A stretch of DNA of 64,000 nt, taken from a virus (Duplodnaviria > Heunggongvirae > Uroviricota > Caudoviricetes). The notes under the pieces were generated by a model, which was given only the letters and a program-made list of their open reading frames with translations, was not told the DNA's origin and ran no database searches. The first letter of the stretch is position 1; each line of letters begins with the position of its first letter. The translations under genes and the position numbers were made by a program. This document shows, piece after piece, positions 1 to 64,000 of the stretch. The stretch is taken from the IMG/VR virus record IMGVR_UViG_3300022178_000016, one strand, 5' to 3'.

Positions 1-77
1 AAGGAGAGCGCCTACATTTAGGATATTCTTCTGATGAAGAATTATTAGCCTGTCGGTATGATGAAAAAGTAATTGAG

Positions 78-106
78 TTGACAGGGTGTATAGGAGGTAC
101 TAATAT
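78..106 (+). promoter_or_regulatory. sigma70-like promoter (TTGACA-N17-TAATAT)
   Basis: TTGACA at 78-83, a 17-nt spacer, then TAATAT at 101-106. Read directly from the sequence. Confidence 0.45.
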
Positions 107-274
107 ACAATTAGGTTTGCTGGATCTTACTGTGTTTCAGAAATATTTAATAGGACGCGGCAAGATAAACCTCCTACCCAAAGAGAAACGCATATCACTT
201 AAAGCAAATATAATTTGACACACTCCAAGGAAGGGTGTATTCTTATTACAACTTAAACAAAGAGGAGAGATATT

Positions 275-1186
275 ATGACTAAACAATTTAAATATCCTTG
301 TGCTGTAGGACTTGAAGGGTTGACACAGGAAGATGGGATCAGACTGGAAGAGGCTTTTGCTAAGCTTGGTGTAGAACTTTACGATCAGTTTAGTAATGGC
401 GATAGGACGGTGGCCCACTGGCTCTACTATGGTGTAGCTTACAGTAATGAGACTCAGGTATATGACAGTGTAGGATGTTTTGATTCAGATGACGATGCTG
501 ATAACGTAACTGTCTATACTTATGATGAAATTATGTCATTTGTAGAAGAACTTGAGAAACCTGAACAAACTAACTCAGATGGTTGGATTGAAAACACAGG
601 AGAAGAACCTGAATACCTTCTTGATGGTGGTTCTATTGATGTTATGTTTAATGATGGTGAAATGATCAAAGGTGTTACAGATGATTGTCGGCGTGGCGTG
701 GGCAATGGTAACGTTCCCTCAGCAGCTTATAATTTTAGTAAGGGCGATTTGAATTGGCAGATTAAATCTTGGAAGCCCTCTATAACTTCCTCAGTTAGCT
801 CTGGATTGAGTTTAGAAGAAAAGGAATACCTTGAGTGGGGTAATTGGGAGGAAGGTGATAAGATAGTATTTTGTGGGTTTAGTGATAAAAACCAAGATCA
901 CTGGGAATATGAAGTAGGTAAAACTTATACTGTAAAGCGTAGAGGCGGCTATTCAACAGGTAATCTTGCACCTGAATCAGGAAATGGTGATATTCCAAGT
1001 CTAAACTGGGGATTCAACTTCAAGAAGCTTAACTCGCCAGCAACCTCACCAGATGTAGAAGCAGGAGCATCTGTGAATATTGAAGTAACTATCAACCTAG
1101 GTGAACTTAGTATTAAAACTGCTCGTGATAATGCTTTTAAAGTTTATCGAGACTTGAAGGTTATATTTGAGGAGAAGATTGTATGA
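275..1186 (+). CDS. hypothetical protein (acidic, Trp-rich, 303 aa)
   Basis: Long ORF with a purine-rich RBS upstream. Its stop overlaps the next start (ATGA). No motif recognised. Confidence 0.55.
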   Translation: MTKQFKYPCAVGLEGLTQEDGIRLEEAFAKLGVELYDQFSNGDRTVAHWLYYGVAYSNETQVYDSVGCFDSDDDADNVTVYTYDEIMSFVEELEKPEQTNSDGWIENTGEEPEYLLDGGSIDVMFNDGEMIKGVTDDCRRGVGNGNVPSAAYNFSKGDLNWQIKSWKPSITSSVSSGLSLEEKEYLEWGNWEEGDKIVFCGFSDKNQDHWEYEVGKTYTVKRRGGYSTGNLAPESGNGDIPSLNWGFNFKKLNSPATSPDVEAGASVNIEVTINLGELSIKTARDNAFKVYRDLKVIFEEKIV

Positions 1187-1797
1187 ATTATCCAGAATGT
1201 CCTTTTAAGGCGAAGGTTGTTGAGGCGTTTGATAGGTTTTCGGCTGGACAGGTAGTTACGATTCATGCTGTAGATACAACCAGTGGTCGTACATACTTTC
1301 AAACTGAATTTGAAAACGAAACTAGTTGGAGAGATTCAAGATTTAAAGTTATCGAGGAGCCTGAAGTTATAGAAGTAAAAGACCTCCACTATTATCAAAA
1401 TTTGTTTCCAATTGGTTCCAAGTTTAAGGTAGTTTGTTCAAATGATAAGGGTCTTTGGGCTAAATTTGGAGATGAGTATACTGTAGGAGATGTTATTGAA
1501 ACAGAGGATGGTATTGTTATAAGAACCAAAGAAGATCTCGAAAAGATGTATAAAAACCAATGGGTTTCTGTTGGTCGTTGTGAATCTTTACCTGAAGAAG
1601 AACATTTTGACGTAAATACTTCCGGTGCGCCTGAACCCATTAAGTTAGAAAAGCTCGCAGCCAGTGTATCTTTTGATTCAGATGAATTCGAAAAGGATTT
1701 TATTGAGTGGCTTTGTGCAAACATGGACTCATTGGTTAGTAAGTTCGCAGAAGAGACATTACTAAGTGATTATATCAGTGTGAGTATGAATAAATGA
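1183..1797 (+). CDS. hypothetical protein (204 aa)
   Basis: ORF translationally coupled to its neighbours through overlapping stop/start codons. Confidence 0.5.
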   Translation: MNYPECPFKAKVVEAFDRFSAGQVVTIHAVDTTSGRTYFQTEFENETSWRDSRFKVIEEPEVIEVKDLHYYQNLFPIGSKFKVVCSNDKGLWAKFGDEYTVGDVIETEDGIVIRTKEDLEKMYKNQWVSVGRCESLPEEEHFDVNTSGAPEPIKLEKLAASVSFDSDEFEKDFIEWLCANMDSLVSKFAEETLLSDYISVSMNK

Positions 1798-2516
1798 GTA
1801 AAATAATCTTATTTAATGCACCTAAGTCTACAGGGAAATCCGAGGCTATTAAATACTTAAGAGGTAGAGGCTTTCAGTTGACCTCTGCTGAATGTAAGAA
1901 CCCTTTGCACGACCTAACCATGACTTTATTCGGGATTAGCCCTGAGCGTTATTGGGAGATTTATAATACTCGGGAATTGAAGGAAGTTCCTTTATCTGAA
2001 TTTACAATAACATTCAACACTTTTGAGGAGCAGGTTGATTTTTGTGAGGTTATTGGGTCTATATTAGACTTATTTGGAGTCACGGAGAGATTTCCAATGG
2101 GGTTGACAAAAAGACTGTCAATACGTGAAGCGATGATCTACGTATCAGAAGTTGTGGTGAAACCTCGTTGGGGGGAAGACTGGTTTGGTAAGGAACGTGT
2201 TCGTAAAATGGATAAGGTGGGAGGCGTTTATATATGCTTGGATACTGGTAAGGAAACACCTGTACTATTCTGCGATGATAGCTGTGCATTTGTTGATGAA
2301 TTGACACCCTTGATCAACTACTTAGGACAAGAGAATATCCTTCTTATTCGTCTTCACCGTGAAGGGTTTACATTCGAGGGGGATAGCCGTAACTATATTC
2401 CAGATGGTGTAATTACCAACACTGTGGATATTAATAACAACTCAACAGAACAAGAATATCTTGATGAGGTTGAGGAAGTAGTTAAGAGGTTCTTGGATGA
2501 AAAGAATACTGATTGA
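1794..2516 (+). CDS. P-loop nucleotide kinase, T4 gp1-like dNMP kinase candidate
   Basis: N-terminal P-loop NAPKSTGKS. 240 aa with a C-terminal IPDGVITNT segment that resembles T4 dNMP kinase gp1 (IRDGDLVITND). The match was made by eye. Confidence 0.45.
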   Translation: MSKIILFNAPKSTGKSEAIKYLRGRGFQLTSAECKNPLHDLTMTLFGISPERYWEIYNTRELKEVPLSEFTITFNTFEEQVDFCEVIGSILDLFGVTERFPMGLTKRLSIREAMIYVSEVVVKPRWGEDWFGKERVRKMDKVGGVYICLDTGKETPVLFCDDSCAFVDELTPLINYLGQENILLIRLHREGFTFEGDSRNYIPDGVITNTVDINNNSTEQEYLDEVEEVVKRFLDEKNTD

Positions 2517-3075
2517 TTGTGATGGTGTGCTTATTGACTCTGGAAAACTGTGGCTACGTTATCTAATGAATCACTACCAATTGAAGAAAGGATTCTTTAG
2601 TTGTTTACCTACTCCACTACCCTATAACCTAACTGAGTTATTCCTATTTGCAGATGAAGATAATGAAAGGTATTTAGGAGATGGGTTTGAGTATTGGAAT
2701 AACTTTCAACTGTACGACAATATCACACCAAGAGAGGATGCTTCAGAGATCATACCCAAACTTAAAGATTTAGGTTATGAGATTGTCTTCTGTAGTAGGG
2801 TTATTGGTAATCACGGAATGTCTAAGGAGAAGTTCTTAAACAAATGGTTTCCTAACAATGACGGTATTGTATTAACTAAAGATAAACACTTAGTTAAATG
2901 TGATATGTTTATTGATGATAGTGTTGCTAATCTGAACAACATGTACCATAATAACCCAGAGGTTGATTGTTATAAGTTTAGGCTTGATTACAAAGAACCA
3001 GAAGAACCAATTAAAAACTTTAAGGTTGTTTACAATTGGTACACTATTTATGACATATTGAAGGAGAAGTTATGA
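2497..3075 (+). CDS. HAD-superfamily 5'(3')-deoxyribonucleotidase-like phosphatase
   Basis: N-terminal HAD motif ILIDCDGVLIDS (DxDGVLxD as in the NT5C family) and a Lys/Asp-rich C-terminal half. Confidence 0.55.
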   Translation: MKRILIDCDGVLIDSGKLWLRYLMNHYQLKKGFFSCLPTPLPYNLTELFLFADEDNERYLGDGFEYWNNFQLYDNITPREDASEIIPKLKDLGYEIVFCSRVIGNHGMSKEKFLNKWFPNNDGIVLTKDKHLVKCDMFIDDSVANLNNMYHNNPEVDCYKFRLDYKEPEEPIKNFKVVYNWYTIYDILKEKL

Positions 3076-3344
3076 ATGTTGAGGAATACTTAAATATAAA
3101 CGCAGTAGAGCAAAGTATCATTGAAAAGGGTTATTTATCATATGAAGATTTAATACAAATGACTGAGTATCGCCCTTGGTTCTTCAGAACACTCGCGGAC
3201 TGTCTGGATATTGATCCGATAGATCTTAAAGACGTAGTGGCAAGTGGGGGAGTGAGTGTTGGTAATGTGTTTGAGGCTTTTGTATTTTATCGTGATGACC
3301 GACCGAAGATTTCACTACTAACAGGGGATGTAATTTATGAATAA
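3072..3344 (+). CDS. hypothetical protein (90 aa)
   Basis: ORF coupled to its neighbours by overlapping stop/start codons. Confidence 0.45.
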   Translation: MNVEEYLNINAVEQSIIEKGYLSYEDLIQMTEYRPWFFRTLADCLDIDPIDLKDVVASGGVSVGNVFEAFVFYRDDRPKISLLTGDVIYE

Positions 3345-3576
3345 TATGCCAGAAAAACAAATATTGAATATTGACCTAAGCAACCCAGAAGATGCAGACA
3401 AGTATGAAGAACTCTCCCCTGTGTTCACTACTATGGTGGCTCTTGGTTTAAAAGAGTTAACCATCTGTGAAAGTATTAAACCTGAAGTGTTGAAGAAGAA
3501 GTTCACTATGGAATTCTGGGAAGATGGGGAAGGTATTGGTACTTTTACATTAAAGGATGTTACTGATGATAACTAA
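3337..3576 (+). CDS. hypothetical protein (79 aa, acidic)
   Basis: ORF coupled to its neighbours. Confidence 0.45.
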   Translation: MNNMPEKQILNIDLSNPEDADKYEELSPVFTTMVALGLKELTICESIKPEVLKKKFTMEFWEDGEGIGTFTLKDVTDDN

Positions 3577-3739
3577 AGAACTTACAGTCCAAGTAGTCGA
3601 TGACCTAATATCTGTTAAACTAGATGGTGAGGAAATTGTCTCAGGTAAGTGTTTCGGTAAACACTATAATAGAATTAGTACAACAGAGGATTACGGTTTT
3701 ACCATTGATGTGGAGGAAGAAAGTGAAACAACAGATTAG
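3566..3739 (+). CDS. hypothetical small protein
   Basis: ORF 3557..3739. The likely start is the internal ATG at 3566. Confidence 0.3.
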   Translation: MITKELTVQVVDDLISVKLDGEEIVSGKCFGKHYNRISTTEDYGFTIDVEEESETTD

Positions 3740-3746
3740 AGAGTTT

Positions 3747-4196
3747 ATGAGTAGTACGGGAATACTAGGTGCTTTGGATTATACAGACAAAACAACTCTC
3801 TGTTGTGATTTAGAAGATTTAGTCCCATTGCTACAAGAGGAATTAGATGAGTTTCAAGAGGCTGTTAATCAAAGGGATGTAGTAGAGACAGTTGATGCTG
3901 TAGTGGATTTAATGTACTTCCTACAACAAGCAGTAATTAAACTTGAACTTGCTGGAGTTAATATAGTTGAATGTTGTAATGAAGTGTGTTTAAATAACCA
4001 ACTCAAATATACAACAAGTTATGAGTTAGCTGAGGGTTGGTTAGATGGGACTCCTAATCGTTATGTAGATGAGAATGTGGCAGAAGATGGTGTTACTTAT
4101 TATTGTGTTAAAGATTTAGATACTCATAAGGTGAAGAAGTATAATAACTTCCCAAGTCCAGATCTAAAACAACACATTCCAGAATATTTGTATTGA
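3747..4196 (+). CDS. MazG-like all-alpha NTP pyrophosphohydrolase (candidate)
   Basis: EELDEFQEA followed by ETVDAVVDLMYF matches the MazG/HisE-type metal-binding helices. The in-frame ATG at 3747 is the preferred start; the longer ORF begins at 3624. Confidence 0.45.
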   Translation: MSSTGILGALDYTDKTTLCCDLEDLVPLLQEELDEFQEAVNQRDVVETVDAVVDLMYFLQQAVIKLELAGVNIVECCNEVCLNNQLKYTTSYELAEGWLDGTPNRYVDENVAEDGVTYYCVKDLDTHKVKKYNNFPSPDLKQHIPEYLY

Positions 4197-4206
4197 GGAG
4201 AAGATA

Positions 4207-5226
4207 TTGACAGAGATTAAATACAAGTCAGAAGTTATTGGTAAAGGTGGGATTAGTGCTCGTGTAGTTGCAAAGAGTGTTTCAGCTTATTCTGGTACAA
4301 TTATTACAACTTGGGAATATGAAGCCCCTAAGTGTATTCTTGCTGAGTTGAACACACACAGAATGTTCTCACGTAATGCTCAGAGTAGTCGTGCTGTTCC
4401 AGTAAGTAAGGTAATTGATCAGATTCGTAATAACCCTGTTACTCCAGTTCATTGGGGAAGTAATCAAGCAGGAATGGTTGCTGGAGAGGAAATTGAAGAA
4501 CATGTTAAGGTGTGGGATGGGAGGGATGCTAGAAGCTATTCACTAAATAGAGAGGATGCTTGGTATCATGCTGCTTGTTTAAGTGCTGATGCTATGAAGG
4601 CTTTCGATAATGCTGGCTACCATAAACAAATTGTTAATCGTATTGGTGAAGCCTTCACATTTGTACGTGGTGTTATTACAGCTACTGAAATTGATAACTT
4701 CTTTCATTTACGAGTACACCCAGCAGCAGATCCTTTCATTCAAGAGTTAGCTCGTTGCATGTGGGAAGCTTATGAATTAGCCGAAGCTGAAGTGTTGCGG
4801 GAAGGGGAGTGGCATACCCCTTATGTTGAACACTTCAGGGCAAGTGATGGTGATGCGTTCTTAGAATATCACCATAACGGTCTTGAGGTTGACGTTGAAC
4901 GTGCTAAACAAATATCAGCAGCAGGTACAGCTCAAGTAAGTTTCCGTAAACTTGACTTAAGTGAGGAAACAGTGGATCGTGTGTATAGTCGTTTAGTTGA
5001 CGATGAGACCCCACATGCAAGTTGTGTAGAGCATCAAGCTACTCCTATTAAATCTTTCGAGTTGCACAGTGCACTACAGTTTATTAACGGTTTTGAGGAA
5101 GGGGTTAGCCATGTAGATAAGGATTTAAACTTCTGGAGTGGTAACTTCAAACATTGGATACAGAATAGAAAATTAATTCCTAATGAAGTCTGTAATAATT
5201 TTAAATTACGAGAAGGAAACAAATAA
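4207..5226 (+). CDS. thyX: flavin-dependent thymidylate synthase ThyX with C-terminal extension
   Basis: ThyX signature THRMFSRNAQSSRA (RHR-x7-S). TTG start 7 nt after a GAGGAG RBS. At 339 aa it is longer than a typical ThyX. Confidence 0.6.
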   Translation: MTEIKYKSEVIGKGGISARVVAKSVSAYSGTIITTWEYEAPKCILAELNTHRMFSRNAQSSRAVPVSKVIDQIRNNPVTPVHWGSNQAGMVAGEEIEEHVKVWDGRDARSYSLNREDAWYHAACLSADAMKAFDNAGYHKQIVNRIGEAFTFVRGVITATEIDNFFHLRVHPAADPFIQELARCMWEAYELAEAEVLREGEWHTPYVEHFRASDGDAFLEYHHNGLEVDVERAKQISAAGTAQVSFRKLDLSEETVDRVYSRLVDDETPHASCVEHQATPIKSFELHSALQFINGFEEGVSHVDKDLNFWSGNFKHWIQNRKLIPNEVCNNFKLREGNK

Positions 5227-5597
5227 TGAGTGTACCGATTAGTTATAGTTTTAAAGATTTACTTTTAAATCCAGTGTTTAAAATGTCTGCTAAACAGGAT
5301 GATAAAACTCTGATGGAGAAATGCTTCTATGAAGTGGGTATTGATACTTCACAACCTTATGAGATTATCCATTGCAACCACCGTACAAGGTTAAGCAATG
5401 AACCGTGGGAAGGGTTGATGGTGATAGGGGAAGAAAGACTTGATAAAGAATGGCTTAACTCTGGATACTCAAGCTATGAAGCTAAGATCCATACTAATGA
5501 CCCTTACTTACGAGAGACATTAAAAGGTTTAGATCCTAATAAGATGAAACGTGAATTAGTTGGTGAGTTTGTTTATGATGAGGGGGATTGTATTTGA
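5226..5597 (+). CDS. hypothetical protein (123 aa)
   Basis: ORF whose stop overlaps the next start. Confidence 0.45.
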   Translation: MSVPISYSFKDLLLNPVFKMSAKQDDKTLMEKCFYEVGIDTSQPYEIIHCNHRTRLSNEPWEGLMVIGEERLDKEWLNSGYSSYEAKIHTNDPYLRETLKGLDPNKMKRELVGEFVYDEGDCI

Positions 5598-5830
5598 TGA
5601 AAGAAGTAATTGTTTACTCGGCAAAATGGTGTGTTGGTTGTGCCTCAATTAAGAAAGGGTTAACTGAGAAAGGTATCACTTTCACTGAAGTTGATATTGA
5701 TACAGAAGAAGGTATGTTAAAAGCTAAAGAGTTGGGTATCCGTAATATCCCAGTTACCGTAATTAATAGTGAGAAGTTTATTGGTAGTAGTCCAGAAGTA
5801 TTTAAAGCTATTCTTAAGGAGATTGAATGA
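5597..5830 (+). CDS. nrdH: NrdH/glutaredoxin-like redoxin
   Basis: MKEVIVYSAKWCVGCASIKK carries a CxxC active site on a thioredoxin-fold N-terminus. A GAGGGGG RBS lies upstream. Confidence 0.65.
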   Translation: MKEVIVYSAKWCVGCASIKKGLTEKGITFTEVDIDTEEGMLKAKELGIRNIPVTVINSEKFIGSSPEVFKAILKEIE

Positions 5831-6849
5831 GCAAGGGTGAATTAGAATTTCCTGTGTATTCAAAAGATACACTACAATACTTACACAAGCAATATGACGC
5901 ATACCTTGAGGTGTTTGAACCAGCATCAAGTCTTGCTGATACCCAGTTCAGTATACAGTGGCCTTGGAGTGAGTTTCCTGTTGAGGATGACATTCATCAA
6001 GTTAAGACAGAGTTTAGTAGTAAAGAAAGACAGGCTGTAATTAAGTCTCTGAACTTGTTTACCCTCTATGAACTTAAAGCGGGTAATGAATATTGGGGTG
6101 GTAAGATACTAAAAAGCTTTGCACCGCAGTGTATTAAAAGAATGGCTGTTGCTAATGCAAACGCTGAGCTTAATTCTCACGCTCCTTTTTATAATGCTTT
6201 GAATACACACCTGAACTTGGACACAATAGAATTCTATGAGAGTTACAAACAAAATCCTGTATTAAAAGGTAGAATGGACTTCATTGATGGTATTATTGGA
6301 TCTAAAGATTTAGCTGCGTCTACTCTAGCTTTTAGTATGATTGAAGGTGCTGCTCTTTACTCTACATTCGCATTCTTGAAACATTACAATGTGAAGGGAG
6401 GTAATAAGCTTCGTAATGTTGCAAGCGGAATTAATTCTTCTGTTCGTGAGGAGAATTTGCATAGTCTTGGTGGTGCCTTGTTGTTTAACTTGGAAGCACA
6501 ATACAACGAACGTCCAGTGGACAGTTACCAAGAACTTGCTTATGAGTTGGCAACTAAACTTGCAGAGCATGAGAAGGAAATTAATAGGGTAACTTTTAGT
6601 GATGGGGAACTTTCTACATATACGCTCACACAGGCCAACCATTTCGCAGAACACCGTGTGGATGTTTGTCTAATTAATGCAGGGTTTAAGCCTTTATTTA
6701 AGCCTAAGTATAACCCTGTAGCTGAGTGGTTTTATGATGACATTAACTCATTACGATTACACGACTTCTTTGCTCAATCAGATGGAAGTTACTCAAGTAA
6801 TTGGGTTGCTGAATCTTTTGAGTTGGAAGATGGATGGGAGGTCAAGTGA
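5827..6849 (+). CDS. nrdB: ribonucleotide reductase small (beta) subunit-like ferritin-fold protein
   Basis: MIEGAALYSTFAF and REENLHSLGG (ExxH) diiron-ligand motifs. 340 aa, immediately upstream of the alpha subunit. Confidence 0.55.
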   Translation: MSKGELEFPVYSKDTLQYLHKQYDAYLEVFEPASSLADTQFSIQWPWSEFPVEDDIHQVKTEFSSKERQAVIKSLNLFTLYELKAGNEYWGGKILKSFAPQCIKRMAVANANAELNSHAPFYNALNTHLNLDTIEFYESYKQNPVLKGRMDFIDGIIGSKDLAASTLAFSMIEGAALYSTFAFLKHYNVKGGNKLRNVASGINSSVREENLHSLGGALLFNLEAQYNERPVDSYQELAYELATKLAEHEKEINRVTFSDGELSTYTLTQANHFAEHRVDVCLINAGFKPLFKPKYNPVAEWFYDDINSLRLHDFFAQSDGSYSSNWVAESFELEDGWEVK

Positions 6850-8588
6850 CTGACATATACACAGAATTAAGTGACGCCCGTAAGCAAGGGCAAGCAGAAG
6901 GGAAGTACCCAGATTGGTACACTACCGGAAGTTACCAAATGTTTAAATACTCCTACGAGTATCAAGCAGACGGTTTGAAAGAGCAGCTACAAAGAATCAG
7001 TGAATATTTAGCTAAATATTCCACCAAGCTACCTGACGTAGGTCACCCCAAATATGGTGAGATAGGGAAGCGGATTAGACAGTATCATGGGAGTACTGTT
7101 AAAGATGCATTCTTCTCCATTATGTGGAAGAACCATTTCCAGCTATCAACCCCAGCCTTGGCTAACACTGGGACAGATCGTGGGTGTTCTATTAGTTGTA
7201 GTGGGACTTATGTACACGACAGTGTTGGGGGGTTTTATGATGCAGCTAAAGAAATTGCGTTACTCAGTAAGAATGGGTTTGGAACCAGTGCTTATATTGG
7301 GGATGTAAGACCAAGAGGGCAAAAGATAAGTGCTGGAGGTAAGGCTACAGGCTCTTCTTTACCTAAAGAGATACTTCAGTCAACCGCTAAATGGATTAGT
7401 CAAGGCAATACAAGAAGAGGGGCAGTTGCCAGCTATCTCCCTATTGATCATGGAGATTTTGAGGAATGGTGTGATAGTCTACGTGCTAATCCAGAGGGTC
7501 AGAATATTGGTTGGAATTATTCTAATGAGGTAATTGCCAACTTAGGGAAAGATGCTGAACTACGGCGTAGACACAACAAGGTCTTAGCTACTCGTATGAA
7601 CCGTGGTAAGGGGTATATCTGGAAACCAGACGTTGTTAATGCCCTACAACCAGAGTGGTACCCGAAATTACATGTGGCATCAAACCTTTGTACAGAAATC
7701 ACTCTTTACGCGACATTGGATGAAACTTACACCTGTATTATTTCTTCAATGGTGGCGACACTCTTCCGAGAGTACAAAGACCAAGCTAGTGTTTTCTTAG
7801 CTATAATGCTATTAGATGCAATGGCTAATGAGTTCATCGAAAAACAGAAGGGTGTTATTGGACTGGAGAAAGCTGTAAGGTACACGGAAAATTGGAAGAG
7901 TCTTGGTTTAGGGGTTTTGGGTTTTGCATCCCTATTGCAAGAAGAGATGGTTCCTTGGACATCATTGGAGGCTAACTTCATTAACACTGAAGTATTCAGT
8001 CACCTGAAGAAAGAGTCCACCCTTGCTAGTCAATATATTTACGATTTCGGGGTTTGTGGTAAGAAGATGCAAGGTTGGGGGCAAGCACACTCGCACTTAA
8101 ATGCTGTTGCTCCAAATCTGTCTAGTAGTGTTCTGGCAGGGCAGAAGTCGCAAGGTATTGAGCCTTGGTTGGCTAATGCTTTCATGCAAGATACCGCTAG
8201 TGGCAGTATGACTAGGATTAACCCACAACTCTTGTCATTGATGATGAAAAAGGGAATGGATGTTAAAAAGGTAGTGAGACACCTTATTGCTAACAAAGGT
8301 AGTCTGAAGGGGATAAAGGGTTTCACAGAAGAAGAGGTTCTTGTTTATGCAACTGCTTTTGAAATCCCACAAGACAGACTAGTTGATCTGGCAAGTGCAA
8401 GACAACCTCACGTAGACCAAGGGCAGTCGTTGAACACCTTCTTTTCGGCGGAAGAAGACCCTAAAGTTATTGCTAGGGTACATCAGAAGATACTTCTTGA
8501 CCCTAACATAAAAGGGGCGTATTATTGTCGTTCTGAGAGTGGAGTACAAGCCAGCCAAAATGTTGCTTGTGAGGCATGTGCTTCTTAA
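6834..8588 (+). CDS. nrdA: ribonucleoside-diphosphate reductase large (alpha) subunit, short form lacking N-terminal domain
   Basis: NTGT..GCSISCSG active-site Cys loop, NLCTEITLY (NxCxE) and C-terminal Cys pairs CRSE...ACEACAS. An alternative GTG start at 6846 follows a GGAGG RBS. Confidence 0.7.
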   Translation: MGGQVTDIYTELSDARKQGQAEGKYPDWYTTGSYQMFKYSYEYQADGLKEQLQRISEYLAKYSTKLPDVGHPKYGEIGKRIRQYHGSTVKDAFFSIMWKNHFQLSTPALANTGTDRGCSISCSGTYVHDSVGGFYDAAKEIALLSKNGFGTSAYIGDVRPRGQKISAGGKATGSSLPKEILQSTAKWISQGNTRRGAVASYLPIDHGDFEEWCDSLRANPEGQNIGWNYSNEVIANLGKDAELRRRHNKVLATRMNRGKGYIWKPDVVNALQPEWYPKLHVASNLCTEITLYATLDETYTCIISSMVATLFREYKDQASVFLAIMLLDAMANEFIEKQKGVIGLEKAVRYTENWKSLGLGVLGFASLLQEEMVPWTSLEANFINTEVFSHLKKESTLASQYIYDFGVCGKKMQGWGQAHSHLNAVAPNLSSSVLAGQKSQGIEPWLANAFMQDTASGSMTRINPQLLSLMMKKGMDVKKVVRHLIANKGSLKGIKGFTEEEVLVYATAFEIPQDRLVDLASARQPHVDQGQSLNTFFSAEEDPKVIARVHQKILLDPNIKGAYYCRSESGVQASQNVACEACAS

Positions 8589-8674
8589 GTAAAATATAGT
8601 CGACACAACATCAACTTAGTGTTTCAATAGCCTTGCTTCCACAGGAGGCTTTAATTTAATTAAATAGGAGATTT

Positions 8675-8857
8675 ATGATTACATATTTTAAATTGGTAGC
8701 CATGACATTGTTTTTATTTGTAAACATTGGTATAGTGCTACCCTACTTGTTCTCAGCAGCAAGTACAGAATTAGTTATGCTGGGTTTTGCTGACGTTATA
8801 TTATCTTTCCCAGCAGTCTATTACTTTATTAAATCATTCTTTAAAGGAGCAAAATAA
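8675..8857 (+). CDS. small two-TM membrane protein (60 aa)
   Basis: Hydrophobic ORF directly upstream of the SPFH gene. Confidence 0.45.
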   Translation: MITYFKLVAMTLFLFVNIGIVLPYLFSAASTELVMLGFADVILSFPAVYYFIKSFFKGAK

Positions 8858-8859
8858 TT

Positions 8860-9756
8860 ATGAAGAAATTACTTACAATTGGCATTATTGCACTCACATC
8901 AGTATTTGCAGGTTGTTCTAAAGTACCAGCGGGTAATGTTGGTGTTAAGGTTTACTTGTTAGGTGGGGCTAAGGGGGTGGACAGCGAAGTTCTTGGCACT
9001 GGTCGTTACTGGATTGGCATGAATGAAGACTTATTCCTATTCCCCACATTTTCACAAAACTATGTTTGGACATTAGGTAATGACGAAGGGAGTGAGAATG
9101 ATGAGTCTATTAGCTTTGGTACTAAAGAGGGTTTGTCAGTAAGTGCAGATATTGGTATCACTTACAACATCCTACCTGATAAAGTGTCTGTGGTGTTCCA
9201 GAAGTATCGTAAGGGTGTAGATGAGATTACTGACTTGTATCTTCGTAACATGGTGCGGGATGCTATCGTCAAGGCAGCCTCTACACGCTCTATCGAATCT
9301 GTCTACGGTATGGGTAAGACAGACTTAATTGCTGAAGTGGAAGATACTGTCCGTAAGCAAGTTAAAGATATCGGTATTAATGTAGAGCGAGTCTACTGGG
9401 TCGGTGATTTACGTCTACCCCCTCAAGTGACAGGAGCTATCAACTCTAAGATTCAGGCTACTCAAATCTCCATCCAACGGGAAAATGAAATTAAGACAGC
9501 GGAGGCCGATGCAGCTATTGCGGTAACTAAGGCTCAGGGTGAAGCTGATTCTAAGCTTGCTCAAGCTAAAGCAGATGCAGAAGCTATTCGACTGATTGGT
9601 GATGCTGAAGCTGCAGCTATTCAAGCACGAGCTAATGCTCTTGCTAAGAATGAGAACCTAGTTGACCTAGTCAAAGCAGAAAAATGGAATGGTGTTCTAC
9701 CAACGACAATGCTACCTAACAGCACGGTACCCTTTCTCGAAGTGAATAAGAAATAA
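8860..9756 (+). CDS. SPFH/band-7 (HflK/C-stomatin-like) lipoprotein
   Basis: Lipobox signal peptide LTSVFAGCS. SPFH core GNVGVKV...GRYWIGMNEDLFLFPT. Ala/Glu-rich coiled-coil C-terminus AEADAAIAVTKAQGEADSKLAQAKADAEAI. Confidence 0.65.
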   Translation: MKKLLTIGIIALTSVFAGCSKVPAGNVGVKVYLLGGAKGVDSEVLGTGRYWIGMNEDLFLFPTFSQNYVWTLGNDEGSENDESISFGTKEGLSVSADIGITYNILPDKVSVVFQKYRKGVDEITDLYLRNMVRDAIVKAASTRSIESVYGMGKTDLIAEVEDTVRKQVKDIGINVERVYWVGDLRLPPQVTGAINSKIQATQISIQRENEIKTAEADAAIAVTKAQGEADSKLAQAKADAEAIRLIGDAEAAAIQARANALAKNENLVDLVKAEKWNGVLPTTMLPNSTVPFLEVNKK

Positions 9757-9759
9757 ATG

Positions 9760-9788
9760 TTGACAACCCTAAATAACTAACCTAATAT
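9760..9788 (+). promoter_or_regulatory. sigma70-like promoter TTGACA-N17-TAATAT
   Basis: TTGACA at 9760-9765, a 17-nt spacer, then TAATAT at 9783-9788. Confidence 0.5.
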
Positions 9789-9790
9789 AC

Positions 9791-9830
9791 CCTGCATGGA
9801 CTAGAGATAGTCTTTGCGGGGTTTTTGTTT
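9791..9830 (+). terminator. rho-independent terminator
   Basis: Imperfect stem CCCTGCA...TGCGGGG with an inner GACTA-GAGA-TAGTC hairpin, then TTTTTGTTT. Confidence 0.55.
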
Positions 9831-9852
9831 ATTTAACTAGAGGAAATTAATT

Positions 9853-10098
9853 ATGACAGTAGAAATATTAGTGCTTATCTTAGTAGTGTTTATATTTTGG
9901 GTTACTGTAACTTCAGCAGGGGCTAGTGACAGCTGTGGTGGTGTGGCCTTTATCTTTGGATTACTCTTACTAGGAGCTAGCCTCATTCTTGGTGCGGAAG
10001 TTTATGAGACAAGTATTAAATCTTCTTGCGAAGAAACTTTACCAAGGAATCAAGAGTGTGTTATTATAGCCGTACCTAAAGATATTGAGGAGAAATAA
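9853..10098 (+). CDS. membrane protein (81 aa)
   Basis: ORF with an N-terminal TM segment and a second hydrophobic stretch. Confidence 0.45.
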   Translation: MTVEILVLILVVFIFWVTVTSAGASDSCGGVAFIFGLLLLGASLILGAEVYETSIKSSCEETLPRNQECVIIAVPKDIEEK

Positions 10099-10099
10099 T

Positions 10100-10258
10100 A
10101 TGAAAGTGAATAAAGATGTTATTAGACAGATTATTCTTGACTTTAATGAGTTCAATGACGGTGATGTGTGGATGTGTTGTTTTGAAGCTATTGTAGAAGA
10201 GTTCTTAGACACACAGGGTGGTAAGTATCGAATTAATATTGAGGAGGAATTAATATGA
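10100..10258 (+). CDS. hypothetical small protein (52 aa)
   Basis: Unlisted ORF, ATG at 10100 to TGA at 10256. Coupled to the next ORF. Confidence 0.3.
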   Translation: MKVNKDVIRQIILDFNEFNDGDVWMCCFEAIVEEFLDTQGGKYRINIEEELI

Positions 10259-10431
10259 GTGATCTAAAGATTAAAGAGTTAGAACTTGAGATAGAGAAGA
10301 TCAAACACGGTATAGTTGTACCACCTAAAGAGAAGAGACAGTTTAGTATAGGTTGGTTCATATTCTGGTTAATTGTGTTCTGGCCTATAGCTTTAATAAT
10401 GGTAGTCTGGCACCTAGTAAGCAAGGATTAA
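10255..10431 (+). CDS. small membrane-anchored protein (58 aa)
   Basis: Unlisted ORF with a coiled N-terminus and a C-terminal TM segment FIFWLIVFWPIALIMVVW. Confidence 0.3.
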   Translation: MSDLKIKELELEIEKIKHGIVVPPKEKRQFSIGWFIFWLIVFWPIALIMVVWHLVSKD

Positions 10432-10432
10432 T

Positions 10433-10705
10433 ATGAACTTCCCACTAGAACATTGCATTGAAACTAAACACCTAACCCAAGAAACTTACCAATGGTTGTT
10501 GACAAAGTTGATAGGAGAAGGTTATCATTGGCCTTCTGTATATGATAAGAGTGAGTTCTTTGGGTTGTGGGGATTTTGCGGTGTTAATAGCTATGGAGAT
10601 ATTATGCTATACTCCTATAAAGAATATTACCTTGATTACCCAGAAGATCCTTTCTGGAATGTGTTAACTAAAGAATGGTTGGAGGATTATTTAAATGGTG
10701 AATAA
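10433..10705 (+). CDS. hypothetical protein (90 aa, Trp/Tyr-rich)
   Basis: ORF. Confidence 0.45.
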   Translation: MNFPLEHCIETKHLTQETYQWLLTKLIGEGYHWPSVYDKSEFFGLWGFCGVNSYGDIMLYSYKEYYLDYPEDPFWNVLTKEWLEDYLNGE

Positions 10706-10708
10706 GCT

Positions 10709-10978
10709 TTGGGATTGTATTCTTGTTTTGCTGGCGGCTTCTTTTATTATAAGTGTGTTTCTATTAGTGGTGCCGGTATGAGTAAACTACGAGAGAAGGG
10801 TCAAGAATTCTTAACTAAATTACAAGAAGCTCTTGAAGATAAGGGAGAAAGAATGATAGGATACCAGTGGATTAATAGTCAGTTGTTTATTAGGATTACT
10901 AATAATGGGCAATTAGATGGGTATACATTGTATGACTGTGTTGGTGGTGTTAATTTTATTAGAACTTTTGGAGGATAA
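10709..10978 (+). CDS. hypothetical protein (89 aa)
   Basis: ORF. The start is uncertain. Confidence 0.35.
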   Translation: MGLYSCFAGGFFYYKCVSISGAGMSKLREKGQEFLTKLQEALEDKGERMIGYQWINSQLFIRITNNGQLDGYTLYDCVGGVNFIRTFGG

Positions 10979-10980
10979 TT

Positions 10981-11814
10981 ATGAGTAATATGATTGGCGT
11001 TAAGTCAGGTGTGGATTGGGCAAATATCCCAAGTAAATATATTGCTGTGGATTCTGAGTATATTGGGGGCTATCAGAACTCTACAATATTCTGCTATATG
11101 GACTCAAAAGGGCATAGTAGATGGGACAGGTTGCTCTCTAGTGGTAACATCTATGATGAGGGTAGAAGCGATAACACGGATTGGGGGACAGACCGCTACA
11201 TCCTTAAACAAGATGATCTTCCTCAACATGAACAGGAGAAGCAAATGGAATACAAATGTTTACAAGATTTACCTGTAGGTACTTTTGTTAAGTTTAAGAA
11301 TGTTGGTGAAAACTATGCTTGTGTATGGACTGGAGAAACATTGGCAACGATGGCTCCACAATATGATCACTCAAGGTTATGGGAAGATGCTTCAATTGGC
11401 AATTTTGAAGGTTTTAATTATACATTCAACGGAGATTGTAGTATTGTCTCTTACTCAGATAAGTACGGAGGTGATTATAGATCTCTAGTGCCTGTTAAAG
11501 CTTCTACTAAAGAAACTCCTTGGAAGATTAAACACCTTAAATCTCCTACATACACTCGTGGTAAGGATGTAGCTCTGACTATTCTTTATCGTGTAGTTGA
11601 TAATGTTGTACAGTATAAATACTCCATCTGCTCTAAAGAGGATATGTTCTGTAAACGTACAGGTGTTGAGGTTGCTAATAACTCTACCCTCTATAGTTAT
11701 AAACCTGACATTACAACTGGTACAGCTTTACAAACTGCCCTTTATAGTCTCTCACAACACTCAGTCAGTCGTCAAGTTAAGAAACTGATTAATAATTTTC
11801 TAAACAGTAAGTGA
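10981..11814 (+). CDS. hypothetical protein (277 aa)
   Basis: Long ORF. An AGGA RBS precedes it. Confidence 0.5.
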   Translation: MSNMIGVKSGVDWANIPSKYIAVDSEYIGGYQNSTIFCYMDSKGHSRWDRLLSSGNIYDEGRSDNTDWGTDRYILKQDDLPQHEQEKQMEYKCLQDLPVGTFVKFKNVGENYACVWTGETLATMAPQYDHSRLWEDASIGNFEGFNYTFNGDCSIVSYSDKYGGDYRSLVPVKASTKETPWKIKHLKSPTYTRGKDVALTILYRVVDNVVQYKYSICSKEDMFCKRTGVEVANNSTLYSYKPDITTGTALQTALYSLSQHSVSRQVKKLINNFLNSK

Positions 11815-11818
11815 GGGG

Positions 11819-12052
11819 TTGATGAAATTTGAAACCAGAATTAAGAAGTCTCTTAATGGACTGTACTACCCACAATACCGTAAAACTTACTGTGGTGGTT
11901 GGTTAAAGACATATTGGAATGATTTATATGGTTCTGAGAGATTAGATATTACTAGATGTTGGAGTAGTTTGTGGCAAGCCAAGGAAGTGTGTGATAATTT
12001 ACATTTAACAGGTAAGCTTGTCTGCACTAAGGATATAGTTATATACCCATAA
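11819..12052 (+). CDS. hypothetical protein (77 aa, Cys/Trp-rich)
   Basis: ORF followed directly by a terminator. Confidence 0.45.
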   Translation: MMKFETRIKKSLNGLYYPQYRKTYCGGWLKTYWNDLYGSERLDITRCWSSLWQAKEVCDNLHLTGKLVCTKDIVIYP

Positions 12053-12053
12053 A

Positions 12054-12092
12054 CAAAAAAGCCCCAACACCTATTACAGTGAGGGGCTTAAA
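12054..12092. terminator. bidirectional rho-independent terminator between convergent blocks
   Basis: A7-GCCCC...GGGGC-TT hairpin between the rightward and leftward gene blocks. Confidence 0.6.
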
Positions 12093-12135
12093 GCTATTCT
12101 TATTTTATGTAATTATTATTTATTGTCATAGGTTA

Positions 12136-13371
12136 TTAGTTTGTAGCCGGAGTAACCCAAAGAGATGCGTACTCTCCTAGAATATCTACAGTAGTCCCAC
12201 TATTCTCAGTATAAATGTCTACATAATCGTCAGGTTGTAGTGTCAGGATCACTCGACAGGCGACATTCTCTGCTCGACCAGTCCCACTCATTGTAGTGTA
12301 GAATTCACTTTGTGCAACAGCAACCCCATTCAACCCTATATATAAACCTACCTCGTTATTATTCCCACTTGACAATGTAACAATAGCACTGACTGAGAAA
12401 GTCTTTGGCACAGCTCCTCTATAGTAAAGTTTATTGTCTACTAACTCAAACCTTTGAGAGACTGAGTTTAGTAGGAAATTACCTGCTAACTTATAAGCAA
12501 CACCTGCTGTTGTGACCACTGTTGTGATCGCGTTACCTTCCATCCTAACATCAGCAATAGTATTAGAGTTGTTCACCCCTTTACAATTAGAAAACAAAGA
12601 TTTATTATCGTTAGGTTGCACCCCAGTAAGATAGGAACCTCCTCCTGAAAAGTTTACAGTATCTAGGATATAACCCTCGACAGGAATACCCGCACTTGTA
12701 GAGGATGCTATACCGACGTTACCACTTGTGACTACGAAACTAGAGTATATTATTCTGAACCTTCTTGATATGTTCAAGGTTGCAGGTAAATTAATTAAAG
12801 TTCCTGTAGGTTGATTAAAGAATGTAGACTCTAATGCTATTGTCCCCATAGTCCCATCAAATGTGACACCAGCACTAAATAAGAAAGCACTGTCTTGCAT
12901 GACAAAGTTTGAATAGTTTGAGATTAACCCCACCGTCTCACAATTGACAAAGTTCACGGCCACCCAATCTATAGCCTCTTGCCCAGTGGCACCTATAAAC
13001 TCTACCGCCTGAGTTCCGGCAGGACTGGTTATGGATAGGTTTTGGATAGGGGTAGTGTCTGTACCAGAGATCATAACTTGCCCGTTGGGTAATCCAGTAG
13101 ACGTTATTGAGCTTGTTTCAGAGCTGAAGCCTATCAGGGCATTGATACCTTCAAGTAATACTCTATTACCCTCTAAGTCTATGTGGTTTAGTATAAACCA
13201 ATTTCCCCCTGTGAGTGTTATAACATTACCTACGGGAGTGGGTAGGTCACTTAGGGTATTTATTAAATTTAAGTCACTAAGAGCTTCAATATCTCCCTCT
13301 AACCCCAATAACGTTTTATGGAGCTGTTCAACATTCCATTTCCAACCGTTTGGAGTAAATATCCTTGACAT
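12136..13371 (-). CDS. distal tail fibre / receptor-binding protein (411 aa)
   Basis: Last gene of the late block. Gly/Thr/Asn/Ser-rich with beta-rich repeats. Confidence 0.5.
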   Translation of the reverse strand: MSRIFTPNGWKWNVEQLHKTLLGLEGDIEALSDLNLINTLSDLPTPVGNVITLTGGNWFILNHIDLEGNRVLLEGINALIGFSSETSSITSTGLPNGQVMISGTDTTPIQNLSITSPAGTQAVEFIGATGQEAIDWVAVNFVNCETVGLISNYSNFVMQDSAFLFSAGVTFDGTMGTIALESTFFNQPTGTLINLPATLNISRRFRIIYSSFVVTSGNVGIASSTSAGIPVEGYILDTVNFSGGGSYLTGVQPNDNKSLFSNCKGVNNSNTIADVRMEGNAITTVVTTAGVAYKLAGNFLLNSVSQRFELVDNKLYYRGAVPKTFSVSAIVTLSSGNNNEVGLYIGLNGVAVAQSEFYTTMSGTGRAENVACRVILTLQPDDYVDIYTENSGTTVDILGEYASLWVTPATN

Positions 13372-13374
13372 GAT

Positions 13375-13725
13375 TTAATCCTCAGATTGGTGTTGTCTTG
13401 CTTTAAGTTCTATCCTTAACAACTCATTCTTTAACTTCTCACCTTCCATCTCTATATTCTTTAATTCCAACTCTAGTTCTTTCATCCGAGTATCTTCTTT
13501 GGCTTTTCTGTTCTCTCTGGTGGTAGAGGCAAAGTGAGCAATAATCATTGTAAGAACTAGGATGAAAGATGCGTAAGCAGCGAAGTGGGTTAGGTTTGAA
13601 TTAAACCAAGAAAGAAAATCAATAACCCACACAAGAACCCCACTGAATGCAGTTGTAATACCTGCCTTATAGTTAAGAAAAGCTGCCTTATATCCCAGTA
13701 CTGTTTCTGTTAGCAGTTTTACCAT
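13375..13725 (-). CDS. membrane protein with two TM segments and C-terminal coiled coil
   Basis: Two hydrophobic helices followed by a KELELELKNIEMEGEKLKNELLRIELK coiled coil. Confidence 0.45.
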   Translation of the reverse strand: MVKLLTETVLGYKAAFLNYKAGITTAFSGVLVWVIDFLSWFNSNLTHFAAYASFILVLTMIIAHFASTTRENRKAKEDTRMKELELELKNIEMEGEKLKNELLRIELKARQHQSED

Positions 13726-14183
13726 TTCTTATATACCTTGCCCACAAGATTAAACTCACTGTCAACGTCCCTGAGAAAACGAGTATTCCTAACACGATTT
13801 CCATTCATACGTCCCGCCAATAAAAATAAAAGCATAATTACACCCCAGTACAAATAAACTATTGTGTTATAGGTATCTAAAGATTGATTGTTGTATTCTA
13901 AACTCCAACCCAAGAAATGTACTGGAATCATTATTGTAGCGATGGGGATGAGCCATTTGACTAATACTGAGTTTAAGCAGCCTCTCATGCAAAACAACAT
14001 ACCAACTAAGAACATCTCAGAGATAGCCGCCATTTTCAAAATGTGTAAAGTGTTATCCATGAGAAGGGAGGTAAAATAAACAAGAAAGGCGAACACCATA
14101 TAAATCAATGCAGGGAATTGCTCACGTTTTACCGTGAGCGTAGCTGCAAGGGTAAGGATGATTAAAAATATCTCATTACCCAC
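13719..14183 (-). CDS. polytopic membrane protein (about 4 TM, 154 aa)
   Basis: Hydrophobic ORF. Confidence 0.45.
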   Translation of the reverse strand: MGNEIFLIILTLAATLTVKREQFPALIYMVFAFLVYFTSLLMDNTLHILKMAAISEMFLVGMLFCMRGCLNSVLVKWLIPIATIMIPVHFLGWSLEYNNQSLDTYNTIVYLYWGVIMLLFLLAGRMNGNRVRNTRFLRDVDSEFNLVGKVYKKW

Positions 14184-14187
14184 AACG

Positions 14188-14370
14188 TTATCCCTTCGCT
14201 AGAATATCAACTGCTTCTTGCTCTGTGTACACTGCAATAGAATCATCTTCTACTACAATAACAACAGGAACTACTTTCTTATCCTCACTCATTACAAGTC
14301 TTGAGGAACCTGCTGAGCTTGAACTACCGCTTGAAGATGAACCACCTCTTTTCACAATTACTGCTGGCAT
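14188..14370 (-). CDS. hypothetical small protein (Ser/Gly-rich N-terminus)
   Basis: ORF. Confidence 0.35.
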   Translation of the reverse strand: MPAVIVKRGGSSSSGSSSSAGSSRLVMSEDKKVVPVVIVVEDDSIAVYTEQEAVDILAKG

Positions 14371-14372
14371 AC

Positions 14373-14657
14373 TTATTTCTCTTTGTTAGTTTGTGGATTG
14401 TATATTTTTAATTGTTCTTCTTTCCATGTAATTAACTCATCAACTACAACTTGGTATCTTTCAATACAACCTAAGTTCTTTCTGTTGTTGATGGCTAATT
14501 CTCTTACTGTAGTGAACCCCAGTGTCTTCTTACAAGGGTGAATCAACATACCTTGGTCTGGTAACACCGCAACCTCTTTAGTTTGATAAACCACTCTCTG
14601 ACAACCTGATAAACTTAGGATCAAGAGGGGCATCAATATCAACGTATTCAATTTCAT
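14373..14657 (-). CDS. o-spanin (Rz1-like outer-membrane lipoprotein)
   Basis: Lipobox LILSLSGCQ. Small, with its start overlapping the end of the i-spanin gene. Confidence 0.6.
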   Translation of the reverse strand: MKLNTLILMPLLILSLSGCQRVVYQTKEVAVLPDQGMLIHPCKKTLGFTTVRELAINNRKNLGCIERYQVVVDELITWKEEQLKIYNPQTNKEK

Positions 14658-15003
14658 TCAACACCCCCTCTTCTACAGAGGTAATCTTAGGTTGTACACA
14701 TTTAGGTCTGTAAGTTTCTATTCCGGTTATAGAGGTTGTGGTGTGAGTCTCTATATTACCCAACTTAACCAAAACATCTCTTAAACTCTTCTTAGTTACC
14801 TCACAGCTCTCAGTGAGTTTATCTTTGCTCTCGACTAGATCCCCATAATCCCTCTGTAAGCCCTTGTGCTGCTCTGTGAGCGATGCTAGATCTTCTTTAG
14901 AGTCAATGTATAGGTATGTTACTAGAGAGCCTCCTAGGACACTACAGACAAGCAGAGTGGATAAGATGACTATAAGTTTTGACTTAATCCAATTTACAAT
15001 CAT
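14578..15003 (-). CDS. i-spanin (Rz-like)
   Basis: Internal start at MIVNWIKSKLIVILSTLLVC gives an N-terminal TM anchor followed by a coiled-coil periplasmic domain. The gene overlaps the o-spanin gene. Confidence 0.55.
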   Translation of the reverse strand: MIVNWIKSKLIVILSTLLVCSVLGGSLVTYLYIDSKEDLASLTEQHKGLQRDYGDLVESKDKLTESCEVTKKSLRDVLVKLGNIETHTTTSITGIETYRPKCVQPKITSVEEGVLNEIEYVDIDAPLDPKFIRLSESGLSN

Positions 15004-15214
15004 TCTGCTTATCCTCGACCACTTCTTGTTTGATAAAACTACCTGCAATCCCCATAAGGGCGAAGGTTGCCATAAGAGACAACCCAGCCCACATAGGAAT
15101 ATAATCAATGTAGGGAGCCATTGCTAGCAACCCTACAGATGAGATAGCAATCAACAGATGAGTGATGAAACTATAACGTTTAAATACAGTCTTCCAATCT
15201 TTGTTGATTTTCAT
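14984..15214 (-). CDS. holin, pinholin-like (76 aa, 2 TM)
   Basis: Two TM helices and a charged C-terminus, immediately upstream of the spanins. The size is similar to the phage 21 S pinholin. Confidence 0.5.
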   Translation of the reverse strand: MKINKDWKTVFKRYSFITHLLIAISSVGLLAMAPYIDYIPMWAGLSLMATFALMGIAGSFIKQEVVEDKQNDCKLD

Positions 15215-15463
15215 TTAGATATACAACCTAAACCCTTTGAGGTCTGTTGCTGTACTGTCTGCGAACACTTTAACAACAGCCACAGGCCATGTTTGTCCTG
15301 CTACCAATGTTACAGTATCCTCCACTCCGTCATCACCTACATAATGTAGTGCCCCTGCACCACCTGCATAGACACCGTAGGCTTTCAGTGGGAGGTTTGC
15401 TCCACTGTTAGGGGTTATAGTGGCTGCACCCCTTGCTATTGAACTACCAATAATACTAGACAT
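15215..15463 (-). CDS. hypothetical protein (82 aa, Gly/Ala-rich)
   Basis: ORF. Confidence 0.4.
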   Translation of the reverse strand: MSSIIGSSIARGAATITPNSGANLPLKAYGVYAGGAGALHYVGDDGVEDTVTLVAGQTWPVAVVKVFADSTATDLKGFRLYI

Positions 15464-15497
15464 TCTTTATACCTTTATTTAAAGTTGAATTTTAAAA

Positions 15498-16712
15498 CTA
15501 AATCCCAAAACCTATACCAATCCCTAACCCAATAAAATAAGATTTTGGTGTAGAGGATGTGACACCTTCGGCGGTTATTGTTACCGAGTGGCTATGCATT
15601 ATTCCTGTAGCCAATACCCAGTGCCAAACCGTAGTCGTAATCGGAACTGATGGTGCAGATCCGCCAGTGTCCGGCAACCATGTCGCATCTGCATCAGTTC
15701 CAATTATTAAATCACCATTTACCGGAGTGTACCCAGCCGCTGCTAAATGAAACCCAAGTTTTTTGGGGTCATATAAATCAGGCGTGTTAACAGTAGTTGG
15801 TGTCATGCCCGCCGCTGAATTAACAACAACTGATAAAACTGCAGTCTCAGATAAATAGTTGAATATAATATTCTGGCTAGATCCGATTAGCGGGAATGTT
15901 TGACCGTCTACAAAACCGCCAAAATCAAACGTCGGATTTGTTGCAGTGCCGCCTAAGTTAGTTAAAGGTTTTGCTGCAAATGTCCCGCTTGTTGGGGTTC
16001 CGCCAAATCCGGTTAATACTGCTGTGTTACCTGTAGACCCCGCATTAATTCCTGCCCCACTGTTAACACTAACGATAGTCTGTAAACTTACTTCTTTAAC
16101 ATTAAATACGTGTGCGTGGGTATAGCTGCCACTTGTCGATGATGTGAAGTTAGCAGTTCTCGCCGTGTCAACAACGTTTGCGTATGAGATTAGCCGAGTT
16201 GTGCCTACAGATCCTACACGGGATGGGTTTGTGAATGTGAGGTTTGTGCTAGATGATGAACAGGCACCGCGAGCAACTGTGATTGAGTTTGCTTCACGAG
16301 TTAGCGGTAATGTGATGGTTCCGCTTGCCTGAGTACCATAATTTTTATTGATTGGCAGCTGTTGGGAGCGGTTTTGAAGAACGCAATATTCAACCGATTT
16401 TAATGTCCCCCCTTGTCCTGACGTGGACAGTATCTGTCCTTCAATGTTTGGAATCTGATGTTCGAAAAAAACATAAGAGGCTAAAGCTACGCGGGGGATA
16501 TCAACACCTACGGGATCTCCAGTAATGTATGCTGCAAACTCACCGTTTGCCCCAACGCTAGTGGGAGTGCGTGAGTTTGTCGCACCGTTGTACATTTGGA
16601 CAGTAATTATTAAATTACGATTTGGCCCAGCTGGGATTGCCGGAATAACCACAGTAGCATTGCCCGCTCCATCAGCTATGAGAATCGTACTATCTGTTAA
16701 AATATCTGACAT
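15498..16712 (-). CDS. virion structural protein, fibre-like (404 aa)
   Basis: Thr/Ser/Gly/Asn-rich with a hydrophobic Gly-Ile C-terminus. Confidence 0.45.
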   Translation of the reverse strand: MSDILTDSTILIADGAGNATVVIPAIPAGPNRNLIITVQMYNGATNSRTPTSVGANGEFAAYITGDPVGVDIPRVALASYVFFEHQIPNIEGQILSTSGQGGTLKSVEYCVLQNRSQQLPINKNYGTQASGTITLPLTREANSITVARGACSSSSTNLTFTNPSRVGSVGTTRLISYANVVDTARTANFTSSTSGSYTHAHVFNVKEVSLQTIVSVNSGAGINAGSTGNTAVLTGFGGTPTSGTFAAKPLTNLGGTATNPTFDFGGFVDGQTFPLIGSSQNIIFNYLSETAVLSVVVNSAAGMTPTTVNTPDLYDPKKLGFHLAAAGYTPVNGDLIIGTDADATWLPDTGGSAPSVPITTTVWHWVLATGIMHSHSVTITAEGVTSSTPKSYFIGLGIGIGFGI

Positions 16713-16713
16713 T

Positions 16714-17826
16714 TTACGACCTCGTGAATGCTACGTTTTCAAGCCAAGTGCCATCAGCAAGCTCGATGTGAATGTAAGTGCTAGCCCCGAAATCGTTATG
16801 GTCTTTTAGCACTGCCTGTACCGTTCCTGTATTCCATATTTCAGGGTAGAGTATGTGCATATTTGAGGGGCCGCTAACAGTGGGCGAGTTAGACACATAA
16901 ACCGCTGCACGAGAGTTTACACCTGTTGCGATATACACATCGTTGTAGAGCGGAACAACGTCAACCCATGTCGCTTGATTTCCAAACCAACCTGGGATTC
17001 TAACACCGTCATAGTCTCTTGTTGTGAAAGCCCCGTCACCACCATCACCATGAAAGGGGTCGGTAGTTGTACGAACTGTTACGCCCCCAGAATTATCGTT
17101 TGCGTATAGAATTTCAGCCGTGCGGTCGAACTGATCATAAGTGCCAGCCCCATCTTGATAATATGAATACATTGTTGGCGCTGTTAATGAAAACCCCGAT
17201 GTGATTGTCCTATTTTGCGAGCCGTCCCACCAAATTGGTGCATTGGTATTTCCACCAACGTAAATCGCGCCATTCCCTGTGTGACTTGGAATGCAAACGT
17301 TTCGATAAGGCGCACCAGTGCCTACAAGGTCGGCATCACCCGCAGCAGTTTTACCAAACCACGACATTTTCCACGAGGATACAGCAGGGAAAACACCAGC
17401 AGAGGCAGCGCCCGGAAACAACTTACCAACAGGCACATAAGTACGCTGAGAAAATCTGAATTGTGTAGTGTTGCCGAACTTCTTAAATAGCCCAGCCATA
17501 TTCCAGCTATTCTGTCCAAAATTCTGAGGGTCACGTCCAGACAACCAAGTCCTATTAGTTGCTGGGTCAAAATAAAGTTTAGGGATACCTGCAACATATG
17601 TTGTTATATTGTCCCAATACCCAACATCTGGCGTTCTAAATGCGGGCTGAAAGTTGTTTCCAATAAACTGATCGAACAGAACAACACTAGGGCCACCACC
17701 AAAATTCTGCCCACCCGTAGCGGTTACTGTGATCGTTTTATTAATGGGTGGGGCAACATAATTTGATTCAAATCTACTCGTTGCTGGATTTAGCAACCAA
17801 GGTGTTAGTGAGAAGTTAGCCATCAC
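16714..17826 (-). CDS. virion structural protein, fibre/spike-like (370 aa)
   Basis: Gly/Asn/Thr-rich. Coupled to the neighbouring genes. Confidence 0.45.
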   Translation of the reverse strand: MMANFSLTPWLLNPATSRFESNYVAPPINKTITVTATGGQNFGGGPSVVLFDQFIGNNFQPAFRTPDVGYWDNITTYVAGIPKLYFDPATNRTWLSGRDPQNFGQNSWNMAGLFKKFGNTTQFRFSQRTYVPVGKLFPGAASAGVFPAVSSWKMSWFGKTAAGDADLVGTGAPYRNVCIPSHTGNGAIYVGGNTNAPIWWDGSQNRTITSGFSLTAPTMYSYYQDGAGTYDQFDRTAEILYANDNSGGVTVRTTTDPFHGDGGDGAFTTRDYDGVRIPGWFGNQATWVDVVPLYNDVYIATGVNSRAAVYVSNSPTVSGPSNMHILYPEIWNTGTVQAVLKDHNDFGASTYIHIELADGTWLENVAFTRS

Positions 17827-18344
17827 TCATTCCCTCTCATACATAATTTCATTTCATTCAACCTACGTCTGTGTAAGCCCCAATAGAACTTCCCTTCAGC
17901 AGAAGCCCACACAGGTTTACCGTCTACGCCCCAAGCAATTGCTCTACAACCTTCAACCATATTTCCAGCATTAATTAATCTAACTGCTCTCGATTGACTA
18001 CAAACTCTTTCAACTCCCATGTTATGGGATAAGCTGGTTAAAGCATCAAAAGCTTCTTGTGTGGAGTAGGGCATACATTTAGCCAACTTAGTTTGTGTAT
18101 TATTAATTACAAAAGATTCAGCTTTGTAACATTCTTCTTTAGTCCACACTTCACCAACAATAATTGGCCTCTCTTTATAGGAGTACTTAGTGATACCGTT
18201 ACAAACTGTTGGTAATCCACCAGCAAGCTTATCAGCATATACTGTAGTAATAACCTCACCACCACTCTCCCACAACGTAAGGAACGCTATGAGGGATGCA
18301 GCAGCAAAGGTTAATGATTTAGTTGGTACTCTCATGTAATCCAT
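17823..18344 (-). CDS. lysozyme (GH24, T4/P21-type) with N-terminal SAR/signal anchor
   Basis: N-terminal TM LTFAAASLIAFLTLW. The catalytic spacing WESGGEV...YADKLAGGLPTVCNGIT gives an E-x11-D-x8-T triad. Confidence 0.65.
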   Translation of the reverse strand: MDYMRVPTKSLTFAAASLIAFLTLWESGGEVITTVYADKLAGGLPTVCNGITKYSYKERPIIVGEVWTKEECYKAESFVINNTQTKLAKCMPYSTQEAFDALTSLSHNMGVERVCSQSRAVRLINAGNMVEGCRAIAWGVDGKPVWASAEGKFYWGLHRRRLNEMKLCMRGNE

Positions 18345-18763
18345 CCTTTCAGAACATTTGAAAGTTGTTTAAGGAACTGAGGTGATAACCTCCAAACCTT
18401 ATATTTAATTCCTAGATACTGTGCAACTAATTCACTACAGAACCATTTGTCAACATCTTCGTATTTCTTATGTAATGCTAGAGAGAGTATCCCCAGCATG
18501 TCATACTTCTTACCTATCTGATCTCTAGCCCAAGCTAAGGAGTTTTCTAAATCAGAAATAGGGAACTCCACCACTTCGTGTTTAATGTAGTGGGATTTCC
18601 ATTCATCTAAAGTTATTCTCCGCACCCCTGACAATAAAGTTGTGTCTATCACATAATCACCATCAATGATTGCACAGTGACACCAGCTAGAAAGGGTGAA
18701 AAGTTTTATCAGGAGTGAGAAAGGTAGGTTGTTTGATCCAAAGATAACTTTAGCAGTTTGCAT
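18332..18763 (-). CDS. YiiX/YaeF-like permuted NlpC/P60-superfamily hydrolase
   Basis: His-first motif CHCAIIDGDYVIDTTLLSGVRRITLDEW followed by Cys motif FCSELVAQYLG. This is the permuted papain-fold order. Confidence 0.5.
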   Translation of the reverse strand: MQTAKVIFGSNNLPFSLLIKLFTLSSWCHCAIIDGDYVIDTTLLSGVRRITLDEWKSHYIKHEVVEFPISDLENSLAWARDQIGKKYDMLGILSLALHKKYEDVDKWFCSELVAQYLGIKYKVWRLSPQFLKQLSNVLKGWIT

Positions 18764-18765
18764 TT

Positions 18766-19002
18766 TTAGCCTTTGATTACCTGTTTAACAGCTTCTAATC
18801 CTGCAATGTTTGCGTAATGGATAACTTTGTTAACTTTGTCCATGTCTGACTTACAGTAAGTGAGGACATTTTTGAATGTTTCTTTATCTAAGTGGATATT
18901 GAGTTGTGCTTTAAGAATAGTCTCAACACAAAGTGTTTTAACTTCCTCAATCAATTCAAGTTGTTCCACTGCTTCCACAATCTGTTTTGTTTTAGTTTTC
19001 AT
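18766..19002 (-). CDS. hypothetical protein (78 aa)
   Basis: ORF. Confidence 0.4.
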   Translation of the reverse strand: MKTKTKQIVEAVEQLELIEEVKTLCVETILKAQLNIHLDKETFKNVLTYCKSDMDKVNKVIHYANIAGLEAVKQVIKG

Positions 19003-19599
19003 TTAGTTTCCATAGTTTGGATGGTCTGCCATGAACTGGCCTACTGTTGAATAACCTTTACCACCATTGGCAAGCATTTCAGTATCTGTTGGTACAGCAG
19101 GTAGTCCAAAGATGACCCTTGACTCAGCAAGAAGTTCTAAAGACCATACAGGAGGGGATAATACTTCTACAGACCTACCAGCACCAATCAACCCAAGAGC
19201 TTCTAAAGCTTGTGTACCAGATATAGTTTCAGGTCTGTCTAAGTGGACATAACCAGCAGACATAATATCATCTTGAGCTACGGCCACCGTCAACCACTGA
19301 TCTTCTGTTAGGTTTAGGTTTAATCCTAAAGAAGCTTTCTTTAAGGCTCTCTTCTCAGCAGCATTGAAACGGTTACGATAAGCTAGTCGAGTTATTATTC
19401 TTCCGAAGGTTGGGGATATATCAACAGGGGGTAAGAACTCCCCACCTATGTAGCGCCACCCGTTCGTTATTTGTAACTCAAGAGGGTGCCCTGTAAGGTC
19501 ATGGTAAACTGTCCCCATCTGCCCCTGAAACTCAGGGGGTATTACATTTAAGTTGAAGATTGAACCAACTGTAAAATCATAAACTTGGACTATCTTCAT
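19003..19599 (-). CDS. hypothetical tail-associated protein (198 aa)
   Basis: ORF coupled (ATGA overlap) to the upstream fibre gene. Confidence 0.4.
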   Translation of the reverse strand: MKIVQVYDFTVGSIFNLNVIPPEFQGQMGTVYHDLTGHPLELQITNGWRYIGGEFLPPVDISPTFGRIITRLAYRNRFNAAEKRALKKASLGLNLNLTEDQWLTVAVAQDDIMSAGYVHLDRPETISGTQALEALGLIGAGRSVEVLSPPVWSLELLAESRVIFGLPAVPTDTEMLANGGKGYSTVGQFMADHPNYGN

Positions 19600-20510
19600 T
19601 AGACAACCCCAGTTCCGATGTTAGCAAGGGACTTTATATACTTATCAAAGTCAGATCGGAGGTAAAGCTTACACCCCATAGTACAAGTCTCTCTGAGGGT
19701 GGATATATAAACTTTGTCATTATCTAGGAGTATAATATTATAAGCATGTAGTAGTGCAGAAGTTGTGGTACTCGCACCAGACCCAATATTACTCCCTAGA
19801 TGAACTGGTATACTAAAACCTGAGATGTGTCCGTAGGTAGTACTTACCAGTGCGGGGCAGGAGAATGAGGAGTCTAAAGCGGATGTGTACTGAGCAGTTA
19901 TGCCAACAGTACCATCTTGAGTTGTGTAAATAACACCCTTAGCTACATACGCACCTAGTGTTACAGGGACATCTTGTGTGACAATAGCCCCCGAGGTTTT
20001 ATTAAGGGAGTGGGTGAAGCCATTGTAGTTAATCTGGATATCACCAGATGTAGTATTAACCTCCATCGTACCCATATTTATCCCACTAGTGGGCCAGTTC
20101 AAGAGTGTTGTGGGTGTGAAGCTGGCACCTATGGTAGTGACTGCCCCTGTAGTGTCACTTATCTTAATAAGCCTATAACTGCTACCTGCGTTAATGAGGA
20201 CATACAAACATGAGTCGGCAGAACTGAAGTGGAAAGCCACAGCCACAGCGGATGTGAGGTAGGTTGTGTAAGTTACAGCTGCAGTAACTGAAGCTATACC
20301 TAACGCACTTGTCGTGTATAATGTGACCCCTGTATCCGCTGCGGTGGCGAAAGATCTATCAGAAGCCCCTGCCCTATAAACAGGGGTTTTGAAAGAGCTA
20401 ATAGAATTGTTTTGTCCATACAGCTGAGTGGTTATAGGTACAGGCTTCATCCTATACAACAGATAGTTGTTAGAGGAAATGCCTGTGCTATTAAAGTATG
20501 AAACACTCAT
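19599..20510 (-). CDS. tail fibre protein (303 aa)
   Basis: Ser/Thr/Gly-rich and placed downstream of the baseplate genes. Confidence 0.5.
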   Translation of the reverse strand: MSVSYFNSTGISSNNYLLYRMKPVPITTQLYGQNNSISSFKTPVYRAGASDRSFATAADTGVTLYTTSALGIASVTAAVTYTTYLTSAVAVAFHFSSADSCLYVLINAGSSYRLIKISDTTGAVTTIGASFTPTTLLNWPTSGINMGTMEVNTTSGDIQINYNGFTHSLNKTSGAIVTQDVPVTLGAYVAKGVIYTTQDGTVGITAQYTSALDSSFSCPALVSTTYGHISGFSIPVHLGSNIGSGASTTTSALLHAYNIILLDNDKVYISTLRETCTMGCKLYLRSDFDKYIKSLANIGTGVV

Positions 20511-21151
20511 TATCTTTTATACCCCTGAACTGTTGTCGCAACTGCACCAGTAAGTGATGAGGTTACTAAAATTAATTTATCTGTAGCTGAGATGAAAAGG
20601 GCTTCTTTCTCAAAACCAGTCACCCCTGAAGCGGTGATGGAGAAGTTGTGTACTTTTACACCACTTGCAGCATCTGTTGCACTTATATAGAGATCACATG
20701 TCGCTAAATCACTGACTAAACTTCCATCTTTCAAACTCACACTGATATTCACGCTACTGTCCATTACTGCTGTATTCGAATATACAACAGTTTCTGTATT
20801 AGTAGTGATTAACTCCTGTTGCTTAATCTCGTTAGACTTCGAGTCATATTCGACACCCATAACAACAACATGAGTGCCTGCCTTGTCTGTGGTGTAACAT
20901 ATGCGCTCCCCTGCTGAGAGAACTAAGGCACTCCTTTCATAACCCATTGCAAGGGGAATACTGTCCAGTTGAATGGTGTGGGTTGCACTAGGAGTCCCTG
21001 TAGGACTCCTGAATAGCGTTACATTGTTTACCCCTACCGTTGCATTGGTTACTATCACAGACACCTCAGAGGTCTTCCCAGAGGGTACTGTGTACACTAC
21101 AGCAGTTCCAGCACCAGTGGATTTATGTGTACCCAATCTACCTGCTGCCAT
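20510..21151 (-). CDS. tail fibre / baseplate peripheral protein (213 aa)
   Basis: ORF coupled to its neighbours. Thr/Val-rich. Confidence 0.45.
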   Translation of the reverse strand: MAAGRLGTHKSTGAGTAVVYTVPSGKTSEVSVIVTNATVGVNNVTLFRSPTGTPSATHTIQLDSIPLAMGYERSALVLSAGERICYTTDKAGTHVVVMGVEYDSKSNEIKQQELITTNTETVVYSNTAVMDSSVNISVSLKDGSLVSDLATCDLYISATDAASGVKVHNFSITASGVTGFEKEALFISATDKLILVTSSLTGAVATTVQGYKR

Positions 21152-21447
21152 TAACGTTGACTCCTGAAATAATTATCTGCATCTGAGATATACTTTGATT
21201 TGTTTATGTCTGCCAATGCCACTGCATTGCTCTTTAAAGTATCCATCTCTTGGTCGTGCCAAGCTGTCCATTGATACTGTAATCTATGTAACCAGTTAAA
21301 GAATTCTCTTGGAGGTGCTTCCCCATAATCCCAACCATATTCTTTATGGTACGTGTCGGGAGTCTGTACATTGTTTGCCCCCAAAAGCCCATTGCCAGCA
21401 TCTAGTAAAGCAAACTCAGGGAGGATTACCGGTTTTGTAAAAGGCAT
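21151..21447 (-). CDS. hypothetical protein (98 aa)
   Basis: ORF. Confidence 0.4.
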   Translation of the reverse strand: MPFTKPVILPEFALLDAGNGLLGANNVQTPDTYHKEYGWDYGEAPPREFFNWLHRLQYQWTAWHDQEMDTLKSNAVALADINKSKYISDADNYFRSQR

Positions 21448-21460
21448 TTTAAATTCCTAA

Positions 21461-22024
21461 TTAAATTGTGCTTGTATATCTGCTGATAAACTTACCACCA
21501 GATGAATCCCCTGTAGAACCAAAACCCAACCCTATACCACCCTCAAAAGAGAATACAGGGTCTGCATCAAAAGAGGCAGTAATGGATGCTGTGACTGTGA
21601 CAGGGAGAGCTTTTGTTAATGTGTTGATTACTGCTATGGTGGGAGCACCTACATCAGAAAAGAGAGCAACCCCAGCAGGGAATTCTTCTTTCATTGTTGC
21701 AGTGTCACTACCAAGAAGAATTCTCCATAAGTCTAATACAGTAGAGAATTGACCTTCACCAGCATTGAGAATCTGTTGTACTTTTAATACTAACCTGTAG
21801 TCAGTGTCATTAAGACCTTCTCTGCGTTTACCCAGTATCTCACCAATACCATCTAATTGAACACCAACAGCATTATCAATACTTCTTTGCGATTTTATTT
21901 CTTGTAGAGTATCTTCAATTTCTTGAATCTCTTCTAAGAAGATTTGGATTAAGTGTTTGTAGTTCTCAGATTCTTTAAATTGCTCAGGGAGCCTACTAAG
22001 ACCCCTCGTAACATGATCTACCAT
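21461..22024 (-). CDS. baseplate protein (gpI-like position)
   Basis: Sits immediately downstream of the J-like gene. 187 aa. Confidence 0.4.
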   Translation of the reverse strand: MVDHVTRGLSRLPEQFKESENYKHLIQIFLEEIQEIEDTLQEIKSQRSIDNAVGVQLDGIGEILGKRREGLNDTDYRLVLKVQQILNAGEGQFSTVLDLWRILLGSDTATMKEEFPAGVALFSDVGAPTIAVINTLTKALPVTVTASITASFDADPVFSFEGGIGLGFGSTGDSSGGKFISRYTSTI

Positions 22025-22025
22025 G

Positions 22026-23465
22026 TTAAACCTCGTTTACAACTATTCGTGTAATGTCAAACACAGAACGTTCTTTACGACCAACTTCAATAGGAGTTGT
22101 TGCAAATGGTGTCCAAGTAATTAAATCAGTTGAAGATGAAATTCTAATTACAAGAGACCCAACACCACCAACACTACTAAAGATTGTGCCAAAGAATCTT
22201 TGTGGGATTACGTCTACACCAATATTCAGCGTATCTCCATAAAGAAGTGCAGCTTGTTTAATACCATCTTCACCACTTGATGCAAAGGATTCTTCATCAT
22301 ATTTAGTGTAATCAATTTCCATCTTAATGTAGATGTCTATCGGACGGGAGAAGTTTACGACTTGAGATAAACCATTATCATCAACGATAGTTCTTGCAAT
22401 ATCACCTACAGTTTCAATACCTGCTGGGTGGTATCTCCAGATTGTCTCTGCAACCTCTTGTTCATCACCACCTTCCACAATAACTTCAAAGGATTTAGGT
22501 GGTCTTCCATCTACGTCTACTTCAAAACTTCTGTTAGCTATAATGAAAGCTGCTGTTACACCTGCAAGGTTTTTAACATTAGCTGTGATGGCCTGTTCTG
22601 TAGCCGCTCCAATAATCTGTACTGACTCATACCTACGAACTCTCAGTTCTTCATCAGTCTCTCTTTCCCTACCCTCTACACCATCTTCTAGGTTAGTTAC
22701 AGAAGTAACACCAATAGCTGGGATGAGTAAAGTTATAAGTGTTCCAGCAGGAGCTTTAACTTCCCCAGTATTCTCAGCTACAACAGTAACTAAGCCTGAC
22801 ACAGAAGTAACACCAAGTCTGGCCCCAACAATAATAGGAAGTACGCTAGAAGGCTCTGTAACGTTGATACGGAACGTTTCGGTTGTGGGGAGGGTCGTAG
22901 TAACCCCTAAGCCTTCTAAATCAATAGCGGCCTTTAGTGAGGCTACAATCTCCGCTGCTGTAGCTGAACCATCTGAAGTAATGGAAACAAGAGTGCCTCC
23001 GATAGTAACTTCATAATCTGTGGTATCTACTACAGCAGTGACTTCTAAAGTAATGTCACTGAATTGAGTATTCTGTAAAGTCAAATCTGAACTTACTAAG
23101 AACCTTTCGTTAGTGCCAGTAACGGTGACTACAGAATCTTCAACTAATACACTGCCCACCGCTCCAGTTACTTGTAATACTGCTGTAGAGTTAGATGCTG
23201 CAATTCTTCGTACATTTACAATGTCTGCAACATTGTCTAAGTTAATGTCATAAGAAGTTTTAGGGAAAGCTGCATCGTATGTGCCTTGAACCCCCATCCA
23301 AGCATCTGATAACTCATCTGAAAAAATACCGACCAAAACACCAGAGGGGGTGTTAGTACCTACAGAAAAGGGTGTTCCATACCTATCTTGTAGTTTTGTA
23401 GTTAGACTATTAATGATTTCTGGTAGGGTTTTTATCACCAAACCTTCGCTTGTTAATCCTGCCAT
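22026..23465 (-). CDS. baseplate J-like protein (479 aa)
   Basis: Size and position follow the gp25-like gene, as expected for a J-like baseplate protein. Confidence 0.45.
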   Translation of the reverse strand: MAGLTSEGLVIKTLPEIINSLTTKLQDRYGTPFSVGTNTPSGVLVGIFSDELSDAWMGVQGTYDAAFPKTSYDINLDNVADIVNVRRIAASNSTAVLQVTGAVGSVLVEDSVVTVTGTNERFLVSSDLTLQNTQFSDITLEVTAVVDTTDYEVTIGGTLVSITSDGSATAAEIVASLKAAIDLEGLGVTTTLPTTETFRINVTEPSSVLPIIVGARLGVTSVSGLVTVVAENTGEVKAPAGTLITLLIPAIGVTSVTNLEDGVEGRERETDEELRVRRYESVQIIGAATEQAITANVKNLAGVTAAFIIANRSFEVDVDGRPPKSFEVIVEGGDEQEVAETIWRYHPAGIETVGDIARTIVDDNGLSQVVNFSRPIDIYIKMEIDYTKYDEESFASSGEDGIKQAALLYGDTLNIGVDVIPQRFFGTIFSSVGGVGSLVIRISSSTDLITWTPFATTPIEVGRKERSVFDITRIVVNEV

Positions 23466-23474
23466 TTTAATCTC

Positions 23475-23831
23475 TTATAAGTTGAGGGACAGTGAGTACA
23501 CAACCCCTTCAGTTGTTTTTATTTTAGCGTCTACTTTAAATACCCGAGTAGAGGGTGTGAACTCTGAAGTGTAAGTTAACAACTCATCTACATCAGGTTC
23601 ACTTGCAATAGCTAGTTTGAAGATATTGTCTAAATCTTCTCTTGTTGTTCCTTTAACAAAGACTTCCTGAAAGTAGGGGATTCCATACTCTTCATCTAAA
23701 AACCATTCACCTTTATAAAAGAGTAATTTGATTTTTAATCTCTGCCCTAAATCTTGTGTCTTTGTTGTAATCTCTTTAAATTGGAAATTCTCAACAAAGA
23801 GGTCATGTGTGTTTTCATCTAATTGCAACAT
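23475..23831 (-). CDS. baseplate wedge protein gp25/W-like (118 aa)
   Basis: Size and position fit. The call is by synteny only. Confidence 0.4.
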   Translation of the reverse strand: MLQLDENTHDLFVENFQFKEITTKTQDLGQRLKIKLLFYKGEWFLDEEYGIPYFQEVFVKGTTREDLDNIFKLAIASEPDVDELLTYTSEFTPSTRVFKVDAKIKTTEGVVYSLSLNL

Positions 23832-24298
23832 TAACTTATCGTCTCAAATGATGGTGGTGTTGGGTTTGGATAAACAACCGTCCAAATAATTGTTTTAGCG
23901 ACTGTTTCAATGTTGGTTATGAAGTTTAAATAGTAAGGTGTAGATTCCGTAGTTGAGTAACTTGCTGTAACAGCAGCAGTAAAGGCCCCCACTTTAGAAG
24001 AAGCATCATTACTAGCAGAGACAGAACCACCAGAAGGTATTAATTTACAAGTAGACCAATAATCAGCTAACGCTTGTCCGAAGTCGGCATCAGTTACAAA
24101 ATCACCTGTTGATAGAAATGATTGTAAGATTGAAGCATTCTCTGATCCAGATGCGGTGCCTACTACGTCCCCCCCTTGGGTGTAGGTCTTATATGCGTTA
24201 GCAAAGTCCGCTGCAAAACTTGAAGAAGGCCATGTGGATATTGCTGAATCATTGGCTGAGTTTATAGCTGAAGCACAAGACAAAGCATTTAGGCTCAT
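23831..24298 (-). CDS. baseplate-associated protein (155 aa)
   Basis: ORF. Confidence 0.4.
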   Translation of the reverse strand: MSLNALSCASAINSANDSAISTWPSSSFAADFANAYKTYTQGGDVVGTASGSENASILQSFLSTGDFVTDADFGQALADYWSTCKLIPSGGSVSASNDASSKVGAFTAAVTASYSTTESTPYYLNFITNIETVAKTIIWTVVYPNPTPPSFETIS

Positions 24299-25056
24299 AT
24301 GAATGTACTCGTCGGTTTGCTAAGATTTCCAATATGTTTGTGAGTGTTAGCACTTGAGCCAGCATCAGTAATCACATCATTACCTACAGATATCCCACCA
24401 TCCACCCTTAACTCCCCTGTGCAAGTTGTCTGAGGACTATCAATCGTTACCGATTCAGAAGCATTCACATTAGCCACTTTAGTATTGACTTCAACCTTGT
24501 TAGTGGCATTCACAATAACTTGCGTAGGGGAATCAACCAGAAGGTCGCCAGAAGGCGTTAAGGAGATTTTAACCTCCTTACCTGTATTGGCATTCATCCT
24601 TAACACAGTGTTCTCTGGGTGGATTCCTAGAGCCTTTGAGAAGGTACTGAGTCCTGCAATTGCGATAGCGTCTGTGTAGTTATGCTTCCTAAAGTCATCA
24701 GGATCAACAGGAGAAACCCCATCACTAAAAACAAAATTGTCAACACTACGTTCACTGAATATAAGAAGAACAATATCCCCCTTCTTAATAGGGAACGTAA
24801 TAGTACCTGTATTTGCAGAAGGGAAGACGATAGGAACCCCTTGAATGAAGGCCATGTCTTGTAGACCTGCTGCATTACCCTTAGCATCACGATTACGCTC
24901 TTTAATCAAAGGTTGTACTGTAGCTTTCTGTTTCTGATAGTCAGTTATCTCGATTATTCTTGCAGGAATACAAGTGTGTAAATTCCATAGGAAGTGTTCA
25001 ACAACAGCTTCTGTAAATTCAGATAGAGCTTCTGCTCCGTTGTTATCTTCTTCCAT
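24295..25056 (-). CDS. baseplate spike protein (gpV-like OB-fold)
   Basis: PIKKGDIVLLIFSERSVDNFVF resembles the gpV/gp5 N-terminal OB-fold signature. The C-terminus is Thr/Val-rich. Confidence 0.45.
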   Translation of the reverse strand: MEEDNNGAEALSEFTEAVVEHFLWNLHTCIPARIIEITDYQKQKATVQPLIKERNRDAKGNAAGLQDMAFIQGVPIVFPSANTGTITFPIKKGDIVLLIFSERSVDNFVFSDGVSPVDPDDFRKHNYTDAIAIAGLSTFSKALGIHPENTVLRMNANTGKEVKISLTPSGDLLVDSPTQVIVNATNKVEVNTKVANVNASESVTIDSPQTTCTGELRVDGGISVGNDVITDAGSSANTHKHIGNLSKPTSTFI

Positions 25057-25943
25057 CAGTAGTTACTCGCTTCTATTGTTGTTGTCCAATCTTGTGACTC
25101 ATACCCACCTTTATGTGAAACTGAATCTACTCTGTAGTTGCCATCAGAATTGAACGTTCCTTGTATCTGAACTATTTGACCAGCCTTAATTAAAGGATTA
25201 AGCAGGCATTGAAATCTAATACCTGAGTCTGGGGGGATGTCTAAATCGTCCTTGAGGTTTCTTACGTCTTGTGAAGTCTTTTCAGGTTTAGCTAACAACC
25301 CATTATCAGGACTGATTACGATGGCTTCAACTTTTATATCTCCCTTCTTAGGGAATACATAAATTGTCTCATTCTTTTCAATAGTCCAGTCAAGATTATT
25401 TGCTTTACATATATCATCTATCTGAGCTTTAGAATTACCATTAAGAGAGTAACCTTTCTTGTAGACTTTCTTAGTAGCATCCCCGTTTATATTTACACTT
25501 TTAATTGCAGGCATTGAATCTTTTACTATTGTTCTTATTATAGATTCAACTGTACTACCTTCAGGTGTCGGCTTTTGTATCCTACTTTCTCTTGTGGTGG
25601 AGTATCCTTCTGCTGCAACTACTGTTGTGATAATGTCTGGAGGATCTGATACAGTCTTCATTGAGGTTTTATCCCCTCTGAAGATTACTACAAAGGGTTC
25701 ATCGGCATAAGCAACTTCAAGAGTAACCAAGACATCCTTAACTTCAAATAGTGTAATAGTCTCTTGTTTGAGATTATATATTTTAAGCTCAAGAGTATTG
25801 AGCTTAGATTTCTTTGTAACTTTAATATCAAACTCAATATGGAGTTCAGTAAGGACAGCAGACTTCCTCAAATTACTGGAAGCTCCAATATCATTAGTGC
25901 CCCCAATAGTGAGGCGATACTTCCTTCCAAATTTATCTGCCAT
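25056..25943 (-). CDS. baseplate hub protein (gpD/gp27-like position)
   Basis: 295 aa, between the spike and tape measure genes. Confidence 0.4.
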   Translation of the reverse strand: MADKFGRKYRLTIGGTNDIGASSNLRKSAVLTELHIEFDIKVTKKSKLNTLELKIYNLKQETITLFEVKDVLVTLEVAYADEPFVVIFRGDKTSMKTVSDPPDIITTVVAAEGYSTTRESRIQKPTPEGSTVESIIRTIVKDSMPAIKSVNINGDATKKVYKKGYSLNGNSKAQIDDICKANNLDWTIEKNETIYVFPKKGDIKVEAIVISPDNGLLAKPEKTSQDVRNLKDDLDIPPDSGIRFQCLLNPLIKAGQIVQIQGTFNSDGNYRVDSVSHKGGYESQDWTTTIEASNY

Positions 25944-25946
25944 AGG

Positions 25947-26300
25947 TTACTCTGTGATGAATAGTAAATCGAAATTAGTAAAGAGGTTGTCCAAAGTTAC
26001 TTCTTCAGGAGTTTCAAATTCCTCTGATTTAGAAAAGAGAACTAACACCCCATTAGGAAGAACATCAGAAACATACTGACTAAGTAAATCTACATGAGGG
26101 GTTAGTCTGAGGTTGGACAGAAGTATTTCACCAAGAGGATTTAAGATACTTAGATACCATGATCTAGGATCTCTGGTAAGGAACTTAAACTTGAATGTGT
26201 AATCTGTATCTAGTAACGTCACATCATACTGGTAGTCAACTTCTGTACTTGTTGGGAGGAGTAGATAATTATAAGTTGTCAAATTTCTTAGCCTCCACAA
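25947..26300 (-). CDS. hypothetical tail protein (117 aa)
   Basis: ORF. Confidence 0.4.
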   Translation of the reverse strand: MWRLRNLTTYNYLLLPTSTEVDYQYDVTLLDTDYTFKFKFLTRDPRSWYLSILNPLGEILLSNLRLTPHVDLLSQYVSDVLPNGVLVLFSKSEEFETPEEVTLDNLFTNFDLLFITE

Positions 26301-26994
26301 AGTAACCTTTCAATCTGGCTTGGGTACTTATGTCAATAACGTCAGATTCCTTACTCTCAGAGAAGGGCACAAATTTCTTACCACCCTTCTTAGTAGAGGC
26401 CGAGTTAATTGCTGTATCCCCAGATTGTTTACTATTGGTTGTTGGATTACTCGGAGAAACAAAAACTGTAGTTGTCTCACTTTTAGCAGTTCTTATCTGT
26501 TCAAAGTTAAGGTCAATAAATAAACTAACACCATCACCAGAGCGTCTAGGGAAACCTACACTTGTCATTATTAAATCTGTGTAAGTGTCTACAGGAGTTA
26601 TTAAGCTAACTTCTTTCTTCTGTTTCCGTACATCCAATAACTCTTTGTAAAACTCATCCTGAGTCATTAGTCCCTTCTCACTATTCATAGTGTGAGAATA
26701 ATCACTCACCATTGCAGTGATAGAGAATGTAGCATTGCCATTAATAACGTGGTCTGATTTATTGGCACCATCTTCAACAGGGAATGAAGTTACAGTGGAA
26801 GGGAACACAGGATTAATGTCAGTGGTTGTATCAAACACCAGCACCTTTCCTGTAGAAGTTATGACTCTTGTGCGTTTGGGTTTATGGGCAGGCTGAGACA
26901 TATAAACTTCGTCCCTTTTAGCCTGCTGTTGGTAGCCAAGGATTCTTGCACCGATGGCACCACCATTTTTTAATATTAAATCTAATAGTGCCAT
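26269..26994 (-). CDS. tail protein (241 aa)
   Basis: ORF immediately downstream of the tape measure gene. Confidence 0.4.
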   Translation of the reverse strand: MALLDLILKNGGAIGARILGYQQQAKRDEVYMSQPAHKPKRTRVITSTGKVLVFDTTTDINPVFPSTVTSFPVEDGANKSDHVINGNATFSITAMVSDYSHTMNSEKGLMTQDEFYKELLDVRKQKKEVSLITPVDTYTDLIMTSVGFPRRSGDGVSLFIDLNFEQIRTAKSETTTVFVSPSNPTTNSKQSGDTAINSASTKKGGKKFVPFSESKESDVIDISTQARLKGYFVEAKKFDNL

Positions 26995-28105
26995 TATTTA
27001 TCCCTTATATAGTTAGGAAGTGATTGAGCCACTATCCTAGCAATTTCACCACCCTCTCTTGTTGGAGCGTTTACGGTGATATGATTTACCTGAGATGATT
27101 GTGAAGGTTGTGAAGACTTCTCTGGGAAGTATATACCTTGTCCCATGGTAGGCTGCACGGTAGAAGGTGGTGCCGCTGAATTCATCCTATCTCTTGCTGC
27201 GCTGACTTCATCCATCCCATGCTTGAAGGCTGTTATTGGTGAGAAGGATGATGAGAAGGCTTTCCATAAAACCTTACCTGTATCAGAGTTCTCTGCCAGT
27301 AACTCACCTTGCAACGCCTCACTACGGTTTGTAGCCTGTAGTCTTGAAGCTTTGGCGGACTCTACAAGTGCTTGATTACCTGTAATGTTACCGTAGAGTT
27401 CTATGGCACCTGAAGTCAGTAACTCCCTAGTGTACTTAGCAGCATCTGCTAAAAGTAAAACAAACTTAGCAAACCCACTATACCACTTGTCATCTTTAGC
27501 CCAGTCTTTAAAGAAGCTATTCTTACCATTAACTGCATCATTGAGATCAAGGAAAGCGACCACAGCAGCAGCTACTAACAAAGGTACTAAGAAGAGTCTT
27601 GCTAGAACTCCTGTAATTGATTTACCTAATACTTGCAGGGCTGTTGCGAAGGCGTATACCTTAGACACTATTAAGAGGGATAAAAGCTCCTTCCAATAAG
27701 GTAGAAGTATTTGGATAGCTGTTTTTATTGTCAACCAAGTTTGACCAATAACATTACCAAGAGTTTTGAAACCTTCTTTATTTAACCTTACCCACTTAGC
27801 TAAGTCTTCAAGAACATCAGTCATCTCCCCAAAGGTTTTAACCATTAAGTTGAGGATACCTGCATCGTTAGTTGCTTCCAACATACGAACCCAAGCAGTT
27901 CTCATTTTCTCAAATTTCTTGGCTGGGGTATTAGCCATTTTATTTACTAATTCTGGATCTACAATACTCGCCATGTGATCAATGACTTTCTGTAATTCCT
28001 TTAGCCCAATCTCCCCATCCTCCATTAATTTAAAGAGTTTGGTAGTGTCACCGCCTGTTAAAGCATCGGCGAACATTTTTACTGCACCAGGGAGGTTTTC
28101 TGCTA
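26994..28105 (-). CDS. tail tape measure protein, exon 2 (C-terminal half)
   Basis: The ORF has an in-frame stop just upstream of its TTG. It carries hydrophobic mid-region segments typical of a tape measure protein. Junction with exon 1 is inferred from P1/P10 pairing. Confidence 0.55.
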
Positions 28106-29156
28106 CAAATATCTTCAATAGTGGTCGTTAATCACTACCAGTTCTCTTATGAACTTCTCTATGTCTCCATAGAAGTTGAGACTATATCTTCTCTAGTTTA
28201 CTAGAGCCTACTGTTTCGAGTCACTTGACCCTACATGCTTACACTCATCAGCATTAGTCGTTGAGTAATACACTACCAAATGAAATTAGAAGACACATCT
28301 TTGAAAGTTCTTCTTCTTTTAATATCCCTAACTATATCCTCAGTTAATCTAGCATTCGTAGATAGCGAGAGAATATTTTTTACACTGTGACCGGAAGACA
28401 ACATATCACACACCCAATGTGCCGTGGACTTTGAGATGTTGCTACTTTTATGATTCTTAGGTATTTCTGGGAGGTCTTTCAAAATATAACCCCAGTTTTT
28501 CTTACTCTTTATATTTTTTATAGTCGCGTTAGTTACGTTGAACTCTCTCGCCAAATCAACTACAAGATAGCCGTCAAGAAGTTTCTGGTGGATAAGTAAT
28601 ACTTGACTTTCGCTCAAGAGACACCTACCGTTGCTACCTCCAACATTTGTATTAAGTCCTGTGGAAAACGCATGTTTTTGGTTTTCTTCTCTCGTAACCC
28701 ACTCCAAATTACCTTTATGGTTGTGAAGCTTATTCCCGTCCTTGTGGTTAACCTCTGGTAGATTATGGGGGTTATCTATATAACAAATTGCCACCAATCT
28801 GTGGACAAGATATTTTCTAGGGGTTCCTGTGTTGGTAACTAATTTAATACGTCTATATGTAGAACTGTCGACATGGGATTTCAATAATTTTAGTTTACCA
28901 CTCTTATCAGAGTAGACATCACCATCTTCTGTTACATAATAACTGTTTGCAAACGGAATATTTTTCATTTAAAACTCCTTACTGTATTCTGGAGATATTG
29001 TAGTGTGTTCACTGCGGATCATCTCTATTGTTGACGTTTTTACTATACCCAAGACATTATTCTTGGTGCATATATGTTATCACTAACATAAAGCAGTAGT
29101 CAACACCTAACAAGATTTTCCCGCAATTAAATAGGTTTAACGTCAGCTAACATTTT
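28106..29156 (-). mobile_element. group I intron (IA-like) carrying an HNH homing endonuclease gene in P6
   Basis: On the minus strand: 5' splice-site U.G pair GGTCAGU/GCUGAC; P element AATTGCGGGAAA (29117-29128); Q GATCCGCAGT (29011-29020); R CAACGACTAATG (28252-28263); S AAGATATAGTCTC (28178-28190); a P9 hairpin with a GAGA loop; an omega G candidate at 28106. Confidence 0.75.
28273..28968 (-). CDS. HNH homing endonuclease (NUMOD4 + HNH_3, I-HmuI-like)
   Basis: N-terminal NUMOD4-like SYYVTEDGDVYSDKSG. HNH core HRLVAICYIDNPHNLPEVNHKDGNKLHNHKGNLEWVTREEN. Own RBS AAGGAG. Confidence 0.75.
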   Translation of the reverse strand: MKNIPFANSYYVTEDGDVYSDKSGKLKLLKSHVDSSTYRRIKLVTNTGTPRKYLVHRLVAICYIDNPHNLPEVNHKDGNKLHNHKGNLEWVTREENQKHAFSTGLNTNVGGSNGRCLLSESQVLLIHQKLLDGYLVVDLAREFNVTNATIKNIKSKKNWGYILKDLPEIPKNHKSSNISKSTAHWVCDMLSSGHSVKNILSLSTNARLTEDIVRDIKRRRTFKDVSSNFIW

Positions 29157-30258
29157 ACTGACCTTTTAATTCTTCTGCCATAACCTGAGACTTACTAGCC
29201 ATTTGACTAAAAGCGCGTAATCCGCGATTCTGTTGATCTACAGAAGTCCCAAGCATTGTTGATAACTCAGCAAACGATGTAAACAGTTTCTGAGTTTGTC
29301 CTATACCAAGTGCATCACCACCTGCGGCTAACAGATTCTTATATTGTTCATTGGCTTGTCCAAGGTTTAACGATAATCTATCAACCTCTTTATCAATGAA
29401 CTGAATTTGTTCTTTAGCTTTTTCTTTACTTCCTGTTAAGAATTCAAACTGAGGTTCCCTTGCAGTGGAGAACTGTGCTGTTCTGAAACTCTGTTGTGCA
29501 AAAGCTCCAGCAGCTAAACCCCCAACGGCGCCTCTTGCTGTCATTCCTCCGACAGCTCCAGTAGTCATTGAATCTAAGCTCCTTCTAGCACCACGTTGTT
29601 GAAGTGCTGTCCGTCTACTAGCTTCTTTAGTCCTACGTTGCTCTAGCTTGATATTCTCTCTTAGGGCTTGTTGGTGGAGCTTGTCATAAGCTTGTTCTTG
29701 CTTACGGTAGTAAGTGTTCATAGCAGCTAATTCTTTAGCACTACCAATCTCACCTCTTACAGCTTGTTGCCGTTTAGCTTGTATATTTCTAAGTGCCTTA
29801 ACAGACTCTGAATTTCTAAACTTCTCAGCCATTGCAGAAGCTTTCATTTTAGCTTGGGATAATTTGGCATTGTGCCTTATGGCGTCAGCATGAGCTTTCC
29901 TGAGAGCTAATTCCCGCTTTATTGACTGCATGTGCTCAGAAGCTTTAGCTTTTTCTGCAAACTGTCTAGCCTTTTCCCCTAAAGCAATACCTTTCTTTTT
30001 GTAAGTATCTTCTTTATTAAGGAAAGCTGCTTGTTTAAGCATTGCAGCTTCTTCTTGTTTTCTATACTGAGCTTTCTGTTCCTCAAATCTCAGGTTCTGT
30101 CGCATACTTCTAGCTTGTTTAGCTACTGTACTACTTTGAACACTCTTAGAGATTCCAGCAACATCTTTCTTAACCTTCTTAACTGCCCTATCAAATTCTG
30201 AAGTGTCAACTTTAAAACCGACTGTGGCAAAAAACTTAGCTAATTGGTTTCCAGACAT
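29157..30258 (-). CDS. tail tape measure protein, exon 1 (N-terminal coiled-coil half)
   Basis: The ORF track reads through to a stop at 29155 inside the intron. The exon is Lys/Ala/Gln-rich coiled coil. An AGGTGGGA RBS lies upstream. Confidence 0.55.
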
Positions 30259-30275
30259 TTATTCGTCCCACCTAA

Positions 30276-30865
30276 TTACTCTGTTGGTTTGTTTGCCTCT
30301 TCTGTGTAGGCATCCTCTATATCTTGCATTTCATGGTAAGTAACAAGGTCATCTAAAGTCCAATGTTCTTTTACTTCCCAAAGTCTTGCTTTCTCTCTCA
30401 TAACAGGTCTCCACAGAAAGGAGTCCCACATGTCTAAAGTTGATTCTTTTTGTATCTGTAATCCAACCCTAGTTGGTGCGGTATCCGTTATACGTTTACG
30501 ATACCGCTGTTTTGAAAAAAACTTCCGAAGTTCTCTTTTACTACAAAGGTAACTACTTTTATTAACACATCATAACGAGCAGCAAACTCTGTATCAAAGT
30601 TAATTGCTTTACCATCTTTCATTACACCAGAACAAAGTTTCTTGACTAGATCAACTACGTCATCTTTGTCCAAGTTCTCTACCAGTAAATCAATAGCACG
30701 ACCCATTCCAACTTCACCATCTTCTTGTGATACTAACACACTAAAAGATTGACCAAATACTTTGAAGAGACGTTTCAGATAACCTACACCAGTAGTCCCC
30801 ATAAAAGGATTACATGACCAAGTTTCACCATCAATTTCTGTAGTACGAGTTTCTAAATTATTCAT
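30276..30865 (-). CDS. tail assembly chaperone GT (-1 programmed frameshift product)
   Basis: Zero-frame AGT-TTT-TTT-CAA at 30515-30521. The -1 frame stays open for about 80 codons to a TAA at 30276-30278, just upstream of the tape measure start. Confidence 0.45.
30488..30865 (-). CDS. tail assembly chaperone G
   Basis: 125 aa, between the tube and tape measure genes. A T7 slippery run lies near its 3' end. Confidence 0.5.
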   Translation of the reverse strand: MNNLETRTTEIDGETWSCNPFMGTTGVGYLKRLFKVFGQSFSVLVSQEDGEVGMGRAIDLLVENLDKDDVVDLVKKLCSGVMKDGKAINFDTEFAARYDVLIKVVTFVVKENFGSFFQNSGIVNV

Positions 30866-30889
30866 TTAAAACCTATCTGTTAAATTTTA

Positions 30890-30922
30890 GAGAAATAAAA
30901 AGGAGCCGATTAAAGCTCCTTT
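30890..30922 (-). terminator. rho-independent terminator after tail tube gene
   Basis: GGAGC-loop-GCUCC hairpin followed by a U-run on the minus strand. Confidence 0.55.
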
Positions 30923-30933
30923 AAATAATACTG

Positions 30934-31356
30934 TTAGAAGCTACCAGCATTTACCATTATTAATTTATTACACTTAACTGTCCACTCACGATCACCAACT
31001 TCTTTATTGAAGCCAGCATCTGCTGATTTTACAATCCAAGCTTCAGTACCCTCATACAAGGAGTTACCGTTAGTGTCCTTAACCAAGATCGGGAAAGTCC
31101 CCAGCTTAGTATTTAGGTCAGTTGTGTGGAGTGCAGACATGAACAAATTATCATCTGAAGTTTGTTTCAGAGTGATAGTAATGGTTCCTGAACGATTAGG
31201 GTTCAATGAACGACTGCCTTCACCGTCAGACCCTACACTGTGCATGAATGCGTCTTCTTCCATAGCAACAGTACAGAAGTCATCTGAACGATTGCTTACA
31301 TTTCTTCCTGCAACAATAACTGCTACATCTTCAGAAGAATAAGTCTTAATTGCCAT
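30934..31356 (-). CDS. tail tube protein (140 aa)
   Basis: Size and position immediately downstream of the sheath gene. Confidence 0.55.
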   Translation of the reverse strand: MAIKTYSSEDVAVIVAGRNVSNRSDDFCTVAMEEDAFMHSVGSDGEGSRSLNPNRSGTITITLKQTSDDNLFMSALHTTDLNTKLGTFPILVKDTNGNSLYEGTEAWIVKSADAGFNKEVGDREWTVKCNKLIMVNAGSF

Positions 31357-31373
31357 CTTTTATATTCTCCTAA

Positions 31374-32669
31374 TTAAAGAGTTAAGGTTACAGTGATTGG
31401 ATCAACAAAATGCACTGCACCCGCTAAGGTTGCTGTGATTGTAATATCTGGAAGGATACGTTGAGCTTTACTGTTGGTTGGGATATTCTCTGCACGAGGG
31501 ACAATAATAATGGGGGCAGGGACATCCGCTAAAATACCACTATCAATAGCACGTTGAGTTTCAGCACGAAGCTCATTCTCGATGATAGCTAAATCAGGAT
31601 TAGTGAAGCGTATTTTAGGAAGGTTAACCAAGCGACTAAAAGTAACTACTTGGAGTTGTGATTTAAAGTAATCTGAATCACGAATGACATCAATAAACTC
31701 GCCAGAAGATACAGTACCTTCTTCGACCATTAGTACGCCACCTCTACGGATGTAGGTATTGCATTTCTTATCCGTAGCATTACTACGTTGATTTTTTGTA
31801 AGTGTACTTACGGGGATAGTGCCAAGTTGTTTAAACTTCCACGTAGCGGCTCCAGCGGCTCTTGCAAGTTCACCACCAAACATTGCGCATTCAGGGAACT
31901 TAGCAGCATCGGCAGAGTAGAACGGGAAGGTGCGGTTGTAGCCAATGTCATATAATGCTTTAGCAATAGAAGTGGTATCTGCTAACAAAGTTTGATTGAC
32001 GATATTAGCATCTGTAGAAGATGTACCGTACAACTTGTTGTTTGACTCAGAGAATGCAGCAACTTCAAGTTGATCAGCTTTAACATGGGAATAACAGTTA
32101 ATGCCGTACCAATCATCTGATTCCAATTGAACTGCTGTCAAAGCATCAGTCAGGGATTCCGTGGTGGTGTAAACTGGAGCAAGGTTAATACTGGCCTTCG
32201 TAGAGAAAGCAACACCACCAACATCAGCAGTCAAGATTAAAGTTGTTGTACCAGAAGCTGTTACAGGCTCACTACCACCATTAATGACTGCAATAAGACC
32301 AGTTACGATAGTTGAAGCTGTAGCACTTACACCAGAAACAAATGAGAACAAAGTTCCATTCAGAGTAACTGTGTAAGAAGTGCTATCAGCAACTACTGGA
32401 GTGTAAGTTACAATGGTAGAATTCTGACGACCAATTGCAATACGATTAATTGAAATCTCTTGGCCGAAGTAAGCCTGTGCAGCTTTGTATTCATCGGACA
32501 GAGTGGAGAAGTCAGCAGCTACTTCAGAAGTAGAGCCGTATTCACGGTAACGTTCAGTAAAGCCTTTATGAAGACCAAGGAACATTGGGAGACCGAAACC
32601 TGCAACTGTGATAGCTGTAGTTTGGCGGTCGATAATAACATTGACAATATCATCAATTGGCGCTGCCAT
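31374..32669 (-). CDS. tail sheath protein (431 aa)
   Basis: Size and position, with sheath-like composition. This gene sets the contractile-tail architecture. Confidence 0.55.
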   Translation of the reverse strand: MAAPIDDIVNVIIDRQTTAITVAGFGLPMFLGLHKGFTERYREYGSTSEVAADFSTLSDEYKAAQAYFGQEISINRIAIGRQNSTIVTYTPVVADSTSYTVTLNGTLFSFVSGVSATASTIVTGLIAVINGGSEPVTASGTTTLILTADVGGVAFSTKASINLAPVYTTTESLTDALTAVQLESDDWYGINCYSHVKADQLEVAAFSESNNKLYGTSSTDANIVNQTLLADTTSIAKALYDIGYNRTFPFYSADAAKFPECAMFGGELARAAGAATWKFKQLGTIPVSTLTKNQRSNATDKKCNTYIRRGGVLMVEEGTVSSGEFIDVIRDSDYFKSQLQVVTFSRLVNLPKIRFTNPDLAIIENELRAETQRAIDSGILADVPAPIIIVPRAENIPTNSKAQRILPDITITATLAGAVHFVDPITVTLTL

Positions 32670-32690
32670 CTATAAATACCTTATTATTTG

Positions 32691-33224
32691 TTATGGGATT
32701 ATATCTACAGTGAACTCTTCTTCGATAACGGTGTCACCATTAAAGTTTTTTACTGTATGTGTTATTTCTAAGAACTCTACGTAATCTACAGAATCGGTGT
32801 CACTGACCACCAGACAGAAATCTACAGTCATCATGTACCGTTGTTCCCACCCCGTTGTCAGTATTTTGGGGAAAGGTTTCACCGAACTCTTACCTTGATA
32901 AGTTAGTCCAACACCTTTGAATAATTCTTTTGTGGAGTCTTTTATTAATTGGTGAGTTAAATTGACAAGAGTGAGATTACTATCTACCCCTACAGCAATA
33001 ACTTCTAAAGCGCACTGCCAAAGGGTGTATGTTGTTAACGCAGTATTGCCATCTATTAGGTATTCAGAGGCATCGTTACCTATCTGCTCCCAACCTTTGA
33101 AGCTATAAGCTATAAAATTATCTGCTGGCTTATACCCTTCTTGTTCTTCAACAATACAAGGGACACCTGAAAGGGTTTCTAGAATATCACCAACTTCTTC
33201 TTGTAATGCGGAGATGTCTATCAT
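32691..33224 (-). CDS. head-tail joining / tail completion protein (177 aa)
   Basis: Called by synteny between the capsid and sheath genes. Confidence 0.4.
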   Translation of the reverse strand: MIDISALQEEVGDILETLSGVPCIVEEQEGYKPADNFIAYSFKGWEQIGNDASEYLIDGNTALTTYTLWQCALEVIAVGVDSNLTLVNLTHQLIKDSTKELFKGVGLTYQGKSSVKPFPKILTTGWEQRYMMTVDFCLVVSDTDSVDYVEFLEITHTVKNFNGDTVIEEEFTVDIIP

Positions 33225-33688
33225 CTAACCTCCCAACCAAGTTCACTAATTAAGTTAGGTGTATTACCAATATAACTACCATACACCAGAGGGTCGTTGA
33301 AAGTCTTAATATCAGCCCAAGCCTTGTCATTCTCAGGTGAGCTTACGTTCTTTATAGATACTTCAATAAAGTCTCTCAGATCGCTTCCTATGGCGTTTGC
33401 GACCATCTTAAAATCCATTACACCAAAACTCTTTCTGAGATTACCTGAAACTATCTGGCTAACCCTAGTTGAGTCATAAGGGTTAAGAAGGACTTGACCA
33501 GCCCAAGGAGAGTTGTAGTGAAGGTGAGCAGCAAGAGCAGGTACTGTGATTGGGTTGTTTGGATTGCTGTTCCAGTGATTGACACCTTCTAACCAACCCA
33601 CATCAACCTGTGTCATCCTTAACTGTCTACGAAGCTTTTCCATACCCCGTAAATCCATCTTCAAGGAAGTTGTTATTTTCATACTCAA
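33221..33688 (-). CDS. head-tail connector protein (155 aa)
   Basis: Called by synteny. Confidence 0.4.
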   Translation of the reverse strand: MSMKITTSLKMDLRGMEKLRRQLRMTQVDVGWLEGVNHWNSNPNNPITVPALAAHLHYNSPWAGQVLLNPYDSTRVSQIVSGNLRKSFGVMDFKMVANAIGSDLRDFIEVSIKNVSSPENDKAWADIKTFNDPLVYGSYIGNTPNLISELGWEVR

Positions 33689-34101
33689 CCTCCACTAACT
33701 GCTAATACTTCTGAGTCAACCTTACAAGCGTAAGCTTCATATCCTGTATAACCACTAACATCTTTCCAAGCACCAAGTTTCATGATTCTGTATGTCTCAC
33801 TATCAAACACAAACTCATCCGCTTGTTGTTTAATTTCACCATCTTGGAAGTCTTTAAGTTCTGTGTTGCAGAATAAGTGCATCCATTTCTTAGCTCTAAG
33901 AGCTTCGGGGAGGAATTGTTTAGTTGAGTTCTTAGCGATAGGATAAAATAATGTAAGAGTGTCAATATCTGTAGCAGTACCTTCAACCCACTTATGATTT
34001 ACATAACTACCAGCACCTCTACGCTTTATTACTAAAGGTTTAGGTTTAAGTAGATCAAACCGCATCTTAGATAACAACACAACAAGGCACCTCAACAGCA
34101 T
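33685..34101 (-). CDS. head-tail connector protein (138 aa)
   Basis: Called by synteny. Confidence 0.4.
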   Translation of the reverse strand: MLLRCLVVLLSKMRFDLLKPKPLVIKRRGAGSYVNHKWVEGTATDIDTLTLFYPIAKNSTKQFLPEALRAKKWMHLFCNTELKDFQDGEIKQQADEFVFDSETYRIMKLGAWKDVSGYTGYEAYACKVDSEVLAVSGG

Positions 34102-34489
34102 TCATGTAAAGCCAATTGGTTACATTGGGGTTATCACAATCAGCCATACTTGCATTAAGATCAGCTTTAGATACTCCGGCAGCGTAAGGCATTACGCCTT
34201 TAGGTAAGAGCATTAGAGTTTTCTTATCATCAGCCCATATAAGGAATGCCTCTCTATATTGTTTAGAAACTTCATTCCAAGCTTCAACTTCACCAAACTT
34301 TTCTTTCGTATTTATTTGTGAGAGAAATCTAACAACTGCGTAGCCAGCTTCTATTGAGGCTGCAATGATGTCGCCATCAGCTAGTTCAAGAAACCATTCA
34401 ACTTCTTCATCTGTAAGTATTTCGTAGAAAGGGGATTGCTCAGTAAGGCCAATCAGAATTCTAACTTTATCTACATCTGTAAGAGCCAT
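34067..34489 (-). CDS. head completion protein (140 aa)
   Basis: Called by synteny. Confidence 0.4.
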   Translation of the reverse strand: MALTDVDKVRILIGLTEQSPFYEILTDEEVEWFLELADGDIIAASIEAGYAVVRFLSQINTKEKFGEVEAWNEVSKQYREAFLIWADDKKTLMLLPKGVMPYAAGVSKADLNASMADCDNPNVTNWLYMNAVEVPCCVVI

Positions 34490-34497
34490 AATATGTC

Positions 34498-34524
34498 CTC
34501 AAAGAAGAGGGCAATTACGCCCTC
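34498..34524 (-). terminator. rho-independent terminator
   Basis: GAGGGC-GUAAUU-GCCCUC hairpin followed by UCUUU. Confidence 0.4.
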
Positions 34525-34528
34525 AGTA

Positions 34529-35107
34529 TTAAGCAGAGTCACCTAACATTACATAAGTGATTGTAATAGTTCCGTTAACAGTCAACGCATCAGTGGCAGT
34601 AGAGCCAGCATCAGGGGTTGCAAAGTTAAGGAATACAGCAGCAGGGGTAGTTGTACCATTCAACGAAGCAACTGCGGTTGAGGCACCTTTGGTAACACCA
34701 GCACCAGCAGCTAAAGTAGAAGCTGTAGAAGGAACAATGTTAGCTTCAGTAGAAGTTAGTGTTGCATCTGCCGTAGAGACAGTGACACTACCTAAAGAAC
34801 CAACAACAGCAGAGGTGGTGGTTAAACCAGTACCAACACGAGCAATAGTTAAATCAGTAACAGCACCAAGTACCATTACATTACCTTCTGGAAAGGTAAA
34901 AATCTTTTGTGCGCCATGACTACCAGCAGTGGTAGCATCAGTCATAACAACGTTAAGGGCTGAGATAGGGAATGTAACTACTTGGGTAAGACCAACACCC
35001 TGAATAGCTGAAACCCCTGTACCACTTGCAGTACCTTCTACACCATTGAGTTTTTCAAGCTCATTTAAATTGTAGAATGCACCATTTGAGGCTTTAAACT
35101 TTGGCAT
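34529..35107 (-). CDS. head decoration / Ig-like surface protein candidate (192 aa)
   Basis: Ala/Thr/Gly/Ser-rich beta-type composition, immediately after the capsid gene. Confidence 0.4.
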   Translation of the reverse strand: MPKFKASNGAFYNLNELEKLNGVEGTASGTGVSAIQGVGLTQVVTFPISALNVVMTDATTAGSHGAQKIFTFPEGNVMVLGAVTDLTIARVGTGLTTTSAVVGSLGSVTVSTADATLTSTEANIVPSTASTLAAGAGVTKGASTAVASLNGTTTPAAVFLNFATPDAGSTATDALTVNGTITITYVMLGDSA

Positions 35108-35119
35108 TATTTTATCCTA

Positions 35120-35145
35120 AGAATTGGCGGGTTTCCCCGCCTTGT
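35120..35145 (-). terminator. hairpin terminator after major capsid gene
   Basis: GGCGGG-GAAA-CCCGCC hairpin with a GNRA loop. Confidence 0.4.
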
Positions 35146-35147
35146 TA

Positions 35148-36194
35148 TTATACGCCGTAAACAGCAACAACTTTAACGATAGCTTTAGGCCACAGAGTAC
35201 CAACCAAGAAGTTAGACTCATAAGAGAAGTCAACTCCGGTACGGTTAGCACGAGCCAATTCAAAGTAGTACTCAGCTTGAGCTGGGCTGTTGATAGTATC
35301 AAAAGTCAAATCAGAAGGAGCAAAGAAGATTTTGAACAAGTCTGGCAAGTCGGTAGGGAATACACGAGCTTCACCAACAGGCATTTCTTCTTCTGAATCA
35401 CAACGTACCCAAACAACACCACCGAAGCTGAAAGCTTGATAACGTGCATTCAAGTCAAAACCTTGAGTACCAAGAATACCAGTCAACATCTCTACAGACA
35501 TGGTGTCTTCTTTGTAGATGGCAGCGCTGTTAAGTACGAAAGGATGTGAAGCCAAAGCATCAAACAAGTTACGACCACACAAAGCCAAACGACGAGTTGG
35601 TACGAAACCACCTTCGAAGTTGTCAGTGATGTTGTCGATAATTGCTTGGATAGAAGTCTTAGGGTTCTCAGTAGGAGTCAAGTCTAAGTTCAACACACTT
35701 TGAGTAACACCGAAAGCGGTGAAGTAGTTGTTGATCACAGTACCACTAGGTGAATAAGCAGTACCAGTCTTGATCAAGTGCATGAAAGCATCGTTATGAG
35801 TATTCATAACAGTTTGACGAGCTTTCTCTTTTTTCTTGTCCATGAAAGACTCTACAGTCTCTGAACGGCTTTGCAAAAGGAAGTCATCAAAAGCAATTTT
35901 ACCTTGAATATCGCCAGGGGCAACAGAGTCATCAATTGCAAAGTGAGGGATGGTCATTGGCAAACGAGCTTTGTTGTCACGTTGAGTATTCTTAACACGA
36001 GTACCCCAAGGAATATCTACCATCTTGTAATCATTTACAGAGGTAACAGGCAACAAGAAGGTTTTACCTTCCATGAATTCTGGTTGGAACAAACCAAGGT
36101 TTGCAGCGAGTGAACGACGAACTGGTAACAATTCAATACCAGTAGAAAGGTTAGTCCATTCGTTAATGTTTTGTGGGCTTACTACACGAGTCAT
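35148..36194 (-). CDS. major capsid protein (348 aa)
   Basis: Size and position after the protease/scaffold gene. Strong flanking terminators fit high expression. Confidence 0.55.
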   Translation of the reverse strand: MTRVVSPQNINEWTNLSTGIELLPVRRSLAANLGLFQPEFMEGKTFLLPVTSVNDYKMVDIPWGTRVKNTQRDNKARLPMTIPHFAIDDSVAPGDIQGKIAFDDFLLQSRSETVESFMDKKKEKARQTVMNTHNDAFMHLIKTGTAYSPSGTVINNYFTAFGVTQSVLNLDLTPTENPKTSIQAIIDNITDNFEGGFVPTRRLALCGRNLFDALASHPFVLNSAAIYKEDTMSVEMLTGILGTQGFDLNARYQAFSFGGVVWVRCDSEEEMPVGEARVFPTDLPDLFKIFFAPSDLTFDTINSPAQAEYYFELARANRTGVDFSYESNFLVGTLWPKAIVKVVAVYGV

Positions 36195-36217
36195 ATTCTT
36201 ATTATCTCTTTAAATTA

Positions 36218-36688
36218 TTAAGCTGGGATAGCGGTAAGTGAATCAACAACAAGGACACCTTGTGAAGCTAAAGCACGGCGAAGGTCAGCAAAGTTAGTAG
36301 CAGTAACACCAGCATAATGAGCAGTCAAACTCTCAAGCAATTTAGATGCTTTGATACGGGCACGGCGAGAGATTGCAATAGCATTACGTGGAGTGGCGGT
36401 TACAAAAGTAACTTCTTCAGTTGGTTCAAAATCATCGCCGATTACAAGAGCGTAATCGTTGGTGTAAGCAATGTCACCAGTAGCATCAACCAAATCCCAT
36501 GCAACAGAAGCAGCAGTAGCTTTAGGGCGGAAGATAACTGAGCCTAGTGGGAAAGTACCACCTGTAGTTGCAGTAACACTTACGATATCACGAGAGTCAT
36601 AAGAGTAACCGCCAGTAACTTCTTCCCAGAGAACTAAGTCTGAGTAGCGGACATCATCAAGATTTTCGATAGTTGGTTGTGTAGCCAT
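36218..36688 (-). CDS. head protein (156 aa)
   Basis: ORF between the protease and capsid genes. Confidence 0.4.
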   Translation of the reverse strand: MATQPTIENLDDVRYSDLVLWEEVTGGYSYDSRDIVSVTATTGGTFPLGSVIFRPKATAASVAWDLVDATGDIAYTNDYALVIGDDFEPTEEVTFVTATPRNAIAISRRARIKASKLLESLTAHYAGVTATNFADLRRALASQGVLVVDSLTAIPA

Positions 36689-38025
36689 TATTTAGCACCT
36701 TTTTTATTGTATTTTTGTTCGTAACGAGCTTTAGTTTTTTCACGGTAAGCAGTAACAGCGTCCACTGGATCAGCTACAACTTCTTGACCTTCATCACCCA
36801 ATTCAGTATTCAGAACAGACTTGTCTGCTTCTGTACTCATTGATTGCAACATCTCAACCATATCAGCGAAAGCTTCATCTGATAGGTCAGCCATCTTAAC
36901 TGCCTTGGCTTCTGCTTGGACATCACCAACAATAGCTGCAAGAGTAGCTTTGCGGTTTGCAGTCTTAGCTTCTGCTTTTTCCTTAGCAACTTCTTTCAAA
37001 GCTTCGAGGGCAGTGTTGAGTTCTGCTTCGAGGGATGTAGTTTTGCTTACCAATGATTGGTTGGTCAATTGGAACTCTTCTACCTGCAATTGCAAAGTAG
37101 ATAATAGAGCCATATCTTCTTTAGACATTTCTGTGTCCTTCTTATTTTGACTTAATAGTTTGGATATTGGATTCGACATCTCTTCTCCGCTGGTTGTTTT
37201 CTCCAAGTAAGATTTAAACTCTTCAAGGGTCATTACTTTATCTACAAGACCGTTACTCAAAGCTTTCTTAGTGCTAAAAGTTTTAGCTCCCAATGCTTCA
37301 ACAGCTCCTTTATTAAGCCCTCTCCACATAGCAACGTGATCTGTAAATTGGTCGTAGATTTCAAGAACACCGTCCTTGACCTCTGCTAAGAACTCATCGG
37401 TGAATTTACCTTCAGAGTCAAATGGTACTTTGCCTTCGCCTGCTGTAATGTAGACGTCCTCAATTCCCAAATTCTTCATATAACCACTAGCATTACGAAG
37501 CTGCACCCTAACACCAATACTTCCCGCTTCAGCAGAAGGGTTAGAAATAACTTCATGTGCTACTGCTGTATAAACATAAGATGCTGAAAAAGAAGATCCT
37601 GAAATATAAGAGATCAACTTAACGTCATTCTCGTCAGCTAAATTACGAATATAGTTTGCTGATTCGAACGACATATGCGCTAATCCGCCTCCGCTATCTT
37701 GATCAAGAACGATAGTCTTAGCTCCAGCTTTAATTAGCTGTGCAACTTCTTCTCGAATAGATTGGTGGCTAACACCCTCTTCTTCACACATGGCTTGATA
37801 AGGAATATCTGTAATCCCGCCATGAATATCTACAACACCTACCTGATTATCAGCAAAATATTGGAGTTGTCTTTTTCTTGGAGCAATCTTATCAACCACT
37901 GCCAAGTTTGACTTCATCAGATTCCTATCTTCTAGGATCTGCATTACCTTATCTAAATACGCTTCATCCACCATCAAGGGGGTGTTACATAACTTAGTGG
38001 TAAGTCTGAGTAGTTCGTGACTCAT
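36688..38025 (-). CDS. prohead protease (S49/ClpP-clan) fused to scaffolding domain
   Basis: S49 motifs ISGSSFSASYVYTAVA and EAGSIGVRV. The C-terminus is a long Glu/Lys/Ala coiled coil typical of a scaffold. Confidence 0.6.
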   Translation of the reverse strand: MSHELLRLTTKLCNTPLMVDEAYLDKVMQILEDRNLMKSNLAVVDKIAPRKRQLQYFADNQVGVVDIHGGITDIPYQAMCEEEGVSHQSIREEVAQLIKAGAKTIVLDQDSGGGLAHMSFESANYIRNLADENDVKLISYISGSSFSASYVYTAVAHEVISNPSAEAGSIGVRVQLRNASGYMKNLGIEDVYITAGEGKVPFDSEGKFTDEFLAEVKDGVLEIYDQFTDHVAMWRGLNKGAVEALGAKTFSTKKALSNGLVDKVMTLEEFKSYLEKTTSGEEMSNPISKLLSQNKKDTEMSKEDMALLSTLQLQVEEFQLTNQSLVSKTTSLEAELNTALEALKEVAKEKAEAKTANRKATLAAIVGDVQAEAKAVKMADLSDEAFADMVEMLQSMSTEADKSVLNTELGDEGQEVVADPVDAVTAYREKTKARYEQKYNKKGAK

Positions 38026-38035
38026 TTATTATTCT

Positions 38036-39553
38036 CTAGTTATTTTGTGAATTACTTGTACCACCATCACCTGAAGATCCAGTAGCTTTCCCCGTACCTG
38101 ATCCATTTCCTTCCTCCATACCCGCACCAACTTTGGAGTCACCACCATCCAGAAGATCATATAAATCTTCTTGTTCAGTGTCTTCTGGTACACGGTAAGT
38201 GAAACCAAGTTTCTCAAGAGTTTCATTGATAACAGCAACAGTCTTGGGAATACCTTTAGTAGCAGATACTTGTTGGAATGCTTTAGCAAATTCAGAGATA
38301 GTTGTTTCAGTAACTTCACCAAATTCAAATGTAGGCATGATGTCTGTATCCCATTTATTCTCTTTAAAGATTAAAGGGACTAATTTATGGTTAAGAACAT
38401 CTTTGATTTCATTCAGGATAGAACGGATAACAATCTGTACAACTGACATCTTAGATTCAGATAGTGCAAAACTACCACCACCTGATTGACCTAATATTAG
38501 GAAGTCTGCATATAAGGCTGTTAATATTTCATTCTTGTAGCTGTCAATGATCTGTAGAACATCGTAGGACTTCTGACCTGTGGAGTTAACAATCTCAAAT
38601 TCAAACTGCTTATCTCCTTTAAGCTCATCCCTAACCATTGGTAGGATAATGCCACTCTCTTGACCCACATGTATGTTACGCATAATCTTCTTATACATTT
38701 CATACACAGCAGCATCCTCTGGTGTAGCATCTTCCAACATGTACTGGATAGGTAAGTACAAGGTTTTAAGGCCATGCACATCGCTAACAACACCATGTGC
38801 CATGTTCTCCTCATACGCAAGCTTATACTTAAAGCTCTTGTAAATAGAATTGAATGGGCTAATGCCGATAGGAGAGTCTTTTAGAGGATTGTTTCTAAAA
38901 AGAAGTAGTTTACCTAATGGAATAAATTGTTCTGTTTTAATCCCATCAGATTTAACTGGCTCAGCAGGTTGGTAAGGTCTTAAGAAGTTACCTTGCTTAC
39001 TCTGAGGTTTATTAACTAACTGCCACATACCATTAAGGTCACGGCCTTTATTCTTATAATCCCAACCCGAGATTGAATCTTGTGTTCTTAGTGAGAGTTT
39101 ACGGAGCCTGAAGTAACCATCATTATACTTACTACCCTTAGCTTTTAGTCGCTTACCTCCAACAATCTCGAAGGGGGCGTAGCCATACCAAACATAACTA
39201 AGAGCTTGTTTAATGAAGGCTAACCAAGAGTGTTCCATATCGTGTCGAAGTGTTTCTAAGTACCTAACTTGACCAGCTAAATCTTCTTCATATCCTTTAG
39301 GTGCTTTAATGTACCAAGGGACATCTGCAAGAGCAGCATTGAACATATTAACGGCTGTAGCTATTGTACTATCATGGAGCATCTTCTTGTATGTCCATAT
39401 ACAACGAGGCCACACTAACTCTGGGTTGCATTCTTCTAAAATTTGTCCAGATAAAACACTTAAACCATTGTAACCTAGCTCTCGAACACTTATACTTGAT
39501 GTTATATCAGGGTCAGCGATTGCAATAGGTGCCAACTCTTCATCTTGTGCCAT
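38036..39553 (-). CDS. portal protein (505 aa)
   Basis: Size and position downstream of the large terminase gene. Acidic Gly/Ser-rich C-terminus. Confidence 0.6.
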   Translation of the reverse strand: MAQDEELAPIAIADPDITSSISVRELGYNGLSVLSGQILEECNPELVWPRCIWTYKKMLHDSTIATAVNMFNAALADVPWYIKAPKGYEEDLAGQVRYLETLRHDMEHSWLAFIKQALSYVWYGYAPFEIVGGKRLKAKGSKYNDGYFRLRKLSLRTQDSISGWDYKNKGRDLNGMWQLVNKPQSKQGNFLRPYQPAEPVKSDGIKTEQFIPLGKLLLFRNNPLKDSPIGISPFNSIYKSFKYKLAYEENMAHGVVSDVHGLKTLYLPIQYMLEDATPEDAAVYEMYKKIMRNIHVGQESGIILPMVRDELKGDKQFEFEIVNSTGQKSYDVLQIIDSYKNEILTALYADFLILGQSGGGSFALSESKMSVVQIVIRSILNEIKDVLNHKLVPLIFKENKWDTDIMPTFEFGEVTETTISEFAKAFQQVSATKGIPKTVAVINETLEKLGFTYRVPEDTEQEDLYDLLDGGDSKVGAGMEEGNGSGTGKATGSSGDGGTSNSQNN

Positions 39554-40535
39554 ACTTGCTCCTATTGAGCTATTTGAATTAATGGATTAGAGTTGGTAAC
39601 TCTACCTGCGGAAACTCCGGCTACGAACCCACTGCTTATTTTTATTTTGGAGATTAGGTAGTTGAAACAATCGGAACAACAATCACACATCATTTATATT
39701 AAACAGAGGTCGTTACCCTCTGCCCAACTTATACTTAGTTTGACGATTAACACCACCAGCACTTTTATTCTCGAAATCAGTGACAAACATGCAAGCTTCT
39801 CGACTATAAACGTTGTTATCAGGAAACTTAAAATCTTTATCTAAATTGTACTTATCTTTACCACTGATTTGACCTTTAATCCAAAGGTCGAAATTTTCAA
39901 GTTTAGGTAGGTCGCTAAGGAAATCAGCGAAACAGTGCCATCTTACATCCACTGTCGTACCTTTCCACGCATACCCTCTAGGATCTTTCTGAGAGTAGCA
40001 GCGTTTAAACATATTAGACCACAGCTGCAAAGCTTGTTTATAGTAGGAAGGTTTATTGGGTATTTCTCCAAGAAAGCCTATGCCATGTTTATTCTTAGCA
40101 TAGAAATCTTTAACCTTCCCTGCACGTACATTATCTATATTAGCTTTACGTGTATAACCAGTATCATCGAACTGCACTATGGAAGTTTTACCTTTGACTG
40201 CAATAATCTTCCCAGAATGCCCACTGTTATTAGTGAATAACTCTGTTGAAGTTTTCCAACTGTCATCTATTTGTTTAATTAAATCGTCACACATTAAGAG
40301 ATTCCTCTAAGTTTTAAGTTGCTGCATATTGCTATGCAGATTAGACTATATCACGCTTCCTAAGAAGCCTTACTTTTTCGACTGCACTTGCAGCCTACTC
40401 TACTCCCTTCCACCTCAAGGTGTGGTTTCGATAGTCGTTACACGTTCTCATTTCTGAGCTTCGCTCGGTATTGCCCTTTACATTTGTAGAGGGTGTCCAC
40501 CGAATTTAATAAGTTTATTGACGACCTGTATTTTA
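39554..40535 (-). mobile_element. group I intron (IA-like) at 3' end of large terminase gene, with ORF in P9 extension; 3' boundary not resolved
   Basis: On the minus strand: P1 GACGAU/GUCGUC with a terminal U.G pair; a P-like AAATTCGGTGGAC (40495-40507); a Q-like AATACCGAGCG (40462-40472); a GAAA-loop hairpin; R TAACGACTATCG (40429-40440); S GATATAGTCTAA (40341-40352); P9 CTGCATA-GCAA-TATGCAG (40322-40339). Confidence 0.6.
39713..40294 (-). CDS. intron-encoded ORF, candidate homing endonuclease of unrecognised family (193 aa)
   Basis: GAGGAA RBS immediately after the intron P9 hairpin. No GIY-YIG, HNH or LAGLIDADG motif recognised. Confidence 0.5.
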   Translation of the reverse strand: MCDDLIKQIDDSWKTSTELFTNNSGHSGKIIAVKGKTSIVQFDDTGYTRKANIDNVRAGKVKDFYAKNKHGIGFLGEIPNKPSYYKQALQLWSNMFKRCYSQKDPRGYAWKGTTVDVRWHCFADFLSDLPKLENFDLWIKGQISGKDKYNLDKDFKFPDNNVYSREACMFVTDFENKSAGGVNRQTKYKLGRG

Positions 40536-41936
40536 ATCGTCATGCCCTTTACGGCCACCATCAAAAGCTTCTAACTCTTTGTAGAAGAATGTATTATCTC
40601 CGTACACTTTATCCCATAAATCAGTTGCACAACCTTTTACAACAGAAACATAACCGTTATAAGATGCAGCAGCAAACAATCTAAACCTGTCTAGCTTATT
40701 AGCAAGAGCTTTCTTAGGATAACATCTGAACCCTGCTTTAATGACCTTATTGACAAGTTCCCTACAAGCACCCTTAGAGGCTGCGTTAGGATCTTCTGGC
40801 AGTATTATATCTACCCTACTACCATCTTTAATTGCTTGATCGACAATGAACTGTTCCCATTCACCAAATTTCAAATGGGTTCGGACTACATCAAGTATTA
40901 CATACTCCCCAGATTTCTTTTTCCTACCCATCTTAACTGAGGCGAAATAGTCACACCTTCCTGCATTCGCTGCGTTAGGTATTTCCCCCGCAAAGTCATA
41001 AGCTCTCACTACTTTGTCAAAATCTGACATTGGGGGAGGTGCTAGGATTTCTTCACAGTAACTTCGTTCCCAATAACTAGAATTCATTGGTCTGGCAAAC
41101 CAATTCCCAAATAAAAGTCGCTCTTTTTCCACATGGGGGAGCATTTCGAGGTTTGATTTATAGCTTGGGTTGCTTTTCTTAAGAGATGGATTGTCGTCAA
41201 TAGTGCCAAACAACCCTTGAAAGGATATTGGTTTTATTTGGTCTGGGTGGTCGTGAGGTAATTCTGGGTTTGCATATTTATCTAGTAGTTCTTCTGCTGT
41301 GTCCCCCCAAACAACCTCACCATTAATCCTCAGAAGATAACGGATGACCCCGTTTCTTTCTGGATTAGGTCTTCCCGCTAACTCATGGCCTTCTGGGTAC
41401 AGGTACCACATTGCATATTTAAGTACCCAACTTGTTACGTCAGGGTTGCAAGAGAGCCATAAACTGTGTACATTATTTGCAGTAGATCTTAGCCGTGACC
41501 AAAGCCACCAAATATGATCTTCTTCACTGTGAGTAACTTCATCATAAAAACAATTTGAAATTTGTATTCCTTGATATAATTGGGCGGCGTTACTGTTCTC
41601 GTAGTGAGAAAAACTAACCTCAGCACCGGAAGAAAATACAATCTTCTGATCTTTCATTTTAACTTTTATTTTAGGATCATATATTCTATATAGGGCAACT
41701 GCTTCCCAAAACAAACCACCAGACTTCATAATCGCGGTAGAGTTTTTTCGGATACAGTACCCTCTGTAATTAGGATCATGAGCAAAACGTAAATGCCTCA
41801 TTAACCCAACATAACTCTTAGAACTTCCAGCTGCGCCGCCCACAAGCATTATCTGGGCATCGGACTTTAAGTATTTTTTCTGGAAGGGAGATTTAGGTGA
41901 TATTAAAGCACCCTTCTCTTCTTTCTCTGTACTCAT
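40533..41936 (-). CDS. terL: terminase large subunit (467 aa)
   Basis: Walker A LVGGAAGSSKS and Walker B CFYDEV. Nuclease-domain acidic residues in the C-terminal half. The stop codon lies inside the putative intron. Confidence 0.75.
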   Translation of the reverse strand: MSTEKEEKGALISPKSPFQKKYLKSDAQIMLVGGAAGSSKSYVGLMRHLRFAHDPNYRGYCIRKNSTAIMKSGGLFWEAVALYRIYDPKIKVKMKDQKIVFSSGAEVSFSHYENSNAAQLYQGIQISNCFYDEVTHSEEDHIWWLWSRLRSTANNVHSLWLSCNPDVTSWVLKYAMWYLYPEGHELAGRPNPERNGVIRYLLRINGEVVWGDTAEELLDKYANPELPHDHPDQIKPISFQGLFGTIDDNPSLKKSNPSYKSNLEMLPHVEKERLLFGNWFARPMNSSYWERSYCEEILAPPPMSDFDKVVRAYDFAGEIPNAANAGRCDYFASVKMGRKKKSGEYVILDVVRTHLKFGEWEQFIVDQAIKDGSRVDIILPEDPNAASKGACRELVNKVIKAGFRCYPKKALANKLDRFRLFAAASYNGYVSVVKGCATDLWDKVYGDNTFFYKELEAFDGGRKGHDD

Positions 41937-42059
41937 TAAAACCTCTTTTAGTTGGCACTATACCAACCCACTAATTAAATCTAGTAACAGCCACTCTACC
42001 ATGCTGTTAAAAATGGAAGATCAAAGTACCCTCCCTCTCCTCTATCACCGTTAGGTGAA

Positions 42060-42674
42060 TTATTCGTCTTCGTACTCATCTTCTTCTATTTCCATAGAGA
42101 AGGCAGGTCTCACATGCTCACCCTTCGCAGCAGCCTCTTTAGCTGCTTGCACAGGATCGTTCTTAGCAACAGCTCCAATCTCTTCAGCTTTCTTCTGACT
42201 AACCGCCAAGGCTATCTTACGTTGCTTACTTTCTTCAATAGCTTTCTTCAAAGCAATATCTTGACTAACAACCCATTTAGCAATCTCCACACGAGTTTTA
42301 GAAACAGGTACATATCTAATCAATACTTCAACCAGAAGTTGTTCTGAGATAACCTTACCATTAGAATCTAACTTCTCAGGTTCTACTTCCACTATCTCAA
42401 ACTTAGCTGATTTACTCTTATGTAATATCCCTTGCTTCTCTTCTGGGGTTCCTTCCCACACTTCCATCTCTGGAACCAAACCACCAATCAAAGCTTTCTT
42501 AATAATCTCTGAGGCTGGTTCTGTGAGGTCTGCAATCTTCCTAGCTACTGTTCCCATACCTTTAGACATACGAGGGACACCAGCACCAGTGTTCTTATTA
42601 GGGCTTGCATTATGTTCTGCTAGAGCCTTCTGTTGCTTCTCAGCTTGGGCTTTAGTTAATCTTGGCGATGGCAT
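42060..42674 (-). CDS. terminase small subunit candidate (204 aa)
   Basis: Directly upstream of terL. A basic N-terminus and an acidic C-terminal tail (EIEEDEYEDE). Confidence 0.4.
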   Translation of the reverse strand: MPSPRLTKAQAEKQQKALAEHNASPNKNTGAGVPRMSKGMGTVARKIADLTEPASEIIKKALIGGLVPEMEVWEGTPEEKQGILHKSKSAKFEIVEVEPEKLDSNGKVISEQLLVEVLIRYVPVSKTRVEIAKWVVSQDIALKKAIEESKQRKIALAVSQKKAEEIGAVAKNDPVQAAKEAAAKGEHVRPAFSMEIEEDEYEDE

Positions 42675-42694
42675 GTTTGCCTCTTATTATTCTT

Positions 42695-42743
42695 AGAAAT
42701 AAATAACCCCTCAAGGTTGCGCATCGTTGATAGGCGTGAGGGG
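42695..42743 (-). terminator. rho-independent terminator downstream of tRNA
   Basis: CCCCUCA...UGAGGGG stem followed by UUAUUUAUUU on the minus strand. Confidence 0.5.
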
Positions 42744-42846
42744 TATGATTAAACAGGGCTTTCCACTAACGTAGGAAATTGCTAACCTTACGAGTTCATT
42801 CAAGAACCATCCTGTGCCAAAAGTATGGCACCACCTAACAGGTGTT

Positions 42847-42922
42847 TGGCCAGCTACTAAGGAGTCGAACCTCAAACCGCTGGTTTTGGAGACCAGTGCT
42901 CTACCAATTGAGCTAGTAACTG
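42847..42922 (-). tRNA. tRNA-Trp (anticodon CCA)
   Basis: Cloverleaf folded by hand: acceptor CAGUUAC/GUAGCUG, D arm GCUC-AAUUGGUA-GAGC, anticodon loop CUCCAAA, T arm UGAGG-UUCGACU-CCUUA, discriminator G and an encoded CCA. Confidence 0.8.
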
Positions 42923-43260
42923 TTAATTCTTTAGCCTGTCTACGACACACCAGAAGGCAAACTCTGGAGAGGAGAGGATTATGAGTTCCTTGTGTCTTTC
43001 CACCCGTCCTTAGACAAGGTGCGAATATCTCGAATTAGGTTGTTCAGCTTTTATGTGAGTTATTACTGAACTAGGGAACCGTAGACTTATCAAGTCATTA
43101 CAAACGACAACCTGCTCTGCTGTACCGGAGTCTAGCCCCTTAACTTAAACCTGTGATTAAATCAGGCTACCTCACACAGAGCGACTTCTTTAAATTTTAT
43201 AGCTTATATACAATAATACCATACTTTCCTAAATTTTGCAAGCTTTATTTCAATTTATTT

Positions 43261-43467
43261 TCAATAATCACTACTATTTGGTGTATTCAACCCTTCTGTA
43301 AGGTCTTCAAACTGATATTCATGATCCCAACTATCATCTTCTTGATCATAGTAACGAATGGAACCCCTACAAATACTACACAGGTCTTCAGGTGTACCGT
43401 CCTCCTGTGTAAGCTTCAAATCAGTTGCTGTTAACGGTGCATCACAACACCGACATCTTGTACTCAT
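43261..43467 (-). CDS. zinc-ribbon small protein (68 aa)
   Basis: CRCC...CSIC cysteine pairs and an acidic C-terminus. Confidence 0.45.
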   Translation of the reverse strand: MSTRCRCCDAPLTATDLKLTQEDGTPEDLCSICRGSIRYYDQEDDSWDHEYQFEDLTEGLNTPNSSDY

Positions 43468-43541
43468 CTTATTATTCTCTATTGTTATTAGTTAGTTTAA
43501 TACCCTTAAAGGGGGTATTTTGTTATTTAGTAGGTGGTTTA

Positions 43542-43745
43542 TTACCCTAAGTGAAGGTATGTCTTCTCTTGAAGATTATTCTCTTTAGACATTGTGGGAT
43601 GAGAACGCATTAACCAGCCATTCTTATCTACAGCTTTAACCTCTGCTAAAAGATCAACCACTCCGTAGTCACTATGCACATCTTGTATGACCTCCATGTC
43701 TAAAGGAAATACAGACAACGCCTCAATCAACTCTTTAACGTTCAT
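43542..43745 (-). CDS. hypothetical protein (67 aa)
   Basis: ORF. Confidence 0.4.
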   Translation of the reverse strand: MNVKELIEALSVFPLDMEVIQDVHSDYGVVDLLAEVKAVDKNGWLMRSHPTMSKENNLQEKTYLHLG

Positions 43746-43978
43746 AAGAACCTCCTACCCAAAATAATATTCAATATAATTCTGACACTTGTAGGGAACC
43801 GCAATACCCTTACATAATGACACTCTCGAGTAGTCTACAACAAATACTATGGAAGCAACTACTAAAATAACCAACCCTGTCTTAATCTTCTCTTTCATTA
43901 AATTCTCCAGTTCATAATACCATTCTACAGGTTTTAAATTTAAAAGTCAATAGCCTATTAGATTATTTAGTTATAACA

Positions 43979-44386
43979 CTAATCACTAATGGTTATATTG
44001 TTATCCTCTCTATACTTCTTCTCTTTTAACTGTAAGATGTAGTCAATACTGTTTGTATCTCCCATATCCTCTTGGTAAGCAATAATAGAATCTAGGTATG
44101 TGTTACTCACAGAAGACAATACTACCCAATGTAAAGACTCTGTACCAGACTTCCCCCTACTACCACGATACAAGCTCTCACGAAGCACCTCAAAAGGTTG
44201 GTCACTCATTATGGTCATGTCTATATAATCAGTTAATCTACCACCTCTACGAGCATAATTGCGACCCCCATCTGTGAAAATAGCCCCACATTTACAAGTA
44301 ACATAGTCATGTCTGTGGTGAGAAGTTATTATATCCCCGCATAGACGACAACCTACCCTGTTCAAGATAATCTCTCTATCACTCAC
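43979..44386 (-). CDS. Cys/His-rich hypothetical protein (135 aa)
   Basis: CRLCGD...HHRHDYVTCKCG metal-binding cluster. Confidence 0.45.
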   Translation of the reverse strand: MSDREIILNRVGCRLCGDIITSHHRHDYVTCKCGAIFTDGGRNYARRGGRLTDYIDMTIMSDQPFEVLRESLYRGSRGKSGTESLHWVVLSSVSNTYLDSIIAYQEDMGDTNSIDYILQLKEKKYREDNNITISD

Positions 44387-44625
44387 TCTCTAAACCCTCC
44401 AAACAATAGTAACGCCACCACTATAAATGGACTGAACAAGAACCCCATAATGAAGGAAGCTTGTATAATACTACTCGTAGATGCCTCTGTAACCTTCTCA
44501 GACTCGCTTAGGAGCTTTATCTGCTCTGCTACATAGTCTAGGCTACCAAAGTGGTTAATCAAGCCCCAAGCGGTTCCTAGAGTGATTGTAGCACTAACTA
44601 TGAAGTAGATGTATATGTATGTCAT
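44383..44625 (-). CDS. small membrane protein (80 aa)
   Basis: Two hydrophobic helices. Confidence 0.4.
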   Translation of the reverse strand: MTYIYIYFIVSATITLGTAWGLINHFGSLDYVAEQIKLLSESEKVTEASTSSIIQASFIMGFLFSPFIVVALLLFGGFRE

Positions 44626-44715
44626 TTTATTCTCCTATTGGTTTCCAAAGTTTAGCGAAGCGTAATACCTTCGGTATACCCTCTCCTGTAAGATAAACGT
44701 TAATTTCACTGCCCA

Positions 44716-45021
44716 TTAGTAAATACCCTCATTAATTGCTTTAATGATGTCATCTTTTGTCTTGAGTTGGTACTTCTCATCAAGGCCATCATTTTCATCT
44801 TTTAATGCCTTCTCAATAGTAAGTTCTTCGCAGTCTTCTACATCTATAGCTAAAAACCTAATCCTGCCAAATTCATCATAACAGCTGAGTCCTTCAATCC
44901 CAAAGAGTTGTTGTCTATTGCAATTACATGACCCATTACCCTCAGCCCACCAATAAATGCTGAACGGGTAGTCACTTTTAGCTGTTAATCCTGTTTCCTG
45001 ATCTTTAAATGTTACTATCAT
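44716..45021 (-). CDS. hypothetical protein (101 aa)
   Basis: ORF. Confidence 0.4.
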   Translation of the reverse strand: MIVTFKDQETGLTAKSDYPFSIYWWAEGNGSCNCNRQQLFGIEGLSCYDEFGRIRFLAIDVEDCEELTIEKALKDENDGLDEKYQLKTKDDIIKAINEGIY

Positions 45022-45063
45022 ACAACCTCCTGATATTCACCACGTCTATTTTCCTACTGTATG

Positions 45064-45294
45064 CTAACCAAGTCTCGCAATTGCCTGACCTCTACAATCG
45101 TCCTTTGATGATATAAGTTGTTCATAGGAACTATCTGGATATTTACCACCCTGCAGGTATTCGAATATTATTTCCCCTCCGTCATCACACACCCATTCAC
45201 CTGTATATGTAAGCTCTTTTATGACCCCATTAATTACTAGGTAGCCAATATCACCCTTCTCCATAGTTATTTTATGTTGCTCTGTGTATCGCAT
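45064..45294 (-). CDS. hypothetical protein (76 aa)
   Basis: ORF. Confidence 0.4.
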   Translation of the reverse strand: MRYTEQHKITMEKGDIGYLVINGVIKELTYTGEWVCDDGGEIIFEYLQGGKYPDSSYEQLISSKDDCRGQAIARLG

Positions 45295-45548
45295 AACACT
45301 TCCTCCCTATATTTACCACGTTTAATTATCTGATATAGTTCATCTAAATCTCTATACCCGAACATCTTGTACCAACTAGTATAAGGTGTCAAGGGTTTAG
45401 GTGAACATTTATGTTTCTTCTTAGAACCATGTTTGTTTACGTGGAGTGTTTTAATAGAAACATAACCATCAAACCTATAAATCTTCCCAGTTGCTAGAGA
45501 TACCGATCTTTTAGAGTACCTCAATCTCTTGGGTTGTATTGTTTTCAT
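45267..45548 (-). CDS. basic hypothetical protein (93 aa)
   Basis: Lys/Arg-rich. A CAGGAGAA RBS precedes it. It is the first gene of the leftward early unit. Confidence 0.4.
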   Translation of the reverse strand: MKTIQPKRLRYSKRSVSLATGKIYRFDGYVSIKTLHVNKHGSKKKHKCSPKPLTPYTSWYKMFGYRDLDELYQIIKRGKYREEVLCDTQSNIK

Positions 45549-45905
45549 AATATTCTCCTGTTTGTTATGGATTATTACTAATAGTATTTAGTTATTAATA
45601 TTAGTTATTATTATATTTAATATATACATGAAATTGAGGAAGAAAGTAGAAGGAAAAGAAGCCCTATACCCAACCTCCAAAGAGGATGAGTAGTGGTTCT
45701 CCTTTCTACTTTAACCAATACATGAAACCGTATCAGAATGGTAGCTTACCATTGTTGGTAAGAACGTACAAAACAAGAGTACGTTGGGTTACTCTCACAA
45801 CCAAATGGAGTAACGGTCAATAGGATAACGCCTTGGAGCGTCTAGTCATATCGGGAACCTATTGACACACCTTACGGTGAATGCCCTTTTCCCGCCTACC
45901 AGCAA

Positions 45906-45934
45906 TTGACTAGCTGATGGTGTAGGTTTAATAT
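45906..45934 (+). promoter_or_regulatory. sigma70-like promoter TTGACT-N17-TAATAT
   Basis: TTGACT at 45906-45911, a 17-nt spacer, then TAATAT at 45929-45934. Confidence 0.45.
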
Positions 45935-46203
45935 ACACACCCATGTCTCTCTTCCCGTTATTAAGGAGAAGCCTACCCATGTGTATACGATACTCTTTAT
46001 CATAAGAGTCAAAAGCTAGACAGTGTTCCTTGTTATCGGATTAAGGTCTAGGTGTATATAGTCTCATGGATTTTCAATTCTGTCAACCCCTATTTAACAA
46101 ATAATTCAAATATACTCTATCTTTACACTTCTTTACACTATGAGGGGGTGTATTATTAGGAATTCATGATACTATATGTAGGCACTTTAATTAATAGGGG
46201 GAA

Positions 46204-46416
46204 GTGATGGAAGAAGATTTTGATAGTGTTTGTAGAGCTGATCCAGAGATGAGGGCAAATGGTTGGGAAATTGGCGATGGGTGGGCGTGTATGGAAAGGT
46301 GTGATTATGGTGATTGGGTCAGTTACGATGATTACAATAAACTCCTAGCTGCCTACAAAGAACTTAAAGAGCGCCACCAGAAGCTTTTAGATTTAGCTGG
46401 GAGCAGTTACTTATGA
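46204..46416 (+). CDS. hypothetical protein (70 aa, Cys/Trp-containing)
   Basis: ORF with a GGGGGAAG RBS. Confidence 0.45.
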   Translation: MMEEDFDSVCRADPEMRANGWEIGDGWACMERCDYGDWVSYDDYNKLLAAYKELKERHQKLLDLAGSSYL

Positions 46417-46736
46417 GTGAGGATGTAAATGACCTGAAAGAATATGTCGCATTTATTATAAGGGAGTCATTCAAGAATTCTGGAGTAGACATACCTATGG
46501 AGGATCAAACTACGTGGAAAATTGTTCTTTATAGACATGCCCGTAATTTTGTACCCGACACTTTATCAGGATATGGTGTGCTCCTAGTGACTTCCTACAT
46601 GGATAAGCTATTCGATATAGCAGTTCCTCCAGATCACCTAGAGAATAAGAGTGTACTAAGATTCTTAAAAGAGTTGCATGAACTGCAAGATTACATGTGT
46701 ATCTACAACAAACCTTGGGAGGAAGATATTGAATAA
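46413..46736 (+). CDS. hypothetical protein (107 aa)
   Basis: ORF coupled to its neighbours. Confidence 0.45.
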   Translation: MSEDVNDLKEYVAFIIRESFKNSGVDIPMEDQTTWKIVLYRHARNFVPDTLSGYGVLLVTSYMDKLFDIAVPPDHLENKSVLRFLKELHELQDYMCIYNKPWEEDIE

Positions 46737-46932
46737 CGACATAGAACAACAAGCAGTGGAGTTAGCCAGACAACATACTCTTGAAATGCAAAATGAGCTT
46801 ATTAAGCTGCAAGACAAGATGTTGGAAGCTGGTATGAATCCAAATGACTACACAATTAGTCATAATATAAATGATATTATTGAGGGTAAAACCTTAGAAT
46901 TTAAATGTTGGGCAGTTAAGAAAGGAGATTAA
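46729..46932 (+). CDS. hypothetical coiled-coil protein
   Basis: ORF 46678..46932. TTG at 46729 is the likely start, overlapping the upstream stop. Confidence 0.3.
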   Translation: MNNDIEQQAVELARQHTLEMQNELIKLQDKMLEAGMNPNDYTISHNINDIIEGKTLEFKCWAVKKGD

Positions 46933-46935
46933 TTA

Positions 46936-47847
46936 ATGGCAAGACCACGTAAGAAAAAAGAAGATACACAAGCACCTACAAACAAACACATTGGTAGCGA
47001 TGTTGGTGAGTTCTTTAAAGAACAAGAAATCATCCCTACAGTGGATGTTGGTGCAGAAGTTGTAGAGCAGGCTCTTGTAGATAACCCAGAACTAAGTCAA
47101 GAATTTATTGAAGATGCCTTAAAAGCTACTCAGGAAATTGAAGAGGGGGATGTAACTCCTTATACAGGCTCCTCAGAAGCCTTACAGGAAGAAAAACCTT
47201 TAGGGGATACCGAAGTATCAGATCCTGAAGAAAACGCCTCAGATAGCGTTACAGAGCCTCCTGAGAGCATCTTCGTAGAGAACAGTAAACAAATCCTGTT
47301 TAATGGGCAAGGAAACCCTGTACCAACCACTAAATTAACCTTGAAACATGTCTATATGCAGGAGATGGTTGCAGATATTCTTCAAGTAGCATATCTTGGT
47401 GGTGATCTTGATCCAACATTCCATCCAAGATTCACTGCTGTGCCATTCTTGTGTAAGATGCTGATACCAACAGACATGATGGCCGTATACGAGAATAAGA
47501 CTCAAAAGGCAGAATATCACGAAGATGGTGAAGTAGTGTTGATTAAAGCATTTGATGTCGTTACCCTCATCAAACAGCTTATTTCAGTTGGCAAGAAAGG
47601 TTATGTATTGACTCCTAAGAAAGCTGTGATTACAAATGGTAAATTCTTGGTTTATGTAACTGGAAGGGTTCCTATTAAACCTTCAATCAATTTTAACGTA
47701 GATGTACGAACTTTGGCTAAATATACTCGGGAAGAGTTGACATCGTTCGATATGGACACACTGAAAGGGCTTGGGGAGCGATATGGGGTGAGTCACAGAG
47801 CTAAAGTACCTTTGATAGCTTCAATTTTAAAAGCTCAGCAAGAGTAA
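46936..47847 (+). CDS. hypothetical protein with basic N-terminus and Rho-N/SAP-like C-terminal motif (303 aa)
   Basis: MARPRKKKED N-terminus. The C-terminal FDMDTLKGLGERYGVSHRAKVPLIASIL resembles a Rho N-terminal-type helix-hairpin. Confidence 0.45.
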   Translation: MARPRKKKEDTQAPTNKHIGSDVGEFFKEQEIIPTVDVGAEVVEQALVDNPELSQEFIEDALKATQEIEEGDVTPYTGSSEALQEEKPLGDTEVSDPEENASDSVTEPPESIFVENSKQILFNGQGNPVPTTKLTLKHVYMQEMVADILQVAYLGGDLDPTFHPRFTAVPFLCKMLIPTDMMAVYENKTQKAEYHEDGEVVLIKAFDVVTLIKQLISVGKKGYVLTPKKAVITNGKFLVYVTGRVPIKPSINFNVDVRTLAKYTREELTSFDMDTLKGLGERYGVSHRAKVPLIASILKAQQE

Positions 47848-47899
47848 TATAAACGGGGTCTGGCAAACCCCTTCTTAAACGTAGTAAGGAGCAGTAACT

Positions 47900-48658
47900 A
47901 TGGCTAAAGGTTCAAATAATACACCAAGAACAAGAAACTCTAAAGTTGCTTCAGGTAGCCCAAAAGTAGTTAAAGAGAAGTATGTCCAACAAAGGGAAGA
48001 TCAGATAAATTCCTCCCCTATTCGACCTCTGAACGCTAAACAAAAGCTTTATATGGACATGATAAATGATTGGAACATCCCGACAGTCCTCAGCACAGGA
48101 TATGCGGGAACGTCTAAGACTTATCTACCAACAGCAATGGCTTGTGATTGGCTTAGGACAGGTAAGATTGATAAACTAATATTCTCTCGTCCTAATATCT
48201 CAAATACAAAGTCTCTGGGCGCTTTCGGTGGAGATCTTTTAGAAAAAATGTCAAACTGGTGCATGCCCATTCTAGGTGTTTTGCATGAACGTTTAGGCAG
48301 GAATAATGTTGAGCTTCTGATTAAAGCTGGAGACATTGAGTTTGTCCCGTTAGAAGTTATTAAGGGTTTCTCAGCATCCAATTGTGTGTTCATAATGGAT
48401 GAGGCTGAAGATCTCACTATAGAAGAAGCTAAGAAGGTTATCACACGACAAGGTAAGGGTTGTAAGATGATCCTATGCGGGGATGTAAGTCAATCTGAAC
48501 TTAAAGAAAGAAGTGGCCTTAAGAAGCTAATGGAGATGGCTGAGAAATACGACTACCTAACACTAGGAACTGTAGATTTCAATGAGACATCTGATATTGT
48601 TAGATCAGATGCTGTAAAGAATTGGATCATCGCTTTTAATGAGGAGGAAAATAAATGA
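47900..48658 (+). CDS. phoH: PhoH-like ATPase
   Basis: Walker A GYAGTSKTY and Walker B IMDEAEDLT, followed by GDVSQSEL, which is typical of PhoH. Confidence 0.7.
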   Translation: MAKGSNNTPRTRNSKVASGSPKVVKEKYVQQREDQINSSPIRPLNAKQKLYMDMINDWNIPTVLSTGYAGTSKTYLPTAMACDWLRTGKIDKLIFSRPNISNTKSLGAFGGDLLEKMSNWCMPILGVLHERLGRNNVELLIKAGDIEFVPLEVIKGFSASNCVFIMDEAEDLTIEEAKKVITRQGKGCKMILCGDVSQSELKERSGLKKLMEMAEKYDYLTLGTVDFNETSDIVRSDAVKNWIIAFNEEENK

Positions 48659-49377
48659 ATAAAAAAAAACTAGATTATGAAGAAGAGGACGATTTCTTGA
48701 AAATGATTGGTGTTGGTGGTAAATCCAGAATCTCCCGTTCAATTGTACAAACAGAACACTATTACCCACTAACTTATGAGATTGAATCCTTTGAACAAGT
48801 GGCTGAGTTGGTTGAATTACTCCTGTCTGTGCCCCCAACAGATGTTATTCGTATATTCATATCAACCAATGGTGGCAGATTAGATGTCTCAGAGCAGGTT
48901 GTGGCGGCGATACATGAAGCTCGTGAACGGGGTGTGATTGTTATTGCACAACTAGGTTTTAATGTCTGTAGTGCTGGTACATTCATTGCGTTGAGTTGCT
49001 CCGACTTGATTGTGTCACCCACAACAACCTTCATGGTTCACAACTGGTCGTCTGGAGTCAGTTATGGCAACACTGCCCACCAAATGAGAGATATAGCGTT
49101 CAGCCATGACCAGTCTGTTAAATTTATGACTGAAACTTACGGCACATTCCTTACACCAGAAGAGTTAGCTGATATTCTTGAACATCCGAAGGATTTATGG
49201 TTCAATGGTGAACAGGTATTGGAACGCTGGGCAGCAATGCAGATGGATAATGAGGAGGAAGATGGTGGAAGTATCACCTTAGATGACTTAATTGACCAAA
49301 GGGTGGAAGCTATCCTTGCAGCAAAGGAAGAAGCCAGTAAGAAACCTACAAAGAAAACACCAGCAACTAAGAAATAA
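48655..49377 (+). CDS. ClpP-like serine protease (S14 family)
   Basis: GFNVCSAGTFIA (catalytic Ser) and FMVHNW (His) match ClpP GxASMG...MIHQP. An acidic/basic C-terminal tail follows. Confidence 0.6.
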   Translation: MNKKKLDYEEEDDFLKMIGVGGKSRISRSIVQTEHYYPLTYEIESFEQVAELVELLLSVPPTDVIRIFISTNGGRLDVSEQVVAAIHEARERGVIVIAQLGFNVCSAGTFIALSCSDLIVSPTTTFMVHNWSSGVSYGNTAHQMRDIAFSHDQSVKFMTETYGTFLTPEELADILEHPKDLWFNGEQVLERWAAMQMDNEEEDGGSITLDDLIDQRVEAILAAKEEASKKPTKKTPATKK

Positions 49378-49437
49378 AGCTTTACAGACAACTTGGGGAG
49401 GTTTATTATCTCCCCATACCAACAACAGAGGAAATAG

Positions 49438-49585
49438 TATGAGTAGTATGGGCAATTTTATCATTGAAAAAGAAGATCGTAATGAGTGGCATGAAGACTG
49501 GGACTCCTATTGGGATCATTTACCAGAATATCGTGCAGATGTGGATGCTGAAGTAGTGGAATCAGTTAAAAATAATATGAATTAA
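49438..49585 (+). CDS. hypothetical small protein (49 aa, Trp/His-rich)
   Basis: Internal ATG of ORF 49292..49585 with a GGAAATAG-type RBS. The longer ORF overlaps the ClpP-like gene. Confidence 0.3.
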
Positions 49586-49592
49586 GGGGAAA

Positions 49593-49874
49593 TTGATGTC
49601 TAAGAAAGTGAAAATGAGTGTTGTAACACCAGAAGTATTCACAGAGGACGAGTTTTCAGACCCCGCAAGCTACTTCATTGTAGATTGCATGGGAAATAGA
49701 AATTATTTTCATTGCCGTGGTCGTAAAGAGGCTCAAGAAGCTGCTGACGAAGAATATGGCAAAGGTAAGTATGTAATTAAGACAACAAAGATGATTAAAT
49801 CAGGTAATGAGGCTACTGCTGTCGGGAGAATTAACAGCCGCAGTAGGCAAGGCTCCAGACCAATAAGTAATTAG
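49593..49874 (+). CDS. hypothetical protein (93 aa)
   Basis: ORF with a GGGGAAATTG RBS. Confidence 0.45.
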   Translation: MMSKKVKMSVVTPEVFTEDEFSDPASYFIVDCMGNRNYFHCRGRKEAQEAADEEYGKGKYVIKTTKMIKSGNEATAVGRINSRSRQGSRPISN

Positions 49875-49882
49875 GAGGTTAA

Positions 49883-50317
49883 GTGAGTAATTGGGACATA
49901 AGATTTTTGGAAATGGCAAGACTTGTCAGTAATTGGAGTAAAGACCCTTCATCTAAGTTTGGAAGTGTTATCGTTGATGACGAAAAGAGAATAGTAAGTG
50001 TTGGGTTCAATGGATTTGCTAAAGGTTTTGATGATTCAGATGAGAGATTGTTAAATAGAGAGTTCAAGTACCGCCATGTACTTCATAGTGAAGAAAATTG
50101 CATATTAAACGCTAGACAAGATATTAAAGGGTTTACAATCTACGTTACTGGAGTCCCTTGTAGTTTATGTATGAGCAGAATTGCACAGTCTGGCTTGACA
50201 AAAGTGGTATCTTATAAACCAACAGAGGATTATTTGTCTCGTTGGAGTGTAGATGAACCTTTACAAGTAGCTAAAGAGTGCGATATTATCGTTGAACAAA
50301 TTGAGGAGGAAATATGA
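49883..50317 (+). CDS. dCMP deaminase
   Basis: Zinc-binding HSEENCILNA ... PCSLCMSRI (HxE...PCxxC). GTG start 5 nt after AGGAGG. Confidence 0.7.
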   Translation: MSNWDIRFLEMARLVSNWSKDPSSKFGSVIVDDEKRIVSVGFNGFAKGFDDSDERLLNREFKYRHVLHSEENCILNARQDIKGFTIYVTGVPCSLCMSRIAQSGLTKVVSYKPTEDYLSRWSVDEPLQVAKECDIIVEQIEEEI

Positions 50318-51387
50318 GAAAATTAGTTAGTATTCGTAAGATTACAGGAATCGAACCTATCGTCGGAGCAGATCGTATAGAAATAGTTCAAGTAGATGGT
50401 TGGGAAGTTGTTGCACAAAAGAGAATTCATTCTATTGGTGACACTGTTGTCTATTTTGAACTAGACAGCTTCTTACCAGAATCAGACAGTCGATTTGAAT
50501 CGTTTATGAAATTCGGCACTCGTACATTTGACGGTGTGGTTGGTCACAGAGTTAAAACTGTCCGGTTAAAAGGAGTATATAGTCAGGGTGTTATCATGCC
50601 AGTATCTGAATTCCCTGAGATTGCAGACCCACAGGAAGATGCAGATTACTCTGAAGTTATTGGTGTGGTTAAATGGGAAGCTCCACAAGAGCGTGGGGAA
50701 GGTATGGGCTATCAAGGAGATAAGAAAGGTACATTCCCTTGGTTCCTTCGTAAAAGTGATCAGGAACGTATTCAGAACCTCTATGGTAAGTTATCACAGA
50801 CTAACTATGAAACTGAGTTTGTTGGTACACTTAAGATGGATGGGAGTTCGATTACTGTGGGGTTTGTTCTTGGTGAGAAGTATGAGGATAAGCGATTCTT
50901 CTTCTGTTCAAGAAATCAAGAACTTAAACTACCGGAGTGTGCAATTACCCCAGAGTCTCTTAAAGAGCAAGGTAAGTTCTTTCAAGGGGCTTATAACTCA
51001 AAATTATTCACTAAGGTTTTGGAGCTTCATAAAATGTATGGGGGTTACTATGCAATCCAAGGTGAACTAGTTGGTGCAGGTATCCAAAGTAACTTTGAAA
51101 AGTTTGACACGTACCAAGTATTCGCTTATAATATCTTTGACATTGAGAAACAACAATTTGTTGACTACAACACTTTCACTCAAATGGCTGAAGCTGTTGA
51201 CTTACAAATTTGTCCAGTTGTTTATCAGAAACAAAGGATTCTTCAGGAACCTCTTAAGGATATTCTAGCTTTGGCTAATGGCACTGGATTGAATGCTGAG
51301 TATAGAGAAGGTATCGTGTGGAAACAGGTTGACGGGGATTGTCAATTTAAGGCAATATCAAATAGGTACTTAGAGAAGCAGAAGTGA
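50314..51387 (+). CDS. ATP-dependent RNA ligase (Rnl) with N-terminal OB/tRNA-binding-like domain
   Basis: Motif I KMDGSS near residue 185 and motif IV/V EGIVWK. The N-terminal IEPIVGADRIEIVQVDGWEVV resembles a Myf/Trbp111-type tRNA-binding OB fold. The architecture is like Rnl5 (DraRnl/NgrRnl); this is an inference. Confidence 0.55.
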   Translation: MRKLVSIRKITGIEPIVGADRIEIVQVDGWEVVAQKRIHSIGDTVVYFELDSFLPESDSRFESFMKFGTRTFDGVVGHRVKTVRLKGVYSQGVIMPVSEFPEIADPQEDADYSEVIGVVKWEAPQERGEGMGYQGDKKGTFPWFLRKSDQERIQNLYGKLSQTNYETEFVGTLKMDGSSITVGFVLGEKYEDKRFFFCSRNQELKLPECAITPESLKEQGKFFQGAYNSKLFTKVLELHKMYGGYYAIQGELVGAGIQSNFEKFDTYQVFAYNIFDIEKQQFVDYNTFTQMAEAVDLQICPVVYQKQRILQEPLKDILALANGTGLNAEYREGIVWKQVDGDCQFKAISNRYLEKQK

Positions 51388-51575
51388 GAATTAACACAAC
51401 CTCACCAAAAGAATGGTTAGATGCTTTAAAACAACATTGGGATTTATTCAACAACAGAGATGAGGGACAATGATGAGGATATTCTTGTCATGTCTTTCGA
51501 GAAGACAATGAATAGGGTTGTTGGGTATTATAGTAAATTAACTAAATGTGGGTATATGTTCACTAAGGAGGTGCC

Positions 51576-51815
51576 TTGATAAATTTATTTGCTTCCCCTC
51601 TCTATTTGCAAGAAGATATAGAGGCTTTGCTGGGAGATACAGACAACCCCAGAGTTAAAGTAGCTTTATCTGATATTGCTAGTGATTTGCAAGCAATCTA
51701 TGAGTTTACTAAAGCTATAGACAAGTGGAGTAGTAGAAAGAGTTCAGATAATGACTTACTCATTTCTTATAATATTTTTTGCAGCAATCGTGGGAGAGTT
51801 AGATATGAAAATTAG
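51576..51815 (+). CDS. hypothetical protein (79 aa)
   Basis: ORF. Confidence 0.4.
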   Translation: MINLFASPLYLQEDIEALLGDTDNPRVKVALSDIASDLQAIYEFTKAIDKWSSRKSSDNDLLISYNIFCSNRGRVRYEN

Positions 51816-52431
51816 TAAAACAGATAAACTACTACTTATACTTAAAACATTGTGGAGGATACCAGCCGCTCTAATATTTATGTCTCCCTTATTGTTTTTG
51901 GTTTGTGGTATAATGTATGAAAACCTAGCACTATTAATTTTAGTACCAGTAGTCCCTTTACTATTCAGGGGATTGATGTCCCCGATAGGTAAGTTTCCTG
52001 CCCACTTTAACCAAGAAGCTATCGAACGTTATGATTTACCTTCTTGGTTGTTATGGGCCTCAACTCCAGACGAAAAATTACCAGCGGGAATGTATGAAAA
52101 ACAAGCTGCTTGGGTTTATAAATACTTTGGTACAACAGTATGTTCAATGTATTGGATATTGGTTCGTAATGTTGGTAGTGGTATTATGTGGAAGAGGGCA
52201 ATACCTTTAGGAGCTATCTACGATAAAGATATTGATCATAATGATGTAAATGTATTGAAAGCTGTTGCTGAACAGGTTAAGATGGATAATAATCTTCTCC
52301 CAGTCAAGTGGGGTGTATTCAAACTACACTGGGAGTTGACTAAAGATTTTTATGGGGTGCTACATGATTTCAAAAGTGAGGGTTGGAAGAAGTGCGGTTA
52401 CGTAGCAAAACTTGAAATAGGGGTGTGGTGA
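51805..52431 (+). CDS. membrane protein (N-terminal TM bundle plus soluble domain)
   Basis: The internal start MKISKTDK avoids overlap with the upstream ORF. Four predicted TM helices. Confidence 0.45.
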   Translation: MKISKTDKLLLILKTLWRIPAALIFMSPLLFLVCGIMYENLALLILVPVVPLLFRGLMSPIGKFPAHFNQEAIERYDLPSWLLWASTPDEKLPAGMYEKQAAWVYKYFGTTVCSMYWILVRNVGSGIMWKRAIPLGAIYDKDIDHNDVNVLKAVAEQVKMDNNLLPVKWGVFKLHWELTKDFYGVLHDFKSEGWKKCGYVAKLEIGVW

Positions 52432-52772
52432 TTATGAAATTTAGTAAACCAAAACTGACTAAGTGTAGATCGAGTGAATTATGGATGTGTGATGGAGGTT
52501 ATACAACCTACGCATCAACCCCTGAGAAGGCTTACAACGAGTGGTTAGCTAAAGAGACAGCAGAACCCTATCACCTGTATTCTGAGAGGTCTATGAAAGA
52601 GTTGTTTGAGAGGTTGGATAAAAATAAGAAGGAGAACCCTGAGATGTTCGAGAAGAAGATTTATAGTGGCAGACCTTCTGCACCTGAACCACTAGAGATT
52701 ATTTATCAAAAGATTAGGGTTGGTACTTGGGTTCCTAAGTGGTTTAGTAAATTATTTGGAGGAAATCAATGA
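52425..52772 (+). CDS. hypothetical protein (115 aa)
   Basis: ORF. Confidence 0.45.
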   Translation: MVIMKFSKPKLTKCRSSELWMCDGGYTTYASTPEKAYNEWLAKETAEPYHLYSERSMKELFERLDKNKKENPEMFEKKIYSGRPSAPEPLEIIYQKIRVGTWVPKWFSKLFGGNQ

Positions 52773-53023
52773 ATCTAGCAAAGATACTCTTAAACTCCAA
52801 ACAAGAGTTTAATGGACATAAACAGATGGAGTTTAAGGGTGGAATATCCTTAAAGCAATGTATCAAGCTCTGTAAGGCTTTAGAGGAGCTTGAGCCTAGT
52901 TACTCTTTTGTATGTGAAGTGTGGACAGATGGTGGTGTAACAATCTACCAGAAAGATTATTGGCCTAAAGGTGTACATCCTACGGGGTGTGTTGATCGTA
53001 TTATATTAGCTGTGGAGGTTTAG
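52769..53023 (+). CDS. hypothetical protein (84 aa)
   Basis: ORF. Confidence 0.45.
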   Translation: MNLAKILLNSKQEFNGHKQMEFKGGISLKQCIKLCKALEELEPSYSFVCEVWTDGGVTIYQKDYWPKGVHPTGCVDRIILAVEV

Positions 53024-53260
53024 ATGTCAAATTATGTATTCTTGTGGAAACCATATGAAGAACTTTATTTAAGTAAGGAAATATTAGCAGAACTTAAAGA
53101 ACTCACAACTCTTACAGATGATGGGTGGGAGCCTTATGAGAGTTTTAGTTGGGATAATGAAGATAATGAAATGTACCCTAACATAGCTAAATATGTGGAG
53201 AATACATATAATGAGTATTTCTTCTTTATAGATTTACATAGTGGGTATGCTGATGACTAA
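53024..53260 (+). CDS. hypothetical acidic protein (78 aa)
   Basis: ORF. Confidence 0.45.
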   Translation: MSNYVFLWKPYEELYLSKEILAELKELTTLTDDGWEPYESFSWDNEDNEMYPNIAKYVENTYNEYFFFIDLHSGYADD

Positions 53261-53459
53261 GTTAATTATAACAATGTTGAGTGTTTTCTTGTTTACGGGT
53301 TGTAGTAACGACACACCTGACCGTGAAATAGTAAAACACATACAAGAGACTTGTAGAAGTGCTGGAGGACAATATTTCACGGGGTATAGTGAGAGTCCCC
53401 TCGGTACATGGTCTATTGAGGTTGGTTGTGTATACCCTAAACAGGAGGTAGGATTATGA
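53241..53459 (+). CDS. small lipoprotein (72 aa)
   Basis: Signal peptide with lipobox LFTGCS. Confidence 0.45.
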   Translation: MGMLMTKLIITMLSVFLFTGCSNDTPDREIVKHIQETCRSAGGQYFTGYSESPLGTWSIEVGCVYPKQEVGL

Positions 53460-53570
53460 TTTGGATACTAGGTTTAATAACTGGTTTATCTTTTGACATG
53501 CCTGTTTGGTGGTGGGTAGTTGGATTCCTGCTTGGTATGGTTAGTGAAAGTACAGTGGAGAGTAGGTAAT
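53457..53570 (+). CDS. small hydrophobic peptide (37 aa)
   Basis: Unlisted ORF MIWILGLITGLSFDMPVWWWVVGFLLGM... Confidence 0.25.
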
Positions 53571-53964
53571 GGAACATAGAAATAAAATAGAGTATCTAGG
53601 TTATGACATCCTAGTGTACATAAACCATCAAGGTGATTTGTTTGTCACTATTGAACTTGATGGAACTCCTTTAGACTGTAAAGTAGGTAACACCACCCAA
53701 GCCGAGTATTACATAGAAGATTTAGTGTTCGAGAGGGATGGGTTCTTATTTGGGGAATCAAGGTTTAGAATTAGTGAAGATGAATTCATTAAGTTTGAAA
53801 ACACTCCTAAGATTAAGGAACTCGCTATTGGACACAATGTAGGTAAGAAAATGAAGTTTCTAGCTAACGCTTGTGAGATGGAGGTTGTTGGTAGATACCT
53901 TGGGCAAGACATAACTGAGAATTGTTATGATTATTTTAGTGTTTATTGTGGGAGTAAATTATGA
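53569..53964 (+). CDS. hypothetical protein (131 aa)
   Basis: ORF. Confidence 0.45.
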   Translation: MEHRNKIEYLGYDILVYINHQGDLFVTIELDGTPLDCKVGNTTQAEYYIEDLVFERDGFLFGESRFRISEDEFIKFENTPKIKELAIGHNVGKKMKFLANACEMEVVGRYLGQDITENCYDYFSVYCGSKL

Positions 53965-54197
53965 GTTTGTGTAACTGTGGAGAGCCGACAAGATATTCTC
54001 ACAAAGATGGTGATAGCTGTAATAAGTACTTCGTGTCCCCTACTTATGAACAACTCAGGAAGGAACATGTACATTATCGAAAATTATCTCAGATATATCT
54101 GGACACACTGACCTTAATCAGGGACACTAATGCTTGTGATTATGAATACAGAGGTTGGGCAAATAATGCTATCGAGTTAGGAGAGAGTTGGAAATGA
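53961..54197 (+). CDS. Cys-rich hypothetical protein (78 aa)
   Basis: Contains a CNCG...C cluster. Confidence 0.4.
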   Translation: MSLCNCGEPTRYSHKDGDSCNKYFVSPTYEQLRKEHVHYRKLSQIYLDTLTLIRDTNACDYEYRGWANNAIELGESWK

Positions 54198-54484
54198 ACT
54201 ACAAAGTAGTTAGTAACTTAGGTACACTGTATGAAGGTGGTAGTCTGGAGGAAGCAAGGCAATCTGTAATTAGTTGTTTAGAAGTGGAAGCTTGTTTTGG
54301 GTATGATTATTGGGAGACTGAACGCAGACAGTGTTGGGATAAAGGAAACTACCTACAAGAAGCTTGGTGGTCACTTCCAGAGAAGAATCAATATAGACCA
54401 CACATGAGTCTTGATTGGTGTTGTATATGTCATCAAGACATTAGTAAGTTTGTTGAAATACAGGAGGTGTTGGGTGAACAATAA
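54194..54484 (+). CDS. hypothetical protein (Cys/Trp-rich)
   Basis: ORF 54188..54484. The ATG at 54194 is the likely start. Confidence 0.4.
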   Translation: MNYKVVSNLGTLYEGGSLEEARQSVISCLEVEACFGYDYWETERRQCWDKGNYLQEAWWSLPEKNQYRPHMSLDWCCICHQDISKFVEIQEVLGEQ

Positions 54485-54770
54485 AGAACTAGACATAAAA
54501 CTCAAAGAAGCTGGGTTACTGACAATAGAACAACTTATGAATGCTCTAGCACATCCTTTATTCATGCACAGTGGTGTGGTTGATATTCCCTCACTCCAGA
54601 AGTGGGTAAAGATGCGTTATGAAGAAAGCTTACGGATGAAGGCTAGAGTACAACTAGAAGAGGGTATGGATAGCGAGAGTGACTTAGCTGAATGGGCTAT
54701 AGCGTTCTCTGCTGTGTTTGGTGAGGTACACCATCATTTAACTAAGATACTGGGAGATGTAGAATGTTAG
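54474..54770 (+). CDS. hypothetical protein
   Basis: GTG start at 54474, 6 nt after an AGGAGG RBS. This avoids the 74-nt overlap of the longer ORF. Confidence 0.4.
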   Translation: MNNKELDIKLKEAGLLTIEQLMNALAHPLFMHSGVVDIPSLQKWVKMRYEESLRMKARVQLEEGMDSESDLAEWAIAFSAVFGEVHHHLTKILGDVEC

Positions 54771-54943
54771 CTTTTACAATTTATATAGTGGGTGTTATTG
54801 GGGCGATGTACTTTTTCTTGTCTATGGCAGATAAAGGGGAAGAGATATTCGCAATAGGCACAGCAATACTCTGGCCTTTAGTTATTGTGGCTGGTATCTG
54901 TCTAATAGTAAGTGAAGAGATTAAGTCTCGGAGGATTAAATGA
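54764..54943 (+). CDS. small two-TM membrane protein (59 aa)
   Basis: Unlisted plus-strand ORF MLAFTIYIVGVIGAMYFFL... It is preferred over the antisense ORF 54781..54978. Confidence 0.35.
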   Translation: MLAFTIYIVGVIGAMYFFLSMADKGEEIFAIGTAILWPLVIVAGICLIVSEEIKSRRIK

Positions 54944-55254
54944 GTAGTGGAAGAACAAAGAACTTTAAGTATGACCAAGTAATTACAGTAAACCTTGATC
55001 CAAGTGATGGTTATAAGATTGTAGCTACAAGACGTACAGCTGATATACTTCAGGAAGAAGTGGATGAGGTTGAGAAAGAGATGTATCTACACGTTGAACG
55101 AACTATAGTAGCACTTAGATCAGGTATAGAAAGAGAACTCTTACCAAGAGACTATAGACTTAAGTATGGTATCGAGAGACTAACGCCAGAGTATGGGGTT
55201 TACTTGAGATCTGAATCTCTTATACTTAAGGAGGTACAAGATGAACGGAACTGA
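54940..55254 (+). CDS. hypothetical protein (104 aa)
   Basis: ORF. Confidence 0.45.
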   Translation: MSSGRTKNFKYDQVITVNLDPSDGYKIVATRRTADILQEEVDEVEKEMYLHVERTIVALRSGIERELLPRDYRLKYGIERLTPEYGVYLRSESLILKEVQDERN

Positions 55255-55435
55255 TAATGAGATTAGGCTCTTTGATGGCCAGTGGGTTAATATTGTAAAT
55301 GCTAACGATTGTTGGGAAGGCCACACAAAAGAAGAGGCTGTTCATGAAGCTGTGAAAATGGTAGAGGAAGCAATGGCACTAAACATTAGGGATAATTTGT
55401 GGCCAATAAGAAGGGAGTTCCAGCGTAATGATTGA
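55241..55435 (+). CDS. hypothetical protein (64 aa)
   Basis: ORF. Confidence 0.4.
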   Translation: MNGTDNEIRLFDGQWVNIVNANDCWEGHTKEEAVHEAVKMVEEAMALNIRDNLWPIRREFQRND

Positions 55436-55715
55436 AAGACCTACAATCTCAGCAAAAGAGTGGAGACGTAAGGTGAATGCTGGTGAGATTACAATCATCA
55501 ACCCACCAAGTAGAGACCTATACAAAGAAGCCACCTTACTGCAAAGTGGTGAGTGGTTACAAAAACAAGGTGATCAGTATTTCCTGTTTGACTGCTATTC
55601 TCACCACTATGCGGAATTGACCATTGAACAAGTTGTTGAGGTATTAGTGAGAGAGGTGAAGAATCTCGATAGGAAGTATAATGCACACCCATCAGACAGA
55701 TGTAGAGAGGCTTAA
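55428..55715 (+). CDS. hypothetical protein (95 aa)
   Basis: ORF. Confidence 0.45.
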   Translation: MIERPTISAKEWRRKVNAGEITIINPPSRDLYKEATLLQSGEWLQKQGDQYFLFDCYSHHYAELTIEQVVEVLVREVKNLDRKYNAHPSDRCREA

Positions 55716-55845
55716 AGAAGATATAGTACAAGAGTACATACAAGCTATGAAGTACCATGTGGATCATGATTGTCTCATTCTAAAAGAGGTGAACAAGATA
55801 CACAGAGAAGTAGTTAAATATCTTAAAGAGAAGGAGGAGTAATAA

Positions 55846-56205
55846 TTGTTCTACCACAGTTATGAACAACAAGTTAGAAGGGCTATAGTTCAAGTACACA
55901 ACACCTGTTTCTACTGTAAACTTAACAGTTGTTCTAACGTAGACCACCTATTCCCAGTATCCAAGGGTGGAATTAGTTACTTAGTCAATATGGTAGGTTC
56001 TTGTAAGAAATGTAATGGGTTGAAGGGCAATCAACTACCCGTACTAGATGTTTACCTTGCTGCAAGAGAATATTGTGAGGAAAGGCAATATGAAGTAAAG
56101 AAACTAATAGACTACTGGGGTTGGCCTGTTCGTTGGATTGACTACATAGAACCTAAGTATCATTCGGAAAGAGAGGTCTTTGAGATAAAGATGGAACATA
56201 ATTAA
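55846..56205 (+). CDS. HNH endonuclease (small, free-standing)
   Basis: CFYC ... DHLFPVSKGG ... NMVGSCKKCNGLKGNQ matches the HNH CxxC-H-N-CxxC arrangement. Confidence 0.65.
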   Translation: MFYHSYEQQVRRAIVQVHNTCFYCKLNSCSNVDHLFPVSKGGISYLVNMVGSCKKCNGLKGNQLPVLDVYLAAREYCEERQYEVKKLIDYWGWPVRWIDYIEPKYHSEREVFEIKMEHN

Positions 56206-56217
56206 ATAGGATAAACA

Positions 56218-57450
56218 ATGACATATACTTTTAGCAGTTCACAGAAAGCAGCTTATGATGCTGTACAGAAAGGTAAGAACATATTCATCACAGGGAGTGG
56301 CGGCAATGGCAAGAGCTACCTAACACGAGCTTTAACCACCCCAAACACCCTTGTGTGTGCCCCTACAGGTATTGCCGCCATGAATGTGAAAGGTACTACA
56401 TGTCATAGGGCTTTTGGCCTGCCTATGGGATTACCGGAAGCCAAAGATTTTAACATTATTGGTAGGAAACAAAGGGATGTATTATCCACAGTAGACCGTA
56501 TCATTATAAGTGAAGTGGGGATGTTACGTGTAGACCTTCTTGAGCTTATTGACCGTAAACTGAAGTTGGCAAGATGTAACAAGAAACCCTTTGGGGGAGT
56601 ACAAATGATTGTAGAGGGAGACTTCTTTCAATTGGAACCTATTGTAAGTAGAAATGAATGGGAACTATTCTACAGTAAGTACACATCCCCTTACTGCTTT
56701 AGTTCTAAGGTGTGGGACTTTGAAACCTACCATCTAACCGAACCACAGCGTCACCCAAAGATAGAACAATATAACCTCTTGAACAGGATGCGCTCTGGGG
56801 ATCAGTTAGCATTAGCAGAGTTATTGTCAAGTACAGGAGAATATAAACTTTCAGAAGACCTATTACATTTGTGTTGCTACAATGACGATGCTCATAAAGT
56901 AAACAATCATTGGTATAATAAGAACACTAACCAAGAAGCTGTATTCGTAGCACACCTGCAAGGTAAGATTAGTGAGAAAGATGTCCTTGTCCCTCAGATA
57001 CTTAAGCTTAAAGTGGGTTGCAAGGTGTTACTATGTGCTAACGACTTAGGGAGTCAATATGTAAACGGAGATAGTGGCACAGTAATCTCTATGGATAACC
57101 AGAGCATTAAAGTGAGGTTAATCAGTGGTATTACAGTAGAGGTGGAGAGTTTTACATGGGAAACCTACAATTATACCAAGGTCAGTGATAAGATAGTCAA
57201 AGAAGTGGTTGGTAGTTTCACCCAATACCCAATAACATTAGGCTACGCAATCAGCATACATAAGGCTCAAGGGGTTACATTAGATCATGTGGCTGTCCAT
57301 GTAGGTAAAGGATGCTTCTCTGCTGGACAACTCTACGTGGCTGTAAGTCGTGTTAAGGATTTAGACAACTTAACTTTCCTCCGCAAAGAACAAGTGGCAC
57401 TAGACAATTTAATAGTAAGTGAACAGGTTAAGGATTTTTATGGACTCTGA
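56218..57450 (+). CDS. SF1 DNA helicase, Pif1/RecD/Dda-like
   Basis: Walker A GSGGNGKS, motif Ia CAPTGIAA, Walker B region ISEVGML and a C-terminal HKAQGVTLDHV motif. Confidence 0.7.
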   Translation: MTYTFSSSQKAAYDAVQKGKNIFITGSGGNGKSYLTRALTTPNTLVCAPTGIAAMNVKGTTCHRAFGLPMGLPEAKDFNIIGRKQRDVLSTVDRIIISEVGMLRVDLLELIDRKLKLARCNKKPFGGVQMIVEGDFFQLEPIVSRNEWELFYSKYTSPYCFSSKVWDFETYHLTEPQRHPKIEQYNLLNRMRSGDQLALAELLSSTGEYKLSEDLLHLCCYNDDAHKVNNHWYNKNTNQEAVFVAHLQGKISEKDVLVPQILKLKVGCKVLLCANDLGSQYVNGDSGTVISMDNQSIKVRLISGITVEVESFTWETYNYTKVSDKIVKEVVGSFTQYPITLGYAISIHKAQGVTLDHVAVHVGKGCFSAGQLYVAVSRVKDLDNLTFLRKEQVALDNLIVSEQVKDFYGL

Positions 57451-58168
57451 TAAAGCTTTTGATGAGTATGATGAATACGAAAAAGAAATGGGGGTAGCTT
57501 ACATGGAGGCTGTAAGAACTGGAGATAGAACAAGCTACGAGAAGATTGTAAGGGATGGTAGGGAGGTAACAAATAACAGGAAGATGCTAAAAGATATAGA
57601 TTCTGGCACCTACAAAGATAAGCAGTATATGAAATTAGAGGAAGTAAACACAGCATACCAACATGCTTTAGATGCAGACTCCCCTACAGTAGAGACTTGT
57701 TTCCTAGAAGTAAAGATGGTACACTCAGTAACTGACGAATACCTAGAGGAAGCTAGAAGTAATCCCATCTACTCTCATGTGGTGAGTGATATTGTAGATA
57801 GTAATGTTTCCCACCCTATCATACGAAGTATGAGGGATAACAAAATATTGCAATTACGACTACACAAGAAAGCTTCTACACCTAATCAACTGATAACTGA
57901 CATAACCTGTAAGCGTACAGTCAATGACAGGTTAACCTCTTTAGAACAGGATGTTATTGCTCTTAGGTGCGAACTGGACAGTGTTAGTACATCCCAAGAT
58001 AATACTGAGATGGGTGTAGAAAGACTACTAGAGTTTGTAGACCTACCCAAAGACCATACTAAAAATAAAGCTATTGCCCTTAAACAGAAGGGCCATAAAA
58101 TCAAGAACATTGCCCATGTATTGGGAGTAAGTGAGCGTACCATTAAACGGTGGACATCAGAGTGTTAG
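57440..58168 (+). CDS. C-terminal helix-turn-helix DNA-binding protein (candidate transcription regulator)
   Basis: C-terminal HTH IKNIAHVLGVSERTIKRW (Hin/sigma region 4-like). An upstream GTG at 57419 is an alternative start. Confidence 0.5.
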   Translation: MDSDKAFDEYDEYEKEMGVAYMEAVRTGDRTSYEKIVRDGREVTNNRKMLKDIDSGTYKDKQYMKLEEVNTAYQHALDADSPTVETCFLEVKMVHSVTDEYLEEARSNPIYSHVVSDIVDSNVSHPIIRSMRDNKILQLRLHKKASTPNQLITDITCKRTVNDRLTSLEQDVIALRCELDSVSTSQDNTEMGVERLLEFVDLPKDHTKNKAIALKQKGHKIKNIAHVLGVSERTIKRWTSEC

Positions 58169-58255
58169 TTGTACAAATTCAACTACCCTCTTAAAATGTC
58201 CCTTTTTTGGCACCTTTTTTTGTAGCCGTGCTATATATATATATAAACTTAACAC

Positions 58256-58290
58256 ATCCCACTAACTGTAATGGTTGGTGGGATTTTTTA
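58256..58290 (+). terminator. rho-independent terminator
   Basis: ATCCCAC-loop-GTGGGAT followed by T6. A (TA)7 tract at 58233-58246 lies just upstream. Confidence 0.6.
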
Positions 58291-58577
58291 TGCCTAAAAT
58301 TTGACTTCCTCACATTTCCAAATTCCCCTCCAGAAAGAACACCCTCTAAATATCCTATCTAAAATATCTCTACCTGAAAATATCTATAGTGTCCAATAAC
58401 CTTTAATTCTTATAAATCAATTAGTTAGAATCCCCGTATATACAAGAGCAGTGCTTAACACAACCCCTTACCCCTCTACAGTATACTCCTACAATATCCA
58501 AATATCTACCCAATTAAACTTATTACCTAATCATATACCATAGACTATAGCTATATGTCTTATAACAGAATACTTAT

Positions 58578-58980
58578 GAGGGTATGCTAAAATGATATAA
58601 TAAATTAGATAATTATGGTTGACAATAGTAATAAGAGTATGTTAGGTGCTTAACCAATAGGGGTATAAGAGCAACACCATAAGTATATTGACACTATAAG
58701 CATAACAATCAATCAATCTAATTATTAGATGATAATCCCACCTAATACACTTAAATCAATCAATTAAACAGATAACCAATAAGCCTATACACCTTGCTAT
58801 TACTGGTGTTAAGTGTTGTTAAGGGTATAACTGCTAGTAGTGCTATCTATAGCTCACTTAGGGTATGTTGAGCGACTAACAGACTATTACAGCTATATTG
58901 ATAGTTATTGATATAGGTATGTTAGTGTCACCTTAATGTAAAGCTTAACAAGCGATTTAAGGCTACTAGGGTATGCTAGG
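58578..58980. repeat. iteron-like direct repeats RGGTATGYTAR (at least 5 copies) in an AT-rich non-coding region
   Basis: Copies at about 58581, 58636, 58862, 58917 and 58970. Two GGGTATAA variants occur as well, and AATCAATCAAT runs at 58706-58770. Confidence 0.5.
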
Positions 58981-59132
58981 CTATAGGTAATAGATAGAGT
59001 GGCTAGGATAGCTTTAGAGAGCGTTTAAAAGGTATTGACAGTTATTGGTGTATTATGTTATTCGTACATACACGTTAGGTAATAGGCATAACCGAAGGTT
59101 ATTGTAAAGGAGTGTAAAGATTAAATAAAGTG

Positions 59133-59161
59133 TTGACACTATGGTGATAGTGAGTAATAAT
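59133..59161 (+). promoter_or_regulatory. sigma70-like promoter TTGACA-N17-AATAAT
   Basis: TTGACA at 59133-59138, a 17-nt spacer, then TAATAAT at 59155-59161. Weaker TTGACA boxes occur at 58620, 58689 and 59034. Confidence 0.45.
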
Positions 59162-59210
59162 GACCACATCAAGACGAAACACACTTAACTAAACAACCAA
59201 GGCGAACATC

Positions 59211-59339
59211 ATGAAAAAGTTAATCTGTTTTCTAGTTATAATCGGTGGAGTGTATGGAATAGTAGGTAACACTCTTGTACAGGCTGGTACTACTTCAATC
59301 AATTCAACTAATGAGCGTATGCTTAAGGCTGGTATCTAA
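59211..59339 (+). CDS. small secreted/membrane peptide (42 aa)
   Basis: Unlisted ORF MKKLICFLVIIGGVYGIVGNTLVQAG... Confidence 0.3.
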   Translation: MKKLICFLVIIGGVYGIVGNTLVQAGTTSINSTNERMLKAGI

Positions 59340-59385
59340 GCTGAAGCTTAGTGCCTCTTCTAAACAAGTTTATCCGAGGTGTATA

Positions 59386-59517
59386 ATGTTTACTTTGATT
59401 AACGTTTATTATATTGACGGTTCTGAGGGTAGCTTTACGTATAGTAAAGATATTTTAAACCAGCTTATCATGCTTAGTGAGACCTTAAACAACATAGTCA
59501 AGGTGACGCTGGAATAG
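59386..59517 (+). CDS. hypothetical small protein
   Basis: Internal ATG of ORF 59275..59517 after a GAGGTG RBS. It avoids overlap with the upstream peptide ORF. Confidence 0.3.
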   Translation: MFTLINVYYIDGSEGSFTYSKDILNQLIMLSETLNNIVKVTLE

Positions 59518-59558
59518 TCTTTACAATTCAACTAACCTTTAACATTAGAATCGCTTGA

Positions 59559-60008
59559 ATGCGTACAGGAAGATACAGAATGACAGCTATCAAACAACCT
59601 GCAAAGCCTACAACCAAGCGTAAAGCATCACCAAGAGCTAGACGAGTTAAAATTGGTACGCCTTGGCTTGTTATGCTATTCAAGCTTATAGCTACCATAG
59701 CCGCTGGCTTCCTGCCGATTGCTAGCTATTGGATCATGCATTATGAGATTATGCCAAATGCTAGTAGTATTGATCTACTGATAGTTATTAAGATTTTGTT
59801 AGTATTGGCGGCTTTGGTGTATTCTGCCCCTACTCTAGCAGCATGGGCAAATAATTGGACTAGTAACAAATACAAGTCATGGGGCTTTACAATACTATTA
59901 GAAGGCGTTATGATAGGCTCAGATACTCAGTGGCTAGCCTTATGCGCCTTGGGTATTCTAACACTAGTGAATGCTGCTATAGCATTTGATAAGAATCAAA
60001 CTAATTAA
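59559..60008 (+). CDS. membrane protein (149 aa, 4 TM) with basic N-terminus
   Basis: Hydrophobic helices. An alternative ATG start lies at 59580. Confidence 0.45.
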   Translation: MRTGRYRMTAIKQPAKPTTKRKASPRARRVKIGTPWLVMLFKLIATIAAGFLPIASYWIMHYEIMPNASSIDLLIVIKILLVLAALVYSAPTLAAWANNWTSNKYKSWGFTILLEGVMIGSDTQWLALCALGILTLVNAAIAFDKNQTN

Positions 60009-60019
60009 ATAGGTGATTT

Positions 60020-60283
60020 ATGAAAAAATTAAAAGCCAGTGATATACAGTTAATTACAGGTGGTTCTGTCAAGGTATACAAAGGTATATACACTATAGGG
60101 AAGGCGTACTACTACCGAAACGTTGATCTAACAGAATGGTGGATTAGTATAGAAGATAAACTCAATAAATCAAACCTTGACTTCAAGAGGGTTGATTGGG
60201 GAGATACATTTAAGGAATTTAGAGGCGGGGATAATGTTTGGCAAGGCTCGCATTTTTGGTACCAATTCAAATTATTAGGGTAA
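60020..60283 (+). CDS. hypothetical protein (87 aa)
   Basis: ORF. Confidence 0.45.
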   Translation: MKKLKASDIQLITGGSVKVYKGIYTIGKAYYYRNVDLTEWWISIEDKLNKSNLDFKRVDWGDTFKEFRGGDNVWQGSHFWYQFKLLG

Positions 60284-60287
60284 TATC

Positions 60288-60437
60288 ATGCTAGAATTAA
60301 TTCAAGCTAAGCCGCTCTTAATACTAGGTTTATTTCTGTATGTTGTGGCTTTTACTGTGTTTGCTGTGTGGCTCACTGCTAAAGTGTCTGTGTGGATTGT
60401 AAGCGATAGTAAACAAGGGGAAAAAGGTAATGATTAA
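60288..60437 (+). CDS. small membrane peptide (49 aa)
   Basis: Unlisted ORF MLELIQAKPLLILGLFLYVVAFTVFAVWL... Confidence 0.3.
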   Translation: MLELIQAKPLLILGLFLYVVAFTVFAVWLTAKVSVWIVSDSKQGEKGND

Positions 60438-60537
60438 TCTGATTATTGACTTGGTATTGATTGCTTGGTGTTTGTGTATTGTTGGTGGCCTGTATGTTAT
60501 TTGTTTAGGCTTACAGGGAAGAAAGTTGAATTAAGGC

Positions 60538-60566
60538 TTGCGTTATAGTGGTACTGGTATTACAAT
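60538..60566 (+). promoter_or_regulatory. sigma70-like promoter TTGCGT-N17-TACAAT
   Basis: TTGCGT at 60538-60543, a 17-nt spacer, then TACAAT at 60561-60566. Confidence 0.4.
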
Positions 60567-60661
60567 GACAACCAAGGCAAGCGAATAGCGCCTTATACAA
60601 GCTAGGTAATAAAGCCTAGTTTAAATTAAAGATTTATTAACAACCAAAGAGGAAATAAATT

Positions 60662-60889
60662 ATGACTACTTCATCAATTCGTTCAACTGAAGCCAATCAA
60701 CCAACTATTAAAGCTATTTATGTAGATTTTAAATGGAATGGTGGTAAAAAGGAAAAAGCTAAACCTGTAACGTTAACAGTCGTTCGGGAATACGCTGGGG
60801 GTGCTGTACAAGTAGCTAGTGGGGATGTGTACCAAACGACAACAGAACATAACCACAAGGATAAAGCTTTTTATCTTGCTACCGCATAA
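60662..60889 (+). CDS. hypothetical protein (75 aa)
   Basis: ORF with a GAGGAAAT RBS. Confidence 0.45.
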   Translation: MTTSSIRSTEANQPTIKAIYVDFKWNGGKKEKAKPVTLTVVREYAGGAVQVASGDVYQTTTEHNHKDKAFYLATA

Positions 60890-60989
60890 AGTTTAGTTTC
60901 TTTACCATAAAACACTTGATCTTCTAGGTTGAGTGTTTTAGAATAAAGTCTCTTAAGTAGTACAAATCAATCAAATAGGAAGCATTACC

Positions 60990-61223
60990 ATGTTAAACAT
61001 ATCTCACTTGCAGCACATTACTATGGGTATTAAGCTTTTCAAGGCTATGCGTGAAGCGGTTAAAACTGGCTTACCTGTATATGTGACTAACCGCAAGGGT
61101 GAACCCTTCCTCCGTGTCAATTACAAACGTAACACTGTTAACGCTTTTAAGTTTTGGTGTGGTAGATCACAAAAAGATATTAGTGATTTAATTATAAATA
61201 AAGTGTTGCGTGTTACAGTTTAA
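60990..61223 (+). CDS. hypothetical protein (77 aa)
   Basis: ORF. Confidence 0.45.
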   Translation: MLNISHLQHITMGIKLFKAMREAVKTGLPVYVTNRKGEPFLRVNYKRNTVNAFKFWCGRSQKDISDLIINKVLRVTV

Positions 61224-61288
61224 TAGATTAGAATAGCTTTGTAGTAACAAATTAATGTTTAACTAAATAGCCTTTGGAGGCAAACAGA

Positions 61289-61666
61289 ATGAATGATTTA
61301 AACAGTAAAAGTGTATATTGGTTAGAAGTTAACGCTATCGCTGAAGCTTTAGTTTCTGAGTGTATGAGTGAGTGCGACAATGACCGCGATGATGCGGAAG
61401 AATTAATCAATGATAGTCGCTTGCATGAAACCATAGACGGTCATCAGTGGGTGATTTACTACGCTTACAATCTACCTGTGTTGGAGTACTCAGATAATAC
61501 CGAGTACGGTATTGACAACGGACTAGTTGCTTACGAAGTCATTAAAGAGCGTAGTCTCAATGACTTTCATACGGCTTTAGCTTTTTGGGCTTTATATGCG
61601 GATGTGCAGGGTGTGTTAGATAGTGCTTTCAATGACTTTGAAGAAAATCAAGAGCTTGCTGCATAA
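61289..61666 (+). CDS. hypothetical acidic protein
   Basis: ORF 61274..61666. The ATG at 61289 follows a GGAGG RBS. Confidence 0.45.
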   Translation: MNDLNSKSVYWLEVNAIAEALVSECMSECDNDRDDAEELINDSRLHETIDGHQWVIYYAYNLPVLEYSDNTEYGIDNGLVAYEVIKERSLNDFHTALAFWALYADVQGVLDSAFNDFEENQELAA

Positions 61667-61713
61667 GCGACGATTTAAACGTTAACCAATAACTAACCAA
61701 AGGTATCTAAATC

Positions 61714-61857
61714 ATGTTAAAAACTATTAGAAAACAACGTGGGCAGGAAGTTTGGACAAACTTCCAAAAACAGAAGGTTAAAAAGGGAGATATTGCCCGC
61801 CGCAATGGTAAACCTAACCGCGTATTGGCTCAACTCTCGCAAATGGTAGGGGTTTAA
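61714..61857 (+). CDS. small basic protein (47 aa)
   Basis: Unlisted ORF MLKTIRKQRGQEVW... Confidence 0.3.
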   Translation: MLKTIRKQRGQEVWTNFQKQKVKKGDIARRNGKPNRVLAQLSQMVGV

Positions 61858-61859
61858 TT

Positions 61860-62138
61860 ATGCATTTAATTTTCATGGCCTTAGGTAATGCAACAACTGG
61901 CACAGCCAACAAACAAACAGGGCGCTACAGTCGCCATGGTTCATATTTGAAATTCAATAGCTCGAAAGATCGACAAGAGTATATAAGCAATCACTTATAT
62001 AGTAAAGATTTTTGGTATATTTGTGGTAAAGGTACAGGGCGGCGGTTTAGCCTTGGCATGAGCCTTGCAGACTACAATGAATACCTAGAGCAATTACCCA
62101 CAATGACTAAGGTTGACGATATATGGGAGGCGTTCTAA
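61860..62138 (+). CDS. hypothetical protein (92 aa)
   Basis: ORF. Confidence 0.45.
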   Translation: MHLIFMALGNATTGTANKQTGRYSRHGSYLKFNSSKDRQEYISNHLYSKDFWYICGKGTGRRFSLGMSLADYNEYLEQLPTMTKVDDIWEAF

Positions 62139-62266
62139 TGGGTTTTATTTTAGGACTACTGGCGGCATTCTTAAAAATGCCTATTAAATTCGATTAAACC
62201 CATATAAGCCGCCTTTATGCAGCTTTTCTTTTATCTAAAATAAAGCAATTATTTTCTCCTTTCCTC

Positions 62267-62294
62267 TTGTCTTACCTTCTTTATTCTGTATAAT
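62267..62294 (+). promoter_or_regulatory. sigma70-like promoter TTGTCT-N16-TATAAT
   Basis: TTGTCT at 62267-62272 and TATAAT at 62289-62294. Confidence 0.45.
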
Positions 62295-62349
62295 CATTAA
62301 CACAGGCTAGCACATAGGGGGTTAGCTTAATAATCTTATAGGTGTAATT

Positions 62350-62535
62350 ATGAGTAAGCGTTTTCGTGTAATGGTCGGCTCATCCCCATGGTCAGAAGAT
62401 GTACAACTAAAAGATGACTACAAGATGACAGTATTACTAAATAAAGATAAACAAGAGTTTTGTAAGGCTACTGCCACAAAACATTTGAATGATATGAAAG
62501 TAAGAGGGTATGCCGGATATTTAGAGGAGGTTTAA
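62350..62535 (+). CDS. hypothetical protein (61 aa), single-gene unit
   Basis: Has its own promoter and its own terminator. Confidence 0.45.
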   Translation: MSKRFRVMVGSSPWSEDVQLKDDYKMTVLLNKDKQEFCKATATKHLNDMKVRGYAGYLEEV

Positions 62536-62556
62536 ACCTTATACACCAAACAACCT

Positions 62557-62582
62557 AGCCGCCCATTGAGGCGGCTTTTTTA
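62557..62582 (+). terminator. rho-independent terminator
   Basis: AGCCGCC-CATTGA-GGCGGCT followed by T6. Confidence 0.65.
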
Positions 62583-62787
62583 CGCCTTTAATTTCATAAT
62601 CCCACTATCTACTCCCTTCACTCAATAAATCATCCCTTCTATAACGTCCTACAATCAATTTAAACCCTTCTACCAATACCATAACAACCCTATCCTATAG
62701 CCTTCCTGTAATCGCCTTAAAAGGCCTTATAAAGCTATTGGTTTATACTGTAGCTATTATTCAGTAAAAATCACCGTGTTTTAATGG

Positions 62788-62816
62788 TTGACTATTGGCT
62801 AGTGTGTTGGTAGTAT
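62788..62816 (+). promoter_or_regulatory. sigma70-like promoter TTGACT-N17-TAGTAT
   Basis: TTGACT at 62788-62793 and TAGTAT at 62811-62816. Confidence 0.45.
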
Positions 62817-62831
62817 TGCGACTAGGCAATA

Positions 62832-63050
62832 ATGCCAGTAAACAAAAAGGTATTCTCAATGGAAGATCAAACCGTATTTAGTTATTTATGTTACTATGAC
62901 AGTCGGAACCCCTATTTTGACGTACCCACTGATGATTGGGAGCAAAGTGAATTGGAGGCAAGGAAAGGTGAGACGTGTTTTTGTGATAATTGTTTTTATG
63001 GTAGGCATGATCTGGCCTTAGAAATAATTAGATTAAAATTATTAAGTTAG
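62832..63050 (+). CDS. Cys-rich hypothetical protein (72 aa)
   Basis: Contains a CFCDNCFYGRHD cluster. Confidence 0.45.
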   Translation: MPVNKKVFSMEDQTVFSYLCYYDSRNPYFDVPTDDWEQSELEARKGETCFCDNCFYGRHDLALEIIRLKLLS

Positions 63051-63240
63051 GCCCTTTACACAAGACAAGGAAGTCTTATACAATACCAACCATACCAGAA
63101 AGGGGGGTATCAAGCGCGCACTATAAGGTGGCGGACTACAAGACAAGGGCTGTGCCTGTCATTCCTGTAATCATAAAATGTATATTAAACTTATCATTTT
63201 GATAGTTTTTGGCTGTTATATTCGCCATTGTCTGGATTTT

Positions 63241-63400
63241 ATTATCTGTACAGGAAATTCTGTGTAGAAAAATCCGCATCTAGACCTCGGGAAATTTGGA
63301 TCTGTAGAAAATCGTCTGGTTGTCAAATTGTAGAAAGTCCTCTGGATCTAATTTTCTGTAGAGGAAGTCGCATCCGGCTCTCGTTTTGTGTCTACATCCG
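63241..63400. repeat. about four iteron-like direct repeats TGTAGA(A/G)A...TCTGGAT
   Basis: TGTAGAAA at 63263, 63303 and 63329, and TGTAGAGG at 63357, each followed by a TCTGG(A/T)T-like box. An inverted TGTAGACAC copy lies at 63389. Confidence 0.45.
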
Positions 63401-63411
63401 TGTGTGAAACA

Positions 63412-63627
63412 TCACCAGTCCTTAATCCAACCCTCAATAGGACGTTTGAATAAATACTTAGTCCCTTGAAATCCTACAAGTTCCCAAGCTTGTGCTCCTA
63501 TATCATCCAACACACCGTTTACTGTAATGTTGTCAGGACTCAAATACTCTAATGACCAACCCATAAGTGAAATGTCACCATTAATACCCTGTGCAATAGA
63601 TACCTCTAAATACTCCCACTTAACCAT
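63412..63627 (-). CDS. hypothetical protein (71 aa), possibly DUF4177-like
   Basis: N-terminus MVKWEYLEV. Lies between the iterons and the operator region. Confidence 0.4.
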   Translation of the reverse strand: MVKWEYLEVSIAQGINGDISLMGWSLEYLSPDNITVNGVLDDIGAQAWELVGFQGTKYLFKRPIEGWIKDW

Positions 63628-63688
63628 AACAATTTCCTCTAGTTTCTGTATGAAATGCTATAATCTCACAGAATTTATCAGAAATCAA

Positions 63689-63711
63689 TAGAATTTTAGT
63701 ATAAAATTCTA
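63689..63711. promoter_or_regulatory. perfect 10-bp inverted repeat operator TAGAATTTTA-gta-TAAAATTCTA, with further TAGAAT half-sites to 63830
   Basis: Read directly in the divergent intergenic region. Additional TAGAAT(T)T copies sit at 63673, 63724, 63736, 63764, 63778 and 63793. Confidence 0.5.
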
Positions 63712-63800
63712 CAATCTGCTAGAATATTTCATAGAATTTCTCTGTACAAATTTAGAATAATACATCCGGTTCTTAGAATTATAAAATCTAATAGAATTTC

Positions 63801-63828
63801 TTGCATTTAAGTTGGATTTAGATAGAAT
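63801..63828 (+). promoter_or_regulatory. sigma70-like promoter TTGCAT-N16-TAGAAT
   Basis: TTGCAT at 63801-63806 and TAGAAT at 63823-63828. The -10 box coincides with an operator half-site. Confidence 0.45.
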
Positions 63829-63863
63829 GTCCACATCGACAACAAACATAGGGGATTTTCAAA

Positions 63864-64000
63864 ATGGCTAAGATTACTAAGAAAGAGATTCTAAAGGTTT
63901 GTAAAGCTGTACATGAAAGTGTGGAGTATTTGAATCATGGTGGTTGTGGTGTGTTTGCATTTCTTCTAGGTTCCACATTGAACCAGTTTGAAAACTGTCA
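63864..64000 (+). CDS. hypothetical protein, 5' partial at window end
   Basis: ATG at 63864 with a GGGGATTTTC RBS. The ORF runs off the end of the window. Confidence 0.4.
   Translation, partial: MAKITKKEILKVCKAVHESVEYLNHGGCGVFAFLLGSTLNQFENC

Follow-up and report, generated by a model that had tools for sequence, protein, structure and literature searches.

Evidence for a group I intron with an I-HmuI-like endonuclease gene in the tape measure gene of an uncultivated myovirus

Why does the tape measure reading frame of an uncultivated myovirus of ~97 kb come in two parts? The window analyzed here, a 64,000-nt stretch of the IMG/VR record IMGVR_UViG_3300022178_000016, carries this frame as two minus-strand ORFs, 29155-30258 (367 aa) and 26994-28118 (374 aa, with a TTG start). 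These lie in a tail module with the order sheath (phrog_205, 1e-104), tube, chaperone (phrog_1613), tape measure and Dit-like protein. A first-pass annotation had attributed the approximately 1.05 kb between the two pieces to a group I intron carrying a homing endonuclease gene; the two ORFs are present as it described them, and the interruption measures 1,051 nt (28106..29156, minus strand). The features of this sequence and of its relatives, presented below, support the interpretation of 28106-29156 as a group I intron interrupting the tape measure gene.

The two ORFs read as the halves of a single protein. Exon 1 (29157..30258, minus strand; from the ORF list) starts with an ATG at 30258, whose Shine-Dalgarno sequence is GGTGG, and ends in ...GAA TTA AAA GGT CAG T, the final T opening a Leu codon; exon 2 (26994..28105, minus strand) begins with TA GCA GAA AAC..., which reads L-A-E-N-L-P-G once joined, and terminates with the stop codon at 26994-26996. 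Joining T29157 to T28105 yields 737 aa, the approximate length anticipated earlier, with no internal stops; the predicted spliced junction is GGTCAGT/TAGCAGAA (also written GAATTAAAAGGTCAGTTAGCAGAAAACCTCCC; a slash within a nucleotide or motif string denotes a splice or insertion point), and the predicted protein sequence across it is ...ELKGQLAENLPG..., with ELKGQLAENLPGAVK as a predicted peptide. The apparent TAA stop of the first ORF is composed of T29157 and the intronic A29156-A29155, and the TTG at 28118 of the second shows no Shine-Dalgarno sequence upstream, which agrees with the prior view of both signals as artefacts of reading through the intron. Further, each ORF matches one half of the Pfam TMP_3 profile (6-112 and 114-191, respectively), and the joined protein gives a single match across 6-191 with 87.1 bits, above the gathering cutoff of 41. 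Likewise, the PHROG tape measure families stop exactly at the C-terminus of the first ORF, and the PHROG profiles of the two halves abut at 601/602 and 420/421. A tblastn search with a junction-spanning query recovered a single uninterrupted alignment covering at least 80% of the query in 413 phage records; the alignment of the joined exons to intron-less tape measure proteins, which the first-pass annotation had suggested, is gapless at the junction (...QVMAEELKGQ-L-AENLPG... against ...GQVMAEELKGQ-L-AE.IPG...). The Leu restored from the split codon (T/TA) is invariant across the aligned intron-less proteins, and the intron site coincides with the most conserved tape measure motif, QVMAEELKGQ/LAE, the intron-less target sequence around the insertion site being ...GAAGAATTAAAAGGTCAGTTAGCAGAAAACCTC....

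The intervening sequence displays the anatomy of a group I intron (all positions on the minus strand). The four core elements, P (AAUUGCGGGAAA, 29128-29117), Q (GAUCCGCAGU, 29020-29011), R (CAACGACUAAUG, 28263-28252) and S (AAGAUAUAGUCUC, 28190-28178), occur once each in the order P, Q, ORF, R, S, just as first annotated. At the 5' end, the P1 hairpin (29142..29162) pairs the exon GUCAGU (29162-29157) with the internal guide GCUGAC (29147-29142) at 6/6 positions, with the U29157.G29147 wobble at the 5' splice site; the wobble had been correctly recognized, but the helix had been drawn one pair too long, as 7 bp with GGUCAGU, the extra G having no partner. At the 3' end, UGUUA from the P1 loop (29152-29148) pairs with UAGCA of exon 2 (28105-28101) at 5/5 positions to form P10 directly after G28106, bearing out the P10-compatible junction proposed there. 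Among the nearby Gs, this terminal base of the intron alone is in frame as well as backed by P10. The 5' core (29012..29135) comprises the P3 5' strand CCUAUU (29135-29130), P4 (UUGCGG 29126-29121 with CCGCAG 29017-29012), P5 (29116-29113 with 29024-29021) and P5a (GUUGAC 29104-29099 with GUCAAC 29035-29030) together with distal hairpins. The P6/P6a stem (28265..29011) is made up of P6 (UGA 29011-29009 with UUA 28268-28266) and P6a (ACACUAC 29006-29000 with GUAGUGU 28276-28270), and its loop contains the endonuclease gene. The 3' catalytic core (28158..28263) comprises P7 (R/P7 GACUA 28259-28255 with S/P7' UAGUC 28184-28180), P7.1 (AUGCU 28254-28250 with AGCAU 28239-28235), P7.2 (GGGUC 28231-28227 with GACUC 28222-28218), the P3' strand AGUAGG (28212-28207), P8 (28206-28201 with 28196-28191) and the P9 hairpin UCUAUG-GAGA-CAUAGA (28173-28158; 28173-28168 with 28163-28158), whose GAGA loop had been noted previously. 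The remainder (28106..28139) consists of P9.1 (GGUAGUG 28139-28133 with CACUAUU 28123-28117, loop AUUAACGAC) and the 3' tail ...GAAGAUAUUUG, which ends in G28106. All these helices are fully paired at their coordinates, the P3-P9 core including the P3/P7 pseudoknot, and P1, P4, P5, P5a, P6a, P7.2, P8 and P9 also emerge when the intron, with its ORF deleted, is folded without constraints to the minimum free energy. In the classification of Michel and Westhof, P7.1 and P7.2 between P7 and P3' distinguish subgroup IA; the intron has both and is of subgroup IA by this criterion, and P2 is absent from this IA-like architecture. A 3' splice site after G28103, which would also be in frame (Q-S-E-N), was rejected because it has no P10 support and loses the invariant Leu-Ala. 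Two other readings were dropped: an intein, as no in-frame intein is present, and a group II intron, as there is neither a domain V/VI nor any reverse-transcriptase feature.

The layout of the ORFs alone might instead suggest that the tape measure gene has been broken up by a free-standing HNH gene, with the halves translated apart and assembling non-covalently without RNA splicing; nrdA of Aeromonas phage Aeh1 is reportedly such a "gene in pieces", split by mobE. The calling of three separate genes on all public contigs, the terminal stop codon of the first ORF and the possible TTG start of the second would be in keeping with this. We nevertheless regard it as very improbable: the ~355 nt of non-ORF sequence around the endonuclease gene constitute a complete, covarying group I core, P1 and P10 match both exon ends precisely, the break lies within a codon of the invariant motif, the TTG lacks a Shine-Dalgarno sequence, and the equivalent locus of Vibrio phage ICP1 is spliced (PMC10448857). 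Moreover, related phages do not present two genes with independent starts at these positions; where the annotation shows separate genes, the tape measure pieces, namely those of Pseudaeromonas phage vB_PpeM_KLEP7 (OM654377), Aeromonas phage PhAER-4 (PQ495741), ICP1 M4 and Vibrio phage 1.084.O, all flank group I cores.

The group I intron is also recovered by profile, homology and covariation analyses. An Rfam scan of the window at the gathering threshold gave no group I hit, and permissive filters were then used. The covariance-model search proposed with the first-pass annotation thereby returned Intron_gpI (RF00028) with E=2.4e-5 (local) and E=3.5e-4 (whole-window), though at 29.7-31.5 bits against a gathering cutoff of 50; it is the only Rfam family with a significant E-value on 28106-29156. 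The alignment places the 3' core (R/P7, S/P7' and P9) correctly, with R and S matching the Rfam consensus (UCAACGACUA, AAGAUAUAGUC) at posterior probabilities near 1, and forces the 5' half into the ORF. Hence, we ascribe the score below the cutoff to the ~720-nt P6a loop, which with its ORF separates the halves of the core; the ORF-less introns at the same site in KLEP7 and PhAER-4 (intron 2) exceed the cutoff with 73.2 and 90.5 bits, respectively. The same low score, the missing P2 and the standing of catalysis as a prediction could alternatively point to a decayed intron, which would splice inefficiently and leave a tape measure pseudogene, or would depend on a protein cofactor or trans-acting factor. 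We hold this to be even less probable, given that the core helices are all intact with R and S fitting the Rfam consensus, that the score can be accounted for by the ORF in P6a, that the ORF-less same-site homologs score 73-90 bits while likewise lacking P2, and that the arrangement is fixed in the population across several metagenomes, where a defective phage without a tail would not persist.

BLAST searches match both the 5' and the 3' halves of the intron to known phage group I introns (best E=4e-22), namely those of Staphylococcus polA/nrd, T3-like phages and U5 nrdD. The 3' core is 88-92% identical over ~80 nt to introns of Staphylococcus Herelleviridae, and the 5' core ~71-73% identical to PhAER-4 intron 1 and the Staphylococcus phage K-type polA (I-KsaIII) intron. 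Across nine related introns, double compensatory changes are seen in 41 of 53 base pairs, including 9/10 pairs of the P6/P6a helix, 4/5 of P7.1 and 5/5 of P7.2. The proportion of paired cells in these nine introns is 86.7%, as against 65% in shuffles and 34-43% with the partners slid, a measure that is inflated by taking the structure from the window sequence, unlike the double changes in the other sequences; none of 500 shuffles attains any of the observed measures. P1 co-varies with the exon (GUCAAU with GUUGAC in KLEP7; GCCAGU with GCUGGC in PhAER-4 intron 2), as does P10 (CAUCUA with UAGGUG in KLEP7). That strings resembling P, Q, R and S arose fortuitously in AT-rich DNA between unrelated genes has a negligible probability: short motifs may arise randomly, and the earlier annotation gave no statistics, but the Rfam and BLAST E-values, the covariation and the single Pfam domain running across both ORFs refute it.

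The ORF within the P6a loop (28273..28968, minus strand) codes for a predicted HNH homing endonuclease of 231 aa. It has its own Shine-Dalgarno sequence, AAGGAG, at 28980-28975, and its TAG stop falls within the 3' strand of P6a. Judged from sequence, the product is a clear relative of I-HmuI, with matches to PDB 1U3E (I-HmuI; E=1.8e-13, residues 7-109) and the HNH endonuclease family phrog_59 (E=9e-46), and an HNH motif (H...N...N) in which VNHKDGNK...GNLEWVT..EN aligns with VDHKDGNK...TNLRWVT..IN of I-HmuI. Pfam HNH_3 scores 21.4 bits, under its cutoff of 24.8, and NUMOD4 has no match in the ORF at E<=0.1. These Pfam results weaken just one half of the "HNH/NUMOD4" label that the ORF had been given: HNH, which derives from the I-HmuI and PHROG matches, is retained, and NUMOD4 is not supported by Pfam. 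Its nearest relatives, at 40% identity, are the homing endonuclease genes (HEGs) that ICP1 M4 and Vibrio phage 1.084.O carry within tape measure introns.

Taken together, the anatomy, the covariation, the continuity of the exons and the homology with certified introns observed here make it very likely that this is a presumably mobile group I intron in the tape measure gene, for which we infer catalysis, splicing in vivo, and the activity and target of the endonuclease. Briefly, we envisage the following course of events, modeled on phage group I introns already characterized. The late tail-gene transcript would fold into the P1-P9.1 ribozyme, and an external guanosine would attack after U29157, held in place by the P1 U.G pair. 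The freed exon 1, aligned to exon 2 through P10, would then attack after the terminal G28106; the joining of T29157 to T28105 would restore the TTA Leu codon and produce an mRNA for the 737-aa tape measure protein. By analogy to I-HmuI, the endonuclease might nick, close to the insertion site, the intron-less tape measure alleles carried by co-infecting relatives, and repair of the nicked allele would copy the intron in, i.e., homing.

The closest verified parallel is the tape measure gene of Vibrio phage ICP1, which comprises four exons separated by three introns with HNH-3 HEGs, the splicing having been established by RNA-seq and RT-PCR (Barth, Dunham & Seed 2023, NAR Genom Bioinform, PMC10448857). 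In both cases, a myovirus tape measure gene is cut within the same TMP_3 motif (QVMA/EEL/KGQLG/E in ICP1) by group I introns with I-HmuI-like HNH endonucleases; the middle intron of ICP1 M4 scores 84.5 bits on RF00028, and the HEG of its third intron is the one 40% identical to that of the window. They differ in that the window has a single intron against three, its site (CAG U/UA) lies, as read here, 5 nt upstream of the point at which the third intron of ICP1 M4 is inserted (GGU/GAA), the DNA of the phages is unrelated, and splicing is verified for ICP1 and predicted for the window phage. Nearer to the window intron in position are the unannotated introns of KLEP7 (307 nt) and PhAER-4 (intron 2, 321 nt), which occupy the identical site (...CAR U/UA GNN GAA...) and share its P2-less architecture and P9 hairpin and, in KLEP7, also the 3' tail and junction; both are ORF-less, in contrast to the window intron, and KLEP7 has a variant P7 (GAUCA with UGAUC). 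PhAER-4 has an additional, ORF-containing intron 11 nt upstream of the same-site one. The 3' domain of the window intron is 67-75% identical to these same-site introns, whereas its 5' domain is 69% identical to the upstream intron of PhAER-4 and 44-49% to the same-site introns. This pattern points to a mosaic, and the window intron may hence be a recombinant between a 5' domain of the PhAER-4 upstream type and a 3' domain of the same-site type.

In other respects, the intron resembles those with an HNH ORF between Q and R in Bacillus phage SPO1's DNA polymerase gene (I-HmuI, PDB 1U3E) and in the polA of Staphylococcus K-type phages (I-KsaII/III); those introns interrupt DNA polymerase genes in phages of Gram-positive hosts rather than a tape measure gene, and nicking, shown for I-HmuI, is predicted by analogy for the window endonuclease. 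The tape measure genes of Bacillus cereus-group prophages, with group I introns at three positions, IVS1-3 (Tourasse & Kolsto 2008, NAR, PMC2504315), offer a precedent, compared here by description, for such genes hosting group I introns at several positions; their products are siphovirus-type proteins of >1,200 aa from Firmicutes.

All of the near-identical metagenomic contigs, 12-15 in number and drawn from several samples, show the arrangement seen in the window, implying that the phage is viable with the intron. Exact-protein look-ups of the HEG, chaperone and Dit-like neighbor found only interrupted copies and no empty-site allele among the close relatives. Beyond these, megablast of the tape measure gene with its intron and of the 21.7 kb flanking genome against the phage collection found no related phage, except for an 80-nt intron core, and a search of IMG/VR with exon 2 found no relative. 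A scan of IMG/VR for the 3' junction pattern gave 69 loci, all chance matches except one real intron; this contig (L043) provides the fourth case of an intron at the identical site, with the same 3' tail and junction as the window intron. A second intron in the same phage interrupts the terminase gene.

The distribution of insertion points raises the question of whether the motif is itself a target. As read here, it contains at least five distinct ones, GCU/, CU/U, A/AA, CAG U/UA and GGU/GAA, spread over ICP1, Vibrio phage 1.084.O, PhAER-4, KLEP7, one IMG/VR contig and the window phage, with mini-exons of down to 11-20 nt between introns. We tentatively suggest, as a possibility somewhat short of even, that the ~30 nt coding for the invariant motif QVMAEELKGQLGE are a shared homing hot spot, at which group I introns and their HNH genes pass between unrelated aquatic myoviruses and are re-targeted. 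Were this so, introns would reach neighboring sites by domain swapping and mutation of the internal guide.

Tape measure introns are already known, from ICP1 with RT-PCR verification and from the Bacillus cereus prophages; the window intron is a well-supported but ordinary further example, and reveals no new mechanism. Its recognition restores a 737-aa protein, which is relevant to tail-length prediction, protein clustering and phage taxonomy: in this phage and several deposited genomes, among them KLEP7, PhAER-4 and Vibrio phage 1.084.O, and on every metagenomic contig, annotation or gene calling has divided the tape measure gene into two or three genes treated as unrelated. The naturally occurring versions of an intron at one site, with and without the ORF, would be useful for studying the turnover of introns and HEGs. 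Finally, the window phage is a further, independent lineage in support of the view that group I introns carrying I-HmuI-type endonucleases land preferentially in the conserved TMP_3 motif.

The tape measure gene of this uncultivated myovirus is read on the minus strand as two pieces, ORF1 (29155-30258, 367 aa) and ORF2 (26994-28118, 374 aa, from a TTG start), with an endonuclease ORF of 231 aa between them (28273-28968, minus). The Pfam TMP_3 profile is divided between the pieces, the C-terminal part of ORF1 matching positions 6-112 and the N-terminal part of ORF2 positions 114-191, and PHROG tape measure profiles likewise abut across them at 601/602 and 420/421; thus, a single protein domain has been cut in two. 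An AAGGAG Shine-Dalgarno precedes the endonuclease ORF, and none precedes the TTG of ORF2. The adjoining genes encode a tail sheath (phrog_205, E=1e-104), a PhiTE-type tube protein and a tail assembly chaperone, with a Dit-like protein and baseplate genes downstream; the set makes up the tail module of a phage with a contractile tail. Between the chaperone gene (30488-30865) and the start of the tape measure gene, a 51-aa ORF (30276-30431, minus) may be a frameshift extension of the chaperone in a G/GT-type arrangement.

The first-pass annotation's observation of a group I intron splitting this gene is confirmed and its interpretation supported: we hold it highly probable that a group I intron bearing a homing endonuclease gene occupies 28106-29156 (minus) and is spliced, its catalysis, its removal in vivo and the activity of the endonuclease being inferred. 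Once T29157 is joined to T28105, 1,051 nt drop out and the product is 737 aa long, in agreement with the length anticipated by that annotation, and free of internal stops. It has a single unbroken TMP_3 match (profile 6-191 of 192, residues 260-447) scoring 87.1 bits as against 41.9 and 36.2 bits for the separate pieces. When 226 aa across the junction were searched by tblastn against phage genomes, 413 covered at least 80% of the query by one unbroken alignment, among them rV5/phiTE/CR3-like phages and Vibrio phages helene and eugene. The multiple alignment with intron-less tape measure proteins, which had been proposed as a check, is gap-free: they read GQVMAEELKGQ-L-(A/S/G)E.(I/M)P at the junction and the spliced product SQVMAEELKGQ-L-AENLPG, the Leu from the split codon (T|TA) being invariant. 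The other in-frame G, 28103, was rejected as the 3' splice site because conserved residues would be lost and it is without P10 support.

At the RNA level, the core elements previously proposed each occur once and in the right order on the minus strand: P (29128-29117), Q (29020-29011), R (28263-28252), S (28190-28178) and the P9 hairpin with its GAGA loop (28173-28158). In the drawn structure, which has no P2, every base pair of P3, P4, P5, P5a, P6/P6a, P7, P7.1, P7.2, P8, P9 and P9.1 is formed, and most of these helices reappear when the intron, without its ORF, is folded by MFE free of constraints. The P6a loop accommodates the endonuclease ORF, whose stop codon falls inside the 3' strand of that stem. 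In the proposed covariance-model check, no group I match is reported for the window itself at the Rfam gathering score, whereas under permissive filters Intron_gpI is the sole significant family (29.7 bits, E=2.4e-5 over 1.3 kb; 31.5 bits, E=3.5e-4 over the whole window). The alignment places R, S and P9 correctly; the score is sub-threshold because the real 5' core lies ~720 nt off, so that the 5' half of the model is pushed into the ORF end.

No DNA-level relative of this phage was found in the phage collection, and megablast matched only ~80 nt of the intron (28109-28192, 88-92% identity) to Staphylococcus Herelleviridae introns, one annotated intron_gpI and one within nrdA. With sensitive blastn, the 5' core matches the phage K-type polA intron bearing the HNH gene I-KsaIII, and the 3' core those of T3-like phages, U5 nrdD, FelixO1-like phages and others. 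Pseudaeromonas phage KLEP7 (OM654377; L003) has an unannotated, ORF-less 307-nt intron (L003 3835-4141, 73.2 bits) at exactly the window's codon, dividing 'structural protein' gp15 from 'tape measure protein' gp16. Its deposited annotation also misses a second group I intron (L003 974-1274, 86.7 bits), where 530 nt separate the tail sheath gene from that of the tail tube. Aeromonas phage PhAER-4 (PQ495741; L010) has two consecutive group I introns parted by an 11-nt mini-exon, UAAAGGCCAGU / TAAAGGCCAGT (L010 2552-2562): intron 1 (L010 1455-2551, carrying an ORF at 1665-2378) lies 11 nt upstream of the window's site and intron 2 (L010 2563-2883, 90.5 bits) at it. Exon 1 of its tape measure gene is without annotation, with a tblastn match at L010 1135-1455. 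The IMG/VR contig IMGVR_UViG_2706796514_000001 (L043) shares the window's junction; behind it come a mini-exon of 20 nt and another endonuclease-bearing intron. The tape measure loci of ICP1 M4 and Vibrio phage 1.084.O hold three group I cores each, the third intron being inserted, by our reading, after GGU|GAA, at a point downstream of the window's site by 5 nt. In these two phages and L043 several introns are crowded into one tape measure motif, with mini-exons of ~10-20 nt; the 1.084.O pieces are annotated as 'coil containing protein', two 'HNH nuclease' genes and 'TMhelix containing protein'. Over all phages examined, five or more separate insertion points fall, by our reading, within ~30 nt.

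The structure derived from the window, its P7 treated as a pseudoknot, was mapped to a MAFFT alignment of the ORF-deleted intron and eight relatives, seven of them above the Rfam cutoff. Cells were paired in 86.7% of cases against 65.0% in shuffles and 34-43% when partners were slid 1-3 columns, a figure favoured by the structure coming from one alignment member; this does not affect the double changes seen in the other sequences. Both sides changed in 41 of 53 pairs (22.7 in shuffles), the covariation score was 0.64 (0.22 in shuffles), and none of 500 shuffles reached any observed measure. Changes in P3, P8, P9 and P6a are almost entirely compensatory. P1 and P10 vary in step with the exon sequences: P1 is GUCAGU/GCUGAC in the window, with a U.G pair at the 5' splice site, GUCAAU/GUUGAC in KLEP7 and GCCAGU/GCUGGC in PhAER-4 intron 2, and P10 is UAGCA/UGUUA in the window and UAGGUG/CAUCUA in KLEP7. 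The P9.1 loop (A/C)UUAACGAC (window 28124-28132) is kept in sequence while the stem below it covaries; it recurs in KLEP7 (L003 4115-4123), L043 (~293-301) and Staphylococcus introns (L001, L002 and L012) and is similar to the R element UCAACGAC. It may make a tertiary contact or be related to the alternative 3'-end repeat 'GAAGAUAU'.

The label of HNH/NUMOD4 endonuclease stands in its first half: the 231-aa protein matches I-HmuI (PDB 1U3E; E=1.8e-13), in an alignment that includes the HNH motif, and phrog_59 (9e-46), its Pfam HNH_3 score being slightly below cutoff. NUMOD4 is unsupported, since Pfam detected none in it. Its nearest relatives, at 40% identity, are the homing endonucleases of tape measure introns in ICP1 isolate M4 and 1.084.O.

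Elsewhere in the window, a second group I intron seems to interrupt the large terminase gene (39562-41936, minus). The TerL ORF (40533-41936) ends ...GRKGHDD at a P1-like pairing (GACGAU 40541-40536 with GUCGUC 40525-40520); next comes a complete core (40322-40575; Rfam 44.7 bits, E=4e-8, cutoff 50), with an HNH-like ORF 3' of P9 (39713-40294; phrog_2081, 1.8e-39) and a 42-codon exon 2 from ~39690 (...AAATG|ATGTGTGAT) to 39562, all on the minus strand. With the predicted splicing, the phrog_979 score rises from 476.7 to 502.9 bits, and its profile is covered to position 607, instead of 587, of 642. Between the terminase region and the upstream genes, an Rfam match to the abiF RNA motif (42706-42743, minus; 41.9 bits, gathering score 37), unexpected in a phage genome, lies directly upstream of a 204-aa ORF (42060-42674) and adjoins a tRNA-Trp (CCA; 42847-42922, minus).

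The window's exact proteins recur on 12-15 metagenomic contigs from several samples, several of ~96.8 kb; all are interrupted alike, with each piece called as its own gene, and none holds an empty-site allele. No exon 2 relatives were found in IMG/VR. The 5' domain of the intron is nearest PhAER-4 intron 1 (69%, versus 44-49% for same-site introns), and the 3' domain nearest the same-site KLEP7 intron and PhAER-4 intron 2 (65-75%); these few sequences suggest a mosaic arising by recombination between introns at neighbouring sites. The ICP1 intron study (Barth, Dunham & Seed 2023, PMC10448857) notes that tape measure genes are often interrupted, and Bacillus cereus-group prophages have tape measure group I introns at three positions (Tourasse & Kolsto, PMC2504315). 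The window's arrangement is therefore already of a known type, with established biology.

Follow-up and report, generated by a model that had tools for sequence, protein, structure and literature searches.

A group I intron with a putative homing endonuclease ORF at a conserved nuclease-motif codon of a phage terminase gene

The terminase large subunit gene (terL) in the 64,000-nucleotide stretch of viral DNA analyzed here (referred to as the window) is interrupted on its minus strand by a group I intron of 845 nt (40535..39691), and this element is very probably a mobile, self-splicing intron whose ORF most likely codes for a homing endonuclease. Read literally, the locus encodes a 467-aa TerL that lacks the end of its nuclease domain and, further downstream, an orphan 43-aa ORF (39693..39562), whereas the product obtained via splicing has 509 residues. 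The element is a real one of an ordinary mobile kind that current annotations often miss. The same misreading is present in public isolate genomes: in the record of Pseudomonas phage KIL4 the intron is unannotated, the CDS given for terL is truncated and the intron ORF is labeled “HNH endonuclease” or “hypothetical protein,” and in Vi06 gene 19, which is interrupted by a homolog of the intron ORF, is flagged as a pseudogene.

An earlier note on this DNA had proposed a group I intron in terL with an ORF in the extension past P9, and this is borne out by the Rfam match and the covariation described below. However, it had placed the intron at the extreme 3' end of the gene, had left exon 2 with a few codons or only a stop and had called the insertion point unusual, none of which holds, since exon 2 contributes the last 42 residues of TerL and a stop codon, and since the insertion point is a codon of a conserved catalytic motif, the classic kind of homing site. 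Of the interval 39554-40535 that had been taken as the intron, the part 39691-40535 stands, while the rest consists of exon 2 and an 8-nt gap before the portal gene, the ATG of which is located at 39553. The features of the locus are listed in Table 1.

Table 1. Features of the interrupted terL locus in the window, with the basis of each assignment where given.
Feature	Position	Strand	Description and basis
terL exon 1	40536..41936	-	467 codons, ends ...GGRKGHDD, last codon GAU; ORF list, Pfam Terminase_6N, phrog_979, 52–55% identity to the TerL proteins of phiPMW, M1, and SYP
Group I intron	39691..40535	-	845 nt; Rfam RF00028, covariation, both ends abut the intron-less allele L133
P1	40520..40541	-	5' exon GACGAU (40541..40536) with internal guide GUCGUC (40525..40520); read from sequence
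P10 part of the guide	40527..40531	-	AUACA, pairs with exon 2 bases +2 to +6 (UGUGU, 39689..39685)
Catalytic core	40323..40513	-	P3, P4, P5, P6, P6a, P7, P7.1/P7.2, P8, P9; RNAalifold and pair counts on alignment A3
P3	40513..40508 / 40374..40369	-	Pairing in the core alignment
P4	40503..40498 / 40470..40465	-	UCGGUG with UACCGA
P6a		-	GAAA loop
P7	40436..40431 / 40349..40344	-	GACUAU with AUAGUC; putative guanosine-binding helix, predicted pseudoknot with P3
P8	40368..40355	-	
P9 hairpin	40338..40323	-	GCAA loop
Shine-Dalgarno sequence	40302..40307	-	GAGGAA, 7 nt ahead of the ORF start codon; read from sequence
Intron ORF	39713..40294	-	193 aa; putative homing endonuclease, phrog_2081 / “IPA-HNH” family
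Conserved 3' hairpin	39704..39722	-	CAGAGG-GUAACGA-CCUCUG; ORF stop codon UAA (39715..39713) in the loop
3' tail	39691..39703	-	UUUAAUAUAAAUG; ends in omega-G (39691), then 3' splice site
terL exon 2	39562..39690	-	MCDCCSDCFNYLISKIKISSGFVAGVSAGRVTNSNPLIQIAQ; 42 codons and stop; translation, alignment to phiPMW TerL, junction of intron-less P0282

Fold of the Intron RNA

The intron is IA-like, with P7.1/P7.2 present and P2 absent; it starts with UAA... and finishes with ...AAAUG, the final G being omega-G. Much of this fold had been anticipated in the earlier note: P1 with its terminal U.G pair was recovered as described, the terL stop codon does lie in the P1 loop, where UAA forms the first three bases of the intron (40535..40533), the P-like and Q-like elements turned out to be the two strands of P4, the R and S elements those of P7, and the P9 hairpin was found as drawn. 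The 5' splice site is marked by the wobble pair U40536.G40525, and a U.G pair occupies this place in 29 of 29 copies of an alignment of distinct related introns (A3), while the outer pairs of P1 covary in the same alignment (UA in 16, AU in 8, GC in two copies and CG in one). P10, which pairs the guide with the start of exon 2, also varies in a compensatory manner, as in L004 the guide reads AUGUA and exon 2 reads AUAUGU, so that a G-C pair of the window is replaced by A-U; analogous P10 pairings are present in L009, L010, L012, L016, L022, L026, and L067. At the other end of the intron, the stem of the conserved 3' hairpin covaries and its loop, xUAACGAx, is kept in more than 15 distinct copies, ORF-less introns included, with a spacing of 11–13 nt from the hairpin to G|exon 2 in all relatives. 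The loop sequence GUAACGA (39716..39710) repeats an 8-nt stretch, GUAACGAC, that runs into P7, and the ACGA of the loop is able to pair with the UCGU of the guide.

The Rfam model scan that the earlier note had suggested as a check returned a match of RF00028 to 40575..40322, end to end, with 44.7 bits and an E-value of 4e-8 for the whole 64-kb window, but this score is below the gathering score of 50; at the gathering threshold no intron is reported anywhere in the window, and the intron is seen in E-value mode only. Homologous introns in related contigs, in contrast, score above the cutoff (62.7 bits for L009, 59.2 for L011, 56 for L010, and 53.3 for L004), and the lower score of the window copy may be due to its extended P7.1 region, which is an unaligned insertion in the Rfam match. 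A megablast comparison of the region with 50,697 phage records gave no match. Across the 29 copies of A3, 97.6% of the pair cells hold standard pairs, compared to 32–41% when the partners are slid, and compensatory changes occur in 27 of the 53 pairs. The covariation score amounts to 0.452 versus 0.144 for shuffled alignments, the observed score being reached by none of 500 shuffles (0/500), and changes on both sides of a pair are observed in P3, P5, P6, P6a, P7.2, P8, and P9. For P4 and P7 covariation is uninformative because both helices are invariant, P7 pairing in all 29 copies without any variation. Judged by its sequence, the window intron would be expected to splice itself catalytically and in a guanosine-dependent manner.

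Splice Junctions and the Restored TerL

Splicing would join the GAU (Asp) codon at the end of exon 1 to AUG UGU GAU... of exon 2, with the predicted ligated junction ...CATGACGAT|ATGTGTGAT... (GAU|AUG), and thereby restore the terL frame. A comparison with intron-less terL genes, also proposed earlier, supports both ends of the intron. The intron-less TerL P0282, which is 90% identical, reads straight through the junction as ...GHDD|MCDCCSDCFNYL... and agrees exactly with the spliced TerL across it (...GRKGHDDMCDCCSDCFNYLISKI..., ...GGRKGHDDMCDCCSDCFNYLISKI..., and ...GHDDMCDCCSDCFNYLISKI...). The intron-less DNA, CATGACGAC|ATGTGCGAC, meets window bases 40536 and 39690 exactly, leaving neither gap nor overlap, and in L133 the intron-less site is found at 3880-3930 (...GGACATGACGACATGTGCGACTGTTGC...). 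Furthermore, the spliced TerL can be aligned with phiPMW TerL across the junction without a break, as far as residue 490 of 492, and the Terminase_6C match increases from 17.5 to 23.7 bits after splicing and then reaches profile position 153 of 155. Placing the 3' splice site behind the second ATG (39688) was considered and rejected, since this drops the Met from the HDD-MC-DC alignment, results in a poorer P10 and contradicts the intron-less allele.

Insertion Site and Spread of the Intron Lineage

The intron is inserted 42 codons before the end of terL, within the H-D-D/x-x-D motif that is conserved in the nuclease domain of terminases and is restored by splicing as GHDD-MC-DC.... The same codon is struck in T4-type and T7-type terminases, and one intron lineage targets a conserved nuclease-motif codon in two very different terminase families: intron and ORF together follow the HDD codon in the T7-type terminase of L010 and L011 as well as in Pseudomonas phage KIL4, and ORF-less introns that share the 3' hairpin and the G|CAGGUUGAUGC-type junction sit at the same terL codon in L022, L053, L073, L120, and L130. 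Among introns of this core type, the ORF family is strictly associated with GACGAU sites: it is present in 28 of the 39 located at such sites and in none of the 81 located elsewhere, the contigs of both groups not being independent samples. A second GACGAU site in terL also carries it. The lineage provides an example of homing elements exploiting invariant coding sequence, and it may offer co-infecting phages a way to exchange genes or to compete.

The same intron and ORF are found in the Pseudomonas phages vB_PsyM_KIL1-5 (Flaumdravirus; NC_042054) and in some 30 contigs of metagenomic or viral origin, which have in common with the window the 5' exon GACGAU, the guide, the terL codon, the 3' UAACGA hairpin, and the core blocks CAAUACCGAGC, GUGUAACGACUAU, and GAUAGUCU. 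The TerL proteins of these relatives are approximately 40–65% identical to that of the window, the KIL4 ORF belongs to the same family with 51% identity to the window ORF, and terL of the KIL phages ends KDD|QVDATSDAF where the window has HDD|MCDCCSDCF.

In its general organization the element resembles the phage introns of subgroup IA, with which it shares a self-splicing-type core of P1–P10 including P7.1/P7.2, the location at a conserved motif of an essential gene of DNA metabolism or packaging, a homing-endonuclease-like ORF with its own ribosome binding site outside the core, and an in-frame stop codon directly after the 5' splice site. In the T4 nrdD/sunY-type arrangement, the sunY ORF is likewise located after P9. 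Spliced terL introns are on record for Bastillevirinae (PMC11878797), Shewanella phage KASIA (PMC8541194), and Vibrio phage ICP1 (PMC10448857), yet the insertion codon in the window, after H-D-D of the TerL nuclease domain, is unlike that of these terL introns. In ICP1 the intron is located near the N-terminus of TerL and the homing endonuclease gene (HEG) lies outside the intron (PMC10448857), and the ORFs of the Bastillevirinae terL introns are assigned to phrog_559 (Vsr-like) as opposed to phrog_2081 here (PMC11878797).

The Intron ORF and its Protein Family

The ORF is located between P9 and the conserved terminal hairpin, and both its GAGGAA ribosome binding site and its 193-codon frame were confirmed as previously read. 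An equivalent Shine-Dalgarno context (AUAGGAGAAUUUCUAUG) is kept in relatives, and a sigma-70/terminator scan of the minus strand gave no promoter-like site for the ORF. The earlier statement that the ORF carries no recognizable nuclease motifs remains valid for sequence searches: the 193-aa protein has no match in Pfam or NCBIfam, PDB sequence searches returned noise only, whether started from the single protein or from a profile of 30 sequences, and no canonical HNH, GIY-YIG, LAGLIDADG, or PD-(D/E)xK signature was found in it. It does not extend to family membership, as the ORF belongs to the large known family phrog_2081 (E 1.8e-39, profile positions 28–203 of 433), which PHROGs and RefSeq label “HNH endonuclease,” and has a homolog in ICP1 gp59 (BLASTP, 31% identity over 165 columns, E 1e-19, residues 20–173), with which it shares W..M..RCY, W, LDKD, and VY..E.C. 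The suggestion of an undescribed homing-endonuclease family is therefore not upheld, since the family to which the ORF belongs, as one of its short members, comprises thousands of relatives (76 close homologs; 11,187 cluster representatives in the family) and since gp59 has been described as “IPA-HNH” (PMC10448857).

The IPA-HNH class of homing endonucleases, comprising gp59, gp115, and gp209 of ICP1, was described by Barth et al. (2023), is enriched in Flaumdraviruses and was placed in the HNH superfamily on the basis of HHsearch (PMC10448857). This placement was not reproduced against the HNH_3 alignment: hhalign of the family (multiple alignments of 30 and 228 sequences) against the HNH_3/NUMOD4 alignment returned a probability of 0.2–0.3%, and Pfam searches with 30 family members and 10 long relatives detected no informative domain, the one hit coming from a gene call that was fused to an exon of thymidylate synthase. 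The window ORF is homologous to the N-terminal module of IPA-HNH proteins and, like them, is found next to or inside an essential phage gene, although it is intron-encoded while ICP1 gp59 is free-standing. Longer family members do carry AP2 or NUMOD DNA-binding tails, whereas the window ORF has no AP2, NUMOD, or wHTH tail and ends at residue 193, directly after its predicted beta-beta-alpha unit. The possibility that it is a truncated pseudogene of a 433-aa phrog_2081 protein was rejected, because a form of 172–193 aa is common among the homologs and is conserved to its end; its wide distribution and approximately 25 invariant residues, including LDKD and N176, indicate purifying selection.

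The AF2 model of the ORF product (pLDDT 89.6) consists of a predicted SH3-like barrel, helices and a C-terminal beta-beta-alpha unit (residues 149–191). The family motif L-D-K-D is followed by the invariant N176, with Lys present in 230 of 239 aligned domains, and no conserved His exists in the beta-beta-alpha unit across the family alignment. In more than 95% of the family members examined, Lys replaces the expected general-base His, which would put K153 at the general-base position. The ORF is comparable to I-HmuI and I-BasI (HNH_3, PF13392) in being encoded in a phage group I intron and in its predicted C-terminal beta-beta-alpha unit, but it differs from them in having no HNH_3 profile match and Lys for the general-base His. 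The D-x...N spacing (D152/K153 to N176, 23 residues) presumably mirrors the D-H...N spacing of HNH enzymes. As a tentative and on balance doubtful idea, the 193-aa protein may represent a minimal nuclease class, composed of the SH3-like barrel, a helical W..M..RCY/W..F..F..D module and a beta-beta-alpha unit with L-D-K-D...N, which uses Lys in place of the catalytic His or a different chemistry altogether, and which recognizes the DNA for the universally conserved terminase motif H-D-D/x-x-D-A, so that the terminase genes of unrelated phages, T4-type and T7-type alike, would be open to a single intron/HEG lineage. Neither a Pfam model nor a solved structure exists for this family of more than 11,000 cluster representatives, which also lacks a conserved catalytic His, and its short intron-borne form, for which the intron-less allele L133 offers a target, would be convenient to characterize.

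Proposed Mechanism and Alternative Explanations

In the mechanism proposed here, the pre-mRNA would fold into a standard IA-type core, in which P1 arises from the last six bases of exon 1 (GACGAU) and the guide GUCGUC and places the U.G pair at the splice site. Self-splicing started by guanosine, and assisted by P10 that links the guide to the start of exon 2, would then excise the intron and give a 509-aa TerL with its nuclease-domain motif restored. Unspliced RNA would be translated only up to the UAA that opens the intron, and as this product would be without the last 42 residues, packaging should depend on splicing. The ORF most likely encodes a site-specific DNA endonuclease, for which the restriction of its family to GACGAU-site introns and its occurrence at one and the same codon of unrelated terminase families give indirect support. 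During mixed infection, the enzyme would cut or nick intron-less terL near ...CAUGACGA(C/U)|AUGUG..., and recombinational repair would copy intron and ORF into the cut allele (homing).

It is rather unlikely that the intron splices while its ORF is not, or never was, an active endonuclease but rather a decayed or domesticated DNA-binding remnant in an element kept only by vertical descent. Such a history would agree with the missing catalytic His, the undetectable HNH profile, the restriction of the match to part of the phrog_2081 profile and the absence of the AP2/NUMOD tails of longer relatives, and domestication of HEG-like phage genes is documented (PMC10448857). Still, the conservation of the short form speaks against decay, as does the intact frame of copies at 88% and 98% identity, and the presence of the ORF at the same codon of very different terminases and at a second site in terL is hard to explain without recent site-specific mobility. 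Could terL instead be a “gene in pieces,” its parts separated by a free-standing endonuclease gene and not spliced at all, with the 467-aa TerL and the 43-aa peptide assembling, or the latter being dispensable, and the RNA features left as a relic of a dead intron? The 43-aa ORF has its own ATG, the window score is under the Rfam cutoff and split functional genes arising from homing-endonuclease insertion are known (cited in PMC5418858), but this explanation is highly improbable given that compensatory changes keep the core helices intact in 29 copies, and that conservation and covariation extend to omega-G, the U.G pair, and P10. A free-standing gene is also unable to explain the ORF-less copies at the same codon, and L004 has no upstream ATG (CTTG|ATA...), so that exon 2 there is without a start codon of its own.

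Some organellar LAGLIDADG-type group I intron proteins act as maturases, and the earlier note had allowed for such a function. That the ORF product mainly helps the intron to fold and is not a DNA endonuclease is, however, scarcely credible, as Pfam detects neither a LAGLIDADG nor an RNA-binding signature in it, as ORF-less copies of the intron persist in the essential terL, which argues that the fold does not need the protein, and as family members often stand free beside intron-less genes (ICP1 gp59 after the DNA polymerase gene; L008 upstream of terL).

Intron structure and splice sites

Every gene around terL in this part of the window is encoded on the minus strand. At its curated thresholds, Rfam called no intron in the window; with an E-value limit instead, RF00028, the model for group I introns, aligned full-length to 40575..40322 with 44.7 bits (E 9.4e-10 in the local search, 4e-8 over the full 64 kb), slightly below its gathering score of 50, while the introns of relatives on contigs L004, L009, L010 and L011 reach 53-63 bits, above that cutoff. 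The helices read by eye in an earlier note (P1, P4, P6a, P7, P8 and P9) were all found and mapped.

Features of the window (positions on the whole stretch)
Feature	Coordinates	Strand	Remarks
terL ORF, unspliced	41936..40533	minus	467 aa, ends ...GGRKGHDD*
Group I intron in terL	40535..39691	minus	845 nt, last base G39691
P1		minus	GACGAU/GUCGUC, U.G at splice site
P4		minus	UCGGUG/UACCGA; P and Q elements of the earlier note
P6a		minus	hairpin, GAAA loop
P7		minus	GACUAU/AUAGUC; R and S elements of the earlier note
P9		minus	CUGCAUA-GCAA-UAUGCAG
Intron ORF	40294..39713	minus	193 aa
Terminal hairpin	39722..39704	minus	stop codon of intron ORF (UAA) in loop
Small ORF after intron ORF	39693..39562	minus	43 aa
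terL exon 2	39690..39562	minus	aligns with TerL tails of intron-less relatives
Portal gene	39553..38036	minus	next after 43-aa ORF
Tape-measure intron	28106..29156	minus	second group I intron
ORF in tape-measure intron	28968..28273		canonical HNH_3 type, phrog_59
abiF motif and tRNA	42706..42743 and 42850..42922	minus	41.9 and 61.7 bits
ORF ahead of terL	42674..42060		204 aa

Viral contigs were scanned for a conserved pattern of the core, which yielded 116 stretches; 29 distinct cores, taken from stretches whose 5' exon is GACGAU, were aligned. RNAalifold returned a consensus fold with P1, P3, P4, P5, P6, P6a, P7.2, P8 and P9, in which 27 of 48 pairs show compensatory changes. After P7 had been added as a pseudoknot, standard pairs filled 97.6% of 1502 cells, compared with 81% in shuffled alignments and 32-41% when partners were slid by 1-3 columns, and the covariation score was 0.452 against 0.144 for shuffled alignments, with none of 500 shuffles as high. 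P4 and P7 are invariant across the 29 cores, and covariation is uninformative for both. At P10, the guide AUACA of the window faces UGUGU in exon 2, and in L004 the guide AUGUA faces AUAUGU; this compensatory change from G-C to A-U supports the predicted pairing, which is similarly readable in L009, L010, L012, L016, L022, L026 and L067.

The intron-less TerLs of the isolates phiPMW, vB_PsaM_M1 and SYP (53-55% identical) run 37-39 residues past GHDD/GHED, with the tail GHDD-IC-DA-ISDAIGILAQR...TPF and the portal gene about 9-15 nt beyond. The frame of the 43-aa ORF translates as MCDCCSDCFNYLISKIK...NPLIQIAQ* and aligns with these tails. Joining GAU (40538..40536) to AUG (39690..39688) gives a 509-aa TerL that aligns with that of phiPMW gap-free across the junction, up to residue 490/492, and the Terminase_6C match, which before joining scores 17.5 bits and covers profile positions 2-143, clears its cutoff only afterwards, with 23.7 bits over positions 2-153 of 155. 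The decisive evidence for both predicted boundaries, at the level of sequence, is P0282, an uninterrupted metagenomic TerL (90% identical) reading ...ELEAFDGGRKGHDDMCDCCSDCFNYLISKI..., whose DNA, ...CATGACGAC followed directly by ATGTGCGACTGT..., meets window positions 40536 and 39690 with gap 0 and overlap 0 and thereby fixes the limits of the intron and of exon 2. The comparison with these intron-less C-termini places the 3' splice site, for which the earlier note could give no position. The group I intron proposed in the earlier note stands on its core helices and RF00028 score, but its position at the extreme 3' end of terL, with a nearly empty exon 2, is contradicted by the P0282 junction: the insertion site lies 42 codons before the end of the gene, where it interrupts the H-D-D/x-x-D motif conserved in the RNase-H-like nuclease domain. 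The last Asp codon before this site is GAC in the intron-less allele (L133, 3895..3905) and GAU in all 29 aligned intron-bearing alleles (window 40536), in line with the U needed for the U.G wobble at the 5' splice site.

All copies share a common 3' ending, in which a 6-7-bp hairpin with a covarying stem and the loop xUAACGAx is followed by 11-13 nt and the G preceding exon 2. Exon 2 begins in all of them two codons ahead of a conserved Asp (GAY), and the codon after this Asp is usually GCN (Ala). Introns lacking an ORF occur at the same terL codon in L022, L053, L073, L120 and L130, with the hairpin about 20-30 nt past P9; the ORF has thus been inserted into the linker between P9 and the hairpin, and, where present, it always has its stop codon in the hairpin loop. 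The loop, (G/C/A/U)UAACGA(C/A), duplicates the 8-nt GUAACGAC stretch running into P7, and the ACGA within it complements UCGU in the P1 guide; the repeat was read in the window and in L004, L009-L012, L016, L022, L026, L032, L040, L053, L054, L067, L073, L120 and L130.

The intron ORF and its possible role

Searches of Pfam, NCBIfam and PDB sequences gave no match to the window protein or to a 30-member profile, in keeping with the earlier note's reading of an ORF without recognisable nuclease motifs, but PHROGs assigns it to phrog_2081, labelled 'HNH endonuclease' (E 1.8e-39, covering just positions 28-203 of 433). For phrog_2081 proteins in Bacillus phage introns, InterPro sees only DNA-binding domains (2025 survey, PMC11878797), and the window ORF therefore corresponds to an N-terminal module with no assigned domain. 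Nor is the family undescribed, as the note had suggested: at E <= 1e-3 it counts 11,187 cluster representatives, and tblastn found it in 990 phage records, among them ICP1 with ORF59 (31% identical, E 1e-19), whose product gp59 was classed as an 'IPA-HNH' homing endonuclease, a class abundant in Flaumdraviruses, the KIL phages (Barth et al., PMC10448857).

Structure prediction gave confident AlphaFold models (pLDDT 89.6 for the full-length protein, 86.8 for residues 78-193) with an SH3/Tudor-like barrel (14-57), helices (85-144) and a strand-strand-helix unit (149-191). Conserved residues are W92, R98-C99-Y100, W119, F125, D128, L151-D-K-D154, Y163-S164, C168 and N176. Of 239 aligned domains, 230 have Lys153, and no His is conserved among them, which leaves membership in the HNH superfamily unproven here. 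The best indirect evidence for a nuclease role is the distribution of the ORF, which recurs at the identical codon of unrelated terminases and is present in 28 of 39 same-core introns at GACGAU sites and 0 of 81 elsewhere. As the contigs are not independent samples, these counts describe a pattern and have no statistical weight as a test.

Around the observed fold, junctions and restored terL frame, we infer catalysis, nuclease activity and homing as follows. Transcription would run through terL into the intron, translation of unspliced RNA would end at the UAA that opens it, and the intron would fold and splice itself under the direction of P1 and P10, so that full-length TerL would be made from the ligated mRNA. 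The ORF, for which no separate sigma-70-like promoter was found, would be translated via its own RBS; in co-infected cells, its product would most probably cut or nick terL alleles that lack the intron, close to the HDD codon, and the intron would be copied in when the cut allele is repaired.

Relatives and known systems

RT-PCR has confirmed group I introns in phage terL, with or without homing endonuclease genes, for Bastillevirinae (PMC11878797), Shewanella phage KASIA (PMC8541194) and ICP1 (PMC10448857), and the ORF family has already been described bioinformatically. The window element is thus an addition to a known kind. Of modest interest are the exact target codon common to T4-type and T7-type terminases, the minimal form of the putative endonuclease gene without His, and the fact that annotation overlooks the element.

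Contigs with close homologues of the 193-aa protein (n=76) show a recurrent order, in which about 230 nt separate terL from the ORF and the next gene follows. The arrangement is found in L004 (ORF 88% identical), L007 (98%), L009, L010 and L011 (T7-type terminase, RHDD/RLDALYGAV, slash at the junction) and Pseudomonas phage KIL4 (L012, NC_042054; KDD/QVDATSDAF). Published KIL genomes contain the same intron unannotated. Public isolate records hold members of the intron/ORF family that are not marked as introns. In KIL4 (3286..4070), terL is entered as a truncated CDS ending KDD*, and the portal gene is annotated as joined while terL is not; in Salmonella phage Vi06 (L132, NC_015271, 1627..4221), gene 19 is a pseudogene-like misc_feature with an 'HNH endonuclease' CDS within.

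The same core with a GACGAU/GUCGUC P1 also occurs at a second terL site resembling Walker B in the ATPase domain, after ...LLIADD in L029, L076, L091 and L121 and after ...LLIPDD in L042, L057 and L102. Some of these introns are accompanied by more distant ORF-family members (E about 1e-41), and the downstream HDD motif is intact in L029, L076 and L091. On the 88-kb contig L008 (region 4738..5100), a 245-aa homologue is free-standing, ending at the start of a terL seemingly split at Walker A (between ...VLFGG and ...AAGSGKSY...) by about 250 nt of intron-like appearance, with no Rfam match at E <= 0.1. The portal genes of the related phage contigs L008 (7126..7455) and L009 (4002..4356) contain strong group I matches (91.8 and 70.6 bits), unlike the uninterrupted portal gene of the window.

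Other features of the window

For the 204-aa ORF ahead of terL, PHROGs gave no match at E <= 0.001; directly upstream of it lie a tRNA and, about 100 nt downstream of the tRNA, an RF03085 abiF RNA motif (cutoff 37). The second group I intron, presumably the first of the earlier note, splits the tape-measure gene (RF00028 at 28381..28157, 31.5 bits, E 3.5e-4), and the flanking ORFs match adjoining stretches of phrog_2335 (positions 269-601 and 602-767). By eye, its 5' splice site can be placed after U29157 (GUCAGU/GCUGAC) and its 3' site after G28106, giving the junction ...KGQ-L-AENLPG..., and a 3' hairpin with a UAACGA loop (about 28140..28120) is present as in the terL intron.
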